In this document: piece after piece, positions 1-64,000 of the stretch | Layout of the letters: every line of letters begins with the position of its first letter | Numbering within the stretch: the stretch's first letter is position 1 | NCBI GenBank assembly: GCA_003971905.1 | Contig: RSEE01000042.1 | Coordinates: 186,001 to 250,000, forward strand | From: Moniliella sp. 'wahieum' | Taxonomy: Eukaryota | DNA length: 64,000 bases | Direction: 5' to 3' | Translations under genes and position numbers: made by a program | Notes under the pieces: model-generated | The model's database searches: none | What the model was told of the DNA's origin: nothing | Seen by the model: the letters and a program-made list of their open reading frames with translations, nothing else

Positions 1-30
1 TTCCATCCGGTAGCCCCGCTGAAACGCCAT
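1..30 (-). CDS. possible 5' end of a gene running off the left edge (MAFQRGYRME...)
   Basis: Minus-strand ATG at 30, preceded by an intron-like segment 131..36 (GTATGT...TTGCAG). Only 10 codons are visible and the product is unrecognised. Confidence 0.3.
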   Translation of the reverse strand, partial: MAFQRGYRME

Positions 31-886
31 TCTTCCTGCAATAGTCCAATTGCAGCACCACTCCATCGGTGCACCCAGCACACCACACACCCAGCCAGCA
101 AGAGGGAGCGGAAACAGGAGTGTCCACATACTGAGAGAGGGCGACGAGTCGACGGGGAGGCTTGGTGTACGGTGGAGGACCAGAACGTCGGCGGATGCTG
201 GTGGACAGCCGGACGACGAAATTAATTCACAGCACTAGACCTGTTCACTACCGCAGTAGCCACTTATTGCGGGCGCAACCCTAAGGCCATCTGGGATTCC
301 GACCTGATATTTCAATATTGGACACGACAGTCGCAGTATTACGTTTTTAGTGCCACGTGGCATGCGAATGCGATCACTAGCACCTTAAATTGCGACGGTG
401 ACCCCGTCGTTGTTAAGTTTGTCTCTACCGCGCTCTGCGCTGCGAAATTGCCAGTGCTCTCCATCCGGACACGGCGGGAATATATGCTTTCATTGCTCCC
501 CCGACGATATGTACCCCTTCATCATCATCATTTGCGATATGTGCAGCGGAGGTGTTCACGCTTGACCGGATTGGCATGCATCCCTCTCCTCCAGTTAGTG
601 TGGTGCGAGACGTAGGTGATTCTTTGCTTTTCATCTATTCTATGCCAATCCCCTGTCTCCATTCTCATATCCCATCCCAGTCCCGTCGGCACTCCAATTG
701 ATCCTACCAGGTGTTGGCACTCTCGTGCTCTAGTACTGCGAACAATGGCTCGTGGTGAATTGGAAAAGAAATAGGTCAAACGCTTTCAAACGATGAGATG
801 CGAGACAGCCATTTCTGCTGACTGGTTATGGGGGCAAACCCAAAAGTATAAGAAGGGGTTTTGAGAAGAGCCAAAGGGCAGCTTGA

Positions 887-1874
887 TTAAAGGTAAGCCA
901 GATCCACCCAAGTTTTGTAGTCCGCTCCGAGCACCGTGCCAATATCCACAGCGCCTGAAAGAATGTGATCGAACGATACCCTGGGGCCACTCGCGCCGGC
1001 ACCAGAATTTCCAAATTCGGCAAGCTGGCTTTGGGACGTGTCTTTGCCCGATGCCGAATAACCGTCCTTGTTGACCACGTTTTCCAACACAGAGTTCTGG
1101 ACTGTAACCCGGGCATAGGGACCCCATGGGCGGCCCAGGTAATAGCTGCCCGCCGCAACGGATTGTCCGTCGGCTGGCCGGATGTGGGAGTCAGTGATGA
1201 GGTAGTAAGAAGGTCAGAAGCGTCGGGGCGGCCAGATGCTGTGATGAACCCCACGGGCTGGTTCAGCACTCCGATTTGGGACTTGGTGATGACGGCTTGG
1301 GCGTGTTGGCCAAAGATAAAGTCGGTTGCGCCAGTAATGTAGCTTTGCGCGTAAACTTGCCTGCCGTTTTGGGCCAAGAGAGTGTCCTGGAAGCCCTGGA
1401 TTGAGCATCCGTAGCAGCCAAACTGGTCCATCTCCGCTGATAAAGCAATGGCTTGAGACCCCTGCCCAAACGAGTTGATCACATCCACGTTGTACATTGA
1501 AACGCGGGGAGACAGTACGCGTACTGTTCCGGTTTCATCGTCGTTCAAGCCATTCTTTTGGGAAAGGTTGTGGGTGATGGTTACCGTGTTTTGGACATAA
1601 GAAGCGGTATCAGATGTGGAGCCAAAGATTGCCAAAGGGCCCTTGAGAGCAGGGATGACCACTTGCTCGTTGTACGTGCCTGCCCCAATGAAAATCTTCT
1701 GAGACCGGGTGGAGGTGGTGGACAGTGCATTTACCGCCGCTTGCACTGTTCCATACTGTCCACTCGACGGCGATTTGGACACCACCAACGATCCGTGAGG
1801 GGGGGAGACCCGCGGTGGGCCAGCCCCGTGGCGGCGCTCCCCAGAAGAGCAAGTACAAGCGGGATGAGCTTCAT
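887..1874 (-). CDS. secreted pectinesterase (pectin methylesterase, CE8)
   Basis: Signal peptide MKLIPLVLALLGSAATGLA from the ATG at 1874, then GQYGTVQAAV, GTYNEQV, QAIAL, GFQDTL and GATDFIFG motifs. The C-terminus lies in ORF 887..1090. At least two frameshifts. Confidence 0.93.
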
Positions 1875-3613
1875 ATTGGGAAAATGGCGGGGGTGAAGCA
1901 GCTGTGGGGATATGGCGCGGATTGTTTGAGTCGCAGGTGAGAGAGGTCCGCTTTAAAAAGGCGAAGGGGCACTGACTATGGAGACCCGCACTTTGGTTCT
2001 TGCTGACCCGATGGGAGGGAGTCAGAGTGTCAATGTTAATGACTGCTATAGTCAAATTACTGGTGAGATCTGAGAACAACAAGCAGTATACATGTGGCTC
2101 GCCACTTTACCCCACCAACCCAGAAGCCTATCTGACACCTGCTCCACAGGGCCGCTGCGGCGCCGTATCCTAGCTGCCCCCCTGCCGCCTCTGCCGGCCA
2201 GCGTTGGCTGCCACCTGTCTCGTGGCACACATCTCACACAGCCGCCGTGGCCCAGTCGCAGAGACTGCAGTTTCGACCCACCGTCACGCGTCACATGTCA
2301 CAAATCATGCGTCGTGTCATCTGTCGTCCGTCGCACCCGTTCGTCCTATACTATTCCAATTCGGAGCTTTACATGTTCGACTCCTCAAGCTTCAAGCTTC
2401 TAGGCCCTCAAGGGATGAGGCACCCCTCATCGATCATCGATGCTCAATCTCATCGACTTCACCATCCAACCGTGCCTGGGCGAGATCGTGCATCTTTGGT
2501 TTGGGATCTGTGGGTTCAACAACTCTCCAAGAAGAACAACCTTCCACCCGTCTTCGAGCGTGGCGCGTCCCCTCAAGTGCATAAATGCATTCAACTAATA
2601 ACACGTTCATTATAATCACAACTGTCTCATCGAGATCAACTCTCTCAGTTATCGATTATCCACGCCAACTGCGATGGAGATCGGAGGCGCAATAAGAAGG
2701 GGGGGGGCAAAATGCATATGCTTTCCCACAAGTTGATGGTTCCGAGGAGTCTATATGGGCAGGGCAAGGGGGGTTGAATATTGAATTTGAATAGCGATAG
2801 GTGGTCAGGCCAGGTACACAAAAGGTGTCATCAGTGAGAACTGAGCTGCAGGCACACATACGCAGCACAAAATGATCCACACATTCCACAGAAGAACTCA
2901 AAAGTGAAGCCCCCCATCAATGATGAGACGCCATCATCTCCCCAGGGTCATACCACCATCCAGGGGGGAGTGCGCCAGGGGGGGAGTGGATGGGCATGGC
3001 TCAAACACTATAGCTAGACATGTTATTCACACGGTGCGTTTTCAGAAGGACTGAGTCTTGGAGGCGCAGACGTGGATGCGGTCAGCGCCAGTCAGGCCGA
3101 GGCATGGAAGGGCATGGCGCACGCAGCAGCTGGGAGGCCCCGGATAGCGTTTCATTGTTTCAGGAGTACATAGCATCGGCATCGGTGATTGTGGATCCCA
3201 TCGATGACGCGATGACGTGGGCCTGGAGCAGCGCTGCGCAAGACTGCTCCCCCGCGGGACCCGCGGGACGAGAGAGGGGCAGTGCGTTGCTGGGCTGGCA
3301 GCCCCACTGCTCACTGGCGCTGTGCCGGCAGGGGCGGAAGGCTCTCGTGGCGCCCCGCGCCCCGCAGCCCCCAGTGGGCCTCAGCACTTCAGCCTCAGGC
3401 CTTGGGCCTCCAGCGCAAGCACGCCAGCCAGCCAAGCCCATTTTGCCGCGCTGCCTGTTCCCACCGGTCAGCCTCGGCCTAGCGCCCAACCAGCCCTCTG
3501 TCGTCCGGCGAAAACGCGTCGGTCTCTCGTTCGCACCCTCATCCCCCCATCGTCCTACCTCCCACCCCTCGCCCTTGTCCTGTCCTGCCTGTCTGCCCAT
3601 CCCCTCCCCCATC

Positions 3614-4176
3614 ATGTCTTTGCAGCTCCCCCTCAGCTCAAGTCGGTCCACGCCAAGATTGAGTACTACGTGGCTCAGATCGATAAGGAGGTGCGTCGTG
3701 CCCAACTGATCAAACACCGCGCTCTTGCTCTTTTGCACCATACTGACCTCTTGTCCCACCTACCTCAGCTGGAGAAGTACCCGTTGCTCGTCAAGTGCGA
3801 GGCGACGACCCACGTGCCCAAGGCGTATGGCACGATTGGTATCTTCTTCCTCCTGGTCACTGCTATCTTTTTTAACATTGCCGCCAACTTCTTCACCACC
3901 GTTCTGGGATTTGCTCTGCCGGCCTACTTTTCTCTCCAGGCGATCGAGTCGCCGGCCAAGGACGACGATGTGCAGTGGCTTACCTACTGGGTCTCGTTTG
4001 GCTTCCTTACCATTCTCGAGTCCTTTTCGTCGCTGATCCTGCACTGGGTCCCATTCTACTACACTTTCAAGGCCCTTATTCTCGTCTGGCTGATGCTTCC
4101 CCAGACCCAAGGGGCCAAGGTGCTGTACACCAAGGCACTGGTACCCATCTTCTTCCACAAGAAGCCCGTGGCCTAA
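3614..4176 (+). CDS. YOP1: Yop1/REEP (DP1/HVA22) ER membrane-shaping protein
   Basis: LPAYFSLQAIESPAKDDDVQWLTYWV...YYTFKALILVWLMLPQTQGA. Intron ~3691..3768 (GTGCGT...CTGAC...CAG). One indel in a C-run near the start. Confidence 0.92.
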
Positions 4177-4628
4177 GTTGTTCGGGCCAGTCAAAGATTT
4201 TTGTGGGGCCTCTTTGATCTGTGTGTGGGCTGCTCCGTTTCCGTCTATCGAGCAACACCAGGTACAACCAGTGGGGTGTGTCACGTGCGATGCCCTTTCG
4301 AGGAGGAAGCGGTCTTGTGCGGCTCAATCTCATCCTGTCTCATGCATCATGTCTGCTATATCGTCCCTCACGCTGGCGGCGGCTGCCGCGGGCAAATGCC
4401 ACTCTTCTCTTCAACTTGCTTCTCTTTCTCCTCATCCTGATTCCCCTTCCGCTGCCTCGATCCTCCCCCTCAGCAATCGAGATATTGATCGGTTCTCTCC
4501 CCTGGTTTACATGTAGACGACGTGGGAGTGGTTCCGGCTGGGTTAGTTAGGTGTTGCACTGGAGGGCACAGGCGGGGTCCTGTTTTGAAAAGTGCCCAAG
4601 GATTGATTTCAGGGAGATACGACCCACA

Positions 4629-4658
4629 GCAGCACGTGACCCAGCAGCACGTGACCCC
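4629..4658. promoter_or_regulatory. two tandem copies of CAGCACGTGACCC (GTCACGTG bHLH/Cbf1-type site on the minus strand)
   Basis: Direct repeat with 15-bp period, each copy containing CACGTG, ~570 bp upstream of the Zn2Cys6 gene. Confidence 0.4.
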
Positions 4659-5225
4659 TGGGTTGCGACAAATCCGCTGCTATTCTTTAGGTTCAAGTTC
4701 AAGTTGAAGTTGAACGTTGAAGCTTGAAGCTTTGAAGGCCCAGAGGCTGCAAACGTTAAACGTTAAATTTTAAATCCGCAGCCCGCCTGCAGCCACGGAC
4801 ACCCAGGAACAATTGAAATCGGTGGGGTCCAAGACACGGATTTAACCCAGTGGCACTTCTCCGCGCGAAGAGGCGCAGGAATTACTGCTGTTATTCGACT
4901 GTCTTACGCGTTACGCCTTATAGAGGGCTCAACCGGAGATGAACTCAGTCTGAGTACTCCCCTCGAGTCACTATGGCTAGTCACTAGTCAAGAGGAAAGG
5001 GCTGAAAAGCCTGCCCGTGACGCGCGTGACGGGGCGACCGGCCTTGCTTGTTTAATGAGACCGGTCGGTGACCGAGTCGGTCCCCTAACATTTTTTGCCG
5101 GGCTTAGCAATGTCCGACGGTGTGACTGAGGTTGAAGGAGGTTTGAGGCAACCGAAAAAATCCATTAGCATCGGCCACCAACTTGTTGCTCCCTGCCCGC
5201 CGCTCCCCTCCTCATCTTTCTGACC

Positions 5226-8200
5226 ATGAGCAACGATGTGTCCCCCGCACACCCATCTGTGCCCCATCCACCCTCATCCCTGCTGGCCCCGCAACGAGTA
5301 CTCCGCCCCAGTCGGACCCGCGCCCCTCATCGTCGCAAGACAAGCGGCCCCGCAAACAGCGCAAACCCATTTCATGCACCGAGTGCCGTCACCGCAAGCT
5401 CAAGTACGTGTCCCCCTTCCTCTCTCTCCACCTCGTTCCGTTTGTGCTGCTGACACCAAGGCAGGTGCGACCGACAGGTGCCTGGGTGTTCCGCATGCAT
5501 TCGCCGCAAGATCCCCTTGAGCGGATGTAAGTTGGGGATGAACGAGACCATGAGACCCGAACAGCGGGAAAAACGCTTGCGCAAGATGGCCGAAGGAAAA
5601 GCGGCGTGCACGGCGCAAGGCTCTCAAGGCAGCGCGGCAACGCGCTGCAGAACATTTGCCCCCTGGTGTCTTGTTCTCTGGTGGGTCACAGTTTGGGTAC
5701 GACGATTCGGGACAACAAGACGACGATTCGGGCGAATGGGAGGAAAGCGAAGAGGAAGAGGAGGAGGAGGAAAGCGCTCCCAAACGCATTCGACTGCCTC
5801 TTGAACCGGGTGCAGCACCCGCCTCGACGGCTTCCGTGGCCATTCACCACCACCTTTACCCACCCCTCCCTTCCCGCAGCCGGCTCCACCCTTCGGCCGC
5901 AACACATGCGCAGTTGGCCATGCAGGCACGCAACAATGCCGCTCGTTTGGTTGGCCGGATGGGCACCGCCTCTACATCCCTAGTTCCCCATCTTTCCACC
6001 CCGGTGGTGCCTCGGCCGCGCTCTCGATCGACCGGTCCCACGTCCGCAACAACTTCTACTGGTCTCCATTCCCACGCCACGGCGACGAACACACTCTCCG
6101 TCCCTCCCCTGCTCCACCTTCTCCCGCTGCTCACTCTTCACCTCCTAGCACGACTGTTACCCCGCACTTGCAGCACCCCCTGGCCCACGGTGGGTCCCAG
6201 ATGGCCAGCAGTCCACGGCGAGCGTCATGCCCGCGTTTGCGATTGTGGCGGAAGCGGCTGAGCTGAGGCGCAGCAGCACCACCATCTGCCCACCGCCGGA
6301 GACCCAAACGCATTTATATGCATCTGGGAACCAAGATACGACGGAGCTGCTGGACACACTAGGGAACCAGGACACTACATCGGCCGTCTTGGGTCTTCAG
6401 CGTCTCTATCACGAGGGCAGGGACGTGGATGGTTCCGTCGAGGAGGTTGGGCAAGCGAGGACAAGGCAGGGAGATCAGATTCGTGGGCGGCCTGTCGAGC
6501 CAGGGGGGGACAAAGCCCCGGCCGCCGTGGAGGCAAGCCTGTGGACGTCCGGGGGACAGAAGAGGGAACCGGTGCAGGCAGCCACGGTAAGTGGGTCAGC
6601 AGCCAGCGACCATCCTGCCCGTCGCTACATATGCCCCCCGCGGTCCCAGTAGGAAAAGGAATGCGCTGCAGGCAATTGGGGAGGGATGTACAGAAAAAAC
6701 TCCCTGAACGAGGCGACGGCCAAGACGCGGGCGTTGGCGTTACTGCCGGGCAAACCTCAGACGGTGCAGTTGATCAACATGTACCTCGAGGAGTTGGGCA
6801 TGATTACACCCTTTGTTCGCGTGGATTTTGTGATGAAGGAACTTGATTTGCTGTACGAGTCGCTAACGGGCTGTTTTGGATCCAAGGGGGCCAACCGGCT
6901 GCCAACGATTGTCGAGGCGGGTCCGGACGGGCTGATGCGACAGCGCTTGGTAGATGCGGACGATGGTGCTCCTGCATCGACACGGCCAGCGGCGGTGGTG
7001 CAACCCGGGGCGGCGACCGGACCTGGGGCTGGAGAGCCACAACCACGATTGACGTTTTTGGCGTATGTCTTGTTTGCTCTGAGTGCGATTGTGGAGCTGC
7101 TACCTTCCACCACCATTATCTCCTTCAACCTGGTCCGGAGCAGTGACCAGATTTCTACACCTTCTCCACGACTGGCTCGACACAGCCTTGGACTGTTTGG
7201 AGGCCAATGAGCTGGCTGCCCACCCTTCTCTCGAAGGCGTGCAAGCTGCTCTGGTTGCTGTCAACTCTCTCGGCCGGTTTCGGCACAAAGATCTACTCCA
7301 TCTGCTCGATGGATCCACGCGTGCCGCTCGACGTCTGGGTCTCGACAGGCTTGGTTCGGCCGCTGACGCCCCACCCTATCTGGGAACGGAAGAGGGGACT
7401 CCGCTGGGCCCGGAGGAGAGGGGCGTTGGGGCCGCGGTAGGCCCGGCGCCACGGCCAGATTTACACCAGACACTGGACAAGGCCAACCGCAAGCTGATGC
7501 ATTGGTGGGTCGATCCGGATGTTCAGATGAGCATGGACAACCTGGAGATTGGTCGGGCGGTGTGGACGGCATTGACCATGACGGACTGGAACCACGCGGG
7601 GCTGAACGGGTCGTACGGGATCCACCCGATGAGTTATACTACATGCCCACCTTATGCCCGGCGGCACCATCCCAGAGTGCGCGCGGGATGCCCTGCCCGC
7701 GCGATGCCTGGCTCGGCCTGCTTGAAACGGCCGATGTGGCACGGCAAGTGGTTGACTTGACGGTGCAGGCGGAAGGGTTAGGGGGGAGGTAGATTACCAA
7801 GAAGTGCTCAAGCTGGACCAGAAACTGCATCAAGTCCTTACTTCGCGTTCATGGACCCATCGGGAGACCGACTTGACCTTTGGCCAGGAAGGGTTGAGGC
7901 ACAATGTCGACATTCAGCGCCTGCAGAAACAGGCCAGCTTAATTCGGGCTGGCGTGTACTACCGTACCCTGAAGCTCCACCGTCCATTCATGAGCAAGGG
8001 CTACCGATACCCGGACCAACCGTTTGTTGCGTCCGTGCCGCGCGCGTTGGAGAGCGCACGACAAATCGTTATCGAGGCCCGGCTCATGTCCTCCCGAGGG
8101 TGGATCGGTCGACGGGATCGCATCCAAAGGTACTACCTTTTCCAAGCTTGCTTGGCCATGATTACCGATCTGTGGTACCGCCCCCGCACGTTTTACCCCT

Positions 8201-9120
8201 TGGGCTTCCACCATACCTCGCCCACGGATGCGCACACGGCCTCGGCACCTGATCCTTCGGTCCCAGGAAGCGTGATGGGCTTTGACAGTCCAGAGGAACG
8301 CGGGAGATGGAGGACAACTTGACTTGGATCATTGATCGGTTGAAAGATCAGGGTCAAGCGGTGGAAGGATCGGTACTGCATGGGGCGAGTAAGAATTTAG
8401 AACGTCTGATCTCCGCCACGTTCCAACGCGGGCTGCAGCAACAGCTTCTCCGATCCCAAGAGGAAGCGGAGGAGGAGGTGCAGCCCACCCACGATGCAGC
8501 CCCCGCAGCACACCACGGCTTCGACCCACTCCCAACGGGGGGTGACGAGTTGGCACAGTTGATGGACGTGCAACTGTCCCGGTTAGCTGCCATGACGCCC
8601 CAGACCAACATGCTCAACATTGGCCATGCCCAGCACCCGGGCGGGCCATGCTGCCAGCGGTAAGCGACGAGGTGGAATCGGAACATTATCTGCCCTGGGT
8701 GGCGTCCCGTTGAGTGGTTTGGGCTTTCTTTCTCAGTTGCCCAACAATGCGCTTACAGGACTGCCCGCCCTTCCTACTACCACTGCCGCCCCTGTTGCGG
8801 GGGAAGAGTGGACTGGTTCCACTGCAGTGCAAAATCCCGTGGTCAACACTACCACAGCCGGGTCGCAGGAACTAATGCAGTACTTTCTTGCAGCCAACGC
8901 CCCGCCCCTCCCGCGACCCAGGCACCTGGTGCCGGCGGGGAGCACACCGAGCTCGTACCAAACCCTTCATCTGGGGATGGGACGTCCGGGCCGAATACCT
9001 TCCTTCAGCCCATGTTTCCTCCAGAGGTCGACTGGGTCAGCGCGTGGGCCGACTTGTTCGACACATTGGAGGAACGGGGTGACGCGCCACTCCACCACAG
9101 CCGGTTCGGCAGGGTTCTGA
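5226..9120 (+). CDS. Zn(II)2Cys6 binuclear-cluster fungal transcription factor
   Basis: KQRKPISCTECRHRKLK|CDRQVPGCSACIRRKIPLSGC split by intron 5404..5464. Middle-homology-like segments (GRAVWTALTMTDW, LKLHRPF). Many frameshifts; 3' end approximate. Confidence 0.88.
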
Positions 9121-9667
9121 GCGGCATCTTTCTCTGTGCCTTCTTATTCGTTTGTCTACTTATATTCGTCCTGTGTGTATTTCGAATGCCTTGTATGCCA
9201 ACTCTTCTGTCATTTCATCCTGGCCGGACGCTACCCGAACGACTCTGATAGCTACGAGTATTTCTGCTCATGGGTGTTTCTGGGAGGCTGCGAATATGGG
9301 AACGAAACGAGCATCACAGGAAATGCTGCCCAATGACTATTAACGGGGAGTAAACTCCGGCATTTGCGAGTCTCTCAGTACAGTCGATAAATGAGATGCA
9401 ACGGAGGAATCTCTCTCATTTTTGTACACACCCTCTCAATAACAACGGTGTGAACCTCCGGGTCTATAGCCTAGCCGCGGGCGTCGCCTCGCCCCAATGG
9501 TGGCGCAGATTATGGCCCGAAGGCTGCTACTGGGGCAGTGTGGCAAGTATACAACGAGAGTATGGTCTGCAGAAGAAAACAACACGGCCTCCTCTACAAA
9601 ACGGATGATATCGAAAAGATTTTATGACAACGTGCCCACCTATAGGACATGCAACACGCATTGGAGA

Positions 9668-10369
9668 TTAAGCCGACTTGCCCTTGACAAACGTGGCGAC
9701 CGTCTTGGCAAAGTATTCGCCCTGGTTCTTGGCGATCCGCTTTTCCTCCTCGTTGACCTGGCGCGAACCGTCGGACTTGGACAGCGTCGAGGCACCCCAG
9801 GGAGAGCCACCCTGCACAACGTCAGTGTTGTTGACTTCGGGAAACTGGTAGCCAATCGGGACGTAGATGATGCCGTGGTGGGCGAAGAAGGGAAGCGTGG
9901 TCAGCGCCGTCGTCTCCTGCCCACCGTGTTGGCCAGCGGTGCAGGTGATCAAACCACCAAACTTGCCAACGAGCGCGCCCGTGGCCCACAGGCCACCGGT
10001 CGTGTCAAAGAACGCCGATACCTGTGCGGGGGCACGGCCAAAGCGGGTGCCGAAGGCAAGCAGGACCTATACCATTCCTGCTGGGTCAGCTTCCGAGGCA
10101 AGCGAGAGATGGACCATGAACACGGGGTGGGGGGGCAGTTAACGTACACCGTCGTACTTGGCCAGCGCATCAGCGGTGATGTGCGGGTGCTTGGTGCCGA
10201 GCTCCTTGACGGCGTACATCTTGCCCAGGACTTCGTCCGAGAGCGTCTCGGGGAAGGTGAACAGGTCGGCCTGGACGCCAGCCGCCTTGGCACCGAGTGC
10301 AGCCTCCTCAGCCAGGGTGGCGACGTGGCCCCAGAGGGAATGGTAGACAATGGCGATCTTGGCAGACAT
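9668..10369 (-). CDS. flavodoxin-like NAD(P)H:quinone oxidoreductase (WrbA/Pst2/Ycp4 family)
   Basis: MSAKIAIVYHSLWGHV, FDTTGGLW, GQHGGQETT, HHGIIYVPIGY and GGSPWGAS motifs. One intron near 10080..10148. Confidence 0.93.
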
Positions 10370-11711
10370 GGGGAAGGAGGCGAACGCGCACGGGGTAGCT
10401 GGGCAGGGTGGGGGAAGAAGCGCGGTCTGGGACAGACATGGGTGCCATTTATACTCCCGGGCGGATGTGGGGCGCATGTCGTGCCACTGTTGTGCCTCTG
10501 TCAGCCTACTGTTGCTGTATGCGCAGGCGTCCGTCGGCGAGACTTTGGGCCAGCAACCAGATGGGCTGTTCCGTTCCGACCGGGCCGCTTGCCTGGCTAT
10601 AATCGGCATGGCATCCGTCCCGGCTAGGGTTGGGGCCGGGGCAGCATACGCACACTGCCCCTGCGCCTGGCTCTCGGATCTCAACCCGGATCATACCCGC
10701 CCGGAGCTAGCACGGAGGCTACCCTAGGCTGCCCTTGTGCCTGCTGGATTCCCCTGCGCTTCCAGCGCCGCACTGAGCATCCGAATATACCCCACCACCT
10801 TCTGCCACTCTCCTGGCCACTACGCCTGCTCCTCTGGGGCGTAGGAAGGAAGCTTGAATATGCACGCTGTCCCCACCCTTGCTGGCTTGTCTAGCGTCTC
10901 CAGCCGTCTCCAGAGTGCTTAAGCAGTCCCATCCCCGCGTCCACCCCCACCACCACTCCCACCCGGCTGTCGGCACCCTGGGCTGGGTGTCAACCCACGG
11001 ATGACAGGGAGAGATGATCTCATGAGAAGCACAGATGCTTGTTGTTGACGACTTATTGATGCTGCTGCTTACGAGGCCAGAGATATAGAGGGACGTTATC
11101 GAAGGGGGGCAGCAATTCCGAATACGATAGTACTCATACACCATTTACTCTGCACCACGCTCCCACACTACATTGCTCACATGTCCAAGCGATTGCTCGC
11201 CATACCCGGCCAATTAGCCCGGTTCACCATCTCATCATCACACCACCACTACACCTCAACGACAATTGGGTATCCATCAATGGAATCTGGCTACAAGTCC
11301 AGGAAAACCCAGCCATTGTACCACCCACCCCCGAGCGTCAGCCAGCGCGCTCAGCACAGCGTACTACCCATACGGCTTGGAGAGATGTAGACTGCGCTTC
11401 CTTCTTCCGCTCGGGATGAGGTAGCTGCTTCTCTGCCACAAGAAGCATCACGTTTCTCCCCTATCTCCACTCCGTTACCCAGCTCTCCACACCCCCTGAC
11501 TGCAAGAGTGTGGCGCCAGGGGATGGGGTGGAGATAACCAGTTCCTACCGCTACTCTTTTCTCCACCCAACAATGTAAGAAACCAAGCAAAAGCTTCTCT
11601 CCCACTGTGGGACGGGGAGCAAATCATGCAGAGCATGGTTGTTCATACCAAATATGCGGCGGAGCATTCTCCTAAGCTTTCTCTGCATGGGACCTGGGAA
11701 GCAGGCCAAGG

Positions 11712-12475
11712 CTATGGCTTAGGCGAGCGTGCGCGGGTGGGCGAGGACAGACGAGAACGAGGACGTGACCGATGGGGGGGGGGAGGGGAACGATGACGAG
11801 AACGGTGGTCGTGGGAACGATGGTGAGTCCGACGGGTACGGTCTTCTCCATGGCGCGAGCATCGTGGGCGGGTGGTACGGGTTGAGGGAACCGGGTCGTT
11901 GACCCGACTGGAGGATGAAGTGAATTCTATCCTCCCTCCCAGTGGGTTGGGGGCATGGCGTCGTGCTTGTCGGCGTCGGGAGCGGGCAGCTTCAATCTCT
12001 TGAGCATGGCGAGTGAGGCGGCGGATTTCCATCTCCTGCCTTTGCGCGGGCAGGTGGGCGGACCAGCCGGTTGGATGCAGACCCTGTCCACCGGAAAATA
12101 AGGACGCGTGCTGGTCCAGGTCGAGGAGGCGGACGATGGAAGCGTACATCACGGGGTTGCGCGCGTCGCGGCGACTGTACAGGTGAGCATTGAAATGCAC
12201 GCCTTGCTGTTTCAACGTATGGAACTCGGCCAGACGCGCCTAGGCCGCCCACAGTCAACCAAGCCAGGGGAAGGGAAAGAAGAGGTCAGAAGATCCAGGC
12301 CGGATAGAAGGATACTCACAACCAAAGCAGGGGATGCCTGTGCTTGCGCGGCGCTACGGTCCACCTGCGGCAGACCCCAGGCGGGGCCGAGTGTAAGCGA
12401 GGCCGGCGGGGCGAAGGGAGCACTGGACCCAAAGCCATCTGCGTCTGCTGCGGCAGAGGGCGGGGGTTCAGCCAT
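11712..12475 (-). CDS. HCNGP/SAP30BP-like protein
   Basis: KQQGVHFNAHL...RNPVMYASIVRLLDLDQHAS resembles the HCNGP domain. Arg/Ser-rich tail; probable short intron near 12280..12326. Confidence 0.7.
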
Positions 12476-13629
12476 GGAGAAGTGGATGGGGATCGTTCAC
12501 GTTCAATGCTGCGCCAATCTGGCGGCTTGGGCTGGGGCGCTGAGGTTATGGTCAGAGGTTGGTTGTGCTCATTGTGTGGGCGGGGCTAATTAGCCTCGAG
12601 ATGGAAACCGCTGATGCGCAAAAATAAAAAGGAAAACAAAAGGAAAAAGGCAATTGAGGGAATCAAGGCACGTGAACGGACGTCCCACCCACACCGAGTC
12701 GGCCCGTGCATGGTTGGCTGTGGCAGGCGCGTGCAATGAGATGATAGGGTCGGGGCGGACGCTTGATGGGCAGAGAAGATTGAATGTGGGGCGTGCAGCG
12801 CCAACAAGCAACAATCCTCTTGAAGCCTATTATGAAGCTCCGCAGTGACTAATGTCAGCGCTAAGCTTAGCGCGCTTAGCGCTTAGCCTTGAACTTCAAG
12901 TTGAAGCTCGAAGGGCCTTTTATCGATCATCACTAGCTAGCTACTCATCAACATACAGAACCAAAACACGGCCCCGGCAGCATCTGTCATCTCGAGGTGG
13001 ATGGACTATCTTTAGACAATCGAACTCAAAAGCGGGGAAGAGATTGTCAGTTGTCAGAGTTCCAGTTGTACTGCTTTCTACTACTGTCTCCATTCAACAT
13101 ATCCATCCCTGCAGCCCACCCCTCGCACCTAAAAGGTCGGCATCCTTCTTGCTGATCCTGCCTTGGTGTCCATGGTGAACAACCACCAAGAATCACTGGG
13201 CCAGACGGATACCTGCACCACCGATACATCCAACGATGATCCTCCTCCAAGTCTCTGAACCATGACAATCAATTGGGATACGCCGCCATCAAATAAAGGG
13301 TTAGATAGTGCCGAAAAAGACCGCTCCAGTACCAGGCCTGTTGGTCGTCTCGTACCAGTGGCAATGGGGACATCAACTTTTCTTGGCTCAATGAGCGGCT
13401 CCATCTCTTCCATGTCGGCCTTACCCGCACCAAGGATAAGGCTAACAAGAAGATCACGTAGTGGGCTGCTCAACGCGAAGGATTCGGCACTGCGCTCGCC
13501 GCAGCAGGCCATTCTCAAAGCCGCCGGCATCTGGAACGAGGCACAGAAGGGCACAGAGGACTGGTATGTCACACGTAGAGTAGAGGTAGAAACACCGAGT
13601 GTTGTGGGACCGGGGAAGGGCCGAGCATG

Positions 13630-14446
13630 TTAGCCAAGGTTGTACACCACCCGCACCTTCGGCTCGGCAGGGGCAGGAGCAGGGGCAGGGGCCAAAAACG
13701 GCGGTAGTTCCACTCCAGTGGTAGCAAAAGTGCCTTCGGTAGGGGGCGGAACGAATGTGACGGTAGGCAGGGTGACGGTGGGGAAGTTGAACGCCGCACC
13801 ATGCAGGCGGATGGGCAGGTAGGGAAAGTAATAAAACACATAGTATCCCACTCCGGCCCCTATCGCGCCGAGCACAGCGAGGATGACAACGATGCACCAG
13901 AGGCGGCAGCACATCTGTCACAAACCAGTTCCACGCCTCTTCGTCCGGAAGCAGCGTGATCACCAGACCATACAGTGCTCCGCCTGTCGCCAGCACCGCC
14001 AGCACTGCCAGCACGGTCCAGACGACGAAATGCGTCGTGGCAGGTTCCTCAACCTGCACCTTCACCAACGCGACTGGTGGGGGCGCCCTTGGCTTGGTCG
14101 CGGACGAGGAAAGGGTAACGGAGGGCCGGACGGGGTTTGAGCTAGAGGTGGTAGGGGCGCGGGAGGCACCCGTGGAGGAGGCAGCTGCCGTGGAGCGGTG
14201 GCGGGGGTAGGTGTAGTACGCGTCGATGGGCAGGGGGGGGAGCGGGGCGAGAGCAGGATACTTTGGTGCAGACGAGGTTGAAGAGGCGGGAGCAGCAGCA
14301 GCAGCAGCAGCGGTGGCGGCGGAAGAGGCGGCGATTCTGGCACGTGCTTCGGCCAGAAATCGGGCGCGGAGCTCTGCGGACACCTCGACCACTGGCTTGG
14401 ACTTGGGCTGGGGCTTGAGAGCAGCGCCAGCGCCAGTGGCGGGCAT
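13630..14446 (-). CDS. hypothetical membrane protein (Ala/Pro-rich N-terminus, two hydrophobic helices)
   Basis: MPATGAGAALKPQPK... joined by one frameshift to ...WCIVVILAVLGAIGAGVGYYVF...VRVVYNLG*. No family recognised. Confidence 0.6.
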
Positions 14447-14663
14447 GGCGAGCACACGAAGAAAGGGAGCGGGGAGGACGAGGGAGCGTGGCAATGTGCC
14501 TCCGCGCCGGCCAAGCACAGGAGGGGCCGGCAAGTGCGGAGGAAGCAAGAGCTCTAGACAGGGCTTTGTTGGGCGATGATCCGTTCGTTCTCTATCTATT
14601 GAACTCGAAGCCAGTATGCCCCACAGCAAGCACCAGAGCTGACCTAAGCCAATCAATGGGCGC

Positions 14664-14795
14664 TTCCCCATTTTCCATTTCCCATTTCCCATTTCCCATT
14701 TTCAATTTCCCATTTCCCTTTCTCCTTTCCCCTTTCCCCCTTTCCCCTTTCCCCTTTCCCCTTTCCCATTCTCTAATTCCCAATTCCCATTCCCC
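14664..14795. repeat. pyrimidine-rich heptamer microsatellite (TTTCCCA/TTTCCCC)n
   Basis: Imperfect 7-bp-period tandem repeat in the divergent promoter upstream of ARG1. Confidence 0.85.
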
Positions 14796-15216
14796 GCATC
14801 AGACTGGATGCGGCCTGGGTACTCCCCACTGGCAGCAGCAGATTCTAGCATTGGGCAGCTTGAATCTCTTGAAGGGCTAGATAGGGTGTGCCGGGGCAGC
14901 CTGTTTGGTGCAAATCCCCCGCGCCGGTCTCTGGCGTGCGGGGGCTCCGGGGCGGGCACAGTGTCAGTGTGAATATTGAATGCGCCGGTCCCCCCCGCGC
15001 ACGGACGAATTTTATTCGTGTGCGTGCGTGTGACAATCCTGAATCCTGAATCCAATCGACCGCCCGCATCCTTCACGCCGGAGTCACAACTACGTGTTCG
15101 ATGGGCGTTGGGCCTCAAGCGATCTTTGATAAACACGCTGAGTAGCACCGCCCCTTCCACTTCTCTCCCTCCGCCTCTTCCTCTGCCGACCATCCGAACC
15201 CTGCATTCTCCTTACC

Positions 15217-16569
15217 ATGTCCAAGGGCAGCGTTCTTCTCGCCTACTCGGGCGGCCTCGACACCTCCTGCATCCTCGCCTGGCTCATCGACGAAGGCTAC
15301 GATGTGGTTGCTTTCATGGCCGATGTGGGCCAGGAGGAGGACTTTGAGGCGGCTCGGACCAAGGCGCTCAAGGTCGGTGCCAAGGACTTTGTTCTGGCCG
15401 ACATGAAGCGCGAGTTTATCGAGAACCTCATTTACCCCCGTCCAGGCCAATGCCATTTACGAGGTAAGCGTTGTCTCTCTCTTTTCTCTCTCTCTCTTCC
15501 TTCCCCCCCTCCTCCCTCATCTCCCGCCGCTGGCTGACGCGTTGTCTCGGTAGGACGAGTACTTGCTCGGCACCTCGCTGCGCGCCCCGTGATTGCCCGG
15601 GGCATGATTGAAACGGCGGAAAAGAAAGGGTGCCAGTTTTTGTCTCGCATGGCTGCACGGGCAAGGGCAACGATCAAGTGCGTTTTGAGCTTGCCTTTTA
15701 CGGTCTCCTGACATTCAGGTGATTGCACCCTGGCGCATTCCGGCATTTTACAACCGCTTTGTGGGTCTTTCGGCGCTGCTCGACTATGCTGCCCAGAAGG
15801 GCATTCCCGTTACCCAGACCAAGTCCAAGCCTTGGTCGACGGACGAGAACCTGTTCCACATTTCGTACGAAGCTGGTATTCTGGAGGACCCCAACACCAC
15901 CCCTCCTGAAGACATGTGGAAGTTGACCGTCTCGCCCGAGCAGGCGCCCACCACACCCGAGCACATCTCGATTGACTTTCAGCAGGGTGTGCCGGTGGCC
16001 GTGCACGAGAAGGCGAGCGGCAAGACGTACACGGATGGTGTGGAGATTTTCCTGGCGCTCAATGCGTTGGCGCGCAAGCATGGTGTGGGTCGGGTGGACA
16101 TCGTGGAGAACCGGTTTATTGGGGTCAAGTCGCGCGGGTGCTACGAGTCACCAGGAGCGACGATTCTGCGTGCAGCGCACATTGACCTGGAAGGACTGAC
16201 GTTGGACCGCGAAGTGCGTCGGATTCGGGACCAAATCGTGACTACCAAATTGTCCGAGATCCTGTACTATGGCTTCTTCTTCTCATCCGAAAGCGAATAT
16301 GTGCGCTCTTGCATTCCCGCCTCGCAAAAGACGGTGAATGGCACGGTGCGCATCAAGTTGTACAAGGGTAATGTGGTAATTGAAGGCCGATCGTCAGATG
16401 AGCTGCTGTACGATGAGAAGTTCTCTTCCATGGACGAGTTGGGTGGCTTTGAGCCTGATCAGACCACCGCTTCATTGCGGTTCAGGCCATCCGCCTCAAG
16501 CGCTTTGGCACGGGCCAGGCTGCCAAGGGCCTGGCGGACGTGTCGGCAGAGAAGGCATACCAGCTTTAA
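15217..16569 (+). CDS. ARG1: argininosuccinate synthase
   Basis: [50 protein letters not shown] and [16 protein letters not shown] motifs. Intron ~15464..15553. Frameshifts present. Confidence 0.97.
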
Positions 16570-16869
16570 CCTTCTGCCTACCAATCATACCAGCCATGGC
16601 GCGTGCCCTGCTGGTCATAAGAACAAAACACAAACAGAAGTAACCCTCAATGGATTGTAATTTACCCCTGTGAAGTGTGTACGGTGAAGGCCTCATTAGG
16701 AGGGGGGGGTCCAAAGTGCAAGCCCGCTAGTGGAATGGAGAGGGAGCGAGGGCAGGCAAAGTTCAGGAATAGGTGTGATATATATATGACTCAACGGCAG
16801 GCAGACTGGGGGATGAAGAGATGTGTTGCAGGAGAGGCCCTACGACGAGGGGGGGATACCACCTGGTGT

Positions 16870-19066
16870 TTACAAGCGCGCCTTGAACACGCGGGGAGAG
16901 ACGGGATCGGTAACCTCGCCAAGAAGGTGACGGCGGAGATAAGGGTTGACAAAAACCTGGTCAGGATCGGCCTCTTGACGGACCCGAAGCCAATCGCCCA
17001 GGTGGGGATAGAGGTGTGCCAATTCCGACGGGGAAAGGGGGTGTTGTTTCGCCCAATGAGGCCGGCCAGCATAGTGCCGCATCAGAGCATCAAACTTGGC
17101 AAAGGCGGTACGGTAGGGTACATTGGCTCCGTAGGGGCGGTAGAGCACAATGCCAATGTAAGTTGTTGTTCGTCCGTAGGCCATCGAAAGCCAAACGCCA
17201 TCGGCCGCGGTCACCCGGATCTCGACAGGCCAGTGCAGGCGTGCGCCATACGGCGAGGCATGCTCAACCGCGAGCCAGTCCCGCATCGCCCGTAGGGAGC
17301 AGCAGTGTGTTCGTACGGAATGGCCCACTCTGACGTGTACTGGGCAAAGAGACAGTCCATGTTGAAGATGCGGTAACTAATGTCGGTTGTGGAGGTGGTA
17401 GGGTGAGAAGGATGAAGGGTAACAGGGGATCCAGTTGCTCTCGTGGCGTGAGCCACCCAGGTACACCCTCCGTCTTGGAAGCGCCGGCCAAAGCTGGGAT
17501 CACCGCACCATGGAAGGGGAGTAGGCTTCGGTCTGGAGGGCAGCCGTGACAGCAGTTCCAACAGGACGAGCAAACGAAGCCATATCTTCGTCCGTCCCCT
17601 TGTCTCGGTTCGAAGGGGGCGGCGGTAGCTGGGTATCCGCCTCGACCCGTGCGAAGGTCAACTCAGTGTCGAGGGACTGAGGGGCGTCCTTAGGAATGCG
17701 CTTGTGGGTGAGCCAGTACCAAAGTTTGACCGCCGTCAGGGGAAGTTTGCGGTGGAAGCGGGAGATATAAAGGATGGCTTCGGTCAGGGTATGGTCGACT
17801 GCCTTACCATACAGACGAGAGAGGAATGTGGGGGACTCGGGTGCCTGGACAGTACGATCGGCGCGAAGTACACTCACTGTACCCACTTGTGGGTACCAGA
17901 AGAGACGAGGATGTTGAGTGCAGTTGGTCAGCTCTTCAAACCGCTTTTGAGCTCGAACCGTCTCCTCGTCCACAATCTCCTGTGCGCTTCCTCCTCCTTT
18001 GACAGAGGCAGGCGGTTGTTGTTCTCGGCAGGAACAAAGGGGAAGACATAGTCGGGCCCTTGCTGTGCTCCGCACCCTCAACCGCAGGGGGTCATCGAGC
18101 ATCGGCAACCGTTTCCCCGCAGCGAGGAGCGAACCTATCGAAGCGCCCTTCTCCCCCGCCTCCTGGACAGCAGGAAAGCCAGTAGGCTTGCCAAATAGGG
18201 CATCAAAGTAGACTTCTTCCGCAATCTGATGCAGCTGAAACGCTGGCTCCGCCGCCACTTTGACATGGGTGATCAACCCGGTAGCACCCAAGCCGCATAG
18301 GGAAGCATTGAAAAGCTCGGGATGATCCGTGCGGGAGCACTGCACCAACTGCGTTCCCCCTGCGCGGGTGAGCGAGGCACAACCAGGTAAGTTCCAGCAC
18401 ATAGGCAGCGACGAGCGGAAAGTGCAAACCCGAACCATGGTACCCGTCGAGATCAGACCGCCAATGGTCTGGTCAGAGATGGATCCCAACGAACTCAGCG
18501 CGAGCGGAGCCGGGCCAGCGGTAGTGAGGTACTGGTGCACGTCATGCAGCTGCGTGCCCGACAGAACTTCGATGCTGGGCGGACCATGGGTGGGCGCGCC
18601 TAGTCCTGCTCCCGCCGAGCCGGAGGGGGCGAGGGTGGAGTGAGGGTCAGAGGCATTGACAGATACCAGGCCCACGAGCCGGTCCATACGCACGAGCCAG
18701 CCATCGCGTGTGCGGTGCACCGCGCGGGGCGGAGCAATGGGCGCAGTGGCCGGTGGCGGCGCAGGCTCCCGCTCGTTCTGACCAGTCAGCATAATGTCGC
18801 TGGGGTGGGCGCTGCCGACGGCACGCAGCTCCACATCCGCCCTCCGAGCCAGCTCGACGAGCGCCAGGCATTGGGCCACCGACGTCGGGGAGAAGACACG
18901 CGCTCCGCGGGCCGCAAAGGTGCCGCCCCAGTTGGTCACGTGCGTGCGGGCACTGCCGGCAGCCTCCTCGATGGGCGCCACCCGGCCTCCAGCGCGTCGG
19001 ACGCGGCCGGAGTCAGGGCGCTGGGTTCACCGATGCCCACAGGGGCAGCACAGGGGCGGTGCTCAT
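16870..19066 (-). CDS. ALO1: FAD-linked aldonolactone oxidase (D-arabinono-1,4-lactone / L-gulonolactone oxidase family)
   Basis: NWGGTF, VGSAHPSD, LGSISDQTIGGLISTGT, SLCGLGATG, FNMDCLFAQYTSEWAIP and GRPHWAK motifs. Frameshifts; start approximate. Confidence 0.92.
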
Positions 19067-19390
19067 GGCGGGTGGGGTGGTGGTGGAGAAGGAAAGGCTG
19101 CCGGCGGCGAGGCTGCGGTGCTAGATGGGATGGGTGATGGGTGATGGATGCCGATGATGCCATCTTCTTGCCCCGAGGCTGCATTTGAAATGTACAAATC
19201 CAGGCACAGCACGTAGGACAGCACATGGGGGTCTGTGGGGATACAATTTACAAGCAACTAGCCCTAATCACGTAGCAACTTCTGCGATCCTCGGTCTGGC
19301 CGCAGCAACTACCTCCCCCGCCGCCGTGGCACGACCCACCTCGGGGCCCACGGTGCTGGCCAGCTTCATGCTTCCTCCATTGCCCCCCCA

Positions 19391-22300
19391 TCACGCCTCC
19401 TTCTCAACAGGCATGCTGACCCCCCACTTGGTCGCCGCGCTTTGGATCGCCACGCCGTTCCAGTCGGGCCGGGACGGGTGGGCCGCGGCGGTCTGGGCCC
19501 GTTTGCGCATCAACATGTGCCGCAGCTGCATGCGGAACTGCACCAGACACGCATCGGCCTGCCCGCCCGTTTCCGCCCCCCGGCCCGCACGGGAAGGGGG
19601 GGTTCGGCTGTTGTCAGAGCATCCAGACCGGCCGAGATGAGTTCAACAAGGCTGTTGAGGAACCGCGGTTGGATCTGCTCCACCCCAACCTCATAGTACA
19701 GGTACTGTCCAGTGCCGAGCAGAAATCTCAACGGTGGAACGCTCGTCGATGCAGCTGTTGGCGATTCGCAGTGCTTTCTGCAGGCACTCCAGCACCCGCT
19801 TTCCATCCCGCATCAGCCTTGGCTTCGACGAGGAGGAAGCGAGGATTGTATCCTTGCCTTCCTTTGCCTTTGTCGGAGGTGCCTCTGGATGGGTACTGGA
19901 CCCAGTCGTGGGTTCGGGAGGCAGCGGGAGCGCGACGTTTGCTCCGCCTGGGGGATCGGTCTGCCACAATGTGAGAAGCCATGAGCACGGCCGTGGCCTG
20001 ATGAGGCTTCTTGAGTAGTTTGGCACCATGCAGAGTGGCCTTGGTAATCAGCCGGTCGTAGTTCTCCTCCCCAAAGCCGCGGGTGGTCTGAAGGGTGGAG
20101 ATGATCAAGCCGATGGCTTGGAGCTGAGCACGCGACTCACTGATCGACTCTTCGTACACCGCAAACGCCTGCACAAAGAAATCATACGCTTGTTCTTGAA
20201 ACCCACACTGGTCGGCACTCTGCCCGCAAGGAGGTAGAGTCGAAGCGAAAGATCCGCGACGCTGCTGCTCTCAATGCGGGTGTAAAGCAAATCCACAACT
20301 TGGTGCATAAACTTGTACAGCGTCTCCATCTTGCGCACCCAAGCCGTATGGCTCCGCACATCTTGGCTCTCCTCTTCCTTGGCTTTGGACTCGTTACGCT
20401 CATCTTCTTCCAGCGCCACATTCTCCTCCAACTTGAACCGCTTGGAGAGCTCGACAGCCGAAAAGACGAGCACGGGGAAGGTGTACCGGATACGGTCCCC
20501 GCTTGAACAAAATGAGCTCGGGCCGACTGGAGTAGAGCAAATTGGGTATCCACCTGCTCGGCTTTGAATTGGTGGATCAGACGAGCAAGCCAGCCTTGCT
20601 CTTTTTGCACCTGCGCTTCAGCGGGGGGAGTTGCCCCTCGTACCCACCCCCTTGGGTGCGGGCAGCAAAGAGCGATCAATGGAACTGTCGGTGCGTCCTT
20701 TTGTGGTACAACCAACGTGCCGCACAAGTCCAGAATCCCGTCCACATCCTCCGATGTGGAGCTGGGTTTCGTTCTTGAGTGTGGACCAGACAATGGCTTG
20801 GGAAATCTGCTTCCGTATGCCGTACTGCTGAGCATCGAGGAGTAGCTTGTAGTTTGGCAAGGCCAACAGTGTCAGGGTAGATGGGTATGCCTCCAAGGGC
20901 AAGCCGAGCAGTTTGCTTAGGTTGCTCTGTGTCTCCTCAGCAAGGAGGAAAGGGTCGCCAGCTTGGGCATGCCGCTCCAGCTGGGCGCCGGCAAAGCGCA
21001 AGACCTGGTCCACATACTCGATGCGGTCCGGGTAACAGGCCAAGCTCAACTGCAGCAGAGAGACCAGAAGTGCAGTGATGTCGGGCAAGGAGAGGTCGGG
21101 GCGGGCCTGAATCAGATCAACAACTTGGGCCCAGAACACCTCGAACAGAGGCACATTGACCGGTACGCCGCGGAAGGTCTCGACGTGCTCGTCTACCTCG
21201 TCCAGCTGCTCCACGGTCGGCGCAGGCGCAGGAGTAGAGGTACGCCCGCTATCGAGCTCGATGCCGTAAAGTCAGCATGCATCTCTTGTCCTGCCTCCGA
21301 AACGGTCGACTGAGAGCGGTGATGGCCATTGCCCGCCATCGGTGTCGAGGGAGGATCCGAGCTCGCGCTGGCCCACGCTGTTTCCCCCTCGCCCTCGGCG
21401 GAGTGGCACCATAGCCGAGTGGACAGGTGCGTCCCATGCATTCTCTTCTTCGTACCCGCCACCATGAGTAGCAATGTTGGGCCGAGCTGAGCCGTACTTG
21501 GTGGGAAGGGACGGGGCAGTTTGCTCCGCTTGGGAGTACGGGGGGGCGGTACCCATAATTGTTTTCATCGCTGAGTTGATTTGGCCATCACGAGAGTACG
21601 TATCTTCTTGGCGAACTTGCTCCCAAGCCGAGGGAGAAGGAGGTCGACCCTGTCGTGCCTCAAGGCGCAACTTGCGCGTCTTCTCTGTTAAACGGACCTT
21701 GGCCAATTCGTTCTGCCTCTGAACTTCTTCCGCATCCCCATTCTCTGCCTCCCGCTGCGCGTACGCAGCAATGCGGTTGATCAGAGCAATAACAATTTCT
21801 TGATGTTGACCTTGGGATGCAACTGGAGCAAGCTTGGAGAAAGGGGCCTAGGGTGTAAATGTGGAAATTGTCGGGGAAGACCTGGATGACCACCTCCATC
21901 AGGTATTCTTGTGCGATCACGTCCTTACAATTGATCACCTGTTCCAGAATCGAAGGGAGGATGACGCGGCGATACAGCTCGAGGTCCACTCCATCAAGTT
22001 CCGAAAGGCGTACCAAATTGGTCCCAATCAGGATGCGCAGTTCTCTCCGCTCATTCTCCCGCTTTTCCCGCTCGCGCGAAGGTCCCTGGTGCTGCAATCG
22101 GACCCAGAGCTTGTTCATCTCAATAAAGTTGGTCAGCACAAATCCGATCGAGTCTTGAAGGTTTCCCTCGGGGCCAAGACTGCTGCCCGTGGGTAGATGG
22201 TCGCGAGTAACACCAGAGAGGTAGTTGCGGAGGAACAGGCCGGGTGGGGTGCTGCACACCGCGGCTCATCTCCATCATGTCCCGCATAACCTCCTTGATG

Positions 22301-22730
22301 GGTGCATCGTCTATGGACATGTAGACGCTTCCAACAGTGATCATGAGGTAGAGGCGGGGGACCACATTGCCGCAATACTGCACCAGTTCGTAGAGGTCGG
22401 CGAGGTGGTGGCGGCCCTCGAGGTGGGCATCCAGCAAGTAGGCGGACAGGTGGCGCAGAGCGTCAAACACGGGCACATCTGTCAGAGGCATGTCGGGTCA
22501 GGCGGGGCTGAAGCGGAAGAGGGGCAGGGCTGGGGGGAGAAGCACACACAGAGATCGTAGTAGGCCTTGGGCGACAGGGCCGAGGTGCGGAGCTCGGCAA
22601 GCATGGCGCTGGCAGCCTTGAGGGCGTCCATGACCTGGTCTGCGTCGAGGCAGTGCATCATCTGGTTGAGCTGCACACGGATCGCATGGTTCGCCTCGGC
22701 TATGACCTTGGCCTGCGCGGCGTCGTCCAT
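19391..22730 (-). CDS. VPS35: retromer cargo-recognition subunit Vps35
   Basis: [50 protein letters not shown] and [16 protein letters not shown] motifs. One early intron (~22486..22550). Many frameshifts. Confidence 0.96.
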
Positions 22731-23399
22731 GGCCGGAGGGGGCGGGGCGGGAAGGGGCCGGGCGGGTAGAGAGGTGGTGGGGGGGTGGGAGCACCGACCA
22801 GCGAACCGCCGCCCCGCCTGATTATCGGCGCCTGGGCTGGGACAGGCCGGGGCCCACGTGGAGCTCGCTGCCCCCGTGCCCCGCGCTGTCGAAGCTGAGG
22901 TCAGCAGGTTGCCGCGTTGCATTTTGCTACGCTCTTGCTACGCTTCGATGAAAGCCAACCAGGAATATAGTGTGTGCCCATCCTATCTCTGCTACCCAAA
23001 ACGAGACAGGGTGTTGGGGAGGGTGCGGTCATGGATCCTCTTCCGCTCGCCTAGTGTGGAGGATGGTGGGGCGTCACGCACATGCGCATCATGCTGTTCT
23101 TGTGCATCTGTTGCTTGCCGCACACCACACACCACTCACACCGTTCCGGGCCAATACAATATTTTTCTTTTCATTGTTGGTAGTAGATAGCCCTCACTAC
23201 AAAAGCATCACTATTGGACTCTCCTGATCTCTGTAGAAGAAGACCAGCTGATCATAGAAATGACATTGGGCAGGGATGGGCAGCATCAAAAAGGAAAGAG
23301 AGCATCTCAGGAGGAGGATGAACACAGTAAGAAGAGCCCACTGATCCATAAAGCAGAGGGTCTCTAGCGAGAGAGACAAAGCAAGTATTTTAGCCGTCG

Positions 23400-24716
23400 A
23401 GAAACCGCAAAAAACAGAAAGGGAACAGCAGCATATTATCATGTCTGCCCTTCCAGCAATCCGTTCCAGAAGGACACGCGATTGTCGTAAAAGAGGGCAA
23501 CCGGAGCACAAGCGCAATCACCGCCACATAGAGTGAGGATACGCCAGGAGACACGTGGCAAGGTATTGTCGTTTAAGTAGTTTTGAGTCCCGTTCGAGAT
23601 GGGCAAGGATCGGTCCATCCCCGTGCGTGTAGGATGTACCCACTCCTTGTCGGAAGAGCGATCCAGGTTCGCCCGGCCGCATTGCCCATGGGGAAGCGGA
23701 TCAGCGCAGTTGTCCCGTGGGAAGCTGTGTAGGAGAGGGCGGTAAGATGAAAAAGACACTCGAGGTTGCTCGGGAGAGTAGGCGATAAATCGACCCCCCT
23801 CGTGGGACTTGATTGCAGAATTAGAAGAGCTTGCCTTGTTTGGGGGTCACGAAGGATGGAGTGGACATAGGACAAGCGGTAGGTGTGGGTCCCTCTGGGC
23901 ATAGGCAAGACGGTGCCTTCCTCGTAAAGGAAAAGGGTTCCGAGCTAGGTACGTCCTATACACCCACACATATATAGTCAGCATTCTGGCTGATGCCGTC
24001 AACAAGCGCAAAGCAGGAGATCAACAAAAAACATACCGTGATGCGGACATGTTGCCCATTAATGGTCAGACGCGACGTGAAACGACGTCTCATGCGGAAA
24101 GACACCGGGGGTCGATGAGAGTACGCTGGCAAGTCTTCTTGGTCTCCTTTAATAGGTATCTCCTCCGTATCCATCCAATCTAGTTCGGAAGAGGAGCCAA
24201 CTGCTCCAACAGGAAGCCCACTGATTTGGTAGGAGGGCGATGAGTGGGTGTCGCTCGAAGCTTCCATTAAAGGGTACGCCTCCACCAGCATTTCTTTGTT
24301 CCTTGGGCTCGGTACTTGGAATGGGGATGGCAGATGAACGCTCATCGCCAGGGAAGGTTGTTAGGGTAGTACCAATCGTCTGAACCGAGTCGGAATAGCT
24401 TGTGGTCGCTCGGGTGAGCACGCTTGGAGGCGAGGTGATGCTGCTGGATTCGGCATACTGTATCGACAGTGATGAGCCTGCATAGTAGCCGAAGAGGTTG
24501 CGACGTTTGATGGGGGCGTGGGCAGGACCATGTTGATCGTAGCGACTGGTGAAGGTCGGTTGAGTTGGGAGGAATGATGAGGGCAAAGTAGGACGGAGGC
24601 TGGCTGTTGTGAGTTGCGGGAAGAACAGGATATATACAGGTGGTTTTGTGCTGCGGAGGAAGCCCCTTGCAGGGGGCAGTGTGTCTCTGCGTATATATAC
24701 GGTTCGGCAGCGTCAT
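23400..24716 (-). CDS. hypothetical/orphan protein (fragmented)
   Basis: Chain of overlapping minus-strand ORFs with an intron-like segment 24036..23956 (GTATGT...GCTGAC...TAG). No family recognised; both ends uncertain. Confidence 0.35.
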
Positions 24717-25752
24717 TGTTGGGCAAGATGGGCAGAGTGAGGTGGTGCTCAGAACGCGCGGCCCCCCATTGGCCCCGAGACTGAGTACTGCGGATGACGC
24801 GTCCTGGAGTACTTTAAGTAGACGCGTATAACAAAGCTCTAACAAGGCACTCGCCGTGTACACCCAAGCTGAGGCACTGGTGAGTGTAGTATGGCTGGGG
24901 CAGCCCGCAGGCGTCGAAGCGAGTGAAGCGCCAGAGCAGCCTCCAAACCACCGCAGTCCGTCGGCGCATATGACCGCGGAAAACCAACTGGCGTGTGCTG
25001 CGGTTTCTGTCCCTGTCAGGTGAAGCGGAGTCACGTGCCCGTATCGCGCCGCGGCGACTAGGCTAGAATAGACTGCTACACTACGTTTGGCTACGACAAG
25101 CCATTCGGCATGACCCCAACCGAGTCATACACACACCTATGCGCACCAGAAGGACGAGACAGCGGGCGCCACACTCTTGCAGCAATTCGCACTGATGAAA
25201 ATGAGCCTCTCTCTGTAATCGTGCGAAGTCCAGCAAATCAAAATGTTTTTTTTCATTTCAATCGACCAAGAATCACTCACTATTCAGGTACCACGCGTCA
25301 CGCGTCGCGGTTGGCAGGGAGGGGAAGATGGAGGAGAGAGATGGTCGAGTCATCCACGTCAGGACGTGCAAGACATGTGTGTTCCTTTTGCATGTCAATA
25401 AAGATAGAAGATCTGGGCATCATGTTGAATGAAACCTCTCACTTTTTTGCCTTTGATCCGGAGAGGCTATGAATATGACGAAGAGGAGGAGGAAAGGAAT
25501 GAGAGGTTGGAATTAACACGCCGTTTGCTGTATGCGCGGTTCTCGTCGATCTCATCAGCCATTTGGCGTCATCAATTGTTCGGATCTCAGGTTCAGATCA
25601 AATTGGATTGCATCGTGGTATGAAGGAACAGAGAAAAGGCAGGGCGGTGCGTGGACAACAAAACATATCGAGAGGGTACCAAAACGGGCCGTCCGGCTGC
25701 CAAAACATAATGCTTGGGAGTCGAGGCCCGATCGTATGCAGAAGAGGAATCG

Positions 25753-27395
25753 TCATCGGCGGAGGTATCGCAAGGCCAACAAGAACCCGCCAAAGGCAAT
25801 GCAGAGCATGCACGACAAATGCCGAAAAACCAGTACAGACTGTCGTGTTCGTCGACTTGGCCTGGAACCTGTCAATCCAGTCACACTGGTCAGTCTCTTT
25901 GATCTTCGTCTCGTCATCATCCAGTGGGATGAGATCTGGAAGGGATCCAAGGGGGGACGTACTTTGACGTTCATGCCCCACATGCCGGTGATAATATTGA
26001 GGGGTACGATGACTGTACCCAATGCAGTGAGCTTGGAGAGCACATCGTTGATCTGGTTGTTGGCATCCGTCATTTCAATGGAAATTTGAGCCAGGTAGTT
26101 GGAGTGAGCGCGAGATAAAATCTTTTCGTGGTGGTTCAGGTTCTGGGTCATGGTGATGAGATGGTCTTGGATGTCGGACAGGTACAGTCCAATCTCTGTC
26201 TTGGGAGTGACTGAACCCTCTGCCTCGGAGCAGCGCTTGGCCAGACCCTTGACTACATCGGCCTTGCTGCCCAGACGGAGCAGACCCATCACCTTCTTGC
26301 GCGAGCTACCAATCCGACGCAGCATATCGCTTTGTTCTCCCCTTGAGAATGAGCACCGCATCGTCAATCGCATCCACTTCGTACTCAATCCCCTGGATCA
26401 GGGGACCAAACGCGTCGGTAATGTCGTCCATGAGCGCATAAGAATCCAATCGGACGTCACCTCCAAATAATCTTTCAGCTGTTCAATCCGCTTTCGTACG
26501 TGGCGTGGATGCCGGGTGGGGCGAAAGTGAAAGGAAAGCGTACCGCGACGAAAGACGACAATGTACATGTTGAGCGGTTGGAGGTAGGTGGGGCTAAAGG
26601 GGTCTTGGTCAAAGGACCGGAACGACACAAGGTAATAGTGGCGAAACAGCTCAATCTTTTCCCGTTTCTTCTTCTTAGAATGTCCTCGGTAGTCAACGGG
26701 TGCAACCAAACCCTTTTGACAACACCTTCATCTCTCTCCGGGCGTGGGACTGAGATATCCAGCCACCAGGTCCCTCCTGAGGGGGGAATAGCAGCGGCAC
26801 CCCGGCTTACGGAGGAGGTGGTTGAAGAGGACGTGCCCATTGACCCGCGCTTGCTTTCGGGTGCTGCAGGGAGATCAGGGGTAGGTGATGAGCCATGGAG
26901 GAGCTGTCAACGTTTGCCCTTCCAAGGGAGATCCGAGAGGTGATGCGCACGAATCGTTTGTCCCAAGGCGAGAGTGTAGAGAGAAAAGCGAAAGTTGCCT
27001 TGATCTTGCTTGGGTGGGGGGGTGCTCTCCTTGCCCCGATTCCATCTTTGACGCAATCGCTCCGTACCCGTCATACGTACCCGTACCCTACCCATTCTGA
27101 GGGTGTGGGTTGCTCGGCGAGGTGGGCACAGGAGTATTCGGGGTGGCATGCTCCAAGCGTGGGTCCCGGGCCGCTGGGCGGTGTGTGACAGGCGGGCGGG
27201 GAAGCGCGCGCTCGGAATGGACAAATTCATCCAGGAGCGAGAGGTTGAAGGGATTGCTCGGTGGTGGCAACCAACTTGCTGGCCGGGCAAGTGGCAAGGA
27301 TGGGGGGATGGGCAGCACATACGAGGGGAGGCAATCTTGATCGTGGCCGGGAGGAGGGTGTGCTCAACAAGCCAGCCATGGTCCGGATCGGGCAT
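25753..27395 (-). CDS. CorA-family magnesium transporter (Alr1/Mnr2-like)
   Basis: LHPLTTEDI, EKIELFRHYYLVSFRSF, YLSDIQDHLITM and GMWGMNVK|VPGQ (GMN signature). Intron ~25869..25962. 5' end uncertain. Confidence 0.9.
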
Positions 27396-28759
27396 GGTGG
27401 TGGAAGGCTAGACAGGCAAGCCTGGTCTGGTGCTGAGGGTACTCTGATGAGACGGAGTGGAGAGGGCGTCAGCAGGAGGTCGGCTATGCAAAACGGCGCC
27501 ACCTGTGTGCGGTGCTGCGCTGGTGGCAGCGGTAGGGCCGAGCGGTTGCGGCGTTCGCCGCTCGGTACGTACCAAAATCGATACTCGATTCTCGATTTTC
27601 CCAGCACGGGGGAGGGGGCTTGGTGCCGCTCACAACCACAATCACTCCTCGGATGGGCACCCCGCCCTCAGCGTATACTCATCAGTACTCACCACAGGCA
27701 CGCGTTCGTGCTGCGAGTCACACGTTTGGCCCTCAAAGATGATGGCCGTGGACGCAATGGAGGTGGTGGAGGCGGGTCGATAGCAAGGCGGCGGAAGAGA
27801 ATGGGGCCTAGATTTAAGAGGAAAGCAGGTGCAGCCTTTGCATCAACCTGCCGAGACGGGGCGCCCCGCAGGATGAGATATAGCTTTCTATCACACACGC
27901 CATGCGTTCCTGCCTCGGAATCGGAGATCGCTCGATTGCCCCTCCCCCCCCCCCAAAGCGCTCTACTACCGGACAACGCCTTTCGGGGCAGTCCCCCTAA
28001 TTAACAGCAGCGTCGGGGGTCGGTGCGCACAGCGCTTAATATTGCACGCGCTGAGGGCTCAGATCGTGCGATTGGCCATTTGATTGGCTGCCCAATGGCT
28101 AGGGGCGATTGATATTGACTGGTGACATGTGACAGTGCTGCCCCTGTCACAACGCCATCATCATGCATCGTACATCATCCATCATGCACATCTGCCCCGA
28201 TGCCAGCCGAGACCACCCAAGTTCTTGCGTAGACACCACAATGTCCGTCCGAGCTCTGCGTCCAAGCCAGGCCCAGTGCGAGTACTGATAAACAATACCG
28301 AGCACTGAGCCCACGCTGAGCGCTGGCTCGATGACGCGCCGTCTGATCAACACGGGGTAAAGCGGCCCCATCGACCCCATCGCCCAGCAGTACTCAGTCT
28401 ACTGTACTGCATCCCATCCACCCCCGCAGCTTCATGTGACATGGAAAATTGGCCTGCCGAATCTGACACGGGCCAGCCGCCATGGACGACGGCCATGAAG
28501 GGATTGAGGCACGCTGCGTTTCACCGCCAGCCATCTCTTCTTGTCCCGATTCGGCTCCTGGAAGTGTCGTATCGACGCAAGGAACGGAACCACCTCGTGG
28601 TCCAAACCGCGTCTCCCCCCTCAGGCCTCACTGCCGTTCGCTCACGTCCCCTTGAACGATCGTGGCGGCCATGCTCAGCAGCAGCTCAGACACGGCCGCA
28701 GCCATTGGAGCTGTGCTCAGGCACGTAGGAACTTAGTCTGACTCCTCCTCGTTCCCCCC

Positions 28760-30520
28760 TCAAGGACTGCATCGACTTGCTCGTCCAAAAATCCGTCCGT
28801 TGGCGCCGACTGATCCGAGCGAGCTTTTTGGGCCGTCCTCCACCTCCTCGTCCAACTGCGACGACTGAGCGCCTTGTTTCTCACTCGCGCTACCAGCCAG
28901 CTTGGTCGCGCTGCTTTTGCCCTCTGCGGCGTTCAAGGGGCTGGCGGGTTCACTGGCAGACTTCCCTGACCCCACCTCCACACCCAATGTGGCTTCGACC
29001 TGGGCGCGCGTCTTCTCTCGCTCTGCTTGGCTCAATGGAGGCGAGGAAGAAGGGGAAGCAGAGGAAGGGGGGGAAGGCGGGGACTTGGTCGCCTTGGGCA
29101 CGGCATCGGGCTCCTTCTCCCGTTCCAAAGGCCTTTCAACTTGCTGTGCACGTACCCCGACTCGGAGAGACGCGATAGCTGTATATAGTCAGTAGATGGA
29201 TCTCGGATCCGATGAGCGGACAAAAACAGGGAGGGGGGGGGGAAGGCGGGACGTACCCGATTGCGCTGTTTGATGGCCTCCTCTGAGATACCGAGGATGC
29301 ACCCCAAGAGCGAGCGGGGGTCACGGCTCGGCTCGACCGCTCGTCGTCGGCCTTGGTCATCAAATTTGGTGCGGGAGGGGCGAAGCAGGTGGCGGCCAGG
29401 GTCGGCGGTCGGATCAAATCGACACAAGGCACTGCTTAGCACATCGTACGCACCGCTGAACGTTTGGCGCACGTTGAGAATGTTAAGGAGGACTTGGACA
29501 CGTCGTTGGTCGTATCCAACGGATCTTCAATTGACAAGAGGAACGGACGCCGTTCGTCCTTCCATCCCGAACGCGCTTTGGAAAAGTAGCCGCCTTTGCC
29601 GCGAACGGTGATGCCAACCTGATCGTAATTGAATTGCTTGCCATAGAGCGAAAAAATTCGAGCAACAAGACCCCGGTTGTCACACGGGTCAATCTCCCGG
29701 CGCTGAACTTTGGGGTGCAATTGAAGAAAATTGATCACCAAGAGCGTGCACGCAAAGCTTCCCAGTCCACCAGAGTACACCTCACTCAAGCCACGCTGGG
29801 CGAGCAAGAGCTTGACACACATGGTCAGCGGCCGTACGGCCGGTTGGCGCCGGAGCCACGAGTTGACAAAGCGCGCGGCGGCAATACCATTGGTGTGGTT
29901 GAGGGACATGTCCACCTTGAACTTGCCCAGAGAGGGAAGGGTGGTGAATTTGATGATGGGCACGCGGGCATGGGCAATGACTTGAATGTCGTCAGCAATG
30001 CCATTGGTCTGGATGACGGTACGAAGCGCGTGGAGGATCCGCCGCGGGTTCTGCTGGCCCATCGACTCGGACACACAGACCAAGTCAATATCGCCTTGGG
30101 GCAGATAAAGACGCGTTTCTTGGCTGCCAAAGCTGTGCACTTGGGCATCGCGAAAGCGCGTGGTGACCGTCTGGCGGATGAGCTGAATCGCAGCGCGGCG
30201 GGTCTCGTGCTCGTCGGGGTTAGGTAGGGAGGTAGCGGTCAAACGCAACGATTTCCCGGTGCAGCGCTTGGGCGGCGTGGCGGCGGTATGCCAGTCAACG
30301 TCCTTGGACCAGGGGGTGGTGAGGTCGAGCACGCCGGCATCGCGCTTGCGTTTGCGGGATTCGTGGGCCGGGGTGTCGTGGCCATCGACGGACGCGATGA
30401 GGTCGTCAAGAGAGGGGGGCGGAGGAGAGTGGGTGGCGGGAGGGGGGGAGGCGGGGGAGGGCCAAAGGAGATGAAGTCGTCCTGGAAGGCGCGACTGCTG
30501 TCGCGCTGTGCGGAGGCCAT
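28760..30520 (-). CDS. TRF4: non-canonical poly(A) polymerase of the TRAMP complex (Trf4/Trf5/Cid14/PAPD5)
   Basis: FQDDFISF, SFGSQETRLYLPQGDIDLV, ARVPIIKF, EVYSGGLGSF and LSIEDPLDTTNDVSKSS motifs. Late intron near 29179..29255. Confidence 0.93.
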
Positions 30521-30699
30521 GGCGGTGGGGGTGGGGGGCGCTGGGTGCTGGGTGCTTGGTGCTTGGGCCTGGTGCTTGCAGCGTGCGAAGGCCAGGGCTG
30601 CCACACGGTTTGAGCCGTCGGCTGGAGAGCAGGAGAAAAAAACCACCTGCGCGGGCGGAATGCACGGCGGGTGGCGCGGCGGAATGCCATCGCTGTTGC

Positions 30700-32640
30700 G
30701 ATGGGCTGCAATAACGTTGCAATATTGAAGGCGCCTTGACGTAATGTTTCAAGTGCACTTACCAATTCCAATTTGCAAGCCGCATGTGTCACGGGCCTCT
30801 TACCTCATCAATCTCATCGATCATCGATCATCGATCATCAGGTAGATCTCAACGGTCAAATCATTGCTTCGCCGATCCTCGATCCTGGCCCCTTGTCCAT
30901 TTCGGACCAGGGCATCCTTTGCTTCCCTTGGTCTTTGGTCTCAGATCGCACTCGTGTCGCCAGACCCTTCCATGCACCTGCTGCTGGGAGTTGCAAATTA
31001 ACTGGTCACCGGTCAACCCAACGTCCAACGTCCAACACGCTTTTTCGTGCGAACCGAACCAACCGAACCTCAATAATGCGCCCGGTGATCGGTGATACCA
31101 CCACTGACTTGACGCGTGACGTTTGACGCTCGTTTCCCGTCTCCCTGTAAGCTTTTAAGCCTTGGGCCTTGCGCGTTATGCGTTACGAACGGGAAGTAGA
31201 AAGATGAGAGGGCCGGTGCGGTGAAAGGTCATGTGACCGGTGTTTCACGTTTAGGACAAACCCTTAGGCCTTAGGCCTTACTACCTCCTAGTTACTAGCT
31301 TGACATGCATCACATGTGACAAGTGACCAGTACTGTGATATGTCTTGAACAGGGCTTGGCACCACCACATCACGGTGAGTAGTGAGTAGTGACTAGTGAC
31401 TAGTGACTAGTTACTGATTAATGATTGCTTGATGCCGGTATCCTGGGACGCGGAACGTCAGCGCGTCAGATTCAAGCCGGAACAGGCCGGAACATCAAGT
31501 GAGTACGTTGAACGAGCTGAGCGCTTTGATGTTAATTTGATGCATGATGCATGATGATCGATGAGACTGACGTACTCAGTACCAAGCCACTGGCGACTGA
31601 GGTATTGAGCGCAAGGTATTGAGCGCATAACGAACCTAAGTCCTGAGGCGATGCATGGTGCAACGTGCATGCTCCATGAATAACTTGGTTGCGAGGAGAC
31701 CATTATCCTTTAACGTTTAACGTTTAACGTACCTTGAACGTCTTGAAGCTTGAACCTTTAAGCTTTACGTGTTGCGAGCTTTGCGGGCGCTTTACGCTTT
31801 ACTAGTTACTGGTTTAACTTGTAGCGGGTAAGGCGTAACGGTGACATGTGACATGCATGACATGAATGGCATGTCACATGTCACATGTCACATGTCACAT
31901 GTCACTGTGATCGATGGCCAATTGATTGAAAAGCGATTGCAACCAAGTTGATAGCATTTTACGGTTAAGAAATGCCCCAATGTGTCTCACGTTTTGTCAT
32001 ACTAAACGTACCAGTCACCGATCACATGTCACATGTCACATGCAACATTGATGTATGATGCATGCATTACTTGTGGTGGCGTAAGAGACGCGTTAAGCGG
32101 TAGGCGTGACCGGGTGACCGGTGACGCGTGACGGTGACCAGGGACTCGTGGCGCGTGACTCGGGGACTGGAGCATGTGACACTTGTGACATGGGAGATCT
32201 GAGATGTGAGATCGGATGCAGATGCGCCTGATGCGGCGGGGGCTGAATGGAAGGGCGTTTGTGTCTGGGTTGTGCGTTGCGTCGGATGTCCCGAATTGCA
32301 GGGCCTGGTTTGTTTTCGGTCCTGCGTCCCGCGCGTCACACGTCACGCGTCACTTGAAGATTGATTGACCGATGGTCGACTGCATCGATGCATGCATGCA
32401 CCATGCATCAGCCGGATGGGTAGGGTCGCAACGCAGGCCGCCGGCGGTATTTGCAGGGTGCCCAGGGTCCAGCACACTTGCCAACGACTCTGTGTGACAT
32501 GTGACATGTGCGTACGTGAGTACACGAGTGCTAGTCACTACTCACCCGGTGCTCCGTGCCCGCACCCATTCATGAACCCATCCATGCAATCACGGCAGTC
32601 GCTGTGCGCTGGCTAGCTGACTAGATCCCTGGCACACATG
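30700..32640. repeat. cluster of heptamer quasi-palindromic arrays in the TRF4/SSN6 divergent promoter
   Basis: (TCATCGA)3 at 30814, (CCTTAGG)n at 31262, (GTGACTA)3 at 31389, (TTTAACG)3 at 31709, (CATGTCA)5 at 31870 and GTGAC-based mixed arrays at 32106. Confidence 0.85.
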
Positions 32641-32819
32641 CTGCTGGGCGGTGTGCGTGTGCCGAGAGGCTGCAAGCAATCTTCGGCCGCGTTGGCTCAA
32701 CCAATCCACTGCTAGCAGCTGTGCGGGTGCCCCTTGCAGTCTGCCGTCGGCGTTGCCGTTCTCCCTGCCGTCCCCCTGTCGTCCCCTGCCTGCCGCCCGC
32801 CGCCACCGCACCCCGATCG

Positions 32820-35800
32820 ATGGCGTACAGCCAGCGCCAGCCCGTGCCTCCGGCGGATGCCCGACGTGTATGCGCGCCCCTACGCCTATGCGCCGCCGCC
32901 TGCCGCCTCCCGCGACCAGCCCGAGCATGCCCAGTGGCCGCGCCGCCCGCCCGCGTACGCCGCGCCGCCGCCCGAGTACAGCCCCAGCGCCGCCTACCGC
33001 CCGCCGCCGCCATGCCGCGCCGCCCGTATCCGTGCGCTATGCCAGGACCGCGAGGTGGAGCCAGATGCGCATGCCGCCCCCGCCGCCCCGCCCCCTCGGT
33101 GCTGGGCCATGCGCGCGCCCCTACTCGCCTGCCGCCCTCCCCACCGCCATCCGCCCGGGCCCCGCCGCTGCCCCCGGCCCCGGCCCCATCCCGCCCCCGC
33201 CCATCGGCCCCGGTCGTCGCCGTTGCCCTCGCCAGCCCAGGCGGGCCACCACGCCCCCCTGGCACCCGGGCATGCCGCCCCGCCGCGCGCGGTACGAAGC
33301 GTCCCCTCGCCCGCCGAGGGAGGTGCCGTGGGAGGAGCGGGATGGCAGCAGCGTATGAGCGCGAGCGCGCCCAGCGGGAGTATGAGTACGAGTACGAGTA
33401 CGAGTACCAGGCCCAGGCTCAGGCTCAGGCTCATGCTCAGGCTCAAGCTCAGGCTCATGCTCACGCCCAAGCCCAAGCCCAAGCCCACGCCCACGCTCAA
33501 GCTCAAGCTCAAGCTCAAGCTCAAGCTCAAGCTCAAGCCCACGCTCAGGCTCAGGCTGCCCACGCCCAAGTCGACCCACTTCGCCACGCGTCGCCTGCAG
33601 GAACGGAGGAGCGCGAGTGGGAGTGGAAATGGGAGCGGGACAATGCGCGGCGTGGTCCCCATGCGCTGCATATGCTGCCGGCTGGGGAACGTACACGCGA
33701 ACGGCTGATGGCGTACGAGCGGGAGTATGAGCTGAACCGCCGGCAGGGCGTCGCTATGAGTCTTCTCCCGCCCTACGCTGCTCCTCCTGACTCGGACGAG
33801 AGGGAAGAGGATCGAGCGCAAGCGCAAGCGCTCGCGCATGCTCATGCTCATGCCCATGCTCAACAAGCCCATGCTCAACATGCCCACGTTCAAGCGCAGA
33901 CCCAAGCTCAAGCTCAAGCCCAAGCACACGCCCAAGCCGAAGCCCAAGCACAGGCACAGGCAGTACAAGCCGAAGCCGAAGCTCAATCTCAGGCACAAGC
34001 TCAAGCAGCTCAAGCAGCTCAAGCGGCTCAAGCAGCCGAAGCAGCTCATGCAGCTCAAGCAGCCGAAGCAGCCCATGCAGCTCAAGCACAAGCGCGAGCA
34101 CAAGCCCAAGCCCAAGCCCAGGCCCAGGCCCAGATGGACGCCGCAGCTCATGCACATGCTCAACACATGGAGGCTGTCCATGCCCCCACTGAAGCCGAAG
34201 CGGATGTCACGCCCTTGCTCATGTTCCTGCTCATGCGCATGCCCAAGGCGAAGCGCACCGCCTCCGACCAACTCCGACGATGGGTAGGATGCCTCTTCCG
34301 CTGCAATCGCCCGTGCTACGAGAGAGACCGATGGAAGGGACAGGAGCGAGCGTGGCGCGCGTGGTGGCGCCCGTGCCGGTCCATGCTACGGCAGGAGGAA
34401 GAGGGAGTGTGGAAAATGGTGTTGCGCCGGGCACGGTGGCTGCGGGTGCCGAGGCAGCTGGCACCAGCTCCTCGCCGCCTTTGCGCCCTGCCTCGGCCCA
34501 GCTCCCGGTTCCCGCCCGAGAACCGGTAGGGGTGATGAAAGAGTTGATGCAAGCCAATGTCGAAACGTGGTTGTCAATTGGTGTGTACAGTTTGGTTTCC
34601 GGCTGCTCGCTATGATATACTAACCTAACCCCCCCCCTTCCCGCGACGTTAGCCTCGGCGGCATCTACCATGGGCGGTCGCGATGGCTACGAACGGGCGA
34701 TTGAATCGATCCAGAATGCACTACAGCACGATCCCCACTCGTTGGCGGCGCATCGAGCGCTGGGCAACGTGTACCGGGACATGGAGCAGCTGGATGTGGC
34801 GGTGGACGTGCTTCAACGCGCGCTCCAGCTGGCCCCTGAGGATGGCGAGACGTGGGGGGCGCTGGGCCACTGTTACCTGCTGATGGACGACTTGCAAAAT
34901 GCGTATGCGGCGTACCAGAAAGCGCTCTACAACCTGCCCAACGCCAAAGAGCCACGGCTATGGTACGGGATTGGTATTCTGTACGACCGGTATGGTCTGT
35001 TGGACCAGGCCGAACAAGCGTTCTCGAGTGTGGTCAGCATGGACCACGACTTGACAAGGCCAACGAAATCTTTTTCCGTCTCGGGGTGATTTACAAGCAA
35101 CAGCGCAAGTTTGCCGCCAGCCTCGAGTTTCCGCTACATTCTCCCGACCCGCCCGCGCCGCTGAAACAGGCCGATATCCAGTTCCAAGTGGGCCACGTGT
35201 CGGAACTGCAGGGCGACTTGGGGGCGGCGAAAGAAGCGTACGAGCGGGTGCTTGCCGAGCTACCCCAGCACGCCAAGGTGCTGCAACAGCTGGGCGGCCT
35301 GTATCTTCACCCCGCCGCGCCATTTGCAGACCACGAGCGGCGGTGGAGTACCTGACCGTGTCGCTGGAGGGCGATGCGGCGGATGCGCAAACGTGGTACC
35401 TTCTCGGTCGCGCCTTGATGGTTCAAGAAAACTACGACAAGGCGTACGAGGCGTACCAGCAGGCCGTGTACCGCGACGGGAACCAAGCTACGTTTTGGTG
35501 TTCGATTGGGCTGCTGTACTACCGGATTGAGCAGTACGAAGATACGCTGGATGCGTTTAGTCGTGCCATTCAGCTTCACCCGGGCATCCCCGAGGTTTGG
35601 TTCAACTTGGGCTGTCTGTACGAGACGTGCAACAACCAATGGCAAGATGCGCGGGACGCCTATGTGCGCGCGGCCCAGTTGGACCCGGACAATGCAGTGA
35701 TCGAGCGCGCTTGCGCTCCTTTCTCGCCCAACCAACCCAGCCTGTGCTCCCGCCCGCCGACCACCAACGCCATTGGATGTCCCCGACGCGGTGCAGTATG

Positions 35801-36833
35801 TGTCGGGCTCGTACGAGCCGGCCGAAGGCGAAGAGGGGCCAGCCGTATCCCACGCCGCCGTACCGACTCTGCATGCGCTCGGCCTGGAATGCAAGCGCCG
35901 AGAATGGCGAGCGGGCTACCTGCGCTGCAGCCCAAGGCGGGGGTCCCTCCCTCGTTCCAACGGCCGAACGGGAACGTGCCGACGCAGCGCCCAGTCCGCT
36001 TACCACGTCTGACGCGCGCCTCCCTGCGAACGGGGAGCTTGCGCAGCGCCCTGCTGGCCCGGGCGGGTGGGAGCCCGACGCTGCGGGCCCAAGACGACGG
36101 GTTGGGCGTGGGACGCGAGCCGGCGAGTGGCAAGAAAAAACGACCTTCGCCCCGCCCGCGCCGGAAAGCACAAAAGTCCGATCCAGACGCCCCCGAGAAC
36201 GTGAAAGAAGAGCTGCGGGAAGCTGATAGCGGTGCGGTGGATGCGCTGCTGGGTTTGGCCGGGGGCGCACGGTACCAGCAGCCTGTGCGGCCTCCTTCGG
36301 CGCCCACCGCCCCACCGGCCCTTTCGCCCCCACGCTCGTCAGTGGGGTCAGCGACCAGCGCACCAGCCCTGGCTAGCGGGCCGACGGGACGGCCTAGCAG
36401 TGCACTCGGTCGAGCCCCAACCAAGCGCGACCGCTGGACCGCTGCTTCGCCCCTACAGCGAACAAGCGGCGTCGGGTGTCCAGTACAGGCCGTGGGCTTG
36501 AGGAGCGGGGACCCAGTCCTCCCTCGCATCCTCTCGCATCCCCCCTCGCGTCCTCCCTCGCGTCCCCCCTCGCGTGCTACTTCGCGTCCCCCCTCGCGTG
36601 CTACTTCGCGTCCCGCCTCGCGTCCAGGCACCGAAGCGCACCCGTTGATGCGCGAAAAGGTCATGGCCAGTCCAGGTGCCAGCGCTATCTCTGCCACTGG
36701 TTCCGAGCCTCTCCCGCGCCCCTTCTCGCCCCTGTCCCCGGACGAGCCGCACCTTCGTCCGCACTCGGCCGGCGGCCGGCGAGCGCGGCCGGACGGACCA
36801 CTGACAAGCAAGGCCAGCGCAGGCAGTCCCTAG
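32820..36833 (+). CDS. SSN6: general transcriptional corepressor Ssn6/Cyc8 (10 TPRs)
   Basis: TPRs include GETWGALGHCYLLMDDLQNAYAAYQKALY, LWYGIGILYDRYG, AYEAYQQAVYRDG and EVWFNLGCLYETCNNQ. Intron 34581..34652. Long Gln-Ala tracts. Start approximate. Confidence 0.94.
33380..34165 (+). repeat. coding hexamer repeats encoding (YE)n and (QA/HA)n tracts in Ssn6
   Basis: GAGTAC, CAGGCT, CAAGCT and CATGCT repeats in two blocks (~33380-33570 and ~33817-34165). Confidence 0.9.
36530..36626 (+). repeat. 12-bp coding tandem repeat (PPSR/ATSR)n in the Ssn6 C-terminus
   Basis: Repeated CCCCCCTCGCGT / GCTACTTCGCGT units. Confidence 0.8.
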
Positions 36834-36906
36834 GTGCCAACATGAATGGGATCAGGTCGGACAGGCTAGGAGGGGAGAGAAAATGCTACATGGGAAATCC
36901 AATCCA

Positions 36907-38165
36907 CTATGGCATCAGGATCAGGAGCGGAGCTGGCAAGGGGGATCTTGGCGCTGGGAGTGGGGGAGGCGGGGTAAGAGGGCTAGCGAGAGAGCAAGAC
37001 AGGGCGGAGGGAGGGAGGGGAGGGGAGGAAGGAAAGGGAGTTAGGTCCGCACGGATGGTCTTGGGGTGGCAAAGGGGAAGAAGGGGTCGGGGGCCGGCCC
37101 AGGCCAAAGCGCAACAATTGGTCCGCGTACCCTTGCATCTCCCCGACTGGGACGGAGAGATCAAAGTCGTTCAACAGGAGGAACTGGAGTTCGAGTTGAT
37201 TGAGCTCCGTAACACCCAATCCGCCCACCTGGGAAGAAAAAGGAACAAGGAAAGAAGGGGAGGGTTAGGTAGTAAGGCACGGTGGTTGGGTCGTGCTCGT
37301 GCTTTCACCGGGCAAGGAGGAGGAGGTAACGACGCACTTTAGCGTAGCGAGCGTTGGTATAGAACACGTCCGAGAAGAACTTGCTGGCTACTGTGACGCC
37401 AGCAATGATCAGGCGGTGGAGGTTGAACGAATTGAGGGAAAAGCCGTGCAGGGCGGGATACACAGTGGCCAGCCGGGTCATGCGCTCATAGTAGACCAGC
37501 AGCGACACAAACACCTCGTTGGTCGTCGGGCAGTACTTGAAGATACGCAGCAGGTAAGATTCCACCGAAATCGCAGGCACCTGCCGCGCCCGGAAACACA
37601 GTCCGCCCCCTTCTTTGCCCAGCGCAGCAAGCGCAGCGGAGGTAATGCGGGGCGGACTATCGCGGTCATCGTGCGGGTCGGGGGTCGTGATCAGGGGACG
37701 AGGCTGTGGAGGAGGGGACGGAGCAGGGGGTGGAGGGGCGGCGGGGTAGGGGGGCGGTAGAGGGGTGCGGGCGCGAGGGCGGCGGGGGGGCGCGACAGAC
37801 GGTCGTTGGAGGCGGCGAGTTGCTGGAGCGGCAGCGAGGAGGCGCAGCAGGTCGTGAGTCGGGTAGGTGGCCAGGTCGAGGTGCGAGGGGGGGGGCACAT
37901 GTCGAGGCGGAGGAGGAGCTGGCCGTGTCGGTGCTGGGGAGATCGTCGGCGGTGCGGAAACGGGTGCGAGGGCTGCGCGGCGAGGCACGCACGGTGACGG
38001 TGCTGCTCGTGGACTCGCTCTCGTGCCGTCGATGGAGGGGCGCAGGAAGGGGGGCGGGGGGGGGGGCTGGTGGTGGTGGGGTGGTGGTGTGGTGGCGGCG
38101 GCGGCGATGCTGGGGACGGTGCCGGGGACGGTGCCGGCGGTGGCGCGGGTGCTGGAGCTGGCCAT
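36907..38165 (-). CDS. Pho85-type cyclin (PHO80/PCL6/PCL7 family)
   Basis: FRARQVPAISVESYLLRIFKYCPTTNEVFVSLLVY and HRLIIAGVTVASKFFSDVFYTNARYAK|VGGLGVTELNQLELQFL. Intron ~37229..37337. Confidence 0.92.
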
Positions 38166-38470
38166 CGCCCCTGGCGGCGGGGATGGCGGAGGGGGCGGCG
38201 GGGATGGAGGCGCGCCGGGAACACAGACGGCGGTAGCGGAGCAAGGCGGAGGGCGAAGCGTCGGCCCACGAGGGCTGGTGACGATGACATCACCGCACTA
38301 GCTGCTGTGCCAGCGCAGCTGCTGCCTGTCCACGTGACCGGATCGGAGGCCGGCAGCCGCCGTGCCGCTGAACATTTCACGCGGGCAGCTAGGGTTGCAA
38401 TTACTAATTTCCCCGGCGCGCCCGCTGCGTTCTGCGCTCTGCTCGGCCCCCACCACCGCCGAGGGACGCC

Positions 38471-40779
38471 ATGCTGCTGCGCGCCTCGCTTGCCCCGCTC
38501 GCGCGCGTGTCGCCGCGCCATGCGCCCACCATCGCCGCCGCGCTCGCCACGTCGGCCCGCGCCGCCCAGGCTGCCCCCGCCGACATCAAGATGATCAAGC
38601 TCACCATTGATGGCAAGGAGATCGAGGTGCCGCAGGGGTACGTCCGTCGTCTCGTCTCCGTCCTCCTCCCCCCCCTCCTGTGCCCATGTCCGCTGACCTA
38701 GCCTCCGCCCAGCACCGCCCTGATCCAGGCGTGCGAGCAGGCCGGCGCCCAGATCCCTCGTTTTTGCTACCACGAGCGCCTCAACGTTGCTGGCAACTGC
38801 CGCATGTGCCTCGTCGAGAGCAAGGGCGCGCCCAAGCCGCTCGCCTCCTGCGCCTTCCCCGCCATGCCAGGCCAGGTGATCAGCACCACCTCGGCCAAGG
38901 TCAACTCGTGGCGTGAAGGTGTGATGGAGTTCCTGCTGTCCAACCACCCGCTCGACTGCCCAATCTGTGACTGGGGTGGTGAGTGCGACCTGCAGGACCA
39001 GTCGATGCGCTACGGGCTGACCGCGGCCGCTTCCATGAGGTCAAGGGCAAGCGCGCGGTGGAGGACAAGTACATGGGCCCTCTGGTCAAGACGGTGATGA
39101 CACGTTGCATTCACTGCACCCGCTGCGTGCGCTTCTCGAACGAAATTGCCGGCGTCCAGGAGATGGGTACGACGGGTCGCGGGAACGACCTGCAGATCGG
39201 CATGTATGTTGAGCAGGTGCTCAATTCGGAACTGTCCGGCAACGTGATTGATCTGTGCCCTGTGGGTGCGCTGACAAGCAAACCTGGTGCGTTCCATTCG
39301 CGTCCGGGGAGCTGAGAAAACACCGAATCGATCGATGTCCTTGATGCCGTCGGCTCCAACATTCGCGTCGATTCGCGCGGTGTGCAGGTCATGCGCGTTC
39401 TGCCCCGCACGAACGACGATGTGAACGAGGAGTGGATCAACGACAAGACGCGCTTTGCTGTTGATGGCCTCAAGTACCAGCGCTCACCGCCCGCTCATTA
39501 AGCAGGGCGACCGCTTTGTTCCAGCCACTTGGCCCGAAGCACTGGCATCTGTTGCTGCGGGCTGATCTCAACCCAGGCCGAGGGAAATGAGATCAAGGCG
39601 GTGGCGGGTGCGTTGGCAGACACCGAATCATTGGCCGCACTCAAGGACCTAATCAACCGTCTGGGTTCGGACGACACGGTCGTGGATCTGCCTGGCGGGG
39701 ACAAGACCAGCATCAATGGTGTCGATATTCGCTCCAACTACTCGTTCAACGCTGGCATTGCTGGCATTGAAGATGCAGATGTGGTGTTGCTGGTCGGCAC
39801 GAGCCCGCGGCACGAAGGCACTCTGGTCAATGCCCGTCTGCGCAAAGCCTTCCTCCGTCTTGGGCAGGACCTGGGATTGGTGGCGAGCCAGAAGATTTGA
39901 CGTACGACTATGCGCACGTAGGCACGGACGCCAAGGCGCTGCAGGAGGCTTTCACTGGCTCTTCTGAGTTTGCGCAAAAGTTCCAGGCGGCCAAGAAGCC
40001 GATGATCATTGTGGGCAGCGCGGTGCTGGAAAACCCAGACGGCAAGCACATCCTCAGTGGCATTGCCCAGCACATCAAGGACCACCAAGCGCAATTCCTT
40101 ACGCCCGAGTGGAACGGACTTAGCATTCTCCAGCGCACCGCCTCCCGCAACGGAGCAAACGAGCTTGGGTTTGCCCCCTCTGAGGCGGCGGAGAAAACGG
40201 AGCCCAAGTTCATTTACCTTCTCAATGCGGATGACTTTGACCCTGCCTCGATTCCCGAGGAGGCATTCGTTGTGTACCAAGGACACCACGGTGACGTCGG
40301 CGCGCAGTATGCTGATGTTGTTCTGCCTGGTGCGGCCTATACCGAAAAGAGCGTCACATACGTCAACACTGAGGGCCGGACCCAGCTTACCCGTGCTGCT
40401 GTACCTCCTCCCGGTGCGAGCCGTGAGGAATGGAAGATCGTACGTGCCTTGTCGGAGGTACTGGGCGTGACCCTACCGTACGACAGTACGTTGGAGCTGC
40501 GGGACCGCCTGTTTGACCTGTCCCCCACGTTGGTGCGGTACGATGTGGCGGAAGCGACCAGTCCCGAAACGGCGCTCTTGGGTCTGGACCAACTGATTGC
40601 GAGCGGCAACCTGGCCCAGGCGACGGGCGTACCGTGACCAACCCGATCAAGAACTTTTACCAGACCGATCCGATCAGCCGCGCATCGCCGACGATGGTCA
40701 AGTGCGTCAAGGCGTTTATCGAAAAGCTACCGCGGGAGCAGATCGAGGACCCGCTGCCCCTCATGCACGCCTGGGGTAG
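38471..40779 (+). CDS. NDUFS1: NADH:ubiquinone oxidoreductase 75 kDa Fe-S subunit (complex I)
   Basis: Mitochondrial presequence [13 protein letters not shown], then [53 protein letters not shown] and IDLCPVGAL. Intron ~38638..38712. Stop position uncertain. Confidence 0.97.
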
Positions 40780-41368
40780 AGACCTAGTATCTACATCCTG
40801 GGCAGCTACCATAATGCATCCATCTGTTCGCAGTCGTTTTACCCTGTAGAACGACACCACTCAGAGAGAGCCAGACACAACCTCAGTATTCAGTCCACAA
40901 ATTGTGGGGCAGCGCGCCTCTCGAGAAGAGTAGGCACCGGTGTGAAGATAGGTTCAGCTTTAAGGTACATCGCTCACCGAGCCCGTGTCCCCCACAGAAT
41001 CCGAACCACCTTCATTAACGACCCGCCAGAGGCTACTTGCTGGTGGTCTAGTGGGATTTGTTTGTTTCAATTGCAAGTGCCATTGAAGATGGATTGGCAA
41101 AACCGGGGGAAACAGACAAAAACAGGCAACGCGTGACGTGGGACGTGAAACCTTCATTTTGGCGTCTCTTTCGCCGAAAGCGTGATCCACAACCCTGTCG
41201 AGCAATGATCAAGTGCGTGCCGCAGCAGGGTGCCAAAACACTCCTGCAGTGCCAGGACGTAGCGACTTTTACAACCCTACCGTTCTGTCTCTTCCAGCTT
41301 CAGGGTGCTTCGCTTGGCTCTCGAGCACCTCCGCCTCCTTTCCTCCGTCGACGGCCAACAAACCGAAG

Positions 41369-41572
41369 GTGTGTACACCAGGATTCCTTTTGAGGGCAGC
41401 GTACGGAAAGATGGCTGTCGATATTGTGGCCACCTCGGTGACGCTCGACCTGTGTCAATCCGCACCCTGGGGCTGGCCATGGGTTGCGGCGGGCAGCCTG
41501 CCTTTTATGTATCCGCGAACGAGCGATGAGAGAGGGAATGGGCGTGATGGCTGACTTGCTTTACGTTGACAG
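41369..41572 (+). other. 5'-UTR intron of RPL23
   Basis: AAG|GTGTGT donor, GCTGAC branch at ~41550 and TTGACAG acceptor, 11 nt upstream of the ATG. Confidence 0.65.
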
Positions 41573-41583
41573 AATAACTCAGA

Positions 41584-42046
41584 ATGCCCAAGGGTGCGCA
41601 AGGAACCAAGTACCGCATGACCCTCGGTCTCCCCGTGGGTGCCGTGATGAACTGCGCTGACAACACGGGTGCCAAGAACCTCTTTGTCATTGCTGTGCAC
41701 GGCACGGGTGCGCGCCTCAACCGTCTGCCCGCCGCCTCGGCCGGTGACATGTTTGTCGCTTCGGTCAAGAAGGGCAAGCCGGAGCTCCGTAAGAAGGGTA
41801 TGTCACGACTCCTTTTTGTTTCTTTTTCGATGATGACTGACATGCTGGGACAGTTATGCGGCCATTGTCATCCGTCAGCGCAAGACGTGGCGGAGGAAGG
41901 ACGGTGTGTTCCTCTACTTCGAGGACAACGCTGGTGTGATTGTCAACCCCAAGGGCGAAATGAAGGATCGGCCATCACTGGCCCGTGGCCAAGGAGTGCG
42001 CCGATCTCTGGCCCGTATCGCCTCCAACGCCGGCACTGTTGTTTAA
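41584..42046 (+). CDS. RPL23: 60S ribosomal protein L23 (uL14)
   Basis: [33 protein letters not shown] and [21 protein letters not shown]. Intron 41798..41853. Confidence 0.97.
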
Positions 42047-44773
42047 GCGTTCTGTCTGTCACGTTGGGCATGATGCTGTACGGAGTGCTATTCTAGAACA
42101 GATCCTCCTCGGTTAGCGCTCTTGTCCTTCTATGTTCCGTGTGGTGTGCTCATTTCAGTGCACCCATCATGCTTTCCCCCGCATGCCCCCCCATCCAAAA
42201 TTGACATTGGCCTCGGGTCTTTGGCCGTCCCCCCTCCCCGTTGTCTGTTTCCTCTAGCTCGATGTCGTTAAACCAATAGTGGGAGTTCGACTAACGAGTC
42301 CAACGGAGGCTGTGAGATCAGGTTGCCAGATGGATCTGATCGTCAAAGGTTCCTTCATGGTCCCGCGACATCCGTAACAGTTATAACAGGCTCACGGACG
42401 CATAAGAGCTTGTTTGCCCCTCATTTCAATTTCGCCTTCCGATCCCACCCAGTATTCTCTTCCACCTTTTCGTTCCTCTGCTGTCTTAATAGAGAAGTCG
42501 TTTAACGCGGCATGTTCCCTTGTTGAAGAACTCATCAACCCCCCATGACGATATCCATGATGCCGCCGTGTGCCCACTCAGGTTGAACGTTTGAACCATT
42601 ATACTTCGATCATTTCACGCAGCCATGTTGGGTTCTTACTAGGCCTATTTGGGCCTTATTGGCATACGATCTCAGCTTTGGGTCAATAGTAGCGAACGTC
42701 CTGGTCCACCCGACTATGGAGACCGTAATGGATGCTGATGTGTTTGGGACAGTAGCATAGGCGTTCATGCGGGCGAGAGAGAGGCGCTGGTGGTCGGAAG
42801 CAGGACGAGGGCTATAGGAGAAGGCTACTAGTCGTTGGCTTACGAGTGTACGCGCGCATCAGCAGTCTTCGGGGAGCCCAGGAGCCTCGGGCTGTAGTGA
42901 GGTCGAAAGTGCACCGCGATCAGCCATGAAGCCAGTCACTGTCGCAACACCATACAAGAGTCAAGAGGACAATGCGCTGTCTTTAATTGATGGTTGTGGA
43001 CCAACGGAAGTTCTCCAAGTACTAATGTGTTCTTCTCAGCCACTCTCACCGTGGATTCCCCAATTCTAAATGTTCCATTCTCCATTCTTCGTAGCCACAG
43101 TAAATGGTTTTTGGCCACGCACGGTATGTAATTCCCATAATTGCATCCGTGGGGACAATCTTCTCGCCACTCACTCTCTCGTCTTGGTCATTGGAGACGA
43201 TTTTGACATATGACATCATACTGGGGCCGTAAGCTCTTTCAATATCAATGGGAACCATGCGACCCCTACGTCCGTGTTAATGACGTTCACACGCTTATTC
43301 CCTAACCGGTAACCCCCATCTTTTTCAAGTGCACACGCTATCCTAAGGCCTAAGGCATATAACTTAGAATCGTTTCTTCTTTGAATCTATGTGATGGTAA
43401 CGGTTGGTACGGGCACCCGCTCCAGACACTCTGTCGTTGGGCATATATGGGCATCGAACGCTCTGCCACATACAATGTGGAAGGCCGTTAGCTCGTATAG
43501 CGCCTCTTGTGTTTTCTCTTGAATCTCCGCTACGCATCCTTCCTTTGAGAATGGGAGCGCGGGACCCTTTTTCTGGACGGTTAGTTTAGGGGTATAAACC
43601 CTTGGACAGATCAATCGGTAGCTCGACATTAGGTCCTCCTCCAGATCCTGGTTGAACCGAGCGGGTGTAGAGAGGCGAGGAGAGACCCTTAGTTTTGGTG
43701 GCGCGCTGCGTGCAAAGGCCGCAGTCCAGACCTCCGAGGGGTAGGAGCCGCGTACGTAGGTAGTTAGACCAGCTGAAGGGGTCCAGGAGCTCCGAAGTTA
43801 TCCTCTGTTCTCGCAGCGTTATCACACTCGGTACGCTTAGCTGGCGGGGAACAGACAGAGTCCTAGAGAAGAGCAAGCGCTACTGATGAGGAGTAACCGC
43901 GGCTTGCAGTGCACTCGACGGAAGTCGTAAATTCGTAAGCGTAAGGGTAGTAGAAGGTGGAAGGCGAGAGAGGAACTGGTGGTATATAGTCGGGGGGAGA
44001 CCAAAGGTAGAGGACCAGGATAGTCGACAAGGACCACAGCTAGCAAGCCTTAGACATGGCTGCTTATAATACGCAGAGGGAACCAGGTCTCAAGTGCCTT
44101 CATGACAGATTGCGGGAGGGCACTTCCAGAGAGGTAAATACTAATGCACAGCGGGCCCTTGCTCTCCAAGGCGCTGCGCTGCGTAGTCGCGCAGCATCAA
44201 GGGTCTGACAAGACTGGGCGCATTGGGCACAAGCATCGTTGCCGATAACCCATGATGCGACCATGGCGGGCGTGATGATATCCGCAGCAAGGATAAGGTG
44301 TCGACTGGCTCTCTCTCGCTAATCTAACCGGACTGACGCGTGTTGGGCTGAGATGTCTACGACATGCGGGGCTCAGCGTCCGGAGATAACCGGAGCGCCC
44401 CGTAACAGCGTTACACTTTTCCTCGTTCCCGTGTTGGGATAGTGTATGTGCAGACTGGAGGGTATCTTACCACCGAGCAAGGGCCAACCAAAAGGAGATT
44501 GTGAAGACTGATGAATCGAGATAAGAGAAACTGTGATGGCCACGTACTGATAGTATAGACCGCACGAAAGCCACTAGGACTCATCGCATTCAAACTGCGA
44601 GGAGAGAAGACGAAGTATTACATGACCATTGCATCAACATTGAAGTTCAACGTTCAACACGCACCAACTAGTACGCATCACGTACGCTGCACCCCTCTTT
44701 TTCCGGCTTTTTCCAGGAGTGCGATGAATGTGCTTGTGACAGCCGCTGTGCCAAGATTTAGGCCTCAACAACG

Positions 44774-45088
44774 CCACCATAGCAATTAGTGTTAGAGGTA
44801 CTGCTAGGGTTCTCCTGCGCGGCCCTCAATGGATCGGTGACGCTCGCCTAGCCGAGCGGAAGCGTTCCGCTCGCAGGCGCGCACGCCCTGCTCGCTCCAT
44901 CTCCCTTCTCTCTCTCCTTTCTCTCCTTCCCTTCAGACGTTGCTTGAAGACTTGTGGCTTCCCACTTTGCCTTCACGCCTTGTCTGAAGGTACGCCTCTG
45001 CTTCCTTTCTTGACCTGTTGCTCCTCACAATCAGACGTTGCTTGAAGACTTGTGGCTCACCACTTTGCCTTCATGCCTTGTCTGAAGG
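44774..45088. repeat. dispersed structured element, locus A, with two tandem copies of a 58-nt hairpin (44933..44990 and 45031..45088)
   Basis: Hairpin copies are identical at 55/58 nt. Terminal inverted repeat CCTTCAGAC/GTCTGAAGG. Homologous to 53780..54000. Confidence 0.85.
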
Positions 45089-47892
45089 CTGCTTTGCAGC
45101 TGATCCATAGGATCGCGAGTGCTCCCAAGTCGCACTCTAGCAATTAGGAACCGAAAAAAACTGGACTTTCGTATCGAAAAAGCAATTCAAAATTAAAGCA
45201 GATCATATGAAGAAGGTATGAGCAGCACATGCTGAGCTTTTAAGTGTGGGCTGTAAGCTCTGTAAGGGAGAACCTGGGGGAGCCTGGTGAATCCGGTGGA
45301 TATAGGTGACTAGTGACTGTGGTGACATTTAACGACTATATAGTGACTAGTGTTGACGTTGAGCGTTGAACGTACGTGTTGAACGTTGAACATTGACTAG
45401 TGACTATAGTGACGGGTGACGTGTGACTGGTGACTAGCCTGACTGGTAGTCCTAGTTGAAAGAGTGGGGGCTAGGGTGAAGCACTAGACCGGGCGATCAA
45501 TGGGTGAGCGCGACAAATCGGTCACACCAGTGAGAGCCCAGAACCGCGGTTGCCCGTTAACTGAGAAGTAGCTACGCTACCAAGCTAAGGACGATTGCAC
45601 TGTGCAGGGTGGGAACAGCCAGAGACAGCTTCTTGTAAGCTCCTGACGCTAGTCCAACCTTCAATGCAACAGGGAGAAGAGGAACGAGGGGAACGAGGGC
45701 GCGACGGTAACCAATCCGGAGCGCGCGAGTCGCGGAACTCTATAGCCAGTTCCGCTTGCCAGCGACATGGCCGATCCAGCCATCACACCAAGTGGTGCCA
45801 CATGCCACCACACTCCAACACTAGTGCATGATGTATGGCAGGTCCCTTATAGCCACAACAAGTGCACACTTACCATATGGTCCCACGGTATACGCTCCGC
45901 CCCTCCATATAGTTGTCTTCGTTTGTCTTTTAGCAATGGTTCTTCGGTTGCCGGTAAGGCGGCAACAGGTAATGAAGGCGTAGCGCTTAGCAAGCGCTTT
46001 TATGGTAGTGTCATGGATTTTTTCTGAATCTATGAGATGGATAGACCGAGGAGGCAAGCCCATACGGGCATGCGGAGAAGAATCGGTAGTCCATCAATTA
46101 CATCAGTCTTCAAGCCTGTGAAGACTTTTGTGATGAGCGTCGTACGTTGAATACTGGGAAACGGGGCCTCTCAACGTCAAAAGCGTAGTGGTATCGTCAT
46201 CGCCACACGTCATGACGCTGTGGAGCGTGGGTAAGATTATGGCCCACTCACGCGAGGAGAGACCTGAGGCTCAGGCCTGAGGGCTTGAGGCGGGCCAGGG
46301 TAGGTTTGAGGGGCCTAGTATGCTCGAGTCCTCAGACCTGGGCCTTCGGTCTTAGGCCTCAATATTCAATGCGCTCAAGCTTCTTGAGCTCGTCAAGCTT
46401 CAAGCTTCGAGGCGCTGAAGTGTTCGATACGATATGTAGATGTTTTGATTATGTGACGGATACTAATGTCTGCGGGTCACTGGCGGACTGATCGATCATG
46501 CACATGTTGGCTGCTTTTGCCGGCATTCGCTTGAGGCCTCGCGGGGCATCACCATCCCCTGGCACAGGTGCCGAGGATTCAATATTCAAGCTTTCAAGCT
46601 CCAGGCTGCTGATGCCTGAGCCTCAGACCTTAGACTAGGGCCTTAGCCCTCTCAGGCTCTAGGCCTTCCGGATACCATGAATGGCGCCAGCCACAGTAGT
46701 AGGGTGTGTGTACACGATGAACCCATGTCGAAGATGGGGGGTTGGACGACATTGATCCGTCATCGCCCTATTGGAGACAAGAAATTTGGGAGGGTACATT
46801 CGCCCCCTGCTTCGTCAGCATGTAATATGTACTTGTTTGTCTTCTTTGACGGTATAGCCCCGACCAAAACGGTCGACACGAGGCTTGTGGACCCCACAGA
46901 GAGGGCACCAGAAAAGGCGCCGTGACCCTACTGGATTGTAATGACATGGGAGGAGGTGTGAAGCTTGAAGGGTGAGACATGAGGCCTGTGAGGCCCGAGG
47001 CGGAGAAAAGAGCCCGCTCTTCACTCTGCGGACGACATGCCGTTGACGGGGGTGAAGGTGGGATGCAGGCTACTACCCAGCCTCTTCGAGGCAGAGGCTG
47101 TGAGTTTGTGGCGTATTCAAACACCCATGGCACCCAGACTCAAGTACTCATCGATCATGAACGCATCTCAACGTAACACTCGCCCACGGCGAGTGGCGCT
47201 GGTTTCTGCACCCTGGCCAGCCAGCCTCCCAACCAGCAGGGCTTGCTTTGTTTTGTTCAAACACCCCGTCCGGCAACAGCTTCAAGCTTCATTGGCCGAA
47301 GGGTCGGGGACGCTGAGCATCGGCTTCCGCTGCGTTGAGCACGTTGAGTGCTGCCACCACCACCACCTCCCGCGTCGGCTTCGGCCTCCACCCTCCTCTG
47401 CGGCCCATTTTCATACGCATTCGCCCTCCTCCCGTCTCGCCCCACCTTGAACGAACAGGCTGCGCCCCTTCTTCCTGCCATTGCCCTGGTGGCCAACATC
47501 CTCAGCATATCAACGGATCAGTGCCTCCGTGCCTCAGCACCTCAGCACCTCAGCGCCCGCCGCCATTCAGCACGCCGGGGCCTGCAGGCAGCCCGGTTTA
47601 ACAAAGCTTACTCTCCCACTCCCGTAGAGGCGTGATCTTTCTTCCTTTTCCTTTTCCCTTCCCCTCCCCTCCCCGCCTCTCCCTCTCCCCTTCCATCTGC
47701 TCGAAAGCGCGCCAATTCAGCGCGTGCCATGTCTGTGCCCCGCACACGTTTTCCTCATCCGCCTCATTCGTTCTGAGACGTTCGTTTCTGCTTCGTAATT
47801 CACCACCGAACACCATCAATCGAAGCGGAAGAGCGTTGAGCTCAGCTCTAATCACTCCTCGCCATGCCTCCCTCCCCCACCCCCCGCTCAAC

Positions 47893-50800
47893 ATGCCCTA
47901 TCCATCTTCTTCTATCCCCTCACTCTGAACCAATTCTCCAGCCTCCTCACACTGTCTTCGATCCTCCTTCCCTCCAACGGGCCCACTACCCTGCACGACT
48001 TGCGCCCTCTCTCCTAACTTCAGCCCCGTTCCATGCCACTTCCTCAGTATACGAAAGGGATCACGGGGCAGCATTCGGCCCCAACGGCGTCGCTAGTGCA
48101 TACGGGGAGCTCCCTGTATGGCTGCGCGATCGTGAAAATTCTGCATTGGATTCTGAGGTACGTTTCTGTTCAAACTCTTTTGATGCCGATGGCCTGCCTC
48201 CGCTGCCAGTTCTGGGAGACTAGAAGTACTAGCTAGCGACTTACGGGACTGGGTACGGCTGCACACGGGAGGTGACGTGCACGACTGTATCAGTGCTGTG
48301 GCTTCTAGGGGGAACGCCAGGAGTCGTGATGCTACTTACCCGCGTGCGCGCGGCGCACGGTACCGTCTGGGGGCAGGGCAATGAGCAAAAGCACAGAAGC
48401 TGACCGTGTCTGCCTTTCTTCACTTTGTCCTTTTTCGAATGCCGTTGTTGGAACCCAACCGTCTGTTCTCCACCATTGCGTTAAACAATCATCGATCGTC
48501 GTGCTCTGATCCTCGCTTGTGACTGCGTGGGGTGACCGATACGATGTGCTTGTGGTTATGCCGTGGCGCGCATTCCCCGCCAATGCGCTTACTGCGCTTT
48601 GGACGTTTCTGGACTCGCGCCGAACGCGCTGTGTGCCACCTGCAATTCACACTTCTTTGCATGGCCGCTATACCAACGTTATCAACTCGTCACTTACTTG
48701 TCTACTATGCAACTTGCCGGAACCGAACTATTCATATGTGATTGCCTCAACCTCAGCTTCAAACCCAACATTCACCTTCTTCAACATGGTTGCCGTCGCG
48801 TCATGAGCGCATGATCTCCATGGCTGCCCCCACCACTATTTCCACTGAAGCACACGGTTAGCTCCGCTATTCCTGCCATCTCTGCCCGTCCCGTCTTGAA
48901 CCCCGACGCCCTACAGACGAGGCATGAACCGGAATTGGCTCATCTGCCAACTTCAACGACCAATGAGTATATGGCGGTGCTGCTGGCCGCCGGCAATCGT
49001 TCTCCCACCGACAGCCCCATCCATGCGTTCACTTCATCCCTGGCTGCAGACTCAAACGGGTATGGGGCAGGCCTTCCCGAGACCCAGTCTCCCTCTGCAC
49101 ATTCTCCTATGACCACTTTCTCCCGTTTTTCGTCCGCTCCCTCAGCTCCCTTACACGCAACACAAACTTCTTTCCCTTGCCTGGACTCACCCTCCCTTCC
49201 AGACCACCATGACGAGGCCAGCCCGAAATTGTCGGTCAGACCACCCATTTCACCTTTGCATGCGTATCAGTCAGCCCCCGCTCCCGGCTGGTTCCGACTT
49301 CTTCCCCTCGTACCTGGGCCGACATCGACGCTGGACCAACGAAAGTATCACCCCAAGCCATCCCCCGTCATCCTGGCTCTGGGCCTGGTCCATCGTTGGA
49401 TTCTGGTTACCTCCCGCCCCCTGCCTTGGACCTTGATCTTGCTCGTAAACTCGAAGCGGCTTCTTCCCTTACTCCCAGCCGCCCGAACTGGGCTACACCA
49501 ATCGCTCTAAGGGAACAGGTGTACTCCTTACCACATCCTACTACTAGCTCAGGAGGGAGATGCGAGGATGAATATGGGTACCAGCGTCTAAGCCATGCTC
49601 CTACGTTCCTACCTGGTTCTGCCTGCCCCCCGACCCCCCAAGGAAGCCAGCCGTGTTCGCCCGCCCTTCAACCAGAGTGGCAGGTGCGTCGAACGCGAAG
49701 CCGAAGTGCCTTAGCTCCACAACAGGCTGCCACTTATGAACAAATTCACACGTTGGCCGCCGGCCTACCCCTAGGCCCAGAGGCCAACGCTCTGATGCGC
49801 CTGGCCCAAATGGACCTGGCTTCCTCGAACGCAGATCGCCGGATAGGCATTCTGCGCCGACAGACGACAGGGGCCGTCGGCCCTAACCTACAGGGTGGGC
49901 TGTCGCGCGATCCGCAGATGGAGTACCAGGCTCAAGCTCACCAGATACGCTTTGCTTCTGCAGTACCCTCTTCTTCTGCCTCGGTCCATACATCTTTGCA
50001 ATCCTCGTTGCTCCCATCCTCCTCTTCTGGGGGTGGGATTTGGCCCTCTGTCCCCATCCCGCCCACTGTACCCTCGGCAGCCTCTTTGTGGACCGACCAA
50101 GTCCCTTCGGACCATTCTCTTGGTACTGAGTTGGACACACGTCTCCCGGTGCCGGAGGGACCTACGTTCCCCGCTTCAATGCGAGATTTGACCGCCTCTG
50201 GGCCAAGCCTAGCTGATCCAATCTCCAGTCCGACGCAAGACCAGCAGCTGACCGACCCGAGTACATTCGTCCCTGCTATCCTCCCCCATGGACAAGGCCT
50301 TCCCGGTTCTTATTATTCCCACAAGTCCGGACATGGGACAGGTCCAGCCGAGGCCCGCGCCCCGCCAACCGGACCAAGTAGTGCAGCATCGCACGGACGC
50401 GCAGGGCCGAACGTACCTACGAGCCAACGCAAAACGGAGCTGTACAAGACGGAATTATGCCGCAAATGGACCGAACGGGGGAGTTGTCGATATGGTTCCA
50501 AATGCCAGTTTGCCCATGGGGAGAGCGAGCTGCGACCTGTTGAAAGGCATCACCTCTACAAAACTCAGATATGCCGCACCTTTGCCAACACGGGGGGACA
50601 TTGCCCTTACGGGGTGAGGTGCACTTTTCTCCATCCAGACTCGGACAACGTTACCACCCAACCTTCTCTTTCCTCTTCCCTGGTCGCAACTAGCCAAGCA
50701 GGGGGTGCACAATCAGGATCAAGTGGTTCGTCCTCGGCCTCGATTCCCCCCACCCTGGTGGGGAAGAAGGTGGTGCCTGTTCTTTCATCAAGCCCAACCG

Positions 50801-51390
50801 ATCGTAAGCATTCCTCCCCTCAGGACGCGAGCCCTGCTTCGGATCATTGCACCTCCAGCCGTGAAGAAACCAAGTCGGTTCGACAAGGGGGCAATACCAA
50901 GGCACGGCAGGCACATGCACGCAAACCCAGTGGGCGTGGTGGGTCGAGTGGGAGCGGGAGTCCGTCCAATGGAACGTCTGCTGCAGCCAGTGCCACCGTC
51001 GCAGTCTCCCGGTTGCATGAGGCTCTGGCCCATGCTCGTGCACACCCGGGCTCAGTCAGTGTACCCATCGCTTCGGCCTTGAGTGAGGCCGACTCGGCTG
51101 GCTCCACCCCCGTGCCAGAAACCCCTCTCTCCACATCAGCGCCTCCGGTCGGAATCCCCCCATCCCCCATCACGCCCCTGCTCAGAGTAAGCCGGGCTAT
51201 CGCGGCCCCATTGGACGCCGGGCTCGTAACCATCCCAACTCTTGCGGGGCCAGTCCATGATCCGCGCATATGGCCGAGCCATCCGGCTCGAACTAAACTG
51301 CCGCGTCGATCCCGGCCGAGTCGCCCATTAGGGCGCCCGCGCCCAACCTGGGGGACAAGTAACCTACATCCACTTCGTCTATTTGTCTAA
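47893..51390 (+). CDS. tristetraprolin-family tandem CCCH zinc-finger mRNA-binding protein (Zfs1/Cth2-like)
   Basis: [25 protein letters not shown], an 18-aa linker, then [21 protein letters not shown] at 50443..50634. Inferred first exon 47893..48157 and intron 48158..48756. Frameshifts; ends approximate. Confidence 0.9.
48158..48756 (+). other. 599-nt phase-0 intron with a distant branch point
   Basis: GAG|GTACGT donor. GCTGAC at 48399 is followed by a pyrimidine tract, and the next AG is CCTCAG at 48755-48756. Confidence 0.7.
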
Positions 51391-51885
51391 GGCAGGGAGG
51401 GAGGTGGCTGCCCTTCTGAGCCCCAGCCCTTATAATTTGCTCCTCTCTTGCTACCGCCCTTCTTGCACAGCATCAAGGCCAGCTGCTTATGTCTGTCCCG
51501 GGCATATTCTTCCCTCCCCTCTTGCTACTCTCCATTCCTTCCCTCGCTATATGCTCGCGAACACCTTGATTATTATTGCTTTATCACTCTCATATCTCTT
51601 TCAGCTGTTGCCACGCTCTCCTGTTTCTATCTGATCCCCTTGACGAGTCATCACTACCAATACGACTACTTGGATAGCGACTGAGCAGCAAGGCCAAAAG
51701 ATGTTAGACGCATGTGAAACTGCAACAGTGAAAATAGACCATGTATGTGCGAATGCACGTCCATCAGCACGCCTAGTAGGGCCAACAGCAGACCGGGTAC
51801 AAAGTAGGATGCACCCATTTGAACTGGGCTAATCAAGAAGGACGCATGGCAGACGTAAATTGTGGTGGGCAGGGGCAGCTGGGTT

Positions 51886-52925
51886 TTAATCGCGCAGCAG
51901 GCCCGGACGCTTCCCCTTCCAAGGGTCCAACCCTGCTGTTAGCCTCTGCCCAGCAACGAGCGAGGACCAATCAAGCTCAGCGTCGGGCGGCGCGTTGGCC
52001 CGCGCCGCAATCATGTGCGAATTGGCCGAGTCAATCACGTTGACGGGGCAGTCGACCGAGTTGGCCAGACGACGAATCAAGTTCGCATCCTTGATGCCGC
52101 CAGAGAGACTGAATCCGTCTTCCCCGCGGAAATTCGAGTCGAGGATTTTCTTGCCGTACGAGATGGCTGGCTGAGCTGGGAAGACTTCTTGGATAAAGTC
52201 GTAGAAGCGACCGGCTCCCACATCGGTCTTGTCCGCCAACGTCATCGACTCGCCCAGCAGCTCAATCATGCCGAGGATGAATGAGTTGCCCAGCAGCTTG
52301 AACCGGGCCGCCACCTCATGGTTCCCACCAAAGTCCATAATCTTCCGACCCATGCAGGGCGAGAGGAATGGAGAGATGATGTGCTTCGAGCGCCAGTTGC
52401 CACCAGTGGCAAAGATAAGGTCCTTGGCGCGCGCCACAGGGGGCGGACCAAACGCTGGAGAAGCAACAAAGTGGCGCCGGGGAAGAGACGAAACCTTGCG
52501 CTCGATCGCGCCGGTCGTATCAGGGTAGATTGTCGAAGTGTCGGCCCAGACGGTGTGCGTGTTGCTCTGCTCGTCAGAAGCCTGGCGGTGTTTGGCATCG
52601 GCCTCGCACATCTCCCCATACACAGCCACCGCTGCCTCATCGCCGGTAAGAGAGTAAAAACGATCTGGCATGTTTGCACTACCTCGTCAATTGAGGCAGC
52701 AATGACCACCTTGCCACCTTTGGCTTCCACAGCGGCCGCGAGTTTCTCGGCCTTAGCTTTGGTGCGGTTGAAGACTTTGAGTGGTGGCAGAGGCGGCTCG
52801 GCCTGAGGCATAGCCAAGGCCAGGTTCAGCGCCATGGCCGAGCCCATGTTGCCAAGGCCAATGAAGCCGAGCTGAGTGCCCGACGCGCATGAATGCGAGA
52901 GCTTTTTCGCTGAGGACGACGACAT
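51886..52925 (-). CDS. beta-hydroxyacid dehydrogenase (6PGD/3-hydroxyisobutyrate dehydrogenase-like, NAD-binding)
   Basis: LGFIGLGNMGSAMALNL, VFNRTKAKAE, DTSTIYP, SPAFGPPPVA and FKLLGNSFI motifs. One frameshift near 52645. Confidence 0.9.
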
Positions 52926-53779
52926 GGGGAGAGAGGTGGTGGAGGCAGAGGTAGGAGGTCGGAAGGGCGGTGAGGAAGAGGGATGCCGACAGGGTTGGCT
53001 GGGCCGCCACTCTCCCGCCGGGCGCCAGTGTAGAGCGGGCCATTTCTCAAGTGTGTGCTGCTCCGAAAGGGGGGGGGACACTGCCCTGGCGCTGGCAAAG
53101 CAGAGCCGCGGGATTTACACTGCCGCTGTGCGTCCTAGGTCATGGATCCTTGACTGTCCCCGTGCGGTCGTTGGAGGGCACACGAGGTTCCTTTGACGCG
53201 TATGACGTCCACGGCCGAGCGAGAAGAAGCGCACGGGCCAGCGGCATGTGTGTGTCGATGCGCATGCCAGGACCTGAGGCACAGGAACAACACGAATGGG
53301 CCACATATCATAGCCACGCCAGGTTACCGGTTACATTTACACCTGCCACACCCGCCCTGTTGTTTGTCTGCAACCATTGCTTAGGCCCGGGAAGATCGAC
53401 AGATATGTTCAAGAAGATACATGATGTTAATGAAGAGGCATGTAAGGATGTGCATGTGGGCGTCCGCAGTCTGTCTTTGTGAACTAAAAGTCGGCTGTCG
53501 CTATTAGTCATTGATTGTTTCCCCCATGTATGGAAATGCCCCGAGAGCAAGGGAGAGCCAAGGGGTGTAACTAACGTGGTACTGATACAGCGTCAGATCC
53601 TCCCTTGTTTAGGCCCCGCGGTTCCTGGACTTATGACGAGACCGCGGCGGGTATATTAAGTGTAAGTTTTGTTGGCGTATATGCGATCATGGATTCACTA
53701 CCACCAGAGAAAGATGACGCGGCAGAAGCATATATACACTGCTATAGTATATATATAGTTCGGCCGACCATTAACATAA

Positions 53780-54000
53780 CCGCCATAGCAAAACGGAAGT
53801 GCTATCATAGAGTTTTCCCCTGCACGGCCCTCGAGCTTCAAGCTTCACTTTGATCGCGGTGACGCTCGCTTCCCCAGGCGGAAGCGCTCGCAGGCTGCGC
53901 ATCCCCTGCTTCTCCGCCCCCCTTCTCTGTTCTCCTTCCCTTTTCAGACGTGCATGAAGGTTTGTGGCTCACCCTTTTACCTTCACGGCTTTTCTGAAAG
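53780..54000. repeat. dispersed structured element, locus B (third hairpin copy at 53942..53999)
   Basis: Colinear blocks shared with locus A: CCATAGCAA, CCTGC(A/G)CGGCCCTC, CGGTGACGCTCGC, GCGGAAGCG, GCTCGCAGG, a CT tract and TTCAGACGT...TCTGAA. Confidence 0.85.
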
Positions 54001-54404
54001 CGAAGCAACCCGCTTTTCACCGCCTATAGTAAGCGTTCGTGAAACTGGGGGGTATTTCGTTTTTCAATCAAGGCCCATGTCCGGGCTTCATCTGAATCTC
54101 TCTGTACATCGGACGCCATCCCCCCTGCTCACGCTGCCCCCCGAGCCCACCTATTGACGGCAACGAAGCTCAAGCAATACGACGCCTACATGGCCAGTCG
54201 ATCCACATTCTTTTGCGGCCCTCCTGGCCAAACGCGTTGCGCACTCGACTGGTACAAATGAAATTCGTTCCAGCTATACGACAGGCGTGCCTACTCTTTT
54301 CACAGAACGCAGCGCTCAGCCGCTCTACGTTCAATGTAAAATCGTTCTGAATGCTTGACAGGAGACACTCTGGACATAACATGTCATGGTGAGGTTTGTA
54401 TAGC

Positions 54405-57045
54405 TTACACCAAGCCAATGGTGCACACACACCGGAACCGATTCGCCGAGGTGGAAGTGACCGAGGCCACACTCCCTTCGGCCAGGAATACAGTGCCAAG
54501 GAGCGAAGAGGATTTCCACCCCAGGATTGAGAGAGCGTAAACTGATCCGGCCCCGAGCTGAACCGTGTCAGCCCGTTTCCCAAGGGCGAGAAACAGTGGA
54601 TGGAGAAGTAGGCGCGCACAGATCGACGCATGTCCAAGTACGGTTTAGGGGGCGCAATGCCGGGCACCCACTCGGTCATGGGATCAAACGGCACCGAGGC
54701 CGCTGCCTCGGCCGCCTCAAGGCCATCCGGCCCGGGAACGGGGGGACAGACACGCGGGGCAAATCTTCGTTGGGGTTTTGACGGTGAAGGTAAATGCCAA
54801 GCTGGATTCCCTTGCTCTTGTGGACCTTGACCACGTACAGGTTCCACCAACTTCCACCATAAAAGAAGGTAGGGGAGTGCAACTTTGTTCGCTCCGTCAT
54901 GCGATCAATCGAGAAAAATTCGACTCCAAACCGCATGGGTTCGAAAGGCACCCATACCTCTGTCGGAGATTGGGCCACAGTAGGACTGATGGGCCGCCGC
55001 CAAGGACGATCTTCCTCTTCTTGGGATCATCATCAGGTGAATGTGGCGCGTGTTCCCTGGCTCGTATGATGAGTTCATGGCGGCGAAGCGAAAGATCTCG
55101 GTGGACGGGAGAAGGAGCGGGTTGAGCCAGAGGCACGGGGATGGCCAACAAGTCTCTTTGAGCTGCCAAACCCGAAGCGCCCATGCTTGCCCCCGCGGCT
55201 GCATCCGCGAAAGTGTCATCCAAATCCACTTGAAACGTACTCAAGCCCCCACTCAAGGTCGTTATAGAGGTCACCAATTGCCCCAAGCTGTCACCCGATT
55301 TGGCCGTCTCATCTTCTGGAACAGGGAAGAAGCGCCGGTCGAACTGCAAAGTGGATGTAGAAGCCTGCGGTTGATCCGCAAAGTCGGAAAGGGGCACGCT
55401 CAAACCTGTTGTTCGATCTGGATCGGCCAAACATGAGCGGAGACGCATTCCCTCCCACAAGGCACGCTGAACAACCGACTCTGGTGTATAAGTTGTGCCT
55501 GTAAGGGGGCACATATCCTCCGAAATTTCCGAGAGTTGAGGAAAGGACATGTGGCTGTAGTACACCCCATTGGAAAGCAGTTGTTCGTACTCGATCTCGT
55601 CGGGATCTTCCTCCTCTTCATCAGGACTCTCCATTCCCATGGAGGAGCGCTGCAATGCCAGGTAGTCACGCTTTCCCCTTCGACGCCAATTTACCACATC
55701 GCGGGCCACATTGTAACGATCCCACTCGGATGGGACGTAAAACGAGTCAGAGGAAATGAGAGTGCGGATGGTACTGGAGGGAAGACCAAGCAGGGGGTCA
55801 AAGGACCAAACCACGGGGCGAGGTGGCCGGGGAGATACAGATGCCGCTTTCCCCCCCAAATTCCCCCGGTCCAACATGGGTGGTGGTGACGTGGGCAGCG
55901 AATCGGACCTGCGGCGGGAGGAAAGCGTAGAAGACGGAGACAGGGAGCGAGGAGAGCGTGGTGGCACTTGTGGGTCAAGAAGGGGGTACTGTGTATGCAC
56001 CTCACGTTCCCAGGCCAACACATCACTTCCCCATCGGGCGAACCAGCAGAGGGAAGCTTCGCGGACTTTTTCGCTAGCAGGACCATAGAAGAGCGGCCCA
56101 GTGGGGTACGACACAGGTGGGGGTGGTCTGGCAGATGGGGAAGAGAGTTCTTGCCAGCCTTCGAGGGGGATGGAAAGCTCATCGACCGACTCTTCTCTTC
56201 ATCCTCCCACAGTACTGAGTGGGGTGGGATGCCTAAACCAGAGCCAAATCGCGCATAAGCCACTGCCGAATAGGGTGTGAAACTAGCGAGAATGAGGGTG
56301 AGAGCAATCGAGGTGACAGACGGTATAGAGAAGTAAGTGGAGGTCGCGAGGAGCGACATGAGGAAACGGGGTGAAGCCCAGTGGATAGCGGGGGGTGTCT
56401 CGCCAAACACGTCGGCCTCAGGTGGGATTGGGCTTCCTCTTGTGTAGAACCAAGAGGATAAGGGAATGCGGTGCCCAAAGGGCAGTCCGATCGTGGGTTG
56501 GACCATCCGGGCAGTCGGAGATTGGGTGCACAGCCATAAAGCGTGGCCAGACAGAACTCCCAAGCTGGGCGGGACATGTTGGGATCGGGGATATGGATGG
56601 GAATGCGGGGGCGCTCATCGGAGTACGCAGCGGAACGACCCTCGAGGAAGGCGGGGCAGAAGAGAGTATTGAAGAAACCGGCCTGGACGAGGATGAGGCG
56701 GTGGGTGTTGTACTCGCGTCCAAAGACTACAAGGGTTAAGTCGGAGGTGGAGGAGGCGCGTCCGTCGACAGAAGTGCCAAGAACCTCGGCAAAGTGGGAG
56801 AGGAGGCCGAGGGAGGCAAGGTGTCGCTGGGAGCCGGGATCCGCGTCAGTGCCAGCCACACCGCCCGCGCCAGCCTCAGTACCAGCACCAACACCAGCAA
56901 CAGCACAGCACAGCACCAGCACCAGCACCAGCACTAAAGCCAAGGACGCGGCCAAGGTGGATCCTCGGACACGCGCGCCATGGAGCAGAAGCGGCCGGGC
57001 GCGCGGGTGGGGGGAGATGGTGGGGGCAACGCCAGCGGCCGGCAT
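54405..57045 (-). CDS. BTB/POZ-domain protein with a C-terminal MATH-like domain (probable Cul3 adaptor)
   Basis: SDLTLVVFGREYNTHRLILVQAGFF...WEFCLATLYG (BTB), SDSFYVPSEWDRY and PMRFGVEF...FYGGSWWNLYV...LGIYLHRQ...FTLSQSWG. Frameshifts present. Confidence 0.82.
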
Positions 57046-57367
57046 TGGCCGCGGCCTGTCCAAGTGGGGCTAGCGTGGCGGACTGTGATATGTGATGTGC
57101 GTGTGATGCATCGGTCTTGAACAGTTCACCGCCCCGCCGCATTTAACAGCCCATTCCCCCCGCCAGCTGTGGCAACCACATGTTTGCTCCACCGGGGTCC
57201 TCTCTTCACTAGAACTCCTCCATGCCGCCGACCTATATTCGCCGACACAAGGCAAGCACGTTAACTAGAGCGCCATTCCTATCTTCTAGTCATTACACCA
57301 ACTCCCCAACACAGCCCTAGGCAAATCAAGCATGTCAGTCGTACTCGGTGCGCAGTACAACATGCAC

Positions 57368-58155
<788 letters not shown>

Positions 58156-58450
58156 TTAACTATTACGCCGTTGGCTGGCCTGGCCGGAAGCCACTGGCCA
58201 GGTCCAAGGGGAGGGAGGCGTCACTGACGTAATATATCCAGCAGACGGGCAGTGTCGGTTCCACTAGGTCCGCAATCGCGCGCGCGCCGACCCAGTCAGG
58301 TGCTCATCGGCCTGCCTCCTAGGAGGCGATGTGTTGCTTGCCTCCTCTATCTGGCCATCTGACGCAGCATCCCATCCCATCGCACGAGCAACATTGATGA
58401 CGAGTATTGCGGAAAAACGAACAACATCCATCCCCACGCCTCCCCCACGC

Positions 58451-59998
58451 TCACGTTTGCATCCGCTGCGCTGCAGGAAGCTGAGGCGACACAGGTAGTC
58501 CCAGCTGAGGCGACACAGGAGCACCTGCCGCCTGAGGTGAGGAAGGGGCTGATGGGCGCTGGGCATGCAGAGATACGGGTGGCACAGACTGGAGTTCCTT
58601 CTTTGCGGCGGGGGCCTTGCTGGCTTCCACGGGCTGGGAAGGTGCTGGCCCAAGCGGTGGGCCAGTTGGATCCATCGGCCCATCCTTGTAGAACAGACTT
58701 TGGGAGATGCCAAACTGCCATGGCCTCAGCTGCAAACGCGGGTCGAGACGCGCCTCATGTGCGACCCGTCTCTCGGCTGCTTGCAGTGCATCCCCGGCAG
58801 CCAGAAGGTTGATCCCCCTTTTCTCCATTGCTGCTACTGCGGCCCGCGACTCAGCCCGCATTCGGGAAATCTGCTCAGCCGTCACGGCGTCGGCATGAGG
58901 AACGTCTGCGGCCATCGCAACGCCAGTCAAAGCTGCACTGAGTAGACTGGGGGTCTTTGAGGACCCACGTTCGCGACTTGGTGCACCCAGTTCCGCAGGT
59001 TTCGAATGTGAGGCCTTTGGAGTCGTGTTCCCTCCTTTGGCGCTTGTAGCTGGCGAGTTCCGATCGCCAGTCTTAGGAGTATTTGCCGGCACATTGGGCG
59101 AGGCAGGCTTAGACCCGCCGCCCAGTAGCGACCCCAACAGTTCTCTGCGACGCGCTGTCGCAACCTTCTTGGCCTGGAGAGAAGCACGTTTGGCCTTCTC
59201 GGCCTGCTGCGCTTCTTGGGCGGCTTGCTTAGCCTTGAGTTCCTCACGGGACTTGAGAATCCGATTCAGCCCAGCTTGCTCAGCCTGTTTGGCCACCTGG
59301 TCCCGTTCAGAGGCCAGTGCTTTGCGCTCTGCCGCCGATGGCTTAGTTTTGCGCGGTGGGGGATCGTCCTCTTCACTCTCGGCGCGCATGCGCTTTTTTG
59401 GTGGAGCTCGAGGCTTCGGTGCAGGTGCAGCCTCCGGAGTAAAGTCATCTTCACCATCTTCACTGTCAGAGGGGATGTGCTTCTTAGCCCGTTTGGGTGC
59501 TCGCTCACGTCCCTCGTCCCGCTTGGCATCCCGTCCCCGTGTTAAGGTGCGAGCCTTGAGCTTATCCGTCTTTCCACGTCCTTTCCGCGGTTGAGGGGGC
59601 GGGGCCGCATCCGGATCCGAGTCGTAGAAATCCATGGCACCAGGAGGGGTCGGCGCAGGCGCAGGCCGCTGAGGCAGCGAATCGCCGGGAGACTGGACGC
59701 CAGACTGAAGAATACGAGTGCAGTCGGTACAGAAGAAATCCTTGGACCAGTCGCGAGGGGGGCGGTTTGCTTTCCTGTCGGCTTCGTCCCAGCATGCCAT
59801 GTGTTGCCACAGATGGCATCGATCACACCAAAACACTTGGCCCTCGTCTGTTCTGTCGGACGGCAGGCTGTCGCGGTGGGCGTGGCACACCTCGCAGCGT
59901 AAGGTCCACACCTCATCCACAGAGTCGTCCGTTTCGTCATCTGAGGGGGGCACGACCTTGGTGGCCCTGCGCGATGATCTGCCAGCTTTGGCGGGCAT
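58451..59998 (-). CDS. PHD-finger protein with a long low-complexity/coiled region
   Basis: WTLRCEVC...CDRCHLWQHMAC...FFCTDC gives a C4HC3 pattern. The remainder is Lys/Ala/Pro-rich. Confidence 0.75.
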   Translation of the reverse strand: MPAKAGRSSRRATKVVPPSDDETDDSVDEVWTLRCEVCHAHRDSLPSDRTDEGQVFWCDRCHLWQHMACWDEADRKANRPPRDWSKDFFCTDCTRILQSGVQSPGDSLPQRPAPAPTPPGAMDFYDSDPDAAPPPQPRKGRGKTDKLKARTLTRGRDAKRDEGRERAPKRAKKHIPSDSEDGEDDFTPEAAPAPKPRAPPKKRMRAESEEDDPPPRKTKPSAAERKALASERDQVAKQAEQAGLNRILKSREELKAKQAAQEAQQAEKAKRASLQAKKVATARRRELLGSLLGGGSKPASPNVPANTPKTGDRNSPATSAKGGNTTPKASHSKPAELGAPSRERGSSKTPSLLSAALTGVAMAADVPHADAVTAEQISRMRAESRAAVAAMEKRGINLLAAGDALQAAERRVAHEARLDPRLQLRPWQFGISQSLFYKDGPMDPTGPPLGPAPSQPVEASKAPAAKKELQSVPPVSLHAQRPSAPSSPQAAGAPVSPQLGLPVSPQLPAAQRMQT

Positions 59999-61339
59999 GA
60001 TGTGGCAGGTAGCAGGCAAGTGGCGGTTGGTGGCGGTGGCGATCGAATCGCCCAGGTCTCGTTCTGAGATCTGAGCAGAAGCGACAAACGGTGGCCGGTG
60101 GCGATGCGGGAACAATACATTTCAAAAAATCTGGCCTGCAAAATCCAGCCTCCACCTGGCCCTCTTCGCTCCCATCTCTGCAGCCCTTGATTCAGGGCGG
60201 TCTGGGGCAGCGAAGGGCAGCGCCCCTCCAGCCCCACCGCGCGCGGCTGCTGTTCATGCCGCCCTCGGCGCTGGGACGAACGATATGCCGGGAGAAGCAC
60301 TTAGTTCCTGGCGCCTTGATGCACCTTCCATTGCCGCCGGGGCCGTCTAACAGGATACCGTGGAACGGAAAGGGGGGCCGGCCGTCTGCTGCTGCCACCG
60401 CAAGAACGATGGCAGATGTCCATCCGAGCCGACGAGTACTCGGATCAGAAGAATTCAGTGCCCCCCTCCCCCTTCCGCTTGCGACAGGTGGCATGGTAAG
60501 GAAGGCAGAGAGAAATGAAGAGAAAAAGACAATGCGTCGAAGAGAAGACAAACATGTCAAGGCCCCTGCCTTACAGGGCCAGGGTCACAGACCGGTTGCC
60601 GAACACTACTAGTCCACGAACTCATCACGCGTGTGCGGAGGCCTGCAGAGTGGCATGCAGAGCGGGGGCCGTGAGGATGAGGGGGCGGGGATGGCAGGGA
60701 GTGGTGGTAACCCAGGGGGGTGCGGGCCACGCACGTCAGCGCGCCACCGCCACCAGCACGATGGATTCATTGTGCGCGCCTTGCTAGCGCTCAGGCCCCG
60801 AGCGAGGAGTGCTAGTGACCGGTGAGGCTCTGGTGACCTCACCGGTCGGCCTGGTCGGTGGACTCCGACTCAGGCGCCACGTCCCCACTGTGGTTGCGTA
60901 AGCCACTGCCTGGCCGGCCAGCCGAACGTGCCCCTCGGGCCCCTTGCCCTGCGCTGAGGCACAGCGCGGCACTAGTGTGCGGCCCAGCACCCACCGGCCA
61001 CCCCCCCGTTCTGTGTGGCCAGCCGGTGCGCTCCTGTGCCGCCCTAGCCTCCCTCGGCCCAGGCCGCTCGCCCGCCCAGTGCGCCCACCCCGCCACAGCA
61101 CCAGTGTCCCAGGGGACAGGGGAACAGTGCGCAGCTGTGCGGCGCGCAGCTCCAACACTGCCCCCACACCTCCCCTCCCCTCATGCATCATGGGGCACTT
61201 TATCTCCCGCGCTAGTCCCCGGCTAGGTAGCTGCTAGCCGCCTGGTTCCCCCCCCCTCCCCCCTCGCCATCCGCTCTTGGTCTTTCCCTTTCCCCCCCCA
61301 CACCACCCTCCATCTGCGCCCACACCCTCTTCCTTTGCC

Positions 61340-62775
61340 ATGGCAGGTGGTGTGTTCGGCATGTTTGGCGCGGCCGCCGCGCAGTCACTCGTCGCTTCCG
61401 ATCCATCCTCCTCCGCCCCCCGTCCGCTCCGGGCGTGCTCACGCTTGCCGATTGGGATGCCTTTGCCTCCTCGCCCGCACCTGCTCCCACGCGTCCAGCT
61501 CGCACTCTGGACCTTGTCTTTGTCATGGACGCTACTGGGAGTATGGGCTCCTACATCCGCGAAGCCACCCGCAACATTGAGGCAATCTGCGATACGTTGA
61601 TCTCTCAATCCGACGACCTTCGCGGCCCCGATGCCCTGCGGATTGCTCTCATTGCCTACCGTGACCATCCCCCCCAAGATCGAAGCTATGTCACCAAGAC
61701 ATTTCCATTTACCACCTCTGTTGCTGAGGTCAAGGCCAATCTCCACACCCTCTATGCATCTGGAGGAGGTGATGGCCCCGAGGCAGTCACCGCGGCGATG
61801 GCCGAGCTCGTGGCTCTTCCCTGGAGGCCCGAAGCAACCAAGCTGGCTGTGCTCATCACCGATGCGCCGCCCCATGGGATCGGCGAAATGGGCGATGGGT
61901 TCCCTCAGGGCTCTCCTGATGGCCATGACCCCCTCGTTCTCGCCCGCATCATGGCCCCAAGGTATTGGCTTGCTGATGGTGGCATGCGAGCCGGCCTTGT
62001 CGGCGTACCGGTATGCGGTCGACTTTTCCATGGTGTGGTCCAAATTACTGGGGGAACGTGCGTCCCCCTACACAGCCAGCCTACTTAGTCATGTTATTGT
62101 TGCAGCTGCAGCGGAGGCGATGGACTTGGAACGCATACAAGGATGTGGGGGACGAGCTCATGGATCGTTTGCACTCTCTCTCGCTCAATCCGAATGGTGC
62201 TAATACGACGTTGGATGAGATTGCGAGGGAGTTGCACTCCAACTCACTTTTGTTGCGACAAGAGAATACTAAGCAACTCTATCTCGAGTCGATCTACACT
62301 GAATCGGTCGAGGCGGAGCACAATCGCTCAGTCTTTGCTTCTTCCCCTTCGTTGGACGTGGCTCGTCCCCAACTGCAACGGGTCATGGCAACCCGCTTGA
62401 ACGCCTCATACCGTCAAACACGTCAAGTCAACACCTCTTTCCGCCCCACCTCTACGAGCACCCCTCCTCGCCCAGCTAAACGGACCATGCGCACCACATT
62501 TGACTCGTACTCTGCCGGACCTGGACTCAGCACCTCGATCTCCCCCTCGGCTTCTACACCTGGGCTTGGATTTTCCCCTGCGTCCCCCGCCACCCATGGA
62601 GTACCTCGATTCGTGCGCAACGTCCGCAGGCCTTCCTCGATTCGGATGAGGAGGAAGAGGAAGAGGAGGAGGAGGCACCCTTACCAGTAGCCGTATCGAC
62701 GGCATCGGGCACCTACGAAGTAGCGGGCGCAGATGGCCAGAAGCTCTTCTTTGGCCAAGGTCCCCTGTCCTTTGA
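61340..62775 (+). CDS. von Willebrand factor A domain protein (VwkA-type vWA, no kinase domain visible)
   Basis: LDLVFVMDATGSMGSYI (MIDAS-like), IAYRDHPPQD, ASGGGDGPEAV and LITDAPPHG motifs. Frameshifts; 3' end approximate. Confidence 0.87.
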
Positions 62776-63221
62776 CCAAGCTCGTCGTTTGGCCTGGCAG
62801 ACGGCCCAGCGAAGTGGCCTCGCTGCCTAACATCCTCTTCTGCCCGCTCAACCATGCTCTTTCTACTTCCTCGCATATGTCAGACGTGCACAATACCCCA
62901 TAACGGATCTGTTCCTGTGAACGTTTAACGTGCTCAATCCCTACATTTGATTCGGCTCCTTGGCTGGCGGACACCACACAGTATATAAGAAGTGCAACAG
63001 ACAACTGTTGTTATGAAGCGTGGACAATATGGACGAAGGGGGTTCTTGGGTAAGAGCCGAACTGAGGTGAAAGTGCTTGTTCCATATGCGTACACCACAT
63101 ATAAAGTTCTGCAAGACCGAGGCAACGACGGTGTCCATGGGGTTATGGGCTAGATTCGAAGAACAACGGGCTTTCCCCTTAGTGACGATAATGTAAAGGC
63201 TGTCTCGTCCACGACCAAGCA

Positions 63222-63314
63222 GCTCCGATCTTCCAGTGGTTAGGAAGTGGGATTTTGAATAGGCACCTGTCAAGACATCTTCCCGAAACCTGGGTTCGAA
63301 TCCCAGTTGGAGCT
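63222..63314 (+). tRNA. tRNA-Gln(UUG) with a 21-nt canonical intron (63259..63279)
   Basis: Acceptor stem GCTCCGA/TTGGAGC, D arm TTCC-AGTGGTTA-GGAA, anticodon stem TGGGA/TCCCG with TTG at 63255-63257, and T arm CTGGG-TTCGAAT-CCCAG. Confidence 0.93.
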
Positions 63315-63316
63315 TA

Positions 63317-63323
63317 TTTTTTT
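63317..63323 (+). terminator. Pol III oligo-T terminator of the tRNA gene
   Basis: T7 run immediately after the discriminator base. Confidence 0.75.
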
Positions 63324-63505
63324 CTCTTCGAATGTGTGAAGTCACACCCCAGGTCCTGCTTAAAAGTGTAGGAGAGCTGATATATTCCGCTGGCGCGGAA
63401 CCAAAAATAGCAAGAAACGGCCCGCGCCCAACCTCTTACGACGTCGGCTTGCTTCGGCTTATCTGGTTCTGCAACCACCACCACTACCTCCTGCTAGTGC
63501 CGGCG

Positions 63506-64000
63506 ATGAGCGACGAGGTGGAACACCGGGTGATCAATATTGCACTCCTAGTGGCTGACACGCCTCCGCCCAAGGTGACGGAGAAGTTTGGTGACTACAC
63601 CAAGATCTACCCTCGCTTCTTGAACGGCGCGCTAGCCACCATTCCTCGCTTCCGTCACCACTACACTGCCGAGCTCAACATTGTCCCCTTCCATGTGCGT
63701 AATGTGGATGATTACCCTTCCGGGGAGGACCTTGGTGAGGGTAAGTGGGATGCATCATGATCACCGGCTCCGCCTCGAACGCGTACGAAGACAACGAGTG
63801 GACGAACAAGATGGTCAAGTTCATCCAGTATGTGGCTGAGGACCATCCCTTGGTTCGCATTATGGGCATCTGCTGGGGCCACCAAATTGTAGCCCGCGCA
63901 TTTGGGGCCAAGGTCGAATCCAACCCTCTTGGATGGGAGGTCAGTACTCAGTCGATGCTGATCCTTGCTGATTTATACTGACTATCGTTGATCTGCCCAG
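63506..64000 (+). CDS. class I glutamine amidotransferase-like protein (partial, runs off the window)
   Basis: IALLVADTP...FGDY, IMITGSASNAY and MGICWGHQIVARAFG (catalytic Cys elbow). An intron starts at ~63940. Confidence 0.88.

Follow-up and report, generated by a model that had tools for sequence, protein, structure and literature searches.

Results

Period-7 arrays in a divergent promoter

The window, by which we mean the whole 64-kb stretch of DNA that was analysed, contains a 2.3-kb divergent intergenic region crowded with short arrays of period 7. It belongs to a 69.5-Mb fungal assembly with two haplotype-like copies, and the second copy of the window region lies on the contig C41. The minus-strand gene is TRF4/PAP2-like by its protein matches, as a preliminary description of this DNA had it, and the name SSN6-like for the plus-strand TPR-repeat gene comes from that description only. 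Long Gln-Ala repeats of the TPR gene, at 33408-34132, differ between the haplotypes. In the list of features, each unit is written as joint-core-joint; the flank rule (the 5+2 rule) is set out further below.

29032..30520, minus strand: TRF4/PAP2-like poly(A) polymerase gene, frameshifted in the assembly; best named match Tilletiaria anomala, 67%
30521..32819: divergent intergenic region with the arrays, 2.3 kb, between the start codons at 30520 (minus) and 32820 (plus)
30814..30839: TCA-TCGA array, 3 units; the flank rule reduces it to one TCA site
31006..31015: single unit TCA-CCGG-TCA; its core is a copy of the left flank
31110..31119: single unit TGA-CGCG-TGA
31159..31165: 7-base insertion relative to C41 with the off-consensus joint TTG; obeys the 5+2 rule
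31264..31280: TTA-GGCC array, 2 units
31376..31424: mixed cores, a TGA-CTAG array (31390) terminating in TGA-TTAA (31415)
31538..31564: TGA-TGCA twice and TGA-TCGA; reduces fully to one TGA site; one extra unit in C41
31658..31664: 7-base insertion relative to C41 with the off-consensus joint GCA; obeys the 5+2 rule
31703..31707: empty TTA site; C41 has TTA-TCGA-TTA (L012 5260)
31710..31767: TTA-ACGT and TGA/TTA-AGCT units
31799..31808: TTA-CTAG-TTA, in the window, missing from C41
31842..31905: TGA-CATG unit and TCA-CATG array of 5.1 copies (31870); C41 has two copies fewer
31956..31963: empty TTA site; C41 has TTA-AATT-TTA (L012 5493)
32022..32042: TCA-CATG array, 3 copies
32115..32131: mixed array TGA-CCGG-TGA-CGCG-TGA; two events at a single TGA site, the first core from one flank (left) and the other from the opposite flank (right)
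32343..32352: single unit TCA-CGCG-TCA
32495..32510: TGA-CATG units
32820..36833, plus strand: TPR-repeat gene with a long Gln-Ala tract, frameshifted in the assembly

Period-7 arrays with a T-N-A joint and a palindromic tetramer had been described here and lie where they were reported, the array given at 32114 being read as 32115/32122. The exception is TGA-GATC at ~32195, where the window reads TGA-GATG-TGA and the palindromic form occurs in the C41 copy.

Palindromic cores are concentrated at one joint and one core length

In the window, 76 of 184 T-N-A-[4]-T-N-A sites have a palindromic core, compared with 7.4 ± 2.8 (maximum 15) in 200 dinucleotide shuffles. In the region 30700-32640 the figure is 31/57, compared with 0.47 (maximum 5), and the comparison with composition-matched shuffles suggested in the preliminary description thus returned an enrichment at both scales. 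The comparison with other joints and core lengths, also suggested there, singles out T-N-A with a 4-base core. The remaining 15 X-N-Y joints have 3-9% palindromic 4-base cores, T-N-A joints with cores of length 5 or 6 have 3% and 5%, and the runner-up geometry for a 4-base core, T-NN-A, has 30/137, all in the window. The cores are as diverse as had been said, but the earlier count of about 14 of the 16 palindromic tetramers is one short: the window uses 15, and the full set of 16 is found in a 408-kb sample made up of 264 kb of the window's contig and 144 kb around repeats. In this sample, which is not random, 520 of 1271 T-N-A-[4]-T-N-A sites have a palindromic core, or 1.3 units per kb.

Open reading frames of at least 150 aa make up 42% of the window and contain 4 of the 76 palindromic units, compared with 821 of 2462 TNA sites. 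The densest of 132 2-kb bins is 30001-32000, with 25 units, in the TRF4/TPR-gene intergenic region. Across 481 kb, 154 of 315 exact heptamer tandem repeats are of this kind. A period-7 array of the CCCATTT type, with 18 copies at 14667-14795 of the window, lies outside the TNA-core rule.

The assembly is noisy in indels, with 2302 one-base indels in 260,637 aligned columns. The window and C41 differ by 3-4% substitutions and very many 1-2 base indels, much as if noisy long reads of a hybrid or dikaryon had been assembled. The heptamer arrays nevertheless recur in C41, a separately assembled contig, and this recurrence argues against a basecalling artefact.

Many seven-base differences between haplotypes follow a 5+2 rule

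We compared the haplotypes over these 260,637 columns, dropping alignments that were shorter than 600 columns or on the minus strand, and took as clean those indels with at least 8 of 10 matching flank bases, which brings the length-7 set from 95 to 91. These indels are counted irrespective of direction, and some may be losses. Their lengths peak at seven, with 64, 57, 91, and 21 clean indels of length 5, 6, 7, and 8.

A single rule describes many of the seven-base differences. With primes denoting complements, xy-TNA-zw becomes TNA-zww'z'-TNA or, in mirror form, TNA-y'x'xy-TNA, a gain of 7 bases of which five are direct and two inverted. Two examples from C41 are TTA-TC, which becomes TTA-TCGA-TTA-TC, and TT-TTA, which becomes TT-TTA-AATT-TTA. 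The rule is fitted exactly by 26 of the 91 indels, none of them a plain duplication, where the chance of 0.12% each leads one to expect 0.1. Another 18 fit if one mismatch is allowed (for 11 of them a one-mismatch duplication would serve as well), 23 are plain 7-bp duplications, 1 fits a one-mismatch duplication alone, and 23 fit neither rule nor duplication. The corresponding test at indel lengths 4-6 and 8-10 gives 1-5 cases each. The joint is TNA in 21 of the 26 exact events and the two mirror forms are about equally frequent (14 and 12). Off-consensus joints, TTG and GCA, follow the same rule. Since the 26 exact events are not duplications, simple slippage does not produce them.

The same geometry is written into the standing units. 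The core equals the adjacent outer flank in 69 of the 76 window units, and among isolated period-7 pairs it matches the flank in 198 of 485, compared with 31.6 in shuffles. In the promoter region, 13 of 14 stretches tested shed units by the rule, and the mixed arrays at 32115 and 31538 collapse to a single TNA site. The preliminary description took mixed arrays to need two coordinated changes, but a unit, on being added, takes its core from the two bases beside the joint, so mixed arrays are successive events. Simple slippage does not create the first unit; the growth of homogeneous arrays may be due to slippage or to repeated hits. It had also proposed a fold-back or template-switch process. 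A symmetry-generating mutational process in non-coding DNA is supported. Plain fold-back, by which the new joint would receive the complementary middle base, is not supported: in the 408-kb sample the middle base of the two joints is the same in 419 of 520 units, complementary in 53, and otherwise different in 48.

Isolated units have G or C as their middle base in 83% of cases and show no further strong preference. A one-sided preference for G seen in the 26 exact events vanished in 150 isolated units. Four cases of period 11, considered as joints in which both overhangs were kept, are equally well a doubled core and were set aside. Mosaic cores, expected from ligated and patched mismatched overhangs, are not enriched (24 compared with 20.8). 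Targets that were already quasi-palindromic number 33 of the 198 isolated scars, where 14 are expected; decayed arrays may contribute to this excess, which is no more than a hint.

All 16 cores occur among the scars, and they follow the flank rather than the end bases of an element. Footprints of the Tc1/mariner or Harbinger type were rejected for this reason, as their cores would derive from the element ends. The 5+2 geometry predicts an element with a 7-bp target duplication centred on TNA and excision through hairpins.

A CT..AG element family with a 7-bp duplication

A search with a terminal motif combined with the joint rule gave 412 matches. Among the 100 matches listed, a facing pair of ends on C11 bounds an element of 4849 bp whose inverted arms are 83 nt long. 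Six loci were retrieved with the terminal motif, and five of them turned out not to be elements. With the C11 end as query, 28 matches were found in the genome, comprising five full copies of ~4.9 kb (C11, C23, C29, C34, C35), a half copy at a contig end, short derivatives, and older ends. The family has CT..AG termini with CAC starting at base 3, and inverted ends with many subterminal repeats. Its copies differ by 0.13-0.55%.

An exact 7-bp duplication flanks five of the eight two-ended elements (GTTGATG twice, CATCAAC, GATCATG, and GATGATG). All five centre on TGA/TCA, as NN-T(G/C)A-NN, where TNA starts at ~3.6% of positions. The C11 and C38 elements have unequal 7-mers at their two ends, both TNA-centred, and the old two-ended C8/C23 element departs from the pattern. 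TNA centring is found at three single-ended loci (C149, C16/C4, C66). Differing flanks, both TNA-centred, are also seen at the elements at L091 542 and 5390 and L133 4883-5055, as expected from element-made adjacent deletions.

All five full copies carry a coding remnant that matches a profile of 84 EnSpm-like proteins (i-E 5e-9 to 5e-6) and retains its C(2)C, H(3)H, and last E. They are without the N-terminal part, profile positions below 383 of 829. Pfam gave no match to this remnant, and a protein search of the genome returned only the five full copies and one partial copy, none of them autonomous.

The five exact duplications are all of the form S-W-TSA-W-S, and the same flank class accounts for 23 of the 198 isolated scars. 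The family as seen therefore cannot have made most of the scars, and for these sister families, an older relative, or survivor bias must be assumed. No CT..AG-type element was polymorphic between the haplotypes in the 260 kb aligned.

Homologous sites of element copies

At the C35/C46 pair, the C46 homologue is empty and holds a single copy of the 7-mer, which confirms the 7-bp target duplication. At C29/C53, the C53 homologue reads GT-TGA-TGCA-TGA-TG, which is the predicted scar, and the flanks align at 87% and 92%. At C11/C54 there is an adjacent deletion of 67 bp beside the C11 element, and at C20/C22 one copy of the 7-mer stands next to an unrelated 13-base difference. The predicted scar is thus present at one of four informative homologous sites. 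For the C34 copy, no homologue was found in the genome.

The C29/C53 flanks differ by 3.8-6.6%. Since the divergence among the element copies is far below this, the copies are younger than the haplotype split, and the C53 scar therefore probably does not derive from an insertion inherited by both haplotypes. It likely needs a second hit at the same favoured site or a later conversion. As a rough estimate, the scar would have arisen there by chance with a probability of roughly 1-5%.

Other transposons and repeats

Loose searches of the genome for hAT, MULE, and Plavaka families found nothing. For four PF02992 matches, in three families, neither ends nor duplications could be resolved; used as DNA queries, they picked up other high-copy repeats. 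Three other EnSpm-like coding loci lie at L021 3682-6400, L022 3263-6873, and L023 2891-7248, without resolvable ends. Two of the three, C17/C62 and C127/C44, are common to both haplotypes. The one on C34 has long open frames (446, 251, and 543 aa), and the noisy assembly could make it look more decayed than it is. Protein searches found no longer relatives of two transposase pieces.

The readable large polymorphic insertions in 260 kb are LTR elements and SINE-like copies. A solo-LTR-like insertion at 44790-45145 of the window, with TG..CA ends and a 5-bp duplication, is missing from C41. Conversely, C41 has a 220-bp solo LTR (L014 6263-6483) at window 53386-53388, and the same LTR family flanks a 5.5-kb element from L077 6804 to L078 2367. 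Window 43963-44402 belongs to a high-copy repeat of 440 bp with 735 candidates genome-wide, and a high-copy SINE-like repeat of ~150 bp (611 candidates) is found at L022 2880-2970 and in L031-L049. A tRNA origin of the latter is a guess.

Discussion

A transposon excision model for the heptamer units

Each unit is very probably a scar left where a cut-and-paste DNA transposon inserted and excised once, and the arrays are by-products rather than signals. The element would insert at NN-T(G/C)A-NN and duplicate 7 bp, as seen for the CT..AG family. On excision each flank may be sealed as a flush hairpin with no base lost, like those of RAG and Transib. A host nuclease would then open the hairpins two bases past the tip, leaving 4-base palindromic overhangs, zw-w'z' and y'x'-xy. 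End joining that keeps one of the two overhangs would add 7 bases and give TNA-zww'z'-TNA or TNA-y'x'xy-TNA, the two products observed at about 1:1. As a scar contains two TNA sites, further hits could build arrays, as could slippage of the 7-bp repeat. Mixed cores would arise when the hit falls at the other end or after a flank mutation, consistent with the reduction of arrays by the rule. The TRF4/TPR-gene promoter is presumably a hot spot as open non-coding DNA that tolerates insertions.

A more far-reaching proposal is that an undescribed lineage related to EnSpm and Transib, whose ends are CT..AG and whose 7-bp duplication is centred on T(G/C)A, excises through flush RAG-like hairpins with near-invariant repair. 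Its scars would be perfect quasi-palindromic targets that feed back into arrays. It would have made about half of the genome's heptamer tandem repeats (154/315 in 481 kb), amounting to tens of thousands of scars by extrapolation, and would be a major source of promoter indels. We give this extended proposal an even chance of being correct.

Comparison with known systems

Excision of Ac/Ds, a hAT element, leaves P-nucleotide footprints: once hairpins have been opened and ends joined, flank bases are found copied as a palindrome (PMC5873905), as in the heptamer units. The Ac/Ds palindromes, however, are centred on the complement of the element-adjacent base and are varied, with 28 types in 128 clones (PMC5873905), whereas the heptamer scars have a flush palindrome of two bases and, almost without exception, a net change of +7. 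Hairpins on the flanks have been documented for hAT, Transib, MULE, and RAG (PMC5499845), and Artemis opens hairpins mainly at +2 (PMC2175297). A flush hairpin of the RAG/Transib kind opened at +2 would yield exactly a 4-base palindromic overhang, which equals the core. Unlike RAG coding ends, the heptamer scars accumulate in a heritable genome, and the fungal opening enzyme is only postulated. For EnSpm/CACTA enzymes, no report of flank hairpins was found in the literature searched. Transib duplicates 5 bp.

The CMCT clade (EnSpm/CACTA, ESTA, Plavaka, and Transib) is described as having CA..TG ends and 2-5 bp duplications (PMC12730594). With this clade (PMC12730594) and with CNIRT6 and CNEST of Cryptococcus (PMC12810828), the CT..AG family shares the C(2)C, H(3-4)H, and E motifs as well as inverted ends with many subterminal repeats. 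With CT..AG ends and a 7-bp duplication, it departs from the clade as characterised in the descriptions in PMC12730594. The family works like the CMCT clade but fails two of its marks, ends and duplication length. In basidiomycetes, a 7-bp duplication is known from the hAT7 families of rust fungi (PMC12730594), and the hAT superfamily forms flank hairpins (PMC12730594, PMC5499845). Unlike hAT7, the coding remnant of the CT..AG family matches an EnSpm-like profile. The hAT dimerisation domain PF05699 had no match in the genome, in a weak search whose control also matched nowhere.

The nearest precedent found is in Ustilago maydis, a smut relative, in which many small intergenic repeats of 10 bp were suggested to be transposon footprints (PMC4081816). 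These differ in length, and the account consulted gives no rule, palindromic core, or element (PMC4081816). Excision footprints are thus a known kind of sequence. The literature searched, which excluded most subscription papers and Repbase, yielded no account of such arrays, nor of any EnSpm-like element that duplicates 7 bp. The novelty lies in the near-invariant geometry of the footprints, their density, their arrays, and an EnSpm-like family that makes a 7-bp duplication.

Alternative explanations

It is unlikely, though the least so of the alternatives, that the 5+2 pattern is written by element-independent break and repair and that the transposon family merely shares the target. The agent would be a domesticated transposase or other nuclease that cuts at T(G/C)A, or else a double template switch of stereotyped form with the T/A as its one base of homology. 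Such a process would suit the 520 units in 408 kb set against about a dozen element loci, the scar flanks that are broader than those of the CT..AG family, and the three other EnSpm-like coding loci, which are without resolvable ends and two of which are common to both haplotypes. However, it leaves the TGA/TCA centring of all five exact 7-bp duplications unexplained, given how few positions start a TNA, and does not account for the scar at the homologue of an occupied site (C29/C53). Template switching in particular gives no reason for a single length and a single joint.

TGA/TCA half-sites resemble bZIP sites, and the units could be binding sites of a dimeric factor or form a structural code that selection has kept and multiplied in promoters. 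The scarcity of units in long reading frames (4 of 76) and their highest density in a divergent promoter fit such a role. So do the 133 of 272 units that are identical between the haplotypes and a substitution rate slightly lower inside units (3.8%) than beside them (4.4%), with 3.0% far away. The changes that do occur, however, are of the wrong kind for a maintained code: 90 of the 272 units carry an indel and 1 has an in-place core swap, while others lose a joint (25), lose symmetry (14), or change the middle base (9). In addition, the core is dictated by the flank, the joints are direct rather than inverted repeats, and off-consensus joints follow the same rule. With the substitution rate inside units near that of neighbouring DNA, the symmetry code read by a protein that the preliminary description had offered is very unlikely. 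Some arrays may have been co-opted later.

That the units are ordinary microsatellites grown by slippage, or consensus errors of long reads, is barely credible: 16 of the 23 plain 7-bp haplotype duplications are array units and the assembly is rich in indels, but the 26 exact 5+2 events are not duplications and exclude slippage as the origin of units, the arrays are common to two separately assembled contigs, and the 120 metagenome loci listed, chosen for a CATG heptamer array, have no excess of other palindromic cores (131/1982, 6.6%). Among these 120 loci no relative with the heptamer grammar was found.

Implications

The heptamer repeats most likely record a mutational process, transposon excision and its repair, and not a code for regulation. 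Genomes do not normally let excision footprints be seen, but the regularity of the heptamer scars makes them countable, and the rule covers 26 to 44 of the 91 seven-base haplotype differences. Motif finders would report such palindromes as regulatory elements. In addition, the scars would reveal a route by which new promoter tandem repeats arise. Past transposition and hairpin repair in a fungus would be preserved in them as a fossil record across the genome, and they would suggest, indirectly, that flank hairpins of the RAG kind are formed by an EnSpm-like transposase.

Follow-up and report, generated by a model that had tools for sequence, protein, structure and literature searches.

A solo LTR in an intergenic region

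Between an L14/L23e ribosomal protein gene on one side and a CCCH zinc-finger gene on the other, the window (the whole 64-kb stretch of DNA analysed here) holds a repeat of 353 bp at 44790-45142 on the plus strand. Its ends read TGTTAGAG and CTCTAGCA, that is, TG…CA with 8-bp imperfect terminal inverted repeats; such ends with short inverted repeats are a feature of long terminal repeats (LTRs; PMC3601003). The repeat is a solo LTR, in the two-hairpin variant, of a non-autonomous Ty1/copia-type element. All its parts are read on the plus strand. The 5' part, the presumed U3 (44790..44934), contains GC-rich stems, an 'A-box-like' word and a pyrimidine tract. A first hairpin (44930..44990, with a homogenised segment at 44935-44989) is joined to a second (45031..45087, homogenised segment 45033-45087) by a 45-nt linker (44990..45034), which is found only in the two-hairpin variant, starts with GT, ends with AG and has a homologue in the helper family described below. 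The 3' part is the presumed U5 (45088..45142), with the primer-binding site (PBS) coming next in full-length elements.

The word ATTAG lies on both sides of the LTR (44785..44789 and 45143..45147, plus strand), the right copy matching the left. The assembly contains a second copy of window 35495-55846, either as two haplotypes or as subgenomes, which serves for empty-site checks: contig C41:217000-236900 runs parallel to it, mostly at 92-96% identity, with two short pieces at 87-88%. At the homologous site on C41 there is one ATTAG and no LTR. ATTAG on both sides, together with the single ATTAG at the LTR-free site, shows an insertion with a 5-bp duplication; thus, both a target-site duplication (TSD; 4-6 bp expected) and an empty site are present for the window LTR. 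This LTR lineage has also left an older relic at 53857..54001 on the plus strand, decayed and with one hairpin, which is 76-78% identical to the family LTRs; it is also found on C41, inside a region of 91-95% identity.

The original prediction had described a 'structured ncRNA or small mobile element' at 44774..45088. Its mobile half stands, as a solo LTR with TSD and empty site, and its ncRNA half falls. The bounds also shift: 44774-44789 belongs to the host flank and the TSD, and at the other end the prediction stopped 54 nt short. The proposed genome search for copy number and TSDs bore fruit, with 399 candidates, 187 motif matches and the ATTAG duplication at the window copy. The hairpins occupy the middle of the solo LTR, which comes from a non-autonomous and young element of Ty1/copia type, and the hairpin pair is not evidence of a new host RNA.

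Rfam found nothing at the gathering score, and nothing at E<=1, within 44700-45250, just as the original prediction had recognised no known RNA family. Over the whole 64-kb window its sole match was a tRNA at 63222; this gene (63222-63314, 49 bits) was missed by ARAGORN, which reported 0 tRNA genes in the window, and it probably bears an intron. A tRNA-derived SINE or Pol III gene was rejected for the stretch, which has no tRNA or Rfam match and has LTR ends instead of a tail. A heat-shock element, a hammerhead and a SECIS element, compared by eye, did not fit, and an IMG/VR scan with a 23-nt hairpin word gave 0 matches.

Several other repeats lie in the window. A 364-bp TG…CA insert at 45457-45820, with a CTAGT duplication, is missing from C41 and probably represents another family's solo LTR. 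An unrelated dispersed repeat of ~826 bp (43582-44407) has 39 other scored matches among 286 candidates, at 83-89%; it is older, since it is also present on C41, and two inspected copies come after a run of G/C, which would suit an LTR next to an interior. At 31302-32352, 30814-30839 and 45307-45437, 7-bp units (CATGTCA, GTGACTA, TCATCGA) form intergenic arrays, which recur in intergenic DNA across this genome. The long array at 33378-34258, whose units measure 6, 9 and 12 bp and whose periods are in frame, is probably low-complexity coding sequence.

A non-autonomous family and its likely helper

The 69.5-Mb eukaryotic assembly (223 contigs), whose compact genes with introns suggest a fungus, was searched with the repeat, giving the 399 candidates, of which 40 were scored and all were 95-100% identical. 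The same ends recur at 30 loci and in 5 fetched elements with unrelated flanks, the exception being L005, whose 3' end is truncated. A 20-nt motif from the 3' part of the LTR has 187 genome matches and the linker junction specific to the two-hairpin variant has 40 (controls, 0 in each case), both counts missing copies that bear indels. Our LTR set comprises 68 distinct places, 52 of this family and 16 of the helper family, and a perfect 5-bp TSD flanks 34 of the 38 LTRs, from both families, that have no adjoining interior. The assembly is rich in 1-nt indels, and sequencing error may therefore account for some of the differences seen in single copies. The decayed LTRs L148-L153 of this lineage have common flanks and apparently lie inside another repeat; L152 has an independent second hairpin with different bounds.

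In complete elements, paired LTRs border an interior of ~3.9 kb with a PBS of the half-tRNA(iMet) type, a polypurine tract (PPT) and a truncated gag. LTRs that border PBS and PPT are 96-98% identical to the window LTR. Nine two-LTR elements were fetched, with interiors of 3.5-4.1 kb; TSDs match in 7/9 and the two LTRs differ by 0-1 substitutions in 7/9. The five elements measured are all 4.56-4.70 kb long. The sequence GGTTATG comes after the 5' LTR and a G-rich tract precedes the 3' LTR. Pairing of the PBS with the spliced tRNA-Met takes in seven bases, opposite nt 34-40 of the tRNA and across its splice junction. A first tRNA-Met pattern had 0 genome matches because the genes carry an intron; the intron-bearing pattern occurs at 11 places in the genome (four inspected), and we take this tRNA to be the initiator on the strength of its A1-U72, its three G-C pairs and its T-loop.

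In the element at L033, the first interior frame encodes 198 Gag residues without a zf-CCHC domain and continues into in-frame tandem repeats, and a search of five interior frames against Pfam gave nothing below E 0.26. Within this interior (L033:1413-4666) the long frames of tandem repeats have periods of 33, 45, 90 and 114 nt, all multiples of three, and a further 89-nt repeat lies close to the 3' end. The orientation of PBS, PPT and gag sets the sense strand of the element as the plus strand of the window.

A search based on the interior led to elements with the same first 595 nt (91-92%) and the same last 36 nt, including the PPT; two of them are the best RVT_2 matches of the genome. The element L097 carries zf-CCHC, Pol_BBD, rve, SH3 and RVT_2 in copia order (Pfam), and its last frame, the RNase H region, has no Pfam match at E<=0.01. 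The pol order of protease, integrase and reverse transcriptase (RT) is thus present in this autonomous relative, while the window's own family is without pol. The two have in common the primer site, the start of gag and the PPT; their Gag proteins align over 198 residues at 85% identity, and their LTRs are ~71% identical. From these sequence features, the autonomous Ty1/copia relative is the likely helper, and the window's family would be its parasite. In seven of seven inspected helper elements gag ends in the same TAG (L097:2686-2688; L096, L098-L101, L104), and in L097 the protease frame follows this TAG in the same frame, a possible stop-codon readthrough. L099/L100 (C14:943.6-956.4 kb) are tandem helper elements with a common middle LTR and one GAATT duplication.

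We propose the following history. A non-autonomous Ty1/copia-type element of ~4.6 kb inserted here after the two homologous chromosome copies diverged, most likely copied in trans by the Hemivirus-like autonomous relative; LTR-LTR recombination would then have removed the interior, leaving one LTR between 5-bp TSDs. Mobilisation in trans is suggested by analogy with mini-Ty1 (PMC4974528). One LTR in the genome, L063, is a chimera that matches the parasite at 240/242 positions in its 5' part and an LTR of the helper family at 100/101 in its 3' part. This fits co-packaging of two RNAs in one particle; ectopic recombination could also yield it.

Two hairpins that evolve in concert

The tandem 58-nt hairpins of the original prediction are there as described: 44933-44990 and 45031-45088 match at 55/58 positions with a spacing of 98 nt, and the three differences, at unit positions 28, 29 and 44, are all unpaired in the plus-strand fold. 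The fold itself is also sound against shuffles on either strand, with z from -3.0 to -6.4 (copy 1, -5.1 on plus and -6.4 on minus; copy 2, -3.0 and -3.4). The diverged pyrimidine leader is likewise real, the linker being 60% identical to the pyrimidine tract that precedes copy 1 (measured on L033). Further stems claimed upstream are not beyond chance (z -1.45; 19/200 shuffles equally good).

One-hairpin LTRs are ~255 bp long in the parasite and ~245 bp in the helper, two-hairpin LTRs ~353 bp and ~344 bp, and the linkers are homologous. As both families have doubles with a homologous linker, the duplication predates the split between helper and parasite. Between L033 and L097, identity is 73% in the hairpin segment, 77% in the linker, 71% in the 5' part and 57% in the 3' part. 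The two hairpins are identical within L033 and within L097, though they differ by 27% between the families; therefore, the hairpins evolve in concert. Among 33 parasite doubles, both 55-nt segments are identical to those of L033 in 18, one is in 12 and neither is in 3. The window LTR is one of these three, and it is this copy that departs from its family at the three loop differences. In the helper family the two hairpins are identical in 5 of 13 doubles, and are 83-96% identical in the more decayed ones; two of the five, L124 and L126, of a helper subfamily, each have three differences from L097 that are present in both hairpins. A single-hairpin 5' LTR is combined with a double or linker-bearing 3' LTR within one TSD in L112, L113, L115 and L101/102.

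The LTR thus contains an internal duplication of pyrimidine tract and hairpin that was there before helper and parasite split. During reverse transcription, template switches from one direct repeat to the other probably keep the hairpin segments identical within each subfamily, and the same switching would produce the one-hairpin LTRs. This is the simplest cause of the concerted hairpins; post-insertion deletion or conversion could give the same one-/two-hairpin pattern. We are highly confident in the account as a whole, from insertion and copying in trans by the helper to solo-LTR formation and hairpin homogenisation.

Selection on structure and other readings of the hairpin

The original prediction took the unpaired position of the window's differences as selection on structure. 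Three out of three gives p 0.035 if the changes are independent and 0.11 if they are two events. Over 85 hairpin copies, substitutions number 7 at paired and 4 at unpaired positions (36 and 19 positions, respectively) and indels 9 and 6; three of the four unpaired substitutions are the window's own, and three of the seven paired ones fall at the last base of the repeat. Family-wide, the changes hit stems too.

Covariation was scored on 19 aligned variants, from which 11 were kept, one per lineage (the sisters L036, L105, L126, L128, L130, L150, L151 and L153 being left out), against the parasite's 21 pairs. Two biases act on this set: eight loci were chosen by way of a pattern that includes a stem, among 100 listed matches out of 175, which favours conservation, and most lineages are dead relics in neutral decay, which works against a signal. 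Among 210 cells, 156 are unchanged, 1 is a double (compensatory) change, 8 are G-U, 16 are A.C, 27 are broken and 2 are gaps. Divergence is 14.5% at paired and 17.9% at unpaired columns (p=0.33, or 0.63 once columns that the search pattern holds constant are left out). Inspection by eye shows another double change in the 53.9-kb relic, beside the middle stem, at a pair outside the scored structure. Thus, the two outcomes that the prediction itself had set against a structured RNA are what was found: the sequence is the LTR of a transposon, and the larger alignment shows no covariation. Further, the hairpin is no better conserved between the families than the linker, which points to homogenisation and not to structural selection.

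Some structural selection may nevertheless act, since the hairpin is still significant in both active lineages (z -5.1 and -3.2), its pairs having been re-registered. The hairpin might be a selected cis-acting RNA of the retrotransposon, either a TAR-like 5' hairpin or a packaging or strand-transfer signal, with its doubling favoured at the level of the element. The fold is significant in both active lineages despite their 27% divergence, the linker persists in both although direct repeats are easily lost, and Ty1 has cis-acting structure in and near its R region (PMC4974528). The frequency of doubles is suggestive too, at 12/18 LTRs of the two-LTR elements, compared with 40 junction matches to 187 LTR matches genome-wide. 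However, these nine elements are few, recent and non-independent, five were first found by a two-hairpin query, and a one-hairpin element with intact TSD and identical LTRs exists (L098). Given also the single compensatory change against 27 breaks, the like divergence of paired and unpaired columns, and the hairpin identity not exceeding that of the linker, we regard this reading as possible but doubtful.

The duplicated unit may instead act as DNA, as a promoter or enhancer block built on the inverted words TGAAG/CTTCA, in which case the fold is a by-product of the palindrome. LTR promoter regions commonly hold direct repeats of variable copy number, and here folding is about equal on both strands and the stems are made of one short word used twice. 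However, the unit stands towards the 3' side, in the second half of the LTR with 55 nt left to its end, and no binding factor is known; we consider such a block unlikely. It is very improbable that the 45-nt linker is an intron between exon-like hairpins: in both families it opens with GTACGC or GTGCGC and closes with AG, but a linker-less hairpin junction has 0 genome matches, and 29/32 tallied parasite linkers end in GAG, not YAG.

A host structured ncRNA or pre-miRNA-like gene on the minus strand, the strand that the original prediction preferred, has hardly any likelihood left: folding energy is lower on minus in 14/19 variants and single-side changes give A.C on plus (16) more often than G-U on plus (8), but the sense strand is plus to judge from PBS, PPT and gag, all four helper variants fold better on plus, where the helper hairpin is significant (z -3.2) as it is not on minus (z -1.7, -0.7), the homologous site on C41 is empty, the sequence moves only within the LTR among the loci examined, there is no Rfam match, and the changes neither covary nor avoid stems.

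Discussion

The locus as found is an ordinary solo LTR, with one complete LTR, a single TSD pair and an empty homologous site, and no material difference from other solo LTRs; the doubled hairpin, kept identical within the element and within its helper, is the sole unusual point. Judged from sequence features, the family appears to work like a Hemivirus-type copia parasite. What defines hemiviruses is the use of a half tRNA that primes from its nt 40, and the PBS here likewise pairs with the anticodon arm of tRNA(iMet) up to nt 40. Hemivirus-type Ty1/copia elements (Ty5, Drosophila copia, Osser and 1731) are alike in their TG…CA LTRs, 5-bp TSD and PPT, and the gag-PR-IN-RT order is that of the helper, whereas the window's element lacks pol (PMC1181622 for the hemiviruses). 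The family differs from this type by its one- or two-copy hairpin unit in the LTR and by a 2-for-1 bulge in the PBS after 7 bp.

LARD-type elements are non-autonomous LTR elements, and the family can be likened to them as well. TR-GAG elements, described in plants, are also alike in having LTRs, PBS, PPT, a gag-derived frame, recent activity and no pol domains. However, they are <4 kb long and the window's family is 4.6 kb (4.56-4.70 kb, 5/5), and they have one Gag-precursor ORF, whereas here the N-terminal 198 Gag residues, without a zinc knuckle, are followed by tandem repeats (PMC4350172). The donor/helper arrangement of mini-Ty1 (PMC4974528) similarly uses a deleted element that keeps the LTR-adjacent cis sequences (5' interior and PPT) common with the autonomous one; the family here is natural, and its LTRs are only ~71% identical to those of its helper. 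The literature searched by title and abstract, with few subscription papers covered, holds no description of this family or of a concertedly evolving duplicated LTR hairpin. The retrotransposon family may already have a name in repeat databases (Repbase/Dfam).

In both families the homogenised segment opens sharply at an AG after the pyrimidine tract, in the manner of a transcript start, which makes the hairpin a candidate for the R region. It would then most likely lie at the start of the element RNA, where a pyrimidine-rich start site precedes it, and strand transfer may benefit from it. This is a speculative idea, to which we give rather less than an even chance. One known reason for conservation in LTRs is the presence of stem-loops where R is long, and delimiting R requires RNA data (PMC3601003). 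The truncated 3' LTR of L104 was dropped as a marker of the transcript start; post-insertion deletion at a short shared sequence suffices to explain it.

HIV-1 TAR is a hairpin of ~60 nt inside an LTR. The present hairpin is of similar size and also inside the LTR, and differs in that there is no sequence likeness, no Rfam match and no known binding protein, and its R position is putative. A stronger form of the R-region idea makes the hairpin the R element of a helper/parasite pair and the two-hairpin LTR an old selected architecture, one copy serving at the transcript start and the other at the 3' end or as strand-transfer acceptor. Such an arrangement would have been kept through the divergence of the lineages and homogenised by reverse transcription, with one-hairpin LTRs as constant by-products; we think it improbable.

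When reverse transcription homogenises a repeat, the outcome can look like 'selection on RNA structure'. This genome offers a natural set, in which a copia family that is young and non-autonomous stands beside its likely helper, a chimeric LTR and one- and two-hairpin variants. If the hairpin defines R, strand transfer and template switching would be readable from the genomic copies.

Follow-up and report, generated by a model that had tools for sequence, protein, structure and literature searches.

An old and a young leftover of what is probably one Ty1/copia-type retrotransposon lineage, 9 kb apart in Moniliella sp. 'wahieum'

Two stretches of a Moniliella sp. 'wahieum' contig, lying in the same orientation, can be folded into similar hairpins, and some stem pairs differ between them on both sides. 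Is this a structure kept by selection while its sequence drifted, or what the history of a repeat would leave behind? The window analysed here (64,000 nt, positions 186001-250000 of the contig called C42) belongs to a genome of 69.5 Mb in 223 contigs. A second contig, C41, parallels C42 at roughly 90% identity in intergenic DNA; on that likeness it serves here, for comparison, as a putative sister haplotype or subgenome of C42. The features that bear on the question are as follows (all positions are those of the window).

44785-44789, + strand: left copy of a 5-bp target-site duplication, ATTAG (sequence)
44790-45142, + strand: young solo LTR of 353 bp, two-hairpin form (TG...CA ends read directly)
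44930-44990, + strand: first hairpin unit of the young LTR (-27.5 kcal/mol, z -5.14)
45031-45088, + strand: second hairpin unit of the young LTR, 98-bp period (repeat comparison and folding)
45143-45147, + strand: right copy of the 5-bp target-site duplication, ATTAG (sequence)
49396-51390, + strand: host gene for a tandem CCCH zinc finger protein (PF00642, two stretches, E 2.7e-19)
51886-53081, - strand: host gene for an NAD-binding dehydrogenase of 3-hydroxyisobutyrate/6-phosphogluconate type, in two ORF pieces (PF03446, E 1.9e-11; PF14833, E 1.2e-5, under its cut-off)
53780-53791, + strand: flank motif in common with host DNA at 44774-44785, outside the LTR (sequence match)
53795-54000, + strand: probable old relic, without ends, of a single-hairpin LTR of a copia-type lineage (homology to the first ~200 nt of the LTR)
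53836-53847, + strand: heptamer-type expansion CTTCA-AG-CTTCA, within a 17-nt insertion that other family LTRs lack
53941-54000, + strand: hairpin unit with changed pairs (alignment, folding)

The reading preferred here, at a probability of roughly 0.85, is that 53795-54000 is a decayed Ty1/copia-type LTR remnant predating the split of C41 and C42, and that the same lineage left the solo LTR at 44790-45142 much later. An initial annotation of the window had described 53780-54000 as a diverged, same-orientation homolog of 44774-44990, which the alignment confirms for the LTR part; the first 16 bases (44774-44789) are host flank and not repeat.

That annotation had also counted the hairpin at 53941-54000 as a third copy, a number far too low: a 25-nt hairpin core has 182 matches in the genome at one mismatch or fewer and none in the control, and in searches with either locus all 40 of the 40 scored sequences match, as a dispersed family would. 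One member (L031) is a full element, with paired LTRs ~4.25 kb apart, a GTCCA target duplication, a GGTTATG.. site directly downstream of the left LTR, and, ahead of the 3′ LTR, a G-rich tract; further LTR pairs ~4.2-4.3 kb apart are found on four other contigs (C24, C49, C15, and C71). The two long internal ORFs of this element matched 0 Pfam families. The element, young and 4.6 kb in size, is repeat-rich in these ORFs (L031:1916-5166), and only its first ~600 nt are in common with the RT-bearing relative.

This relative is a sister lineage (L092/L095) with the same LTR ends, primer site, and tract as the young family, along with ~600 nt of its internal sequence. Its domains, spread over several frames, are zf-CCHC, Pol_BBD, gag_pre-integrase, rve, and RVT_2, that is, a zinc knuckle, a protease-type barrel, pre-integrase, integrase, and RVT_2, in copia order. 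The LTR lineage is thus of Ty1/copia type, as judged from the protease-integrase-RT order predicted in these related elements. The genome is rich in such elements, with at least 150 RVT_2 matches (all 150 scored, the best 150 of 204 candidates). LTRs with one and with two hairpin units occur in both lineages, with the same 98-bp period. In the element at L032:1981-6340 the left LTR has one unit and the right LTR two, a mixture expected from loss or gain of direct repeats in reverse transcription or recombination. Older single-hairpin solo LTRs have 5-bp duplications of their own (CATAC in L085, GCTTC in L069), and a 24-mer of the older type has 78 genome matches, among them the C41 counterpart of the relic. 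A literature search, made outside repeat databases and most subscription papers, found no description of this LTR family or hairpin.

The copy at 44790-45142 is a young solo LTR, inserted on C42 only. It has the termini and the target duplication, its counterparts stand as the ends of full elements, and there is an empty allele: on C41 its flanks meet over a single ATTAG. It is 93-98% identical to all 39 of the 39 non-self family matches (among the best 40 of 409 candidates scored). Some distance downstream, ~380 bp at about 45440-45820 are present on C42 and absent from C41; part of this stretch recurs in another locus (L099), and it is probably another repeat insertion.

The stretch at 53795-54000 is of a different kind. 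It is 76-78% identical to family copies (over query positions 98-242), lacks the last ~55 nt of the LTR, and on neither C42 nor C41 has a recognisable TG start, TG/CA ends, or target duplication, so that homology is what its LTR origin rests on. It is therefore filed, by its sequence, as a putative LTR fragment and not as an intact solo LTR. Its diagnostic bases are in common with the older single-hairpin solo LTRs L085 and L069. It carries 7- and 17-nt insertions; the CTTCA-AG-CTTCA unit within the latter also occurs in the old copy L134, and related words are found at six places in the window (nine strand matches, 0.08 expected). A 29-mer of its own has just three matches within three mismatches (the relic site, C41, and one family copy), so that no sister copies of its sublineage were found.

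The relic is present at the matching site on C41. It therefore predates the C41/C42 split, the LTR at 44790-45142 postdates it, and the two are not the ends of one element; they are independent insertions. The CCCH-finger and dehydrogenase genes lie between the two loci, which had been read as direct repeats bracketing them. That arrangement does not hold up, since the young LTR is flanked by a target duplication of its own and C41 lacks it, though carrying the relic and its flanking DNA. A comparison with sister DNA, proposed at the time as a check for insertion at either locus, finds one at 44790-45142; the relic is on both contigs. A composite element carrying both genes was also considered, and is ruled out by the same target duplication and empty site.

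Between C41 and C42 the relic has ~12 substitutions in 190 aligned bases (about 6%), plus indels of 19, 5, and 1 nt; the flanks differ by about 7% and 4% (all hand counts). C41 has lost the 19 nt and C42 the 5 nt. The two contigs differ in other ways nearby: C41 has an insertion of ~220 bp (in L036) at a site matching window position 53385, upstream of the dehydrogenase gene, and C42 alone has 34 nt of AT-rich, near-palindromic sequence at 53724-53757. On the other side of the relic is a gene on the - strand (54170-57063), whose first ORF we take to resemble BTB/POZ; Pfam assigned no family to this gene. Elsewhere in the window, a long array of 6-, 9-, and 12-nt units (33390-34260) probably codes for an Ala/Gln/His-rich tract.

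The host flank directly 5′ of the two copies is itself alike, with 21 of 26 bases identical (44761-44785 vs. 53768-53791; on C41, L035:4278-4303). Could the relic then be an ancient local copy of a flank-plus-LTR junction like that at 44774-44990? This would explain the motif, and the motif is not a common word: its 12-mer occurs 15 times in the genome vs. 18 in the control and stands beside no other LTR start in 159 loci, and a 19-nt degenerate pattern made from both flanks has exact matches at only three site pairs genome-wide (6 of 10 matches). The homology between the flanks stops beyond the motif, however, and the motif 5′ of the young LTR is host DNA, present at the C41 empty site. C41 lacks the young LTR, which is 97-98% identical to young copies, whereas the relic is older than the split and about 23% diverged; a local duplication would need a precise loss on C41 together with conversion on C42, or else a second insertion into the same place, and is very unlikely. 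The third site pair with the flank word (C35/C46) has no LTR beside it, and in a metagenome scan all eight of the eight matches share the 19-nt pattern alone and are treated as chance. A target-site preference for the motif was considered and rejected, as the word is not enriched and was seen beside no LTR start but these. The LTR-remnant reading leaves the motif unexplained; chance, with selection by the reader who made the initial annotation, or an old local duplication are possible sources.

A further alternative would run the other way: 53795-54000 might be a host RNA sequence that was captured into an LTR, as in Cassandra- or Helenus-like elements. It is a single-copy sequence type, without LTR ends, and folds well. 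Yet its match to the LTR takes in almost all of the 5′ 200 nt, and it carries the diagnostic bases of an old sublineage and has heptamer insertions that resemble those of other old copies. An Rfam gathering scan of the window placed no RNA family at either locus, and ARAGORN reported nothing at either; a host donor is accordingly the least credible of the alternatives, to be thought extremely improbable. The same Rfam result disfavours the earlier proposal of a stand-alone functional host RNA or ssDNA element. The sole Rfam match in the window is a tRNA at 63222-63314, of 93 nt against a model of 71 positions, and possibly intron-bearing; ARAGORN in its bacterial setting called no tRNA there.

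The changes that drew attention to the hairpin are present as first described. With respect to 44930-44990, the outer C-G pair has become T53942-A53999, and the inner stem TGAAGAC/GCCTTCA has become TGAAGGT (53955-53961)/ACCTTCA (53979-53985), with a second double-sided change at T53961-A53979. A G53960-C53980 pair stands where the young LTR has an A/C mismatch. This had been called a repair, and the G-C pairing is indeed there; the change may have run either way, since L085 also has G at this site and GAAGG/CCUUC is the pairing in the RT-bearing lineage. In other copies either half of the inner double change is also found alone. A broken pair, C53949/T53992, had been overlooked; on C42 a loop-proximal pair, T53965/C53974, is broken as well.

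The relic hairpin is more stable than expected from its composition (z -3.46 on the + strand, 1 of 200 shuffles as good; -4.33 on the - strand), as is the first hairpin of the young LTR (44925-44995: z -5.14 on +, -6.44 on -). Its predicted fold, at -22.9 kcal/mol, is weaker than those of family copies (-27.5 and -30.4 kcal/mol), and taken as a whole the 231-nt stretch shows no unusual stability (z -1.27; 24 of 200 shuffles did equally well). The C41 and C42 hairpins have ten changes in common, one of which breaks pairing while two leave G-U on the + strand. The relic's changes preserve pairs more than those in most decayed copies do, and most keep + strand pairing (hand count). C-to-T and G-to-A make up six of the ten shared changes, and with these two types a G-C pair that is hit twice will always look compensated; the chance of two rescued pairs comes to about 3-7%, by a post hoc hand estimate.

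Do the many other copies speak for a conserved fold? Of 30 older-type loci fetched, 26 were aligned; for the covariation set of 26 rows, six hairpin-deleted or unalignable loci (L130, L146, L148, L150, L153, and L157) were dropped, which biases the set toward structure, and six other copies were added. In it, 86.3% of 561 cells pair, and three pairs are changed on both sides vs. 2.6 in shuffles (264 of 500 shuffles reaching that number). The corresponding values are 18 of 500 for cells and 29 of 500 for the score, which are non-significant by the tool's calibration; most of the rows are neutral relics. In a 9-row set, shuffles equalled the observed value 34 times in 500 for pairs, and 0 times in 500 for cells as for the score; its C41 and C42 rows are non-independent, and two of its rows were misaligned. 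Many further copies break or delete stems, by scattered changes and deletions; random stem-breaking substitutions are what the initial annotation had itself named as speaking against its reading.

A better case for the fold can be made within the LTR. The RT-bearing lineage has a hairpin of like layout (CUUCA/UGAAG, GC/GC, GAAGG/CCUUC), with z of -4.06 on + and -1.97 on - in L092, and of -1.96 on + and -1.66 on - in L118. The stems shared with this lineage are nearly invariant, so that conservation of sequence and of structure cannot be told apart in them; RNAalifold across both lineages set the stem arms out of register, and the weak, different fold that it returned is uninformative. A conserved fold, as first proposed, is plausible as part of the LTR, since the related lineage keeps a like + strand hairpin; as a signal of covariation above control in the 26 copies it does not stand.

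Might the relic have been kept by the host all the same, as a cis-element of a divergent dehydrogenase promoter or of the convergent upstream gene's 3′ end, with its hairpin under host selection? It is intergenic, beside the 5′ end of the dehydrogenase gene, and present on both sister contigs; the hairpin still folds (z -3.5 and -3.7) and is identical at 58 of 60 positions between them (3% difference, by hand count, with too few changes to separate it from the flanks). Its overall divergence nevertheless equals that of the flanks, both contigs have lost bases within it, the loop-proximal pair is broken on C42, and the fold is weaker than in family copies. Such an exaptation is quite unlikely, and nothing indicates a present host function of the relic.

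On the preferred reading, that of a decayed remnant and a young solo LTR, the relic would have been inserted before C41 and C42 diverged, and would then have lost its ends and gained its insertions. Both loci may have been left by LTR-LTR recombination, after which copies would decay neutrally. Some of the double-sided changes would date from the active life of a sublineage now extinct, and the others would be due to C-to-T/G-to-A drift, which can turn a doubly hit G-C pair into A-T. Within the LTR the hairpin falls in the 3′ half, a short way upstream of the primer site; from this analysis it is probably a + strand RNA cis-element of the retrotransposon leader, where it might act in transcription, packaging, or the start of the minus strand.

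The spacer between hairpin units (44990-45035; also in L109, L118, L120, L123, and L127) is intron-like in both lineages, with the form GT(A/G)CGC...AG. A pyrimidine tract and CAG precede the hairpin unit, a branch-like word is found in one lineage only, and the outer stem pairs the acceptor-like site (pyrimidine tract/CAG) with the donor-like AAG|GT site of the two-unit LTR. A splice-related role of the hairpin, read from these motifs, is only a guess. Carried further, the hairpin might be a conserved + strand RNA switch that loops out a 53-nt mini-exon and tunes splicing of the leader, with 53941-54000 as a third, extinct sublineage with compensated stems, possibly a regulatory piece kept by the host beside the dehydrogenase promoter; this is a long shot.

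As it stands, the finding is an ordinary one: a single retrotransposon lineage has left two traces 9 kb apart, one old and one young. It also serves as a caution, since C-to-T/G-to-A drift and the history of the element can give rise to two compensatory pairs when repeat copies are compared. Should the hairpin prove to govern how the element's RNA is spliced or packaged, it would be a small testable cis-element of an unnamed fungal copia lineage.

Several known systems can be compared. Cassandra, Helenus, and Ajax are described as non-autonomous LTR elements with LTRs derived from small RNAs (PMC10886601, in part). The LTR here has no tRNA- or 5S-like match (Rfam, ARAGORN), unlike theirs; as in these elements, the LTR is structured, and the copy of the young family that was scanned lacks pol. 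The 5′ region of Ty1 and retroviral RNA contains hairpins with roles in reverse transcription, dimerisation, and packaging (PMC3592414, in part). The hairpin here, as known from sequence and predicted fold, would be similarly placed, lying within the LTR a short way 5′ of the primer site; it differs in that an LTR holds either one or two such units, at a 98-bp period. The candidate primer site, which begins GGTTATG directly after the LTR, presumably resembles the copia/Ty5 site, and this motif is the likeness to the half-tRNA-primed Drosophila copia and yeast Ty5. Priming at an internal site is described for copia (PMC3592414, in part). A further comparison is with the Ty1/copia elements (Pseudoviridae) as a group. 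The relic, without ends and duplication, is unlike their solo LTRs; 44790-45142 is like them in its TG...CA ends, 5-bp target duplication, and empty allele, and the lineage as a whole resembles them in having full elements with a primer site and polypurine tract, and a relative with protease-integrase-RT order.
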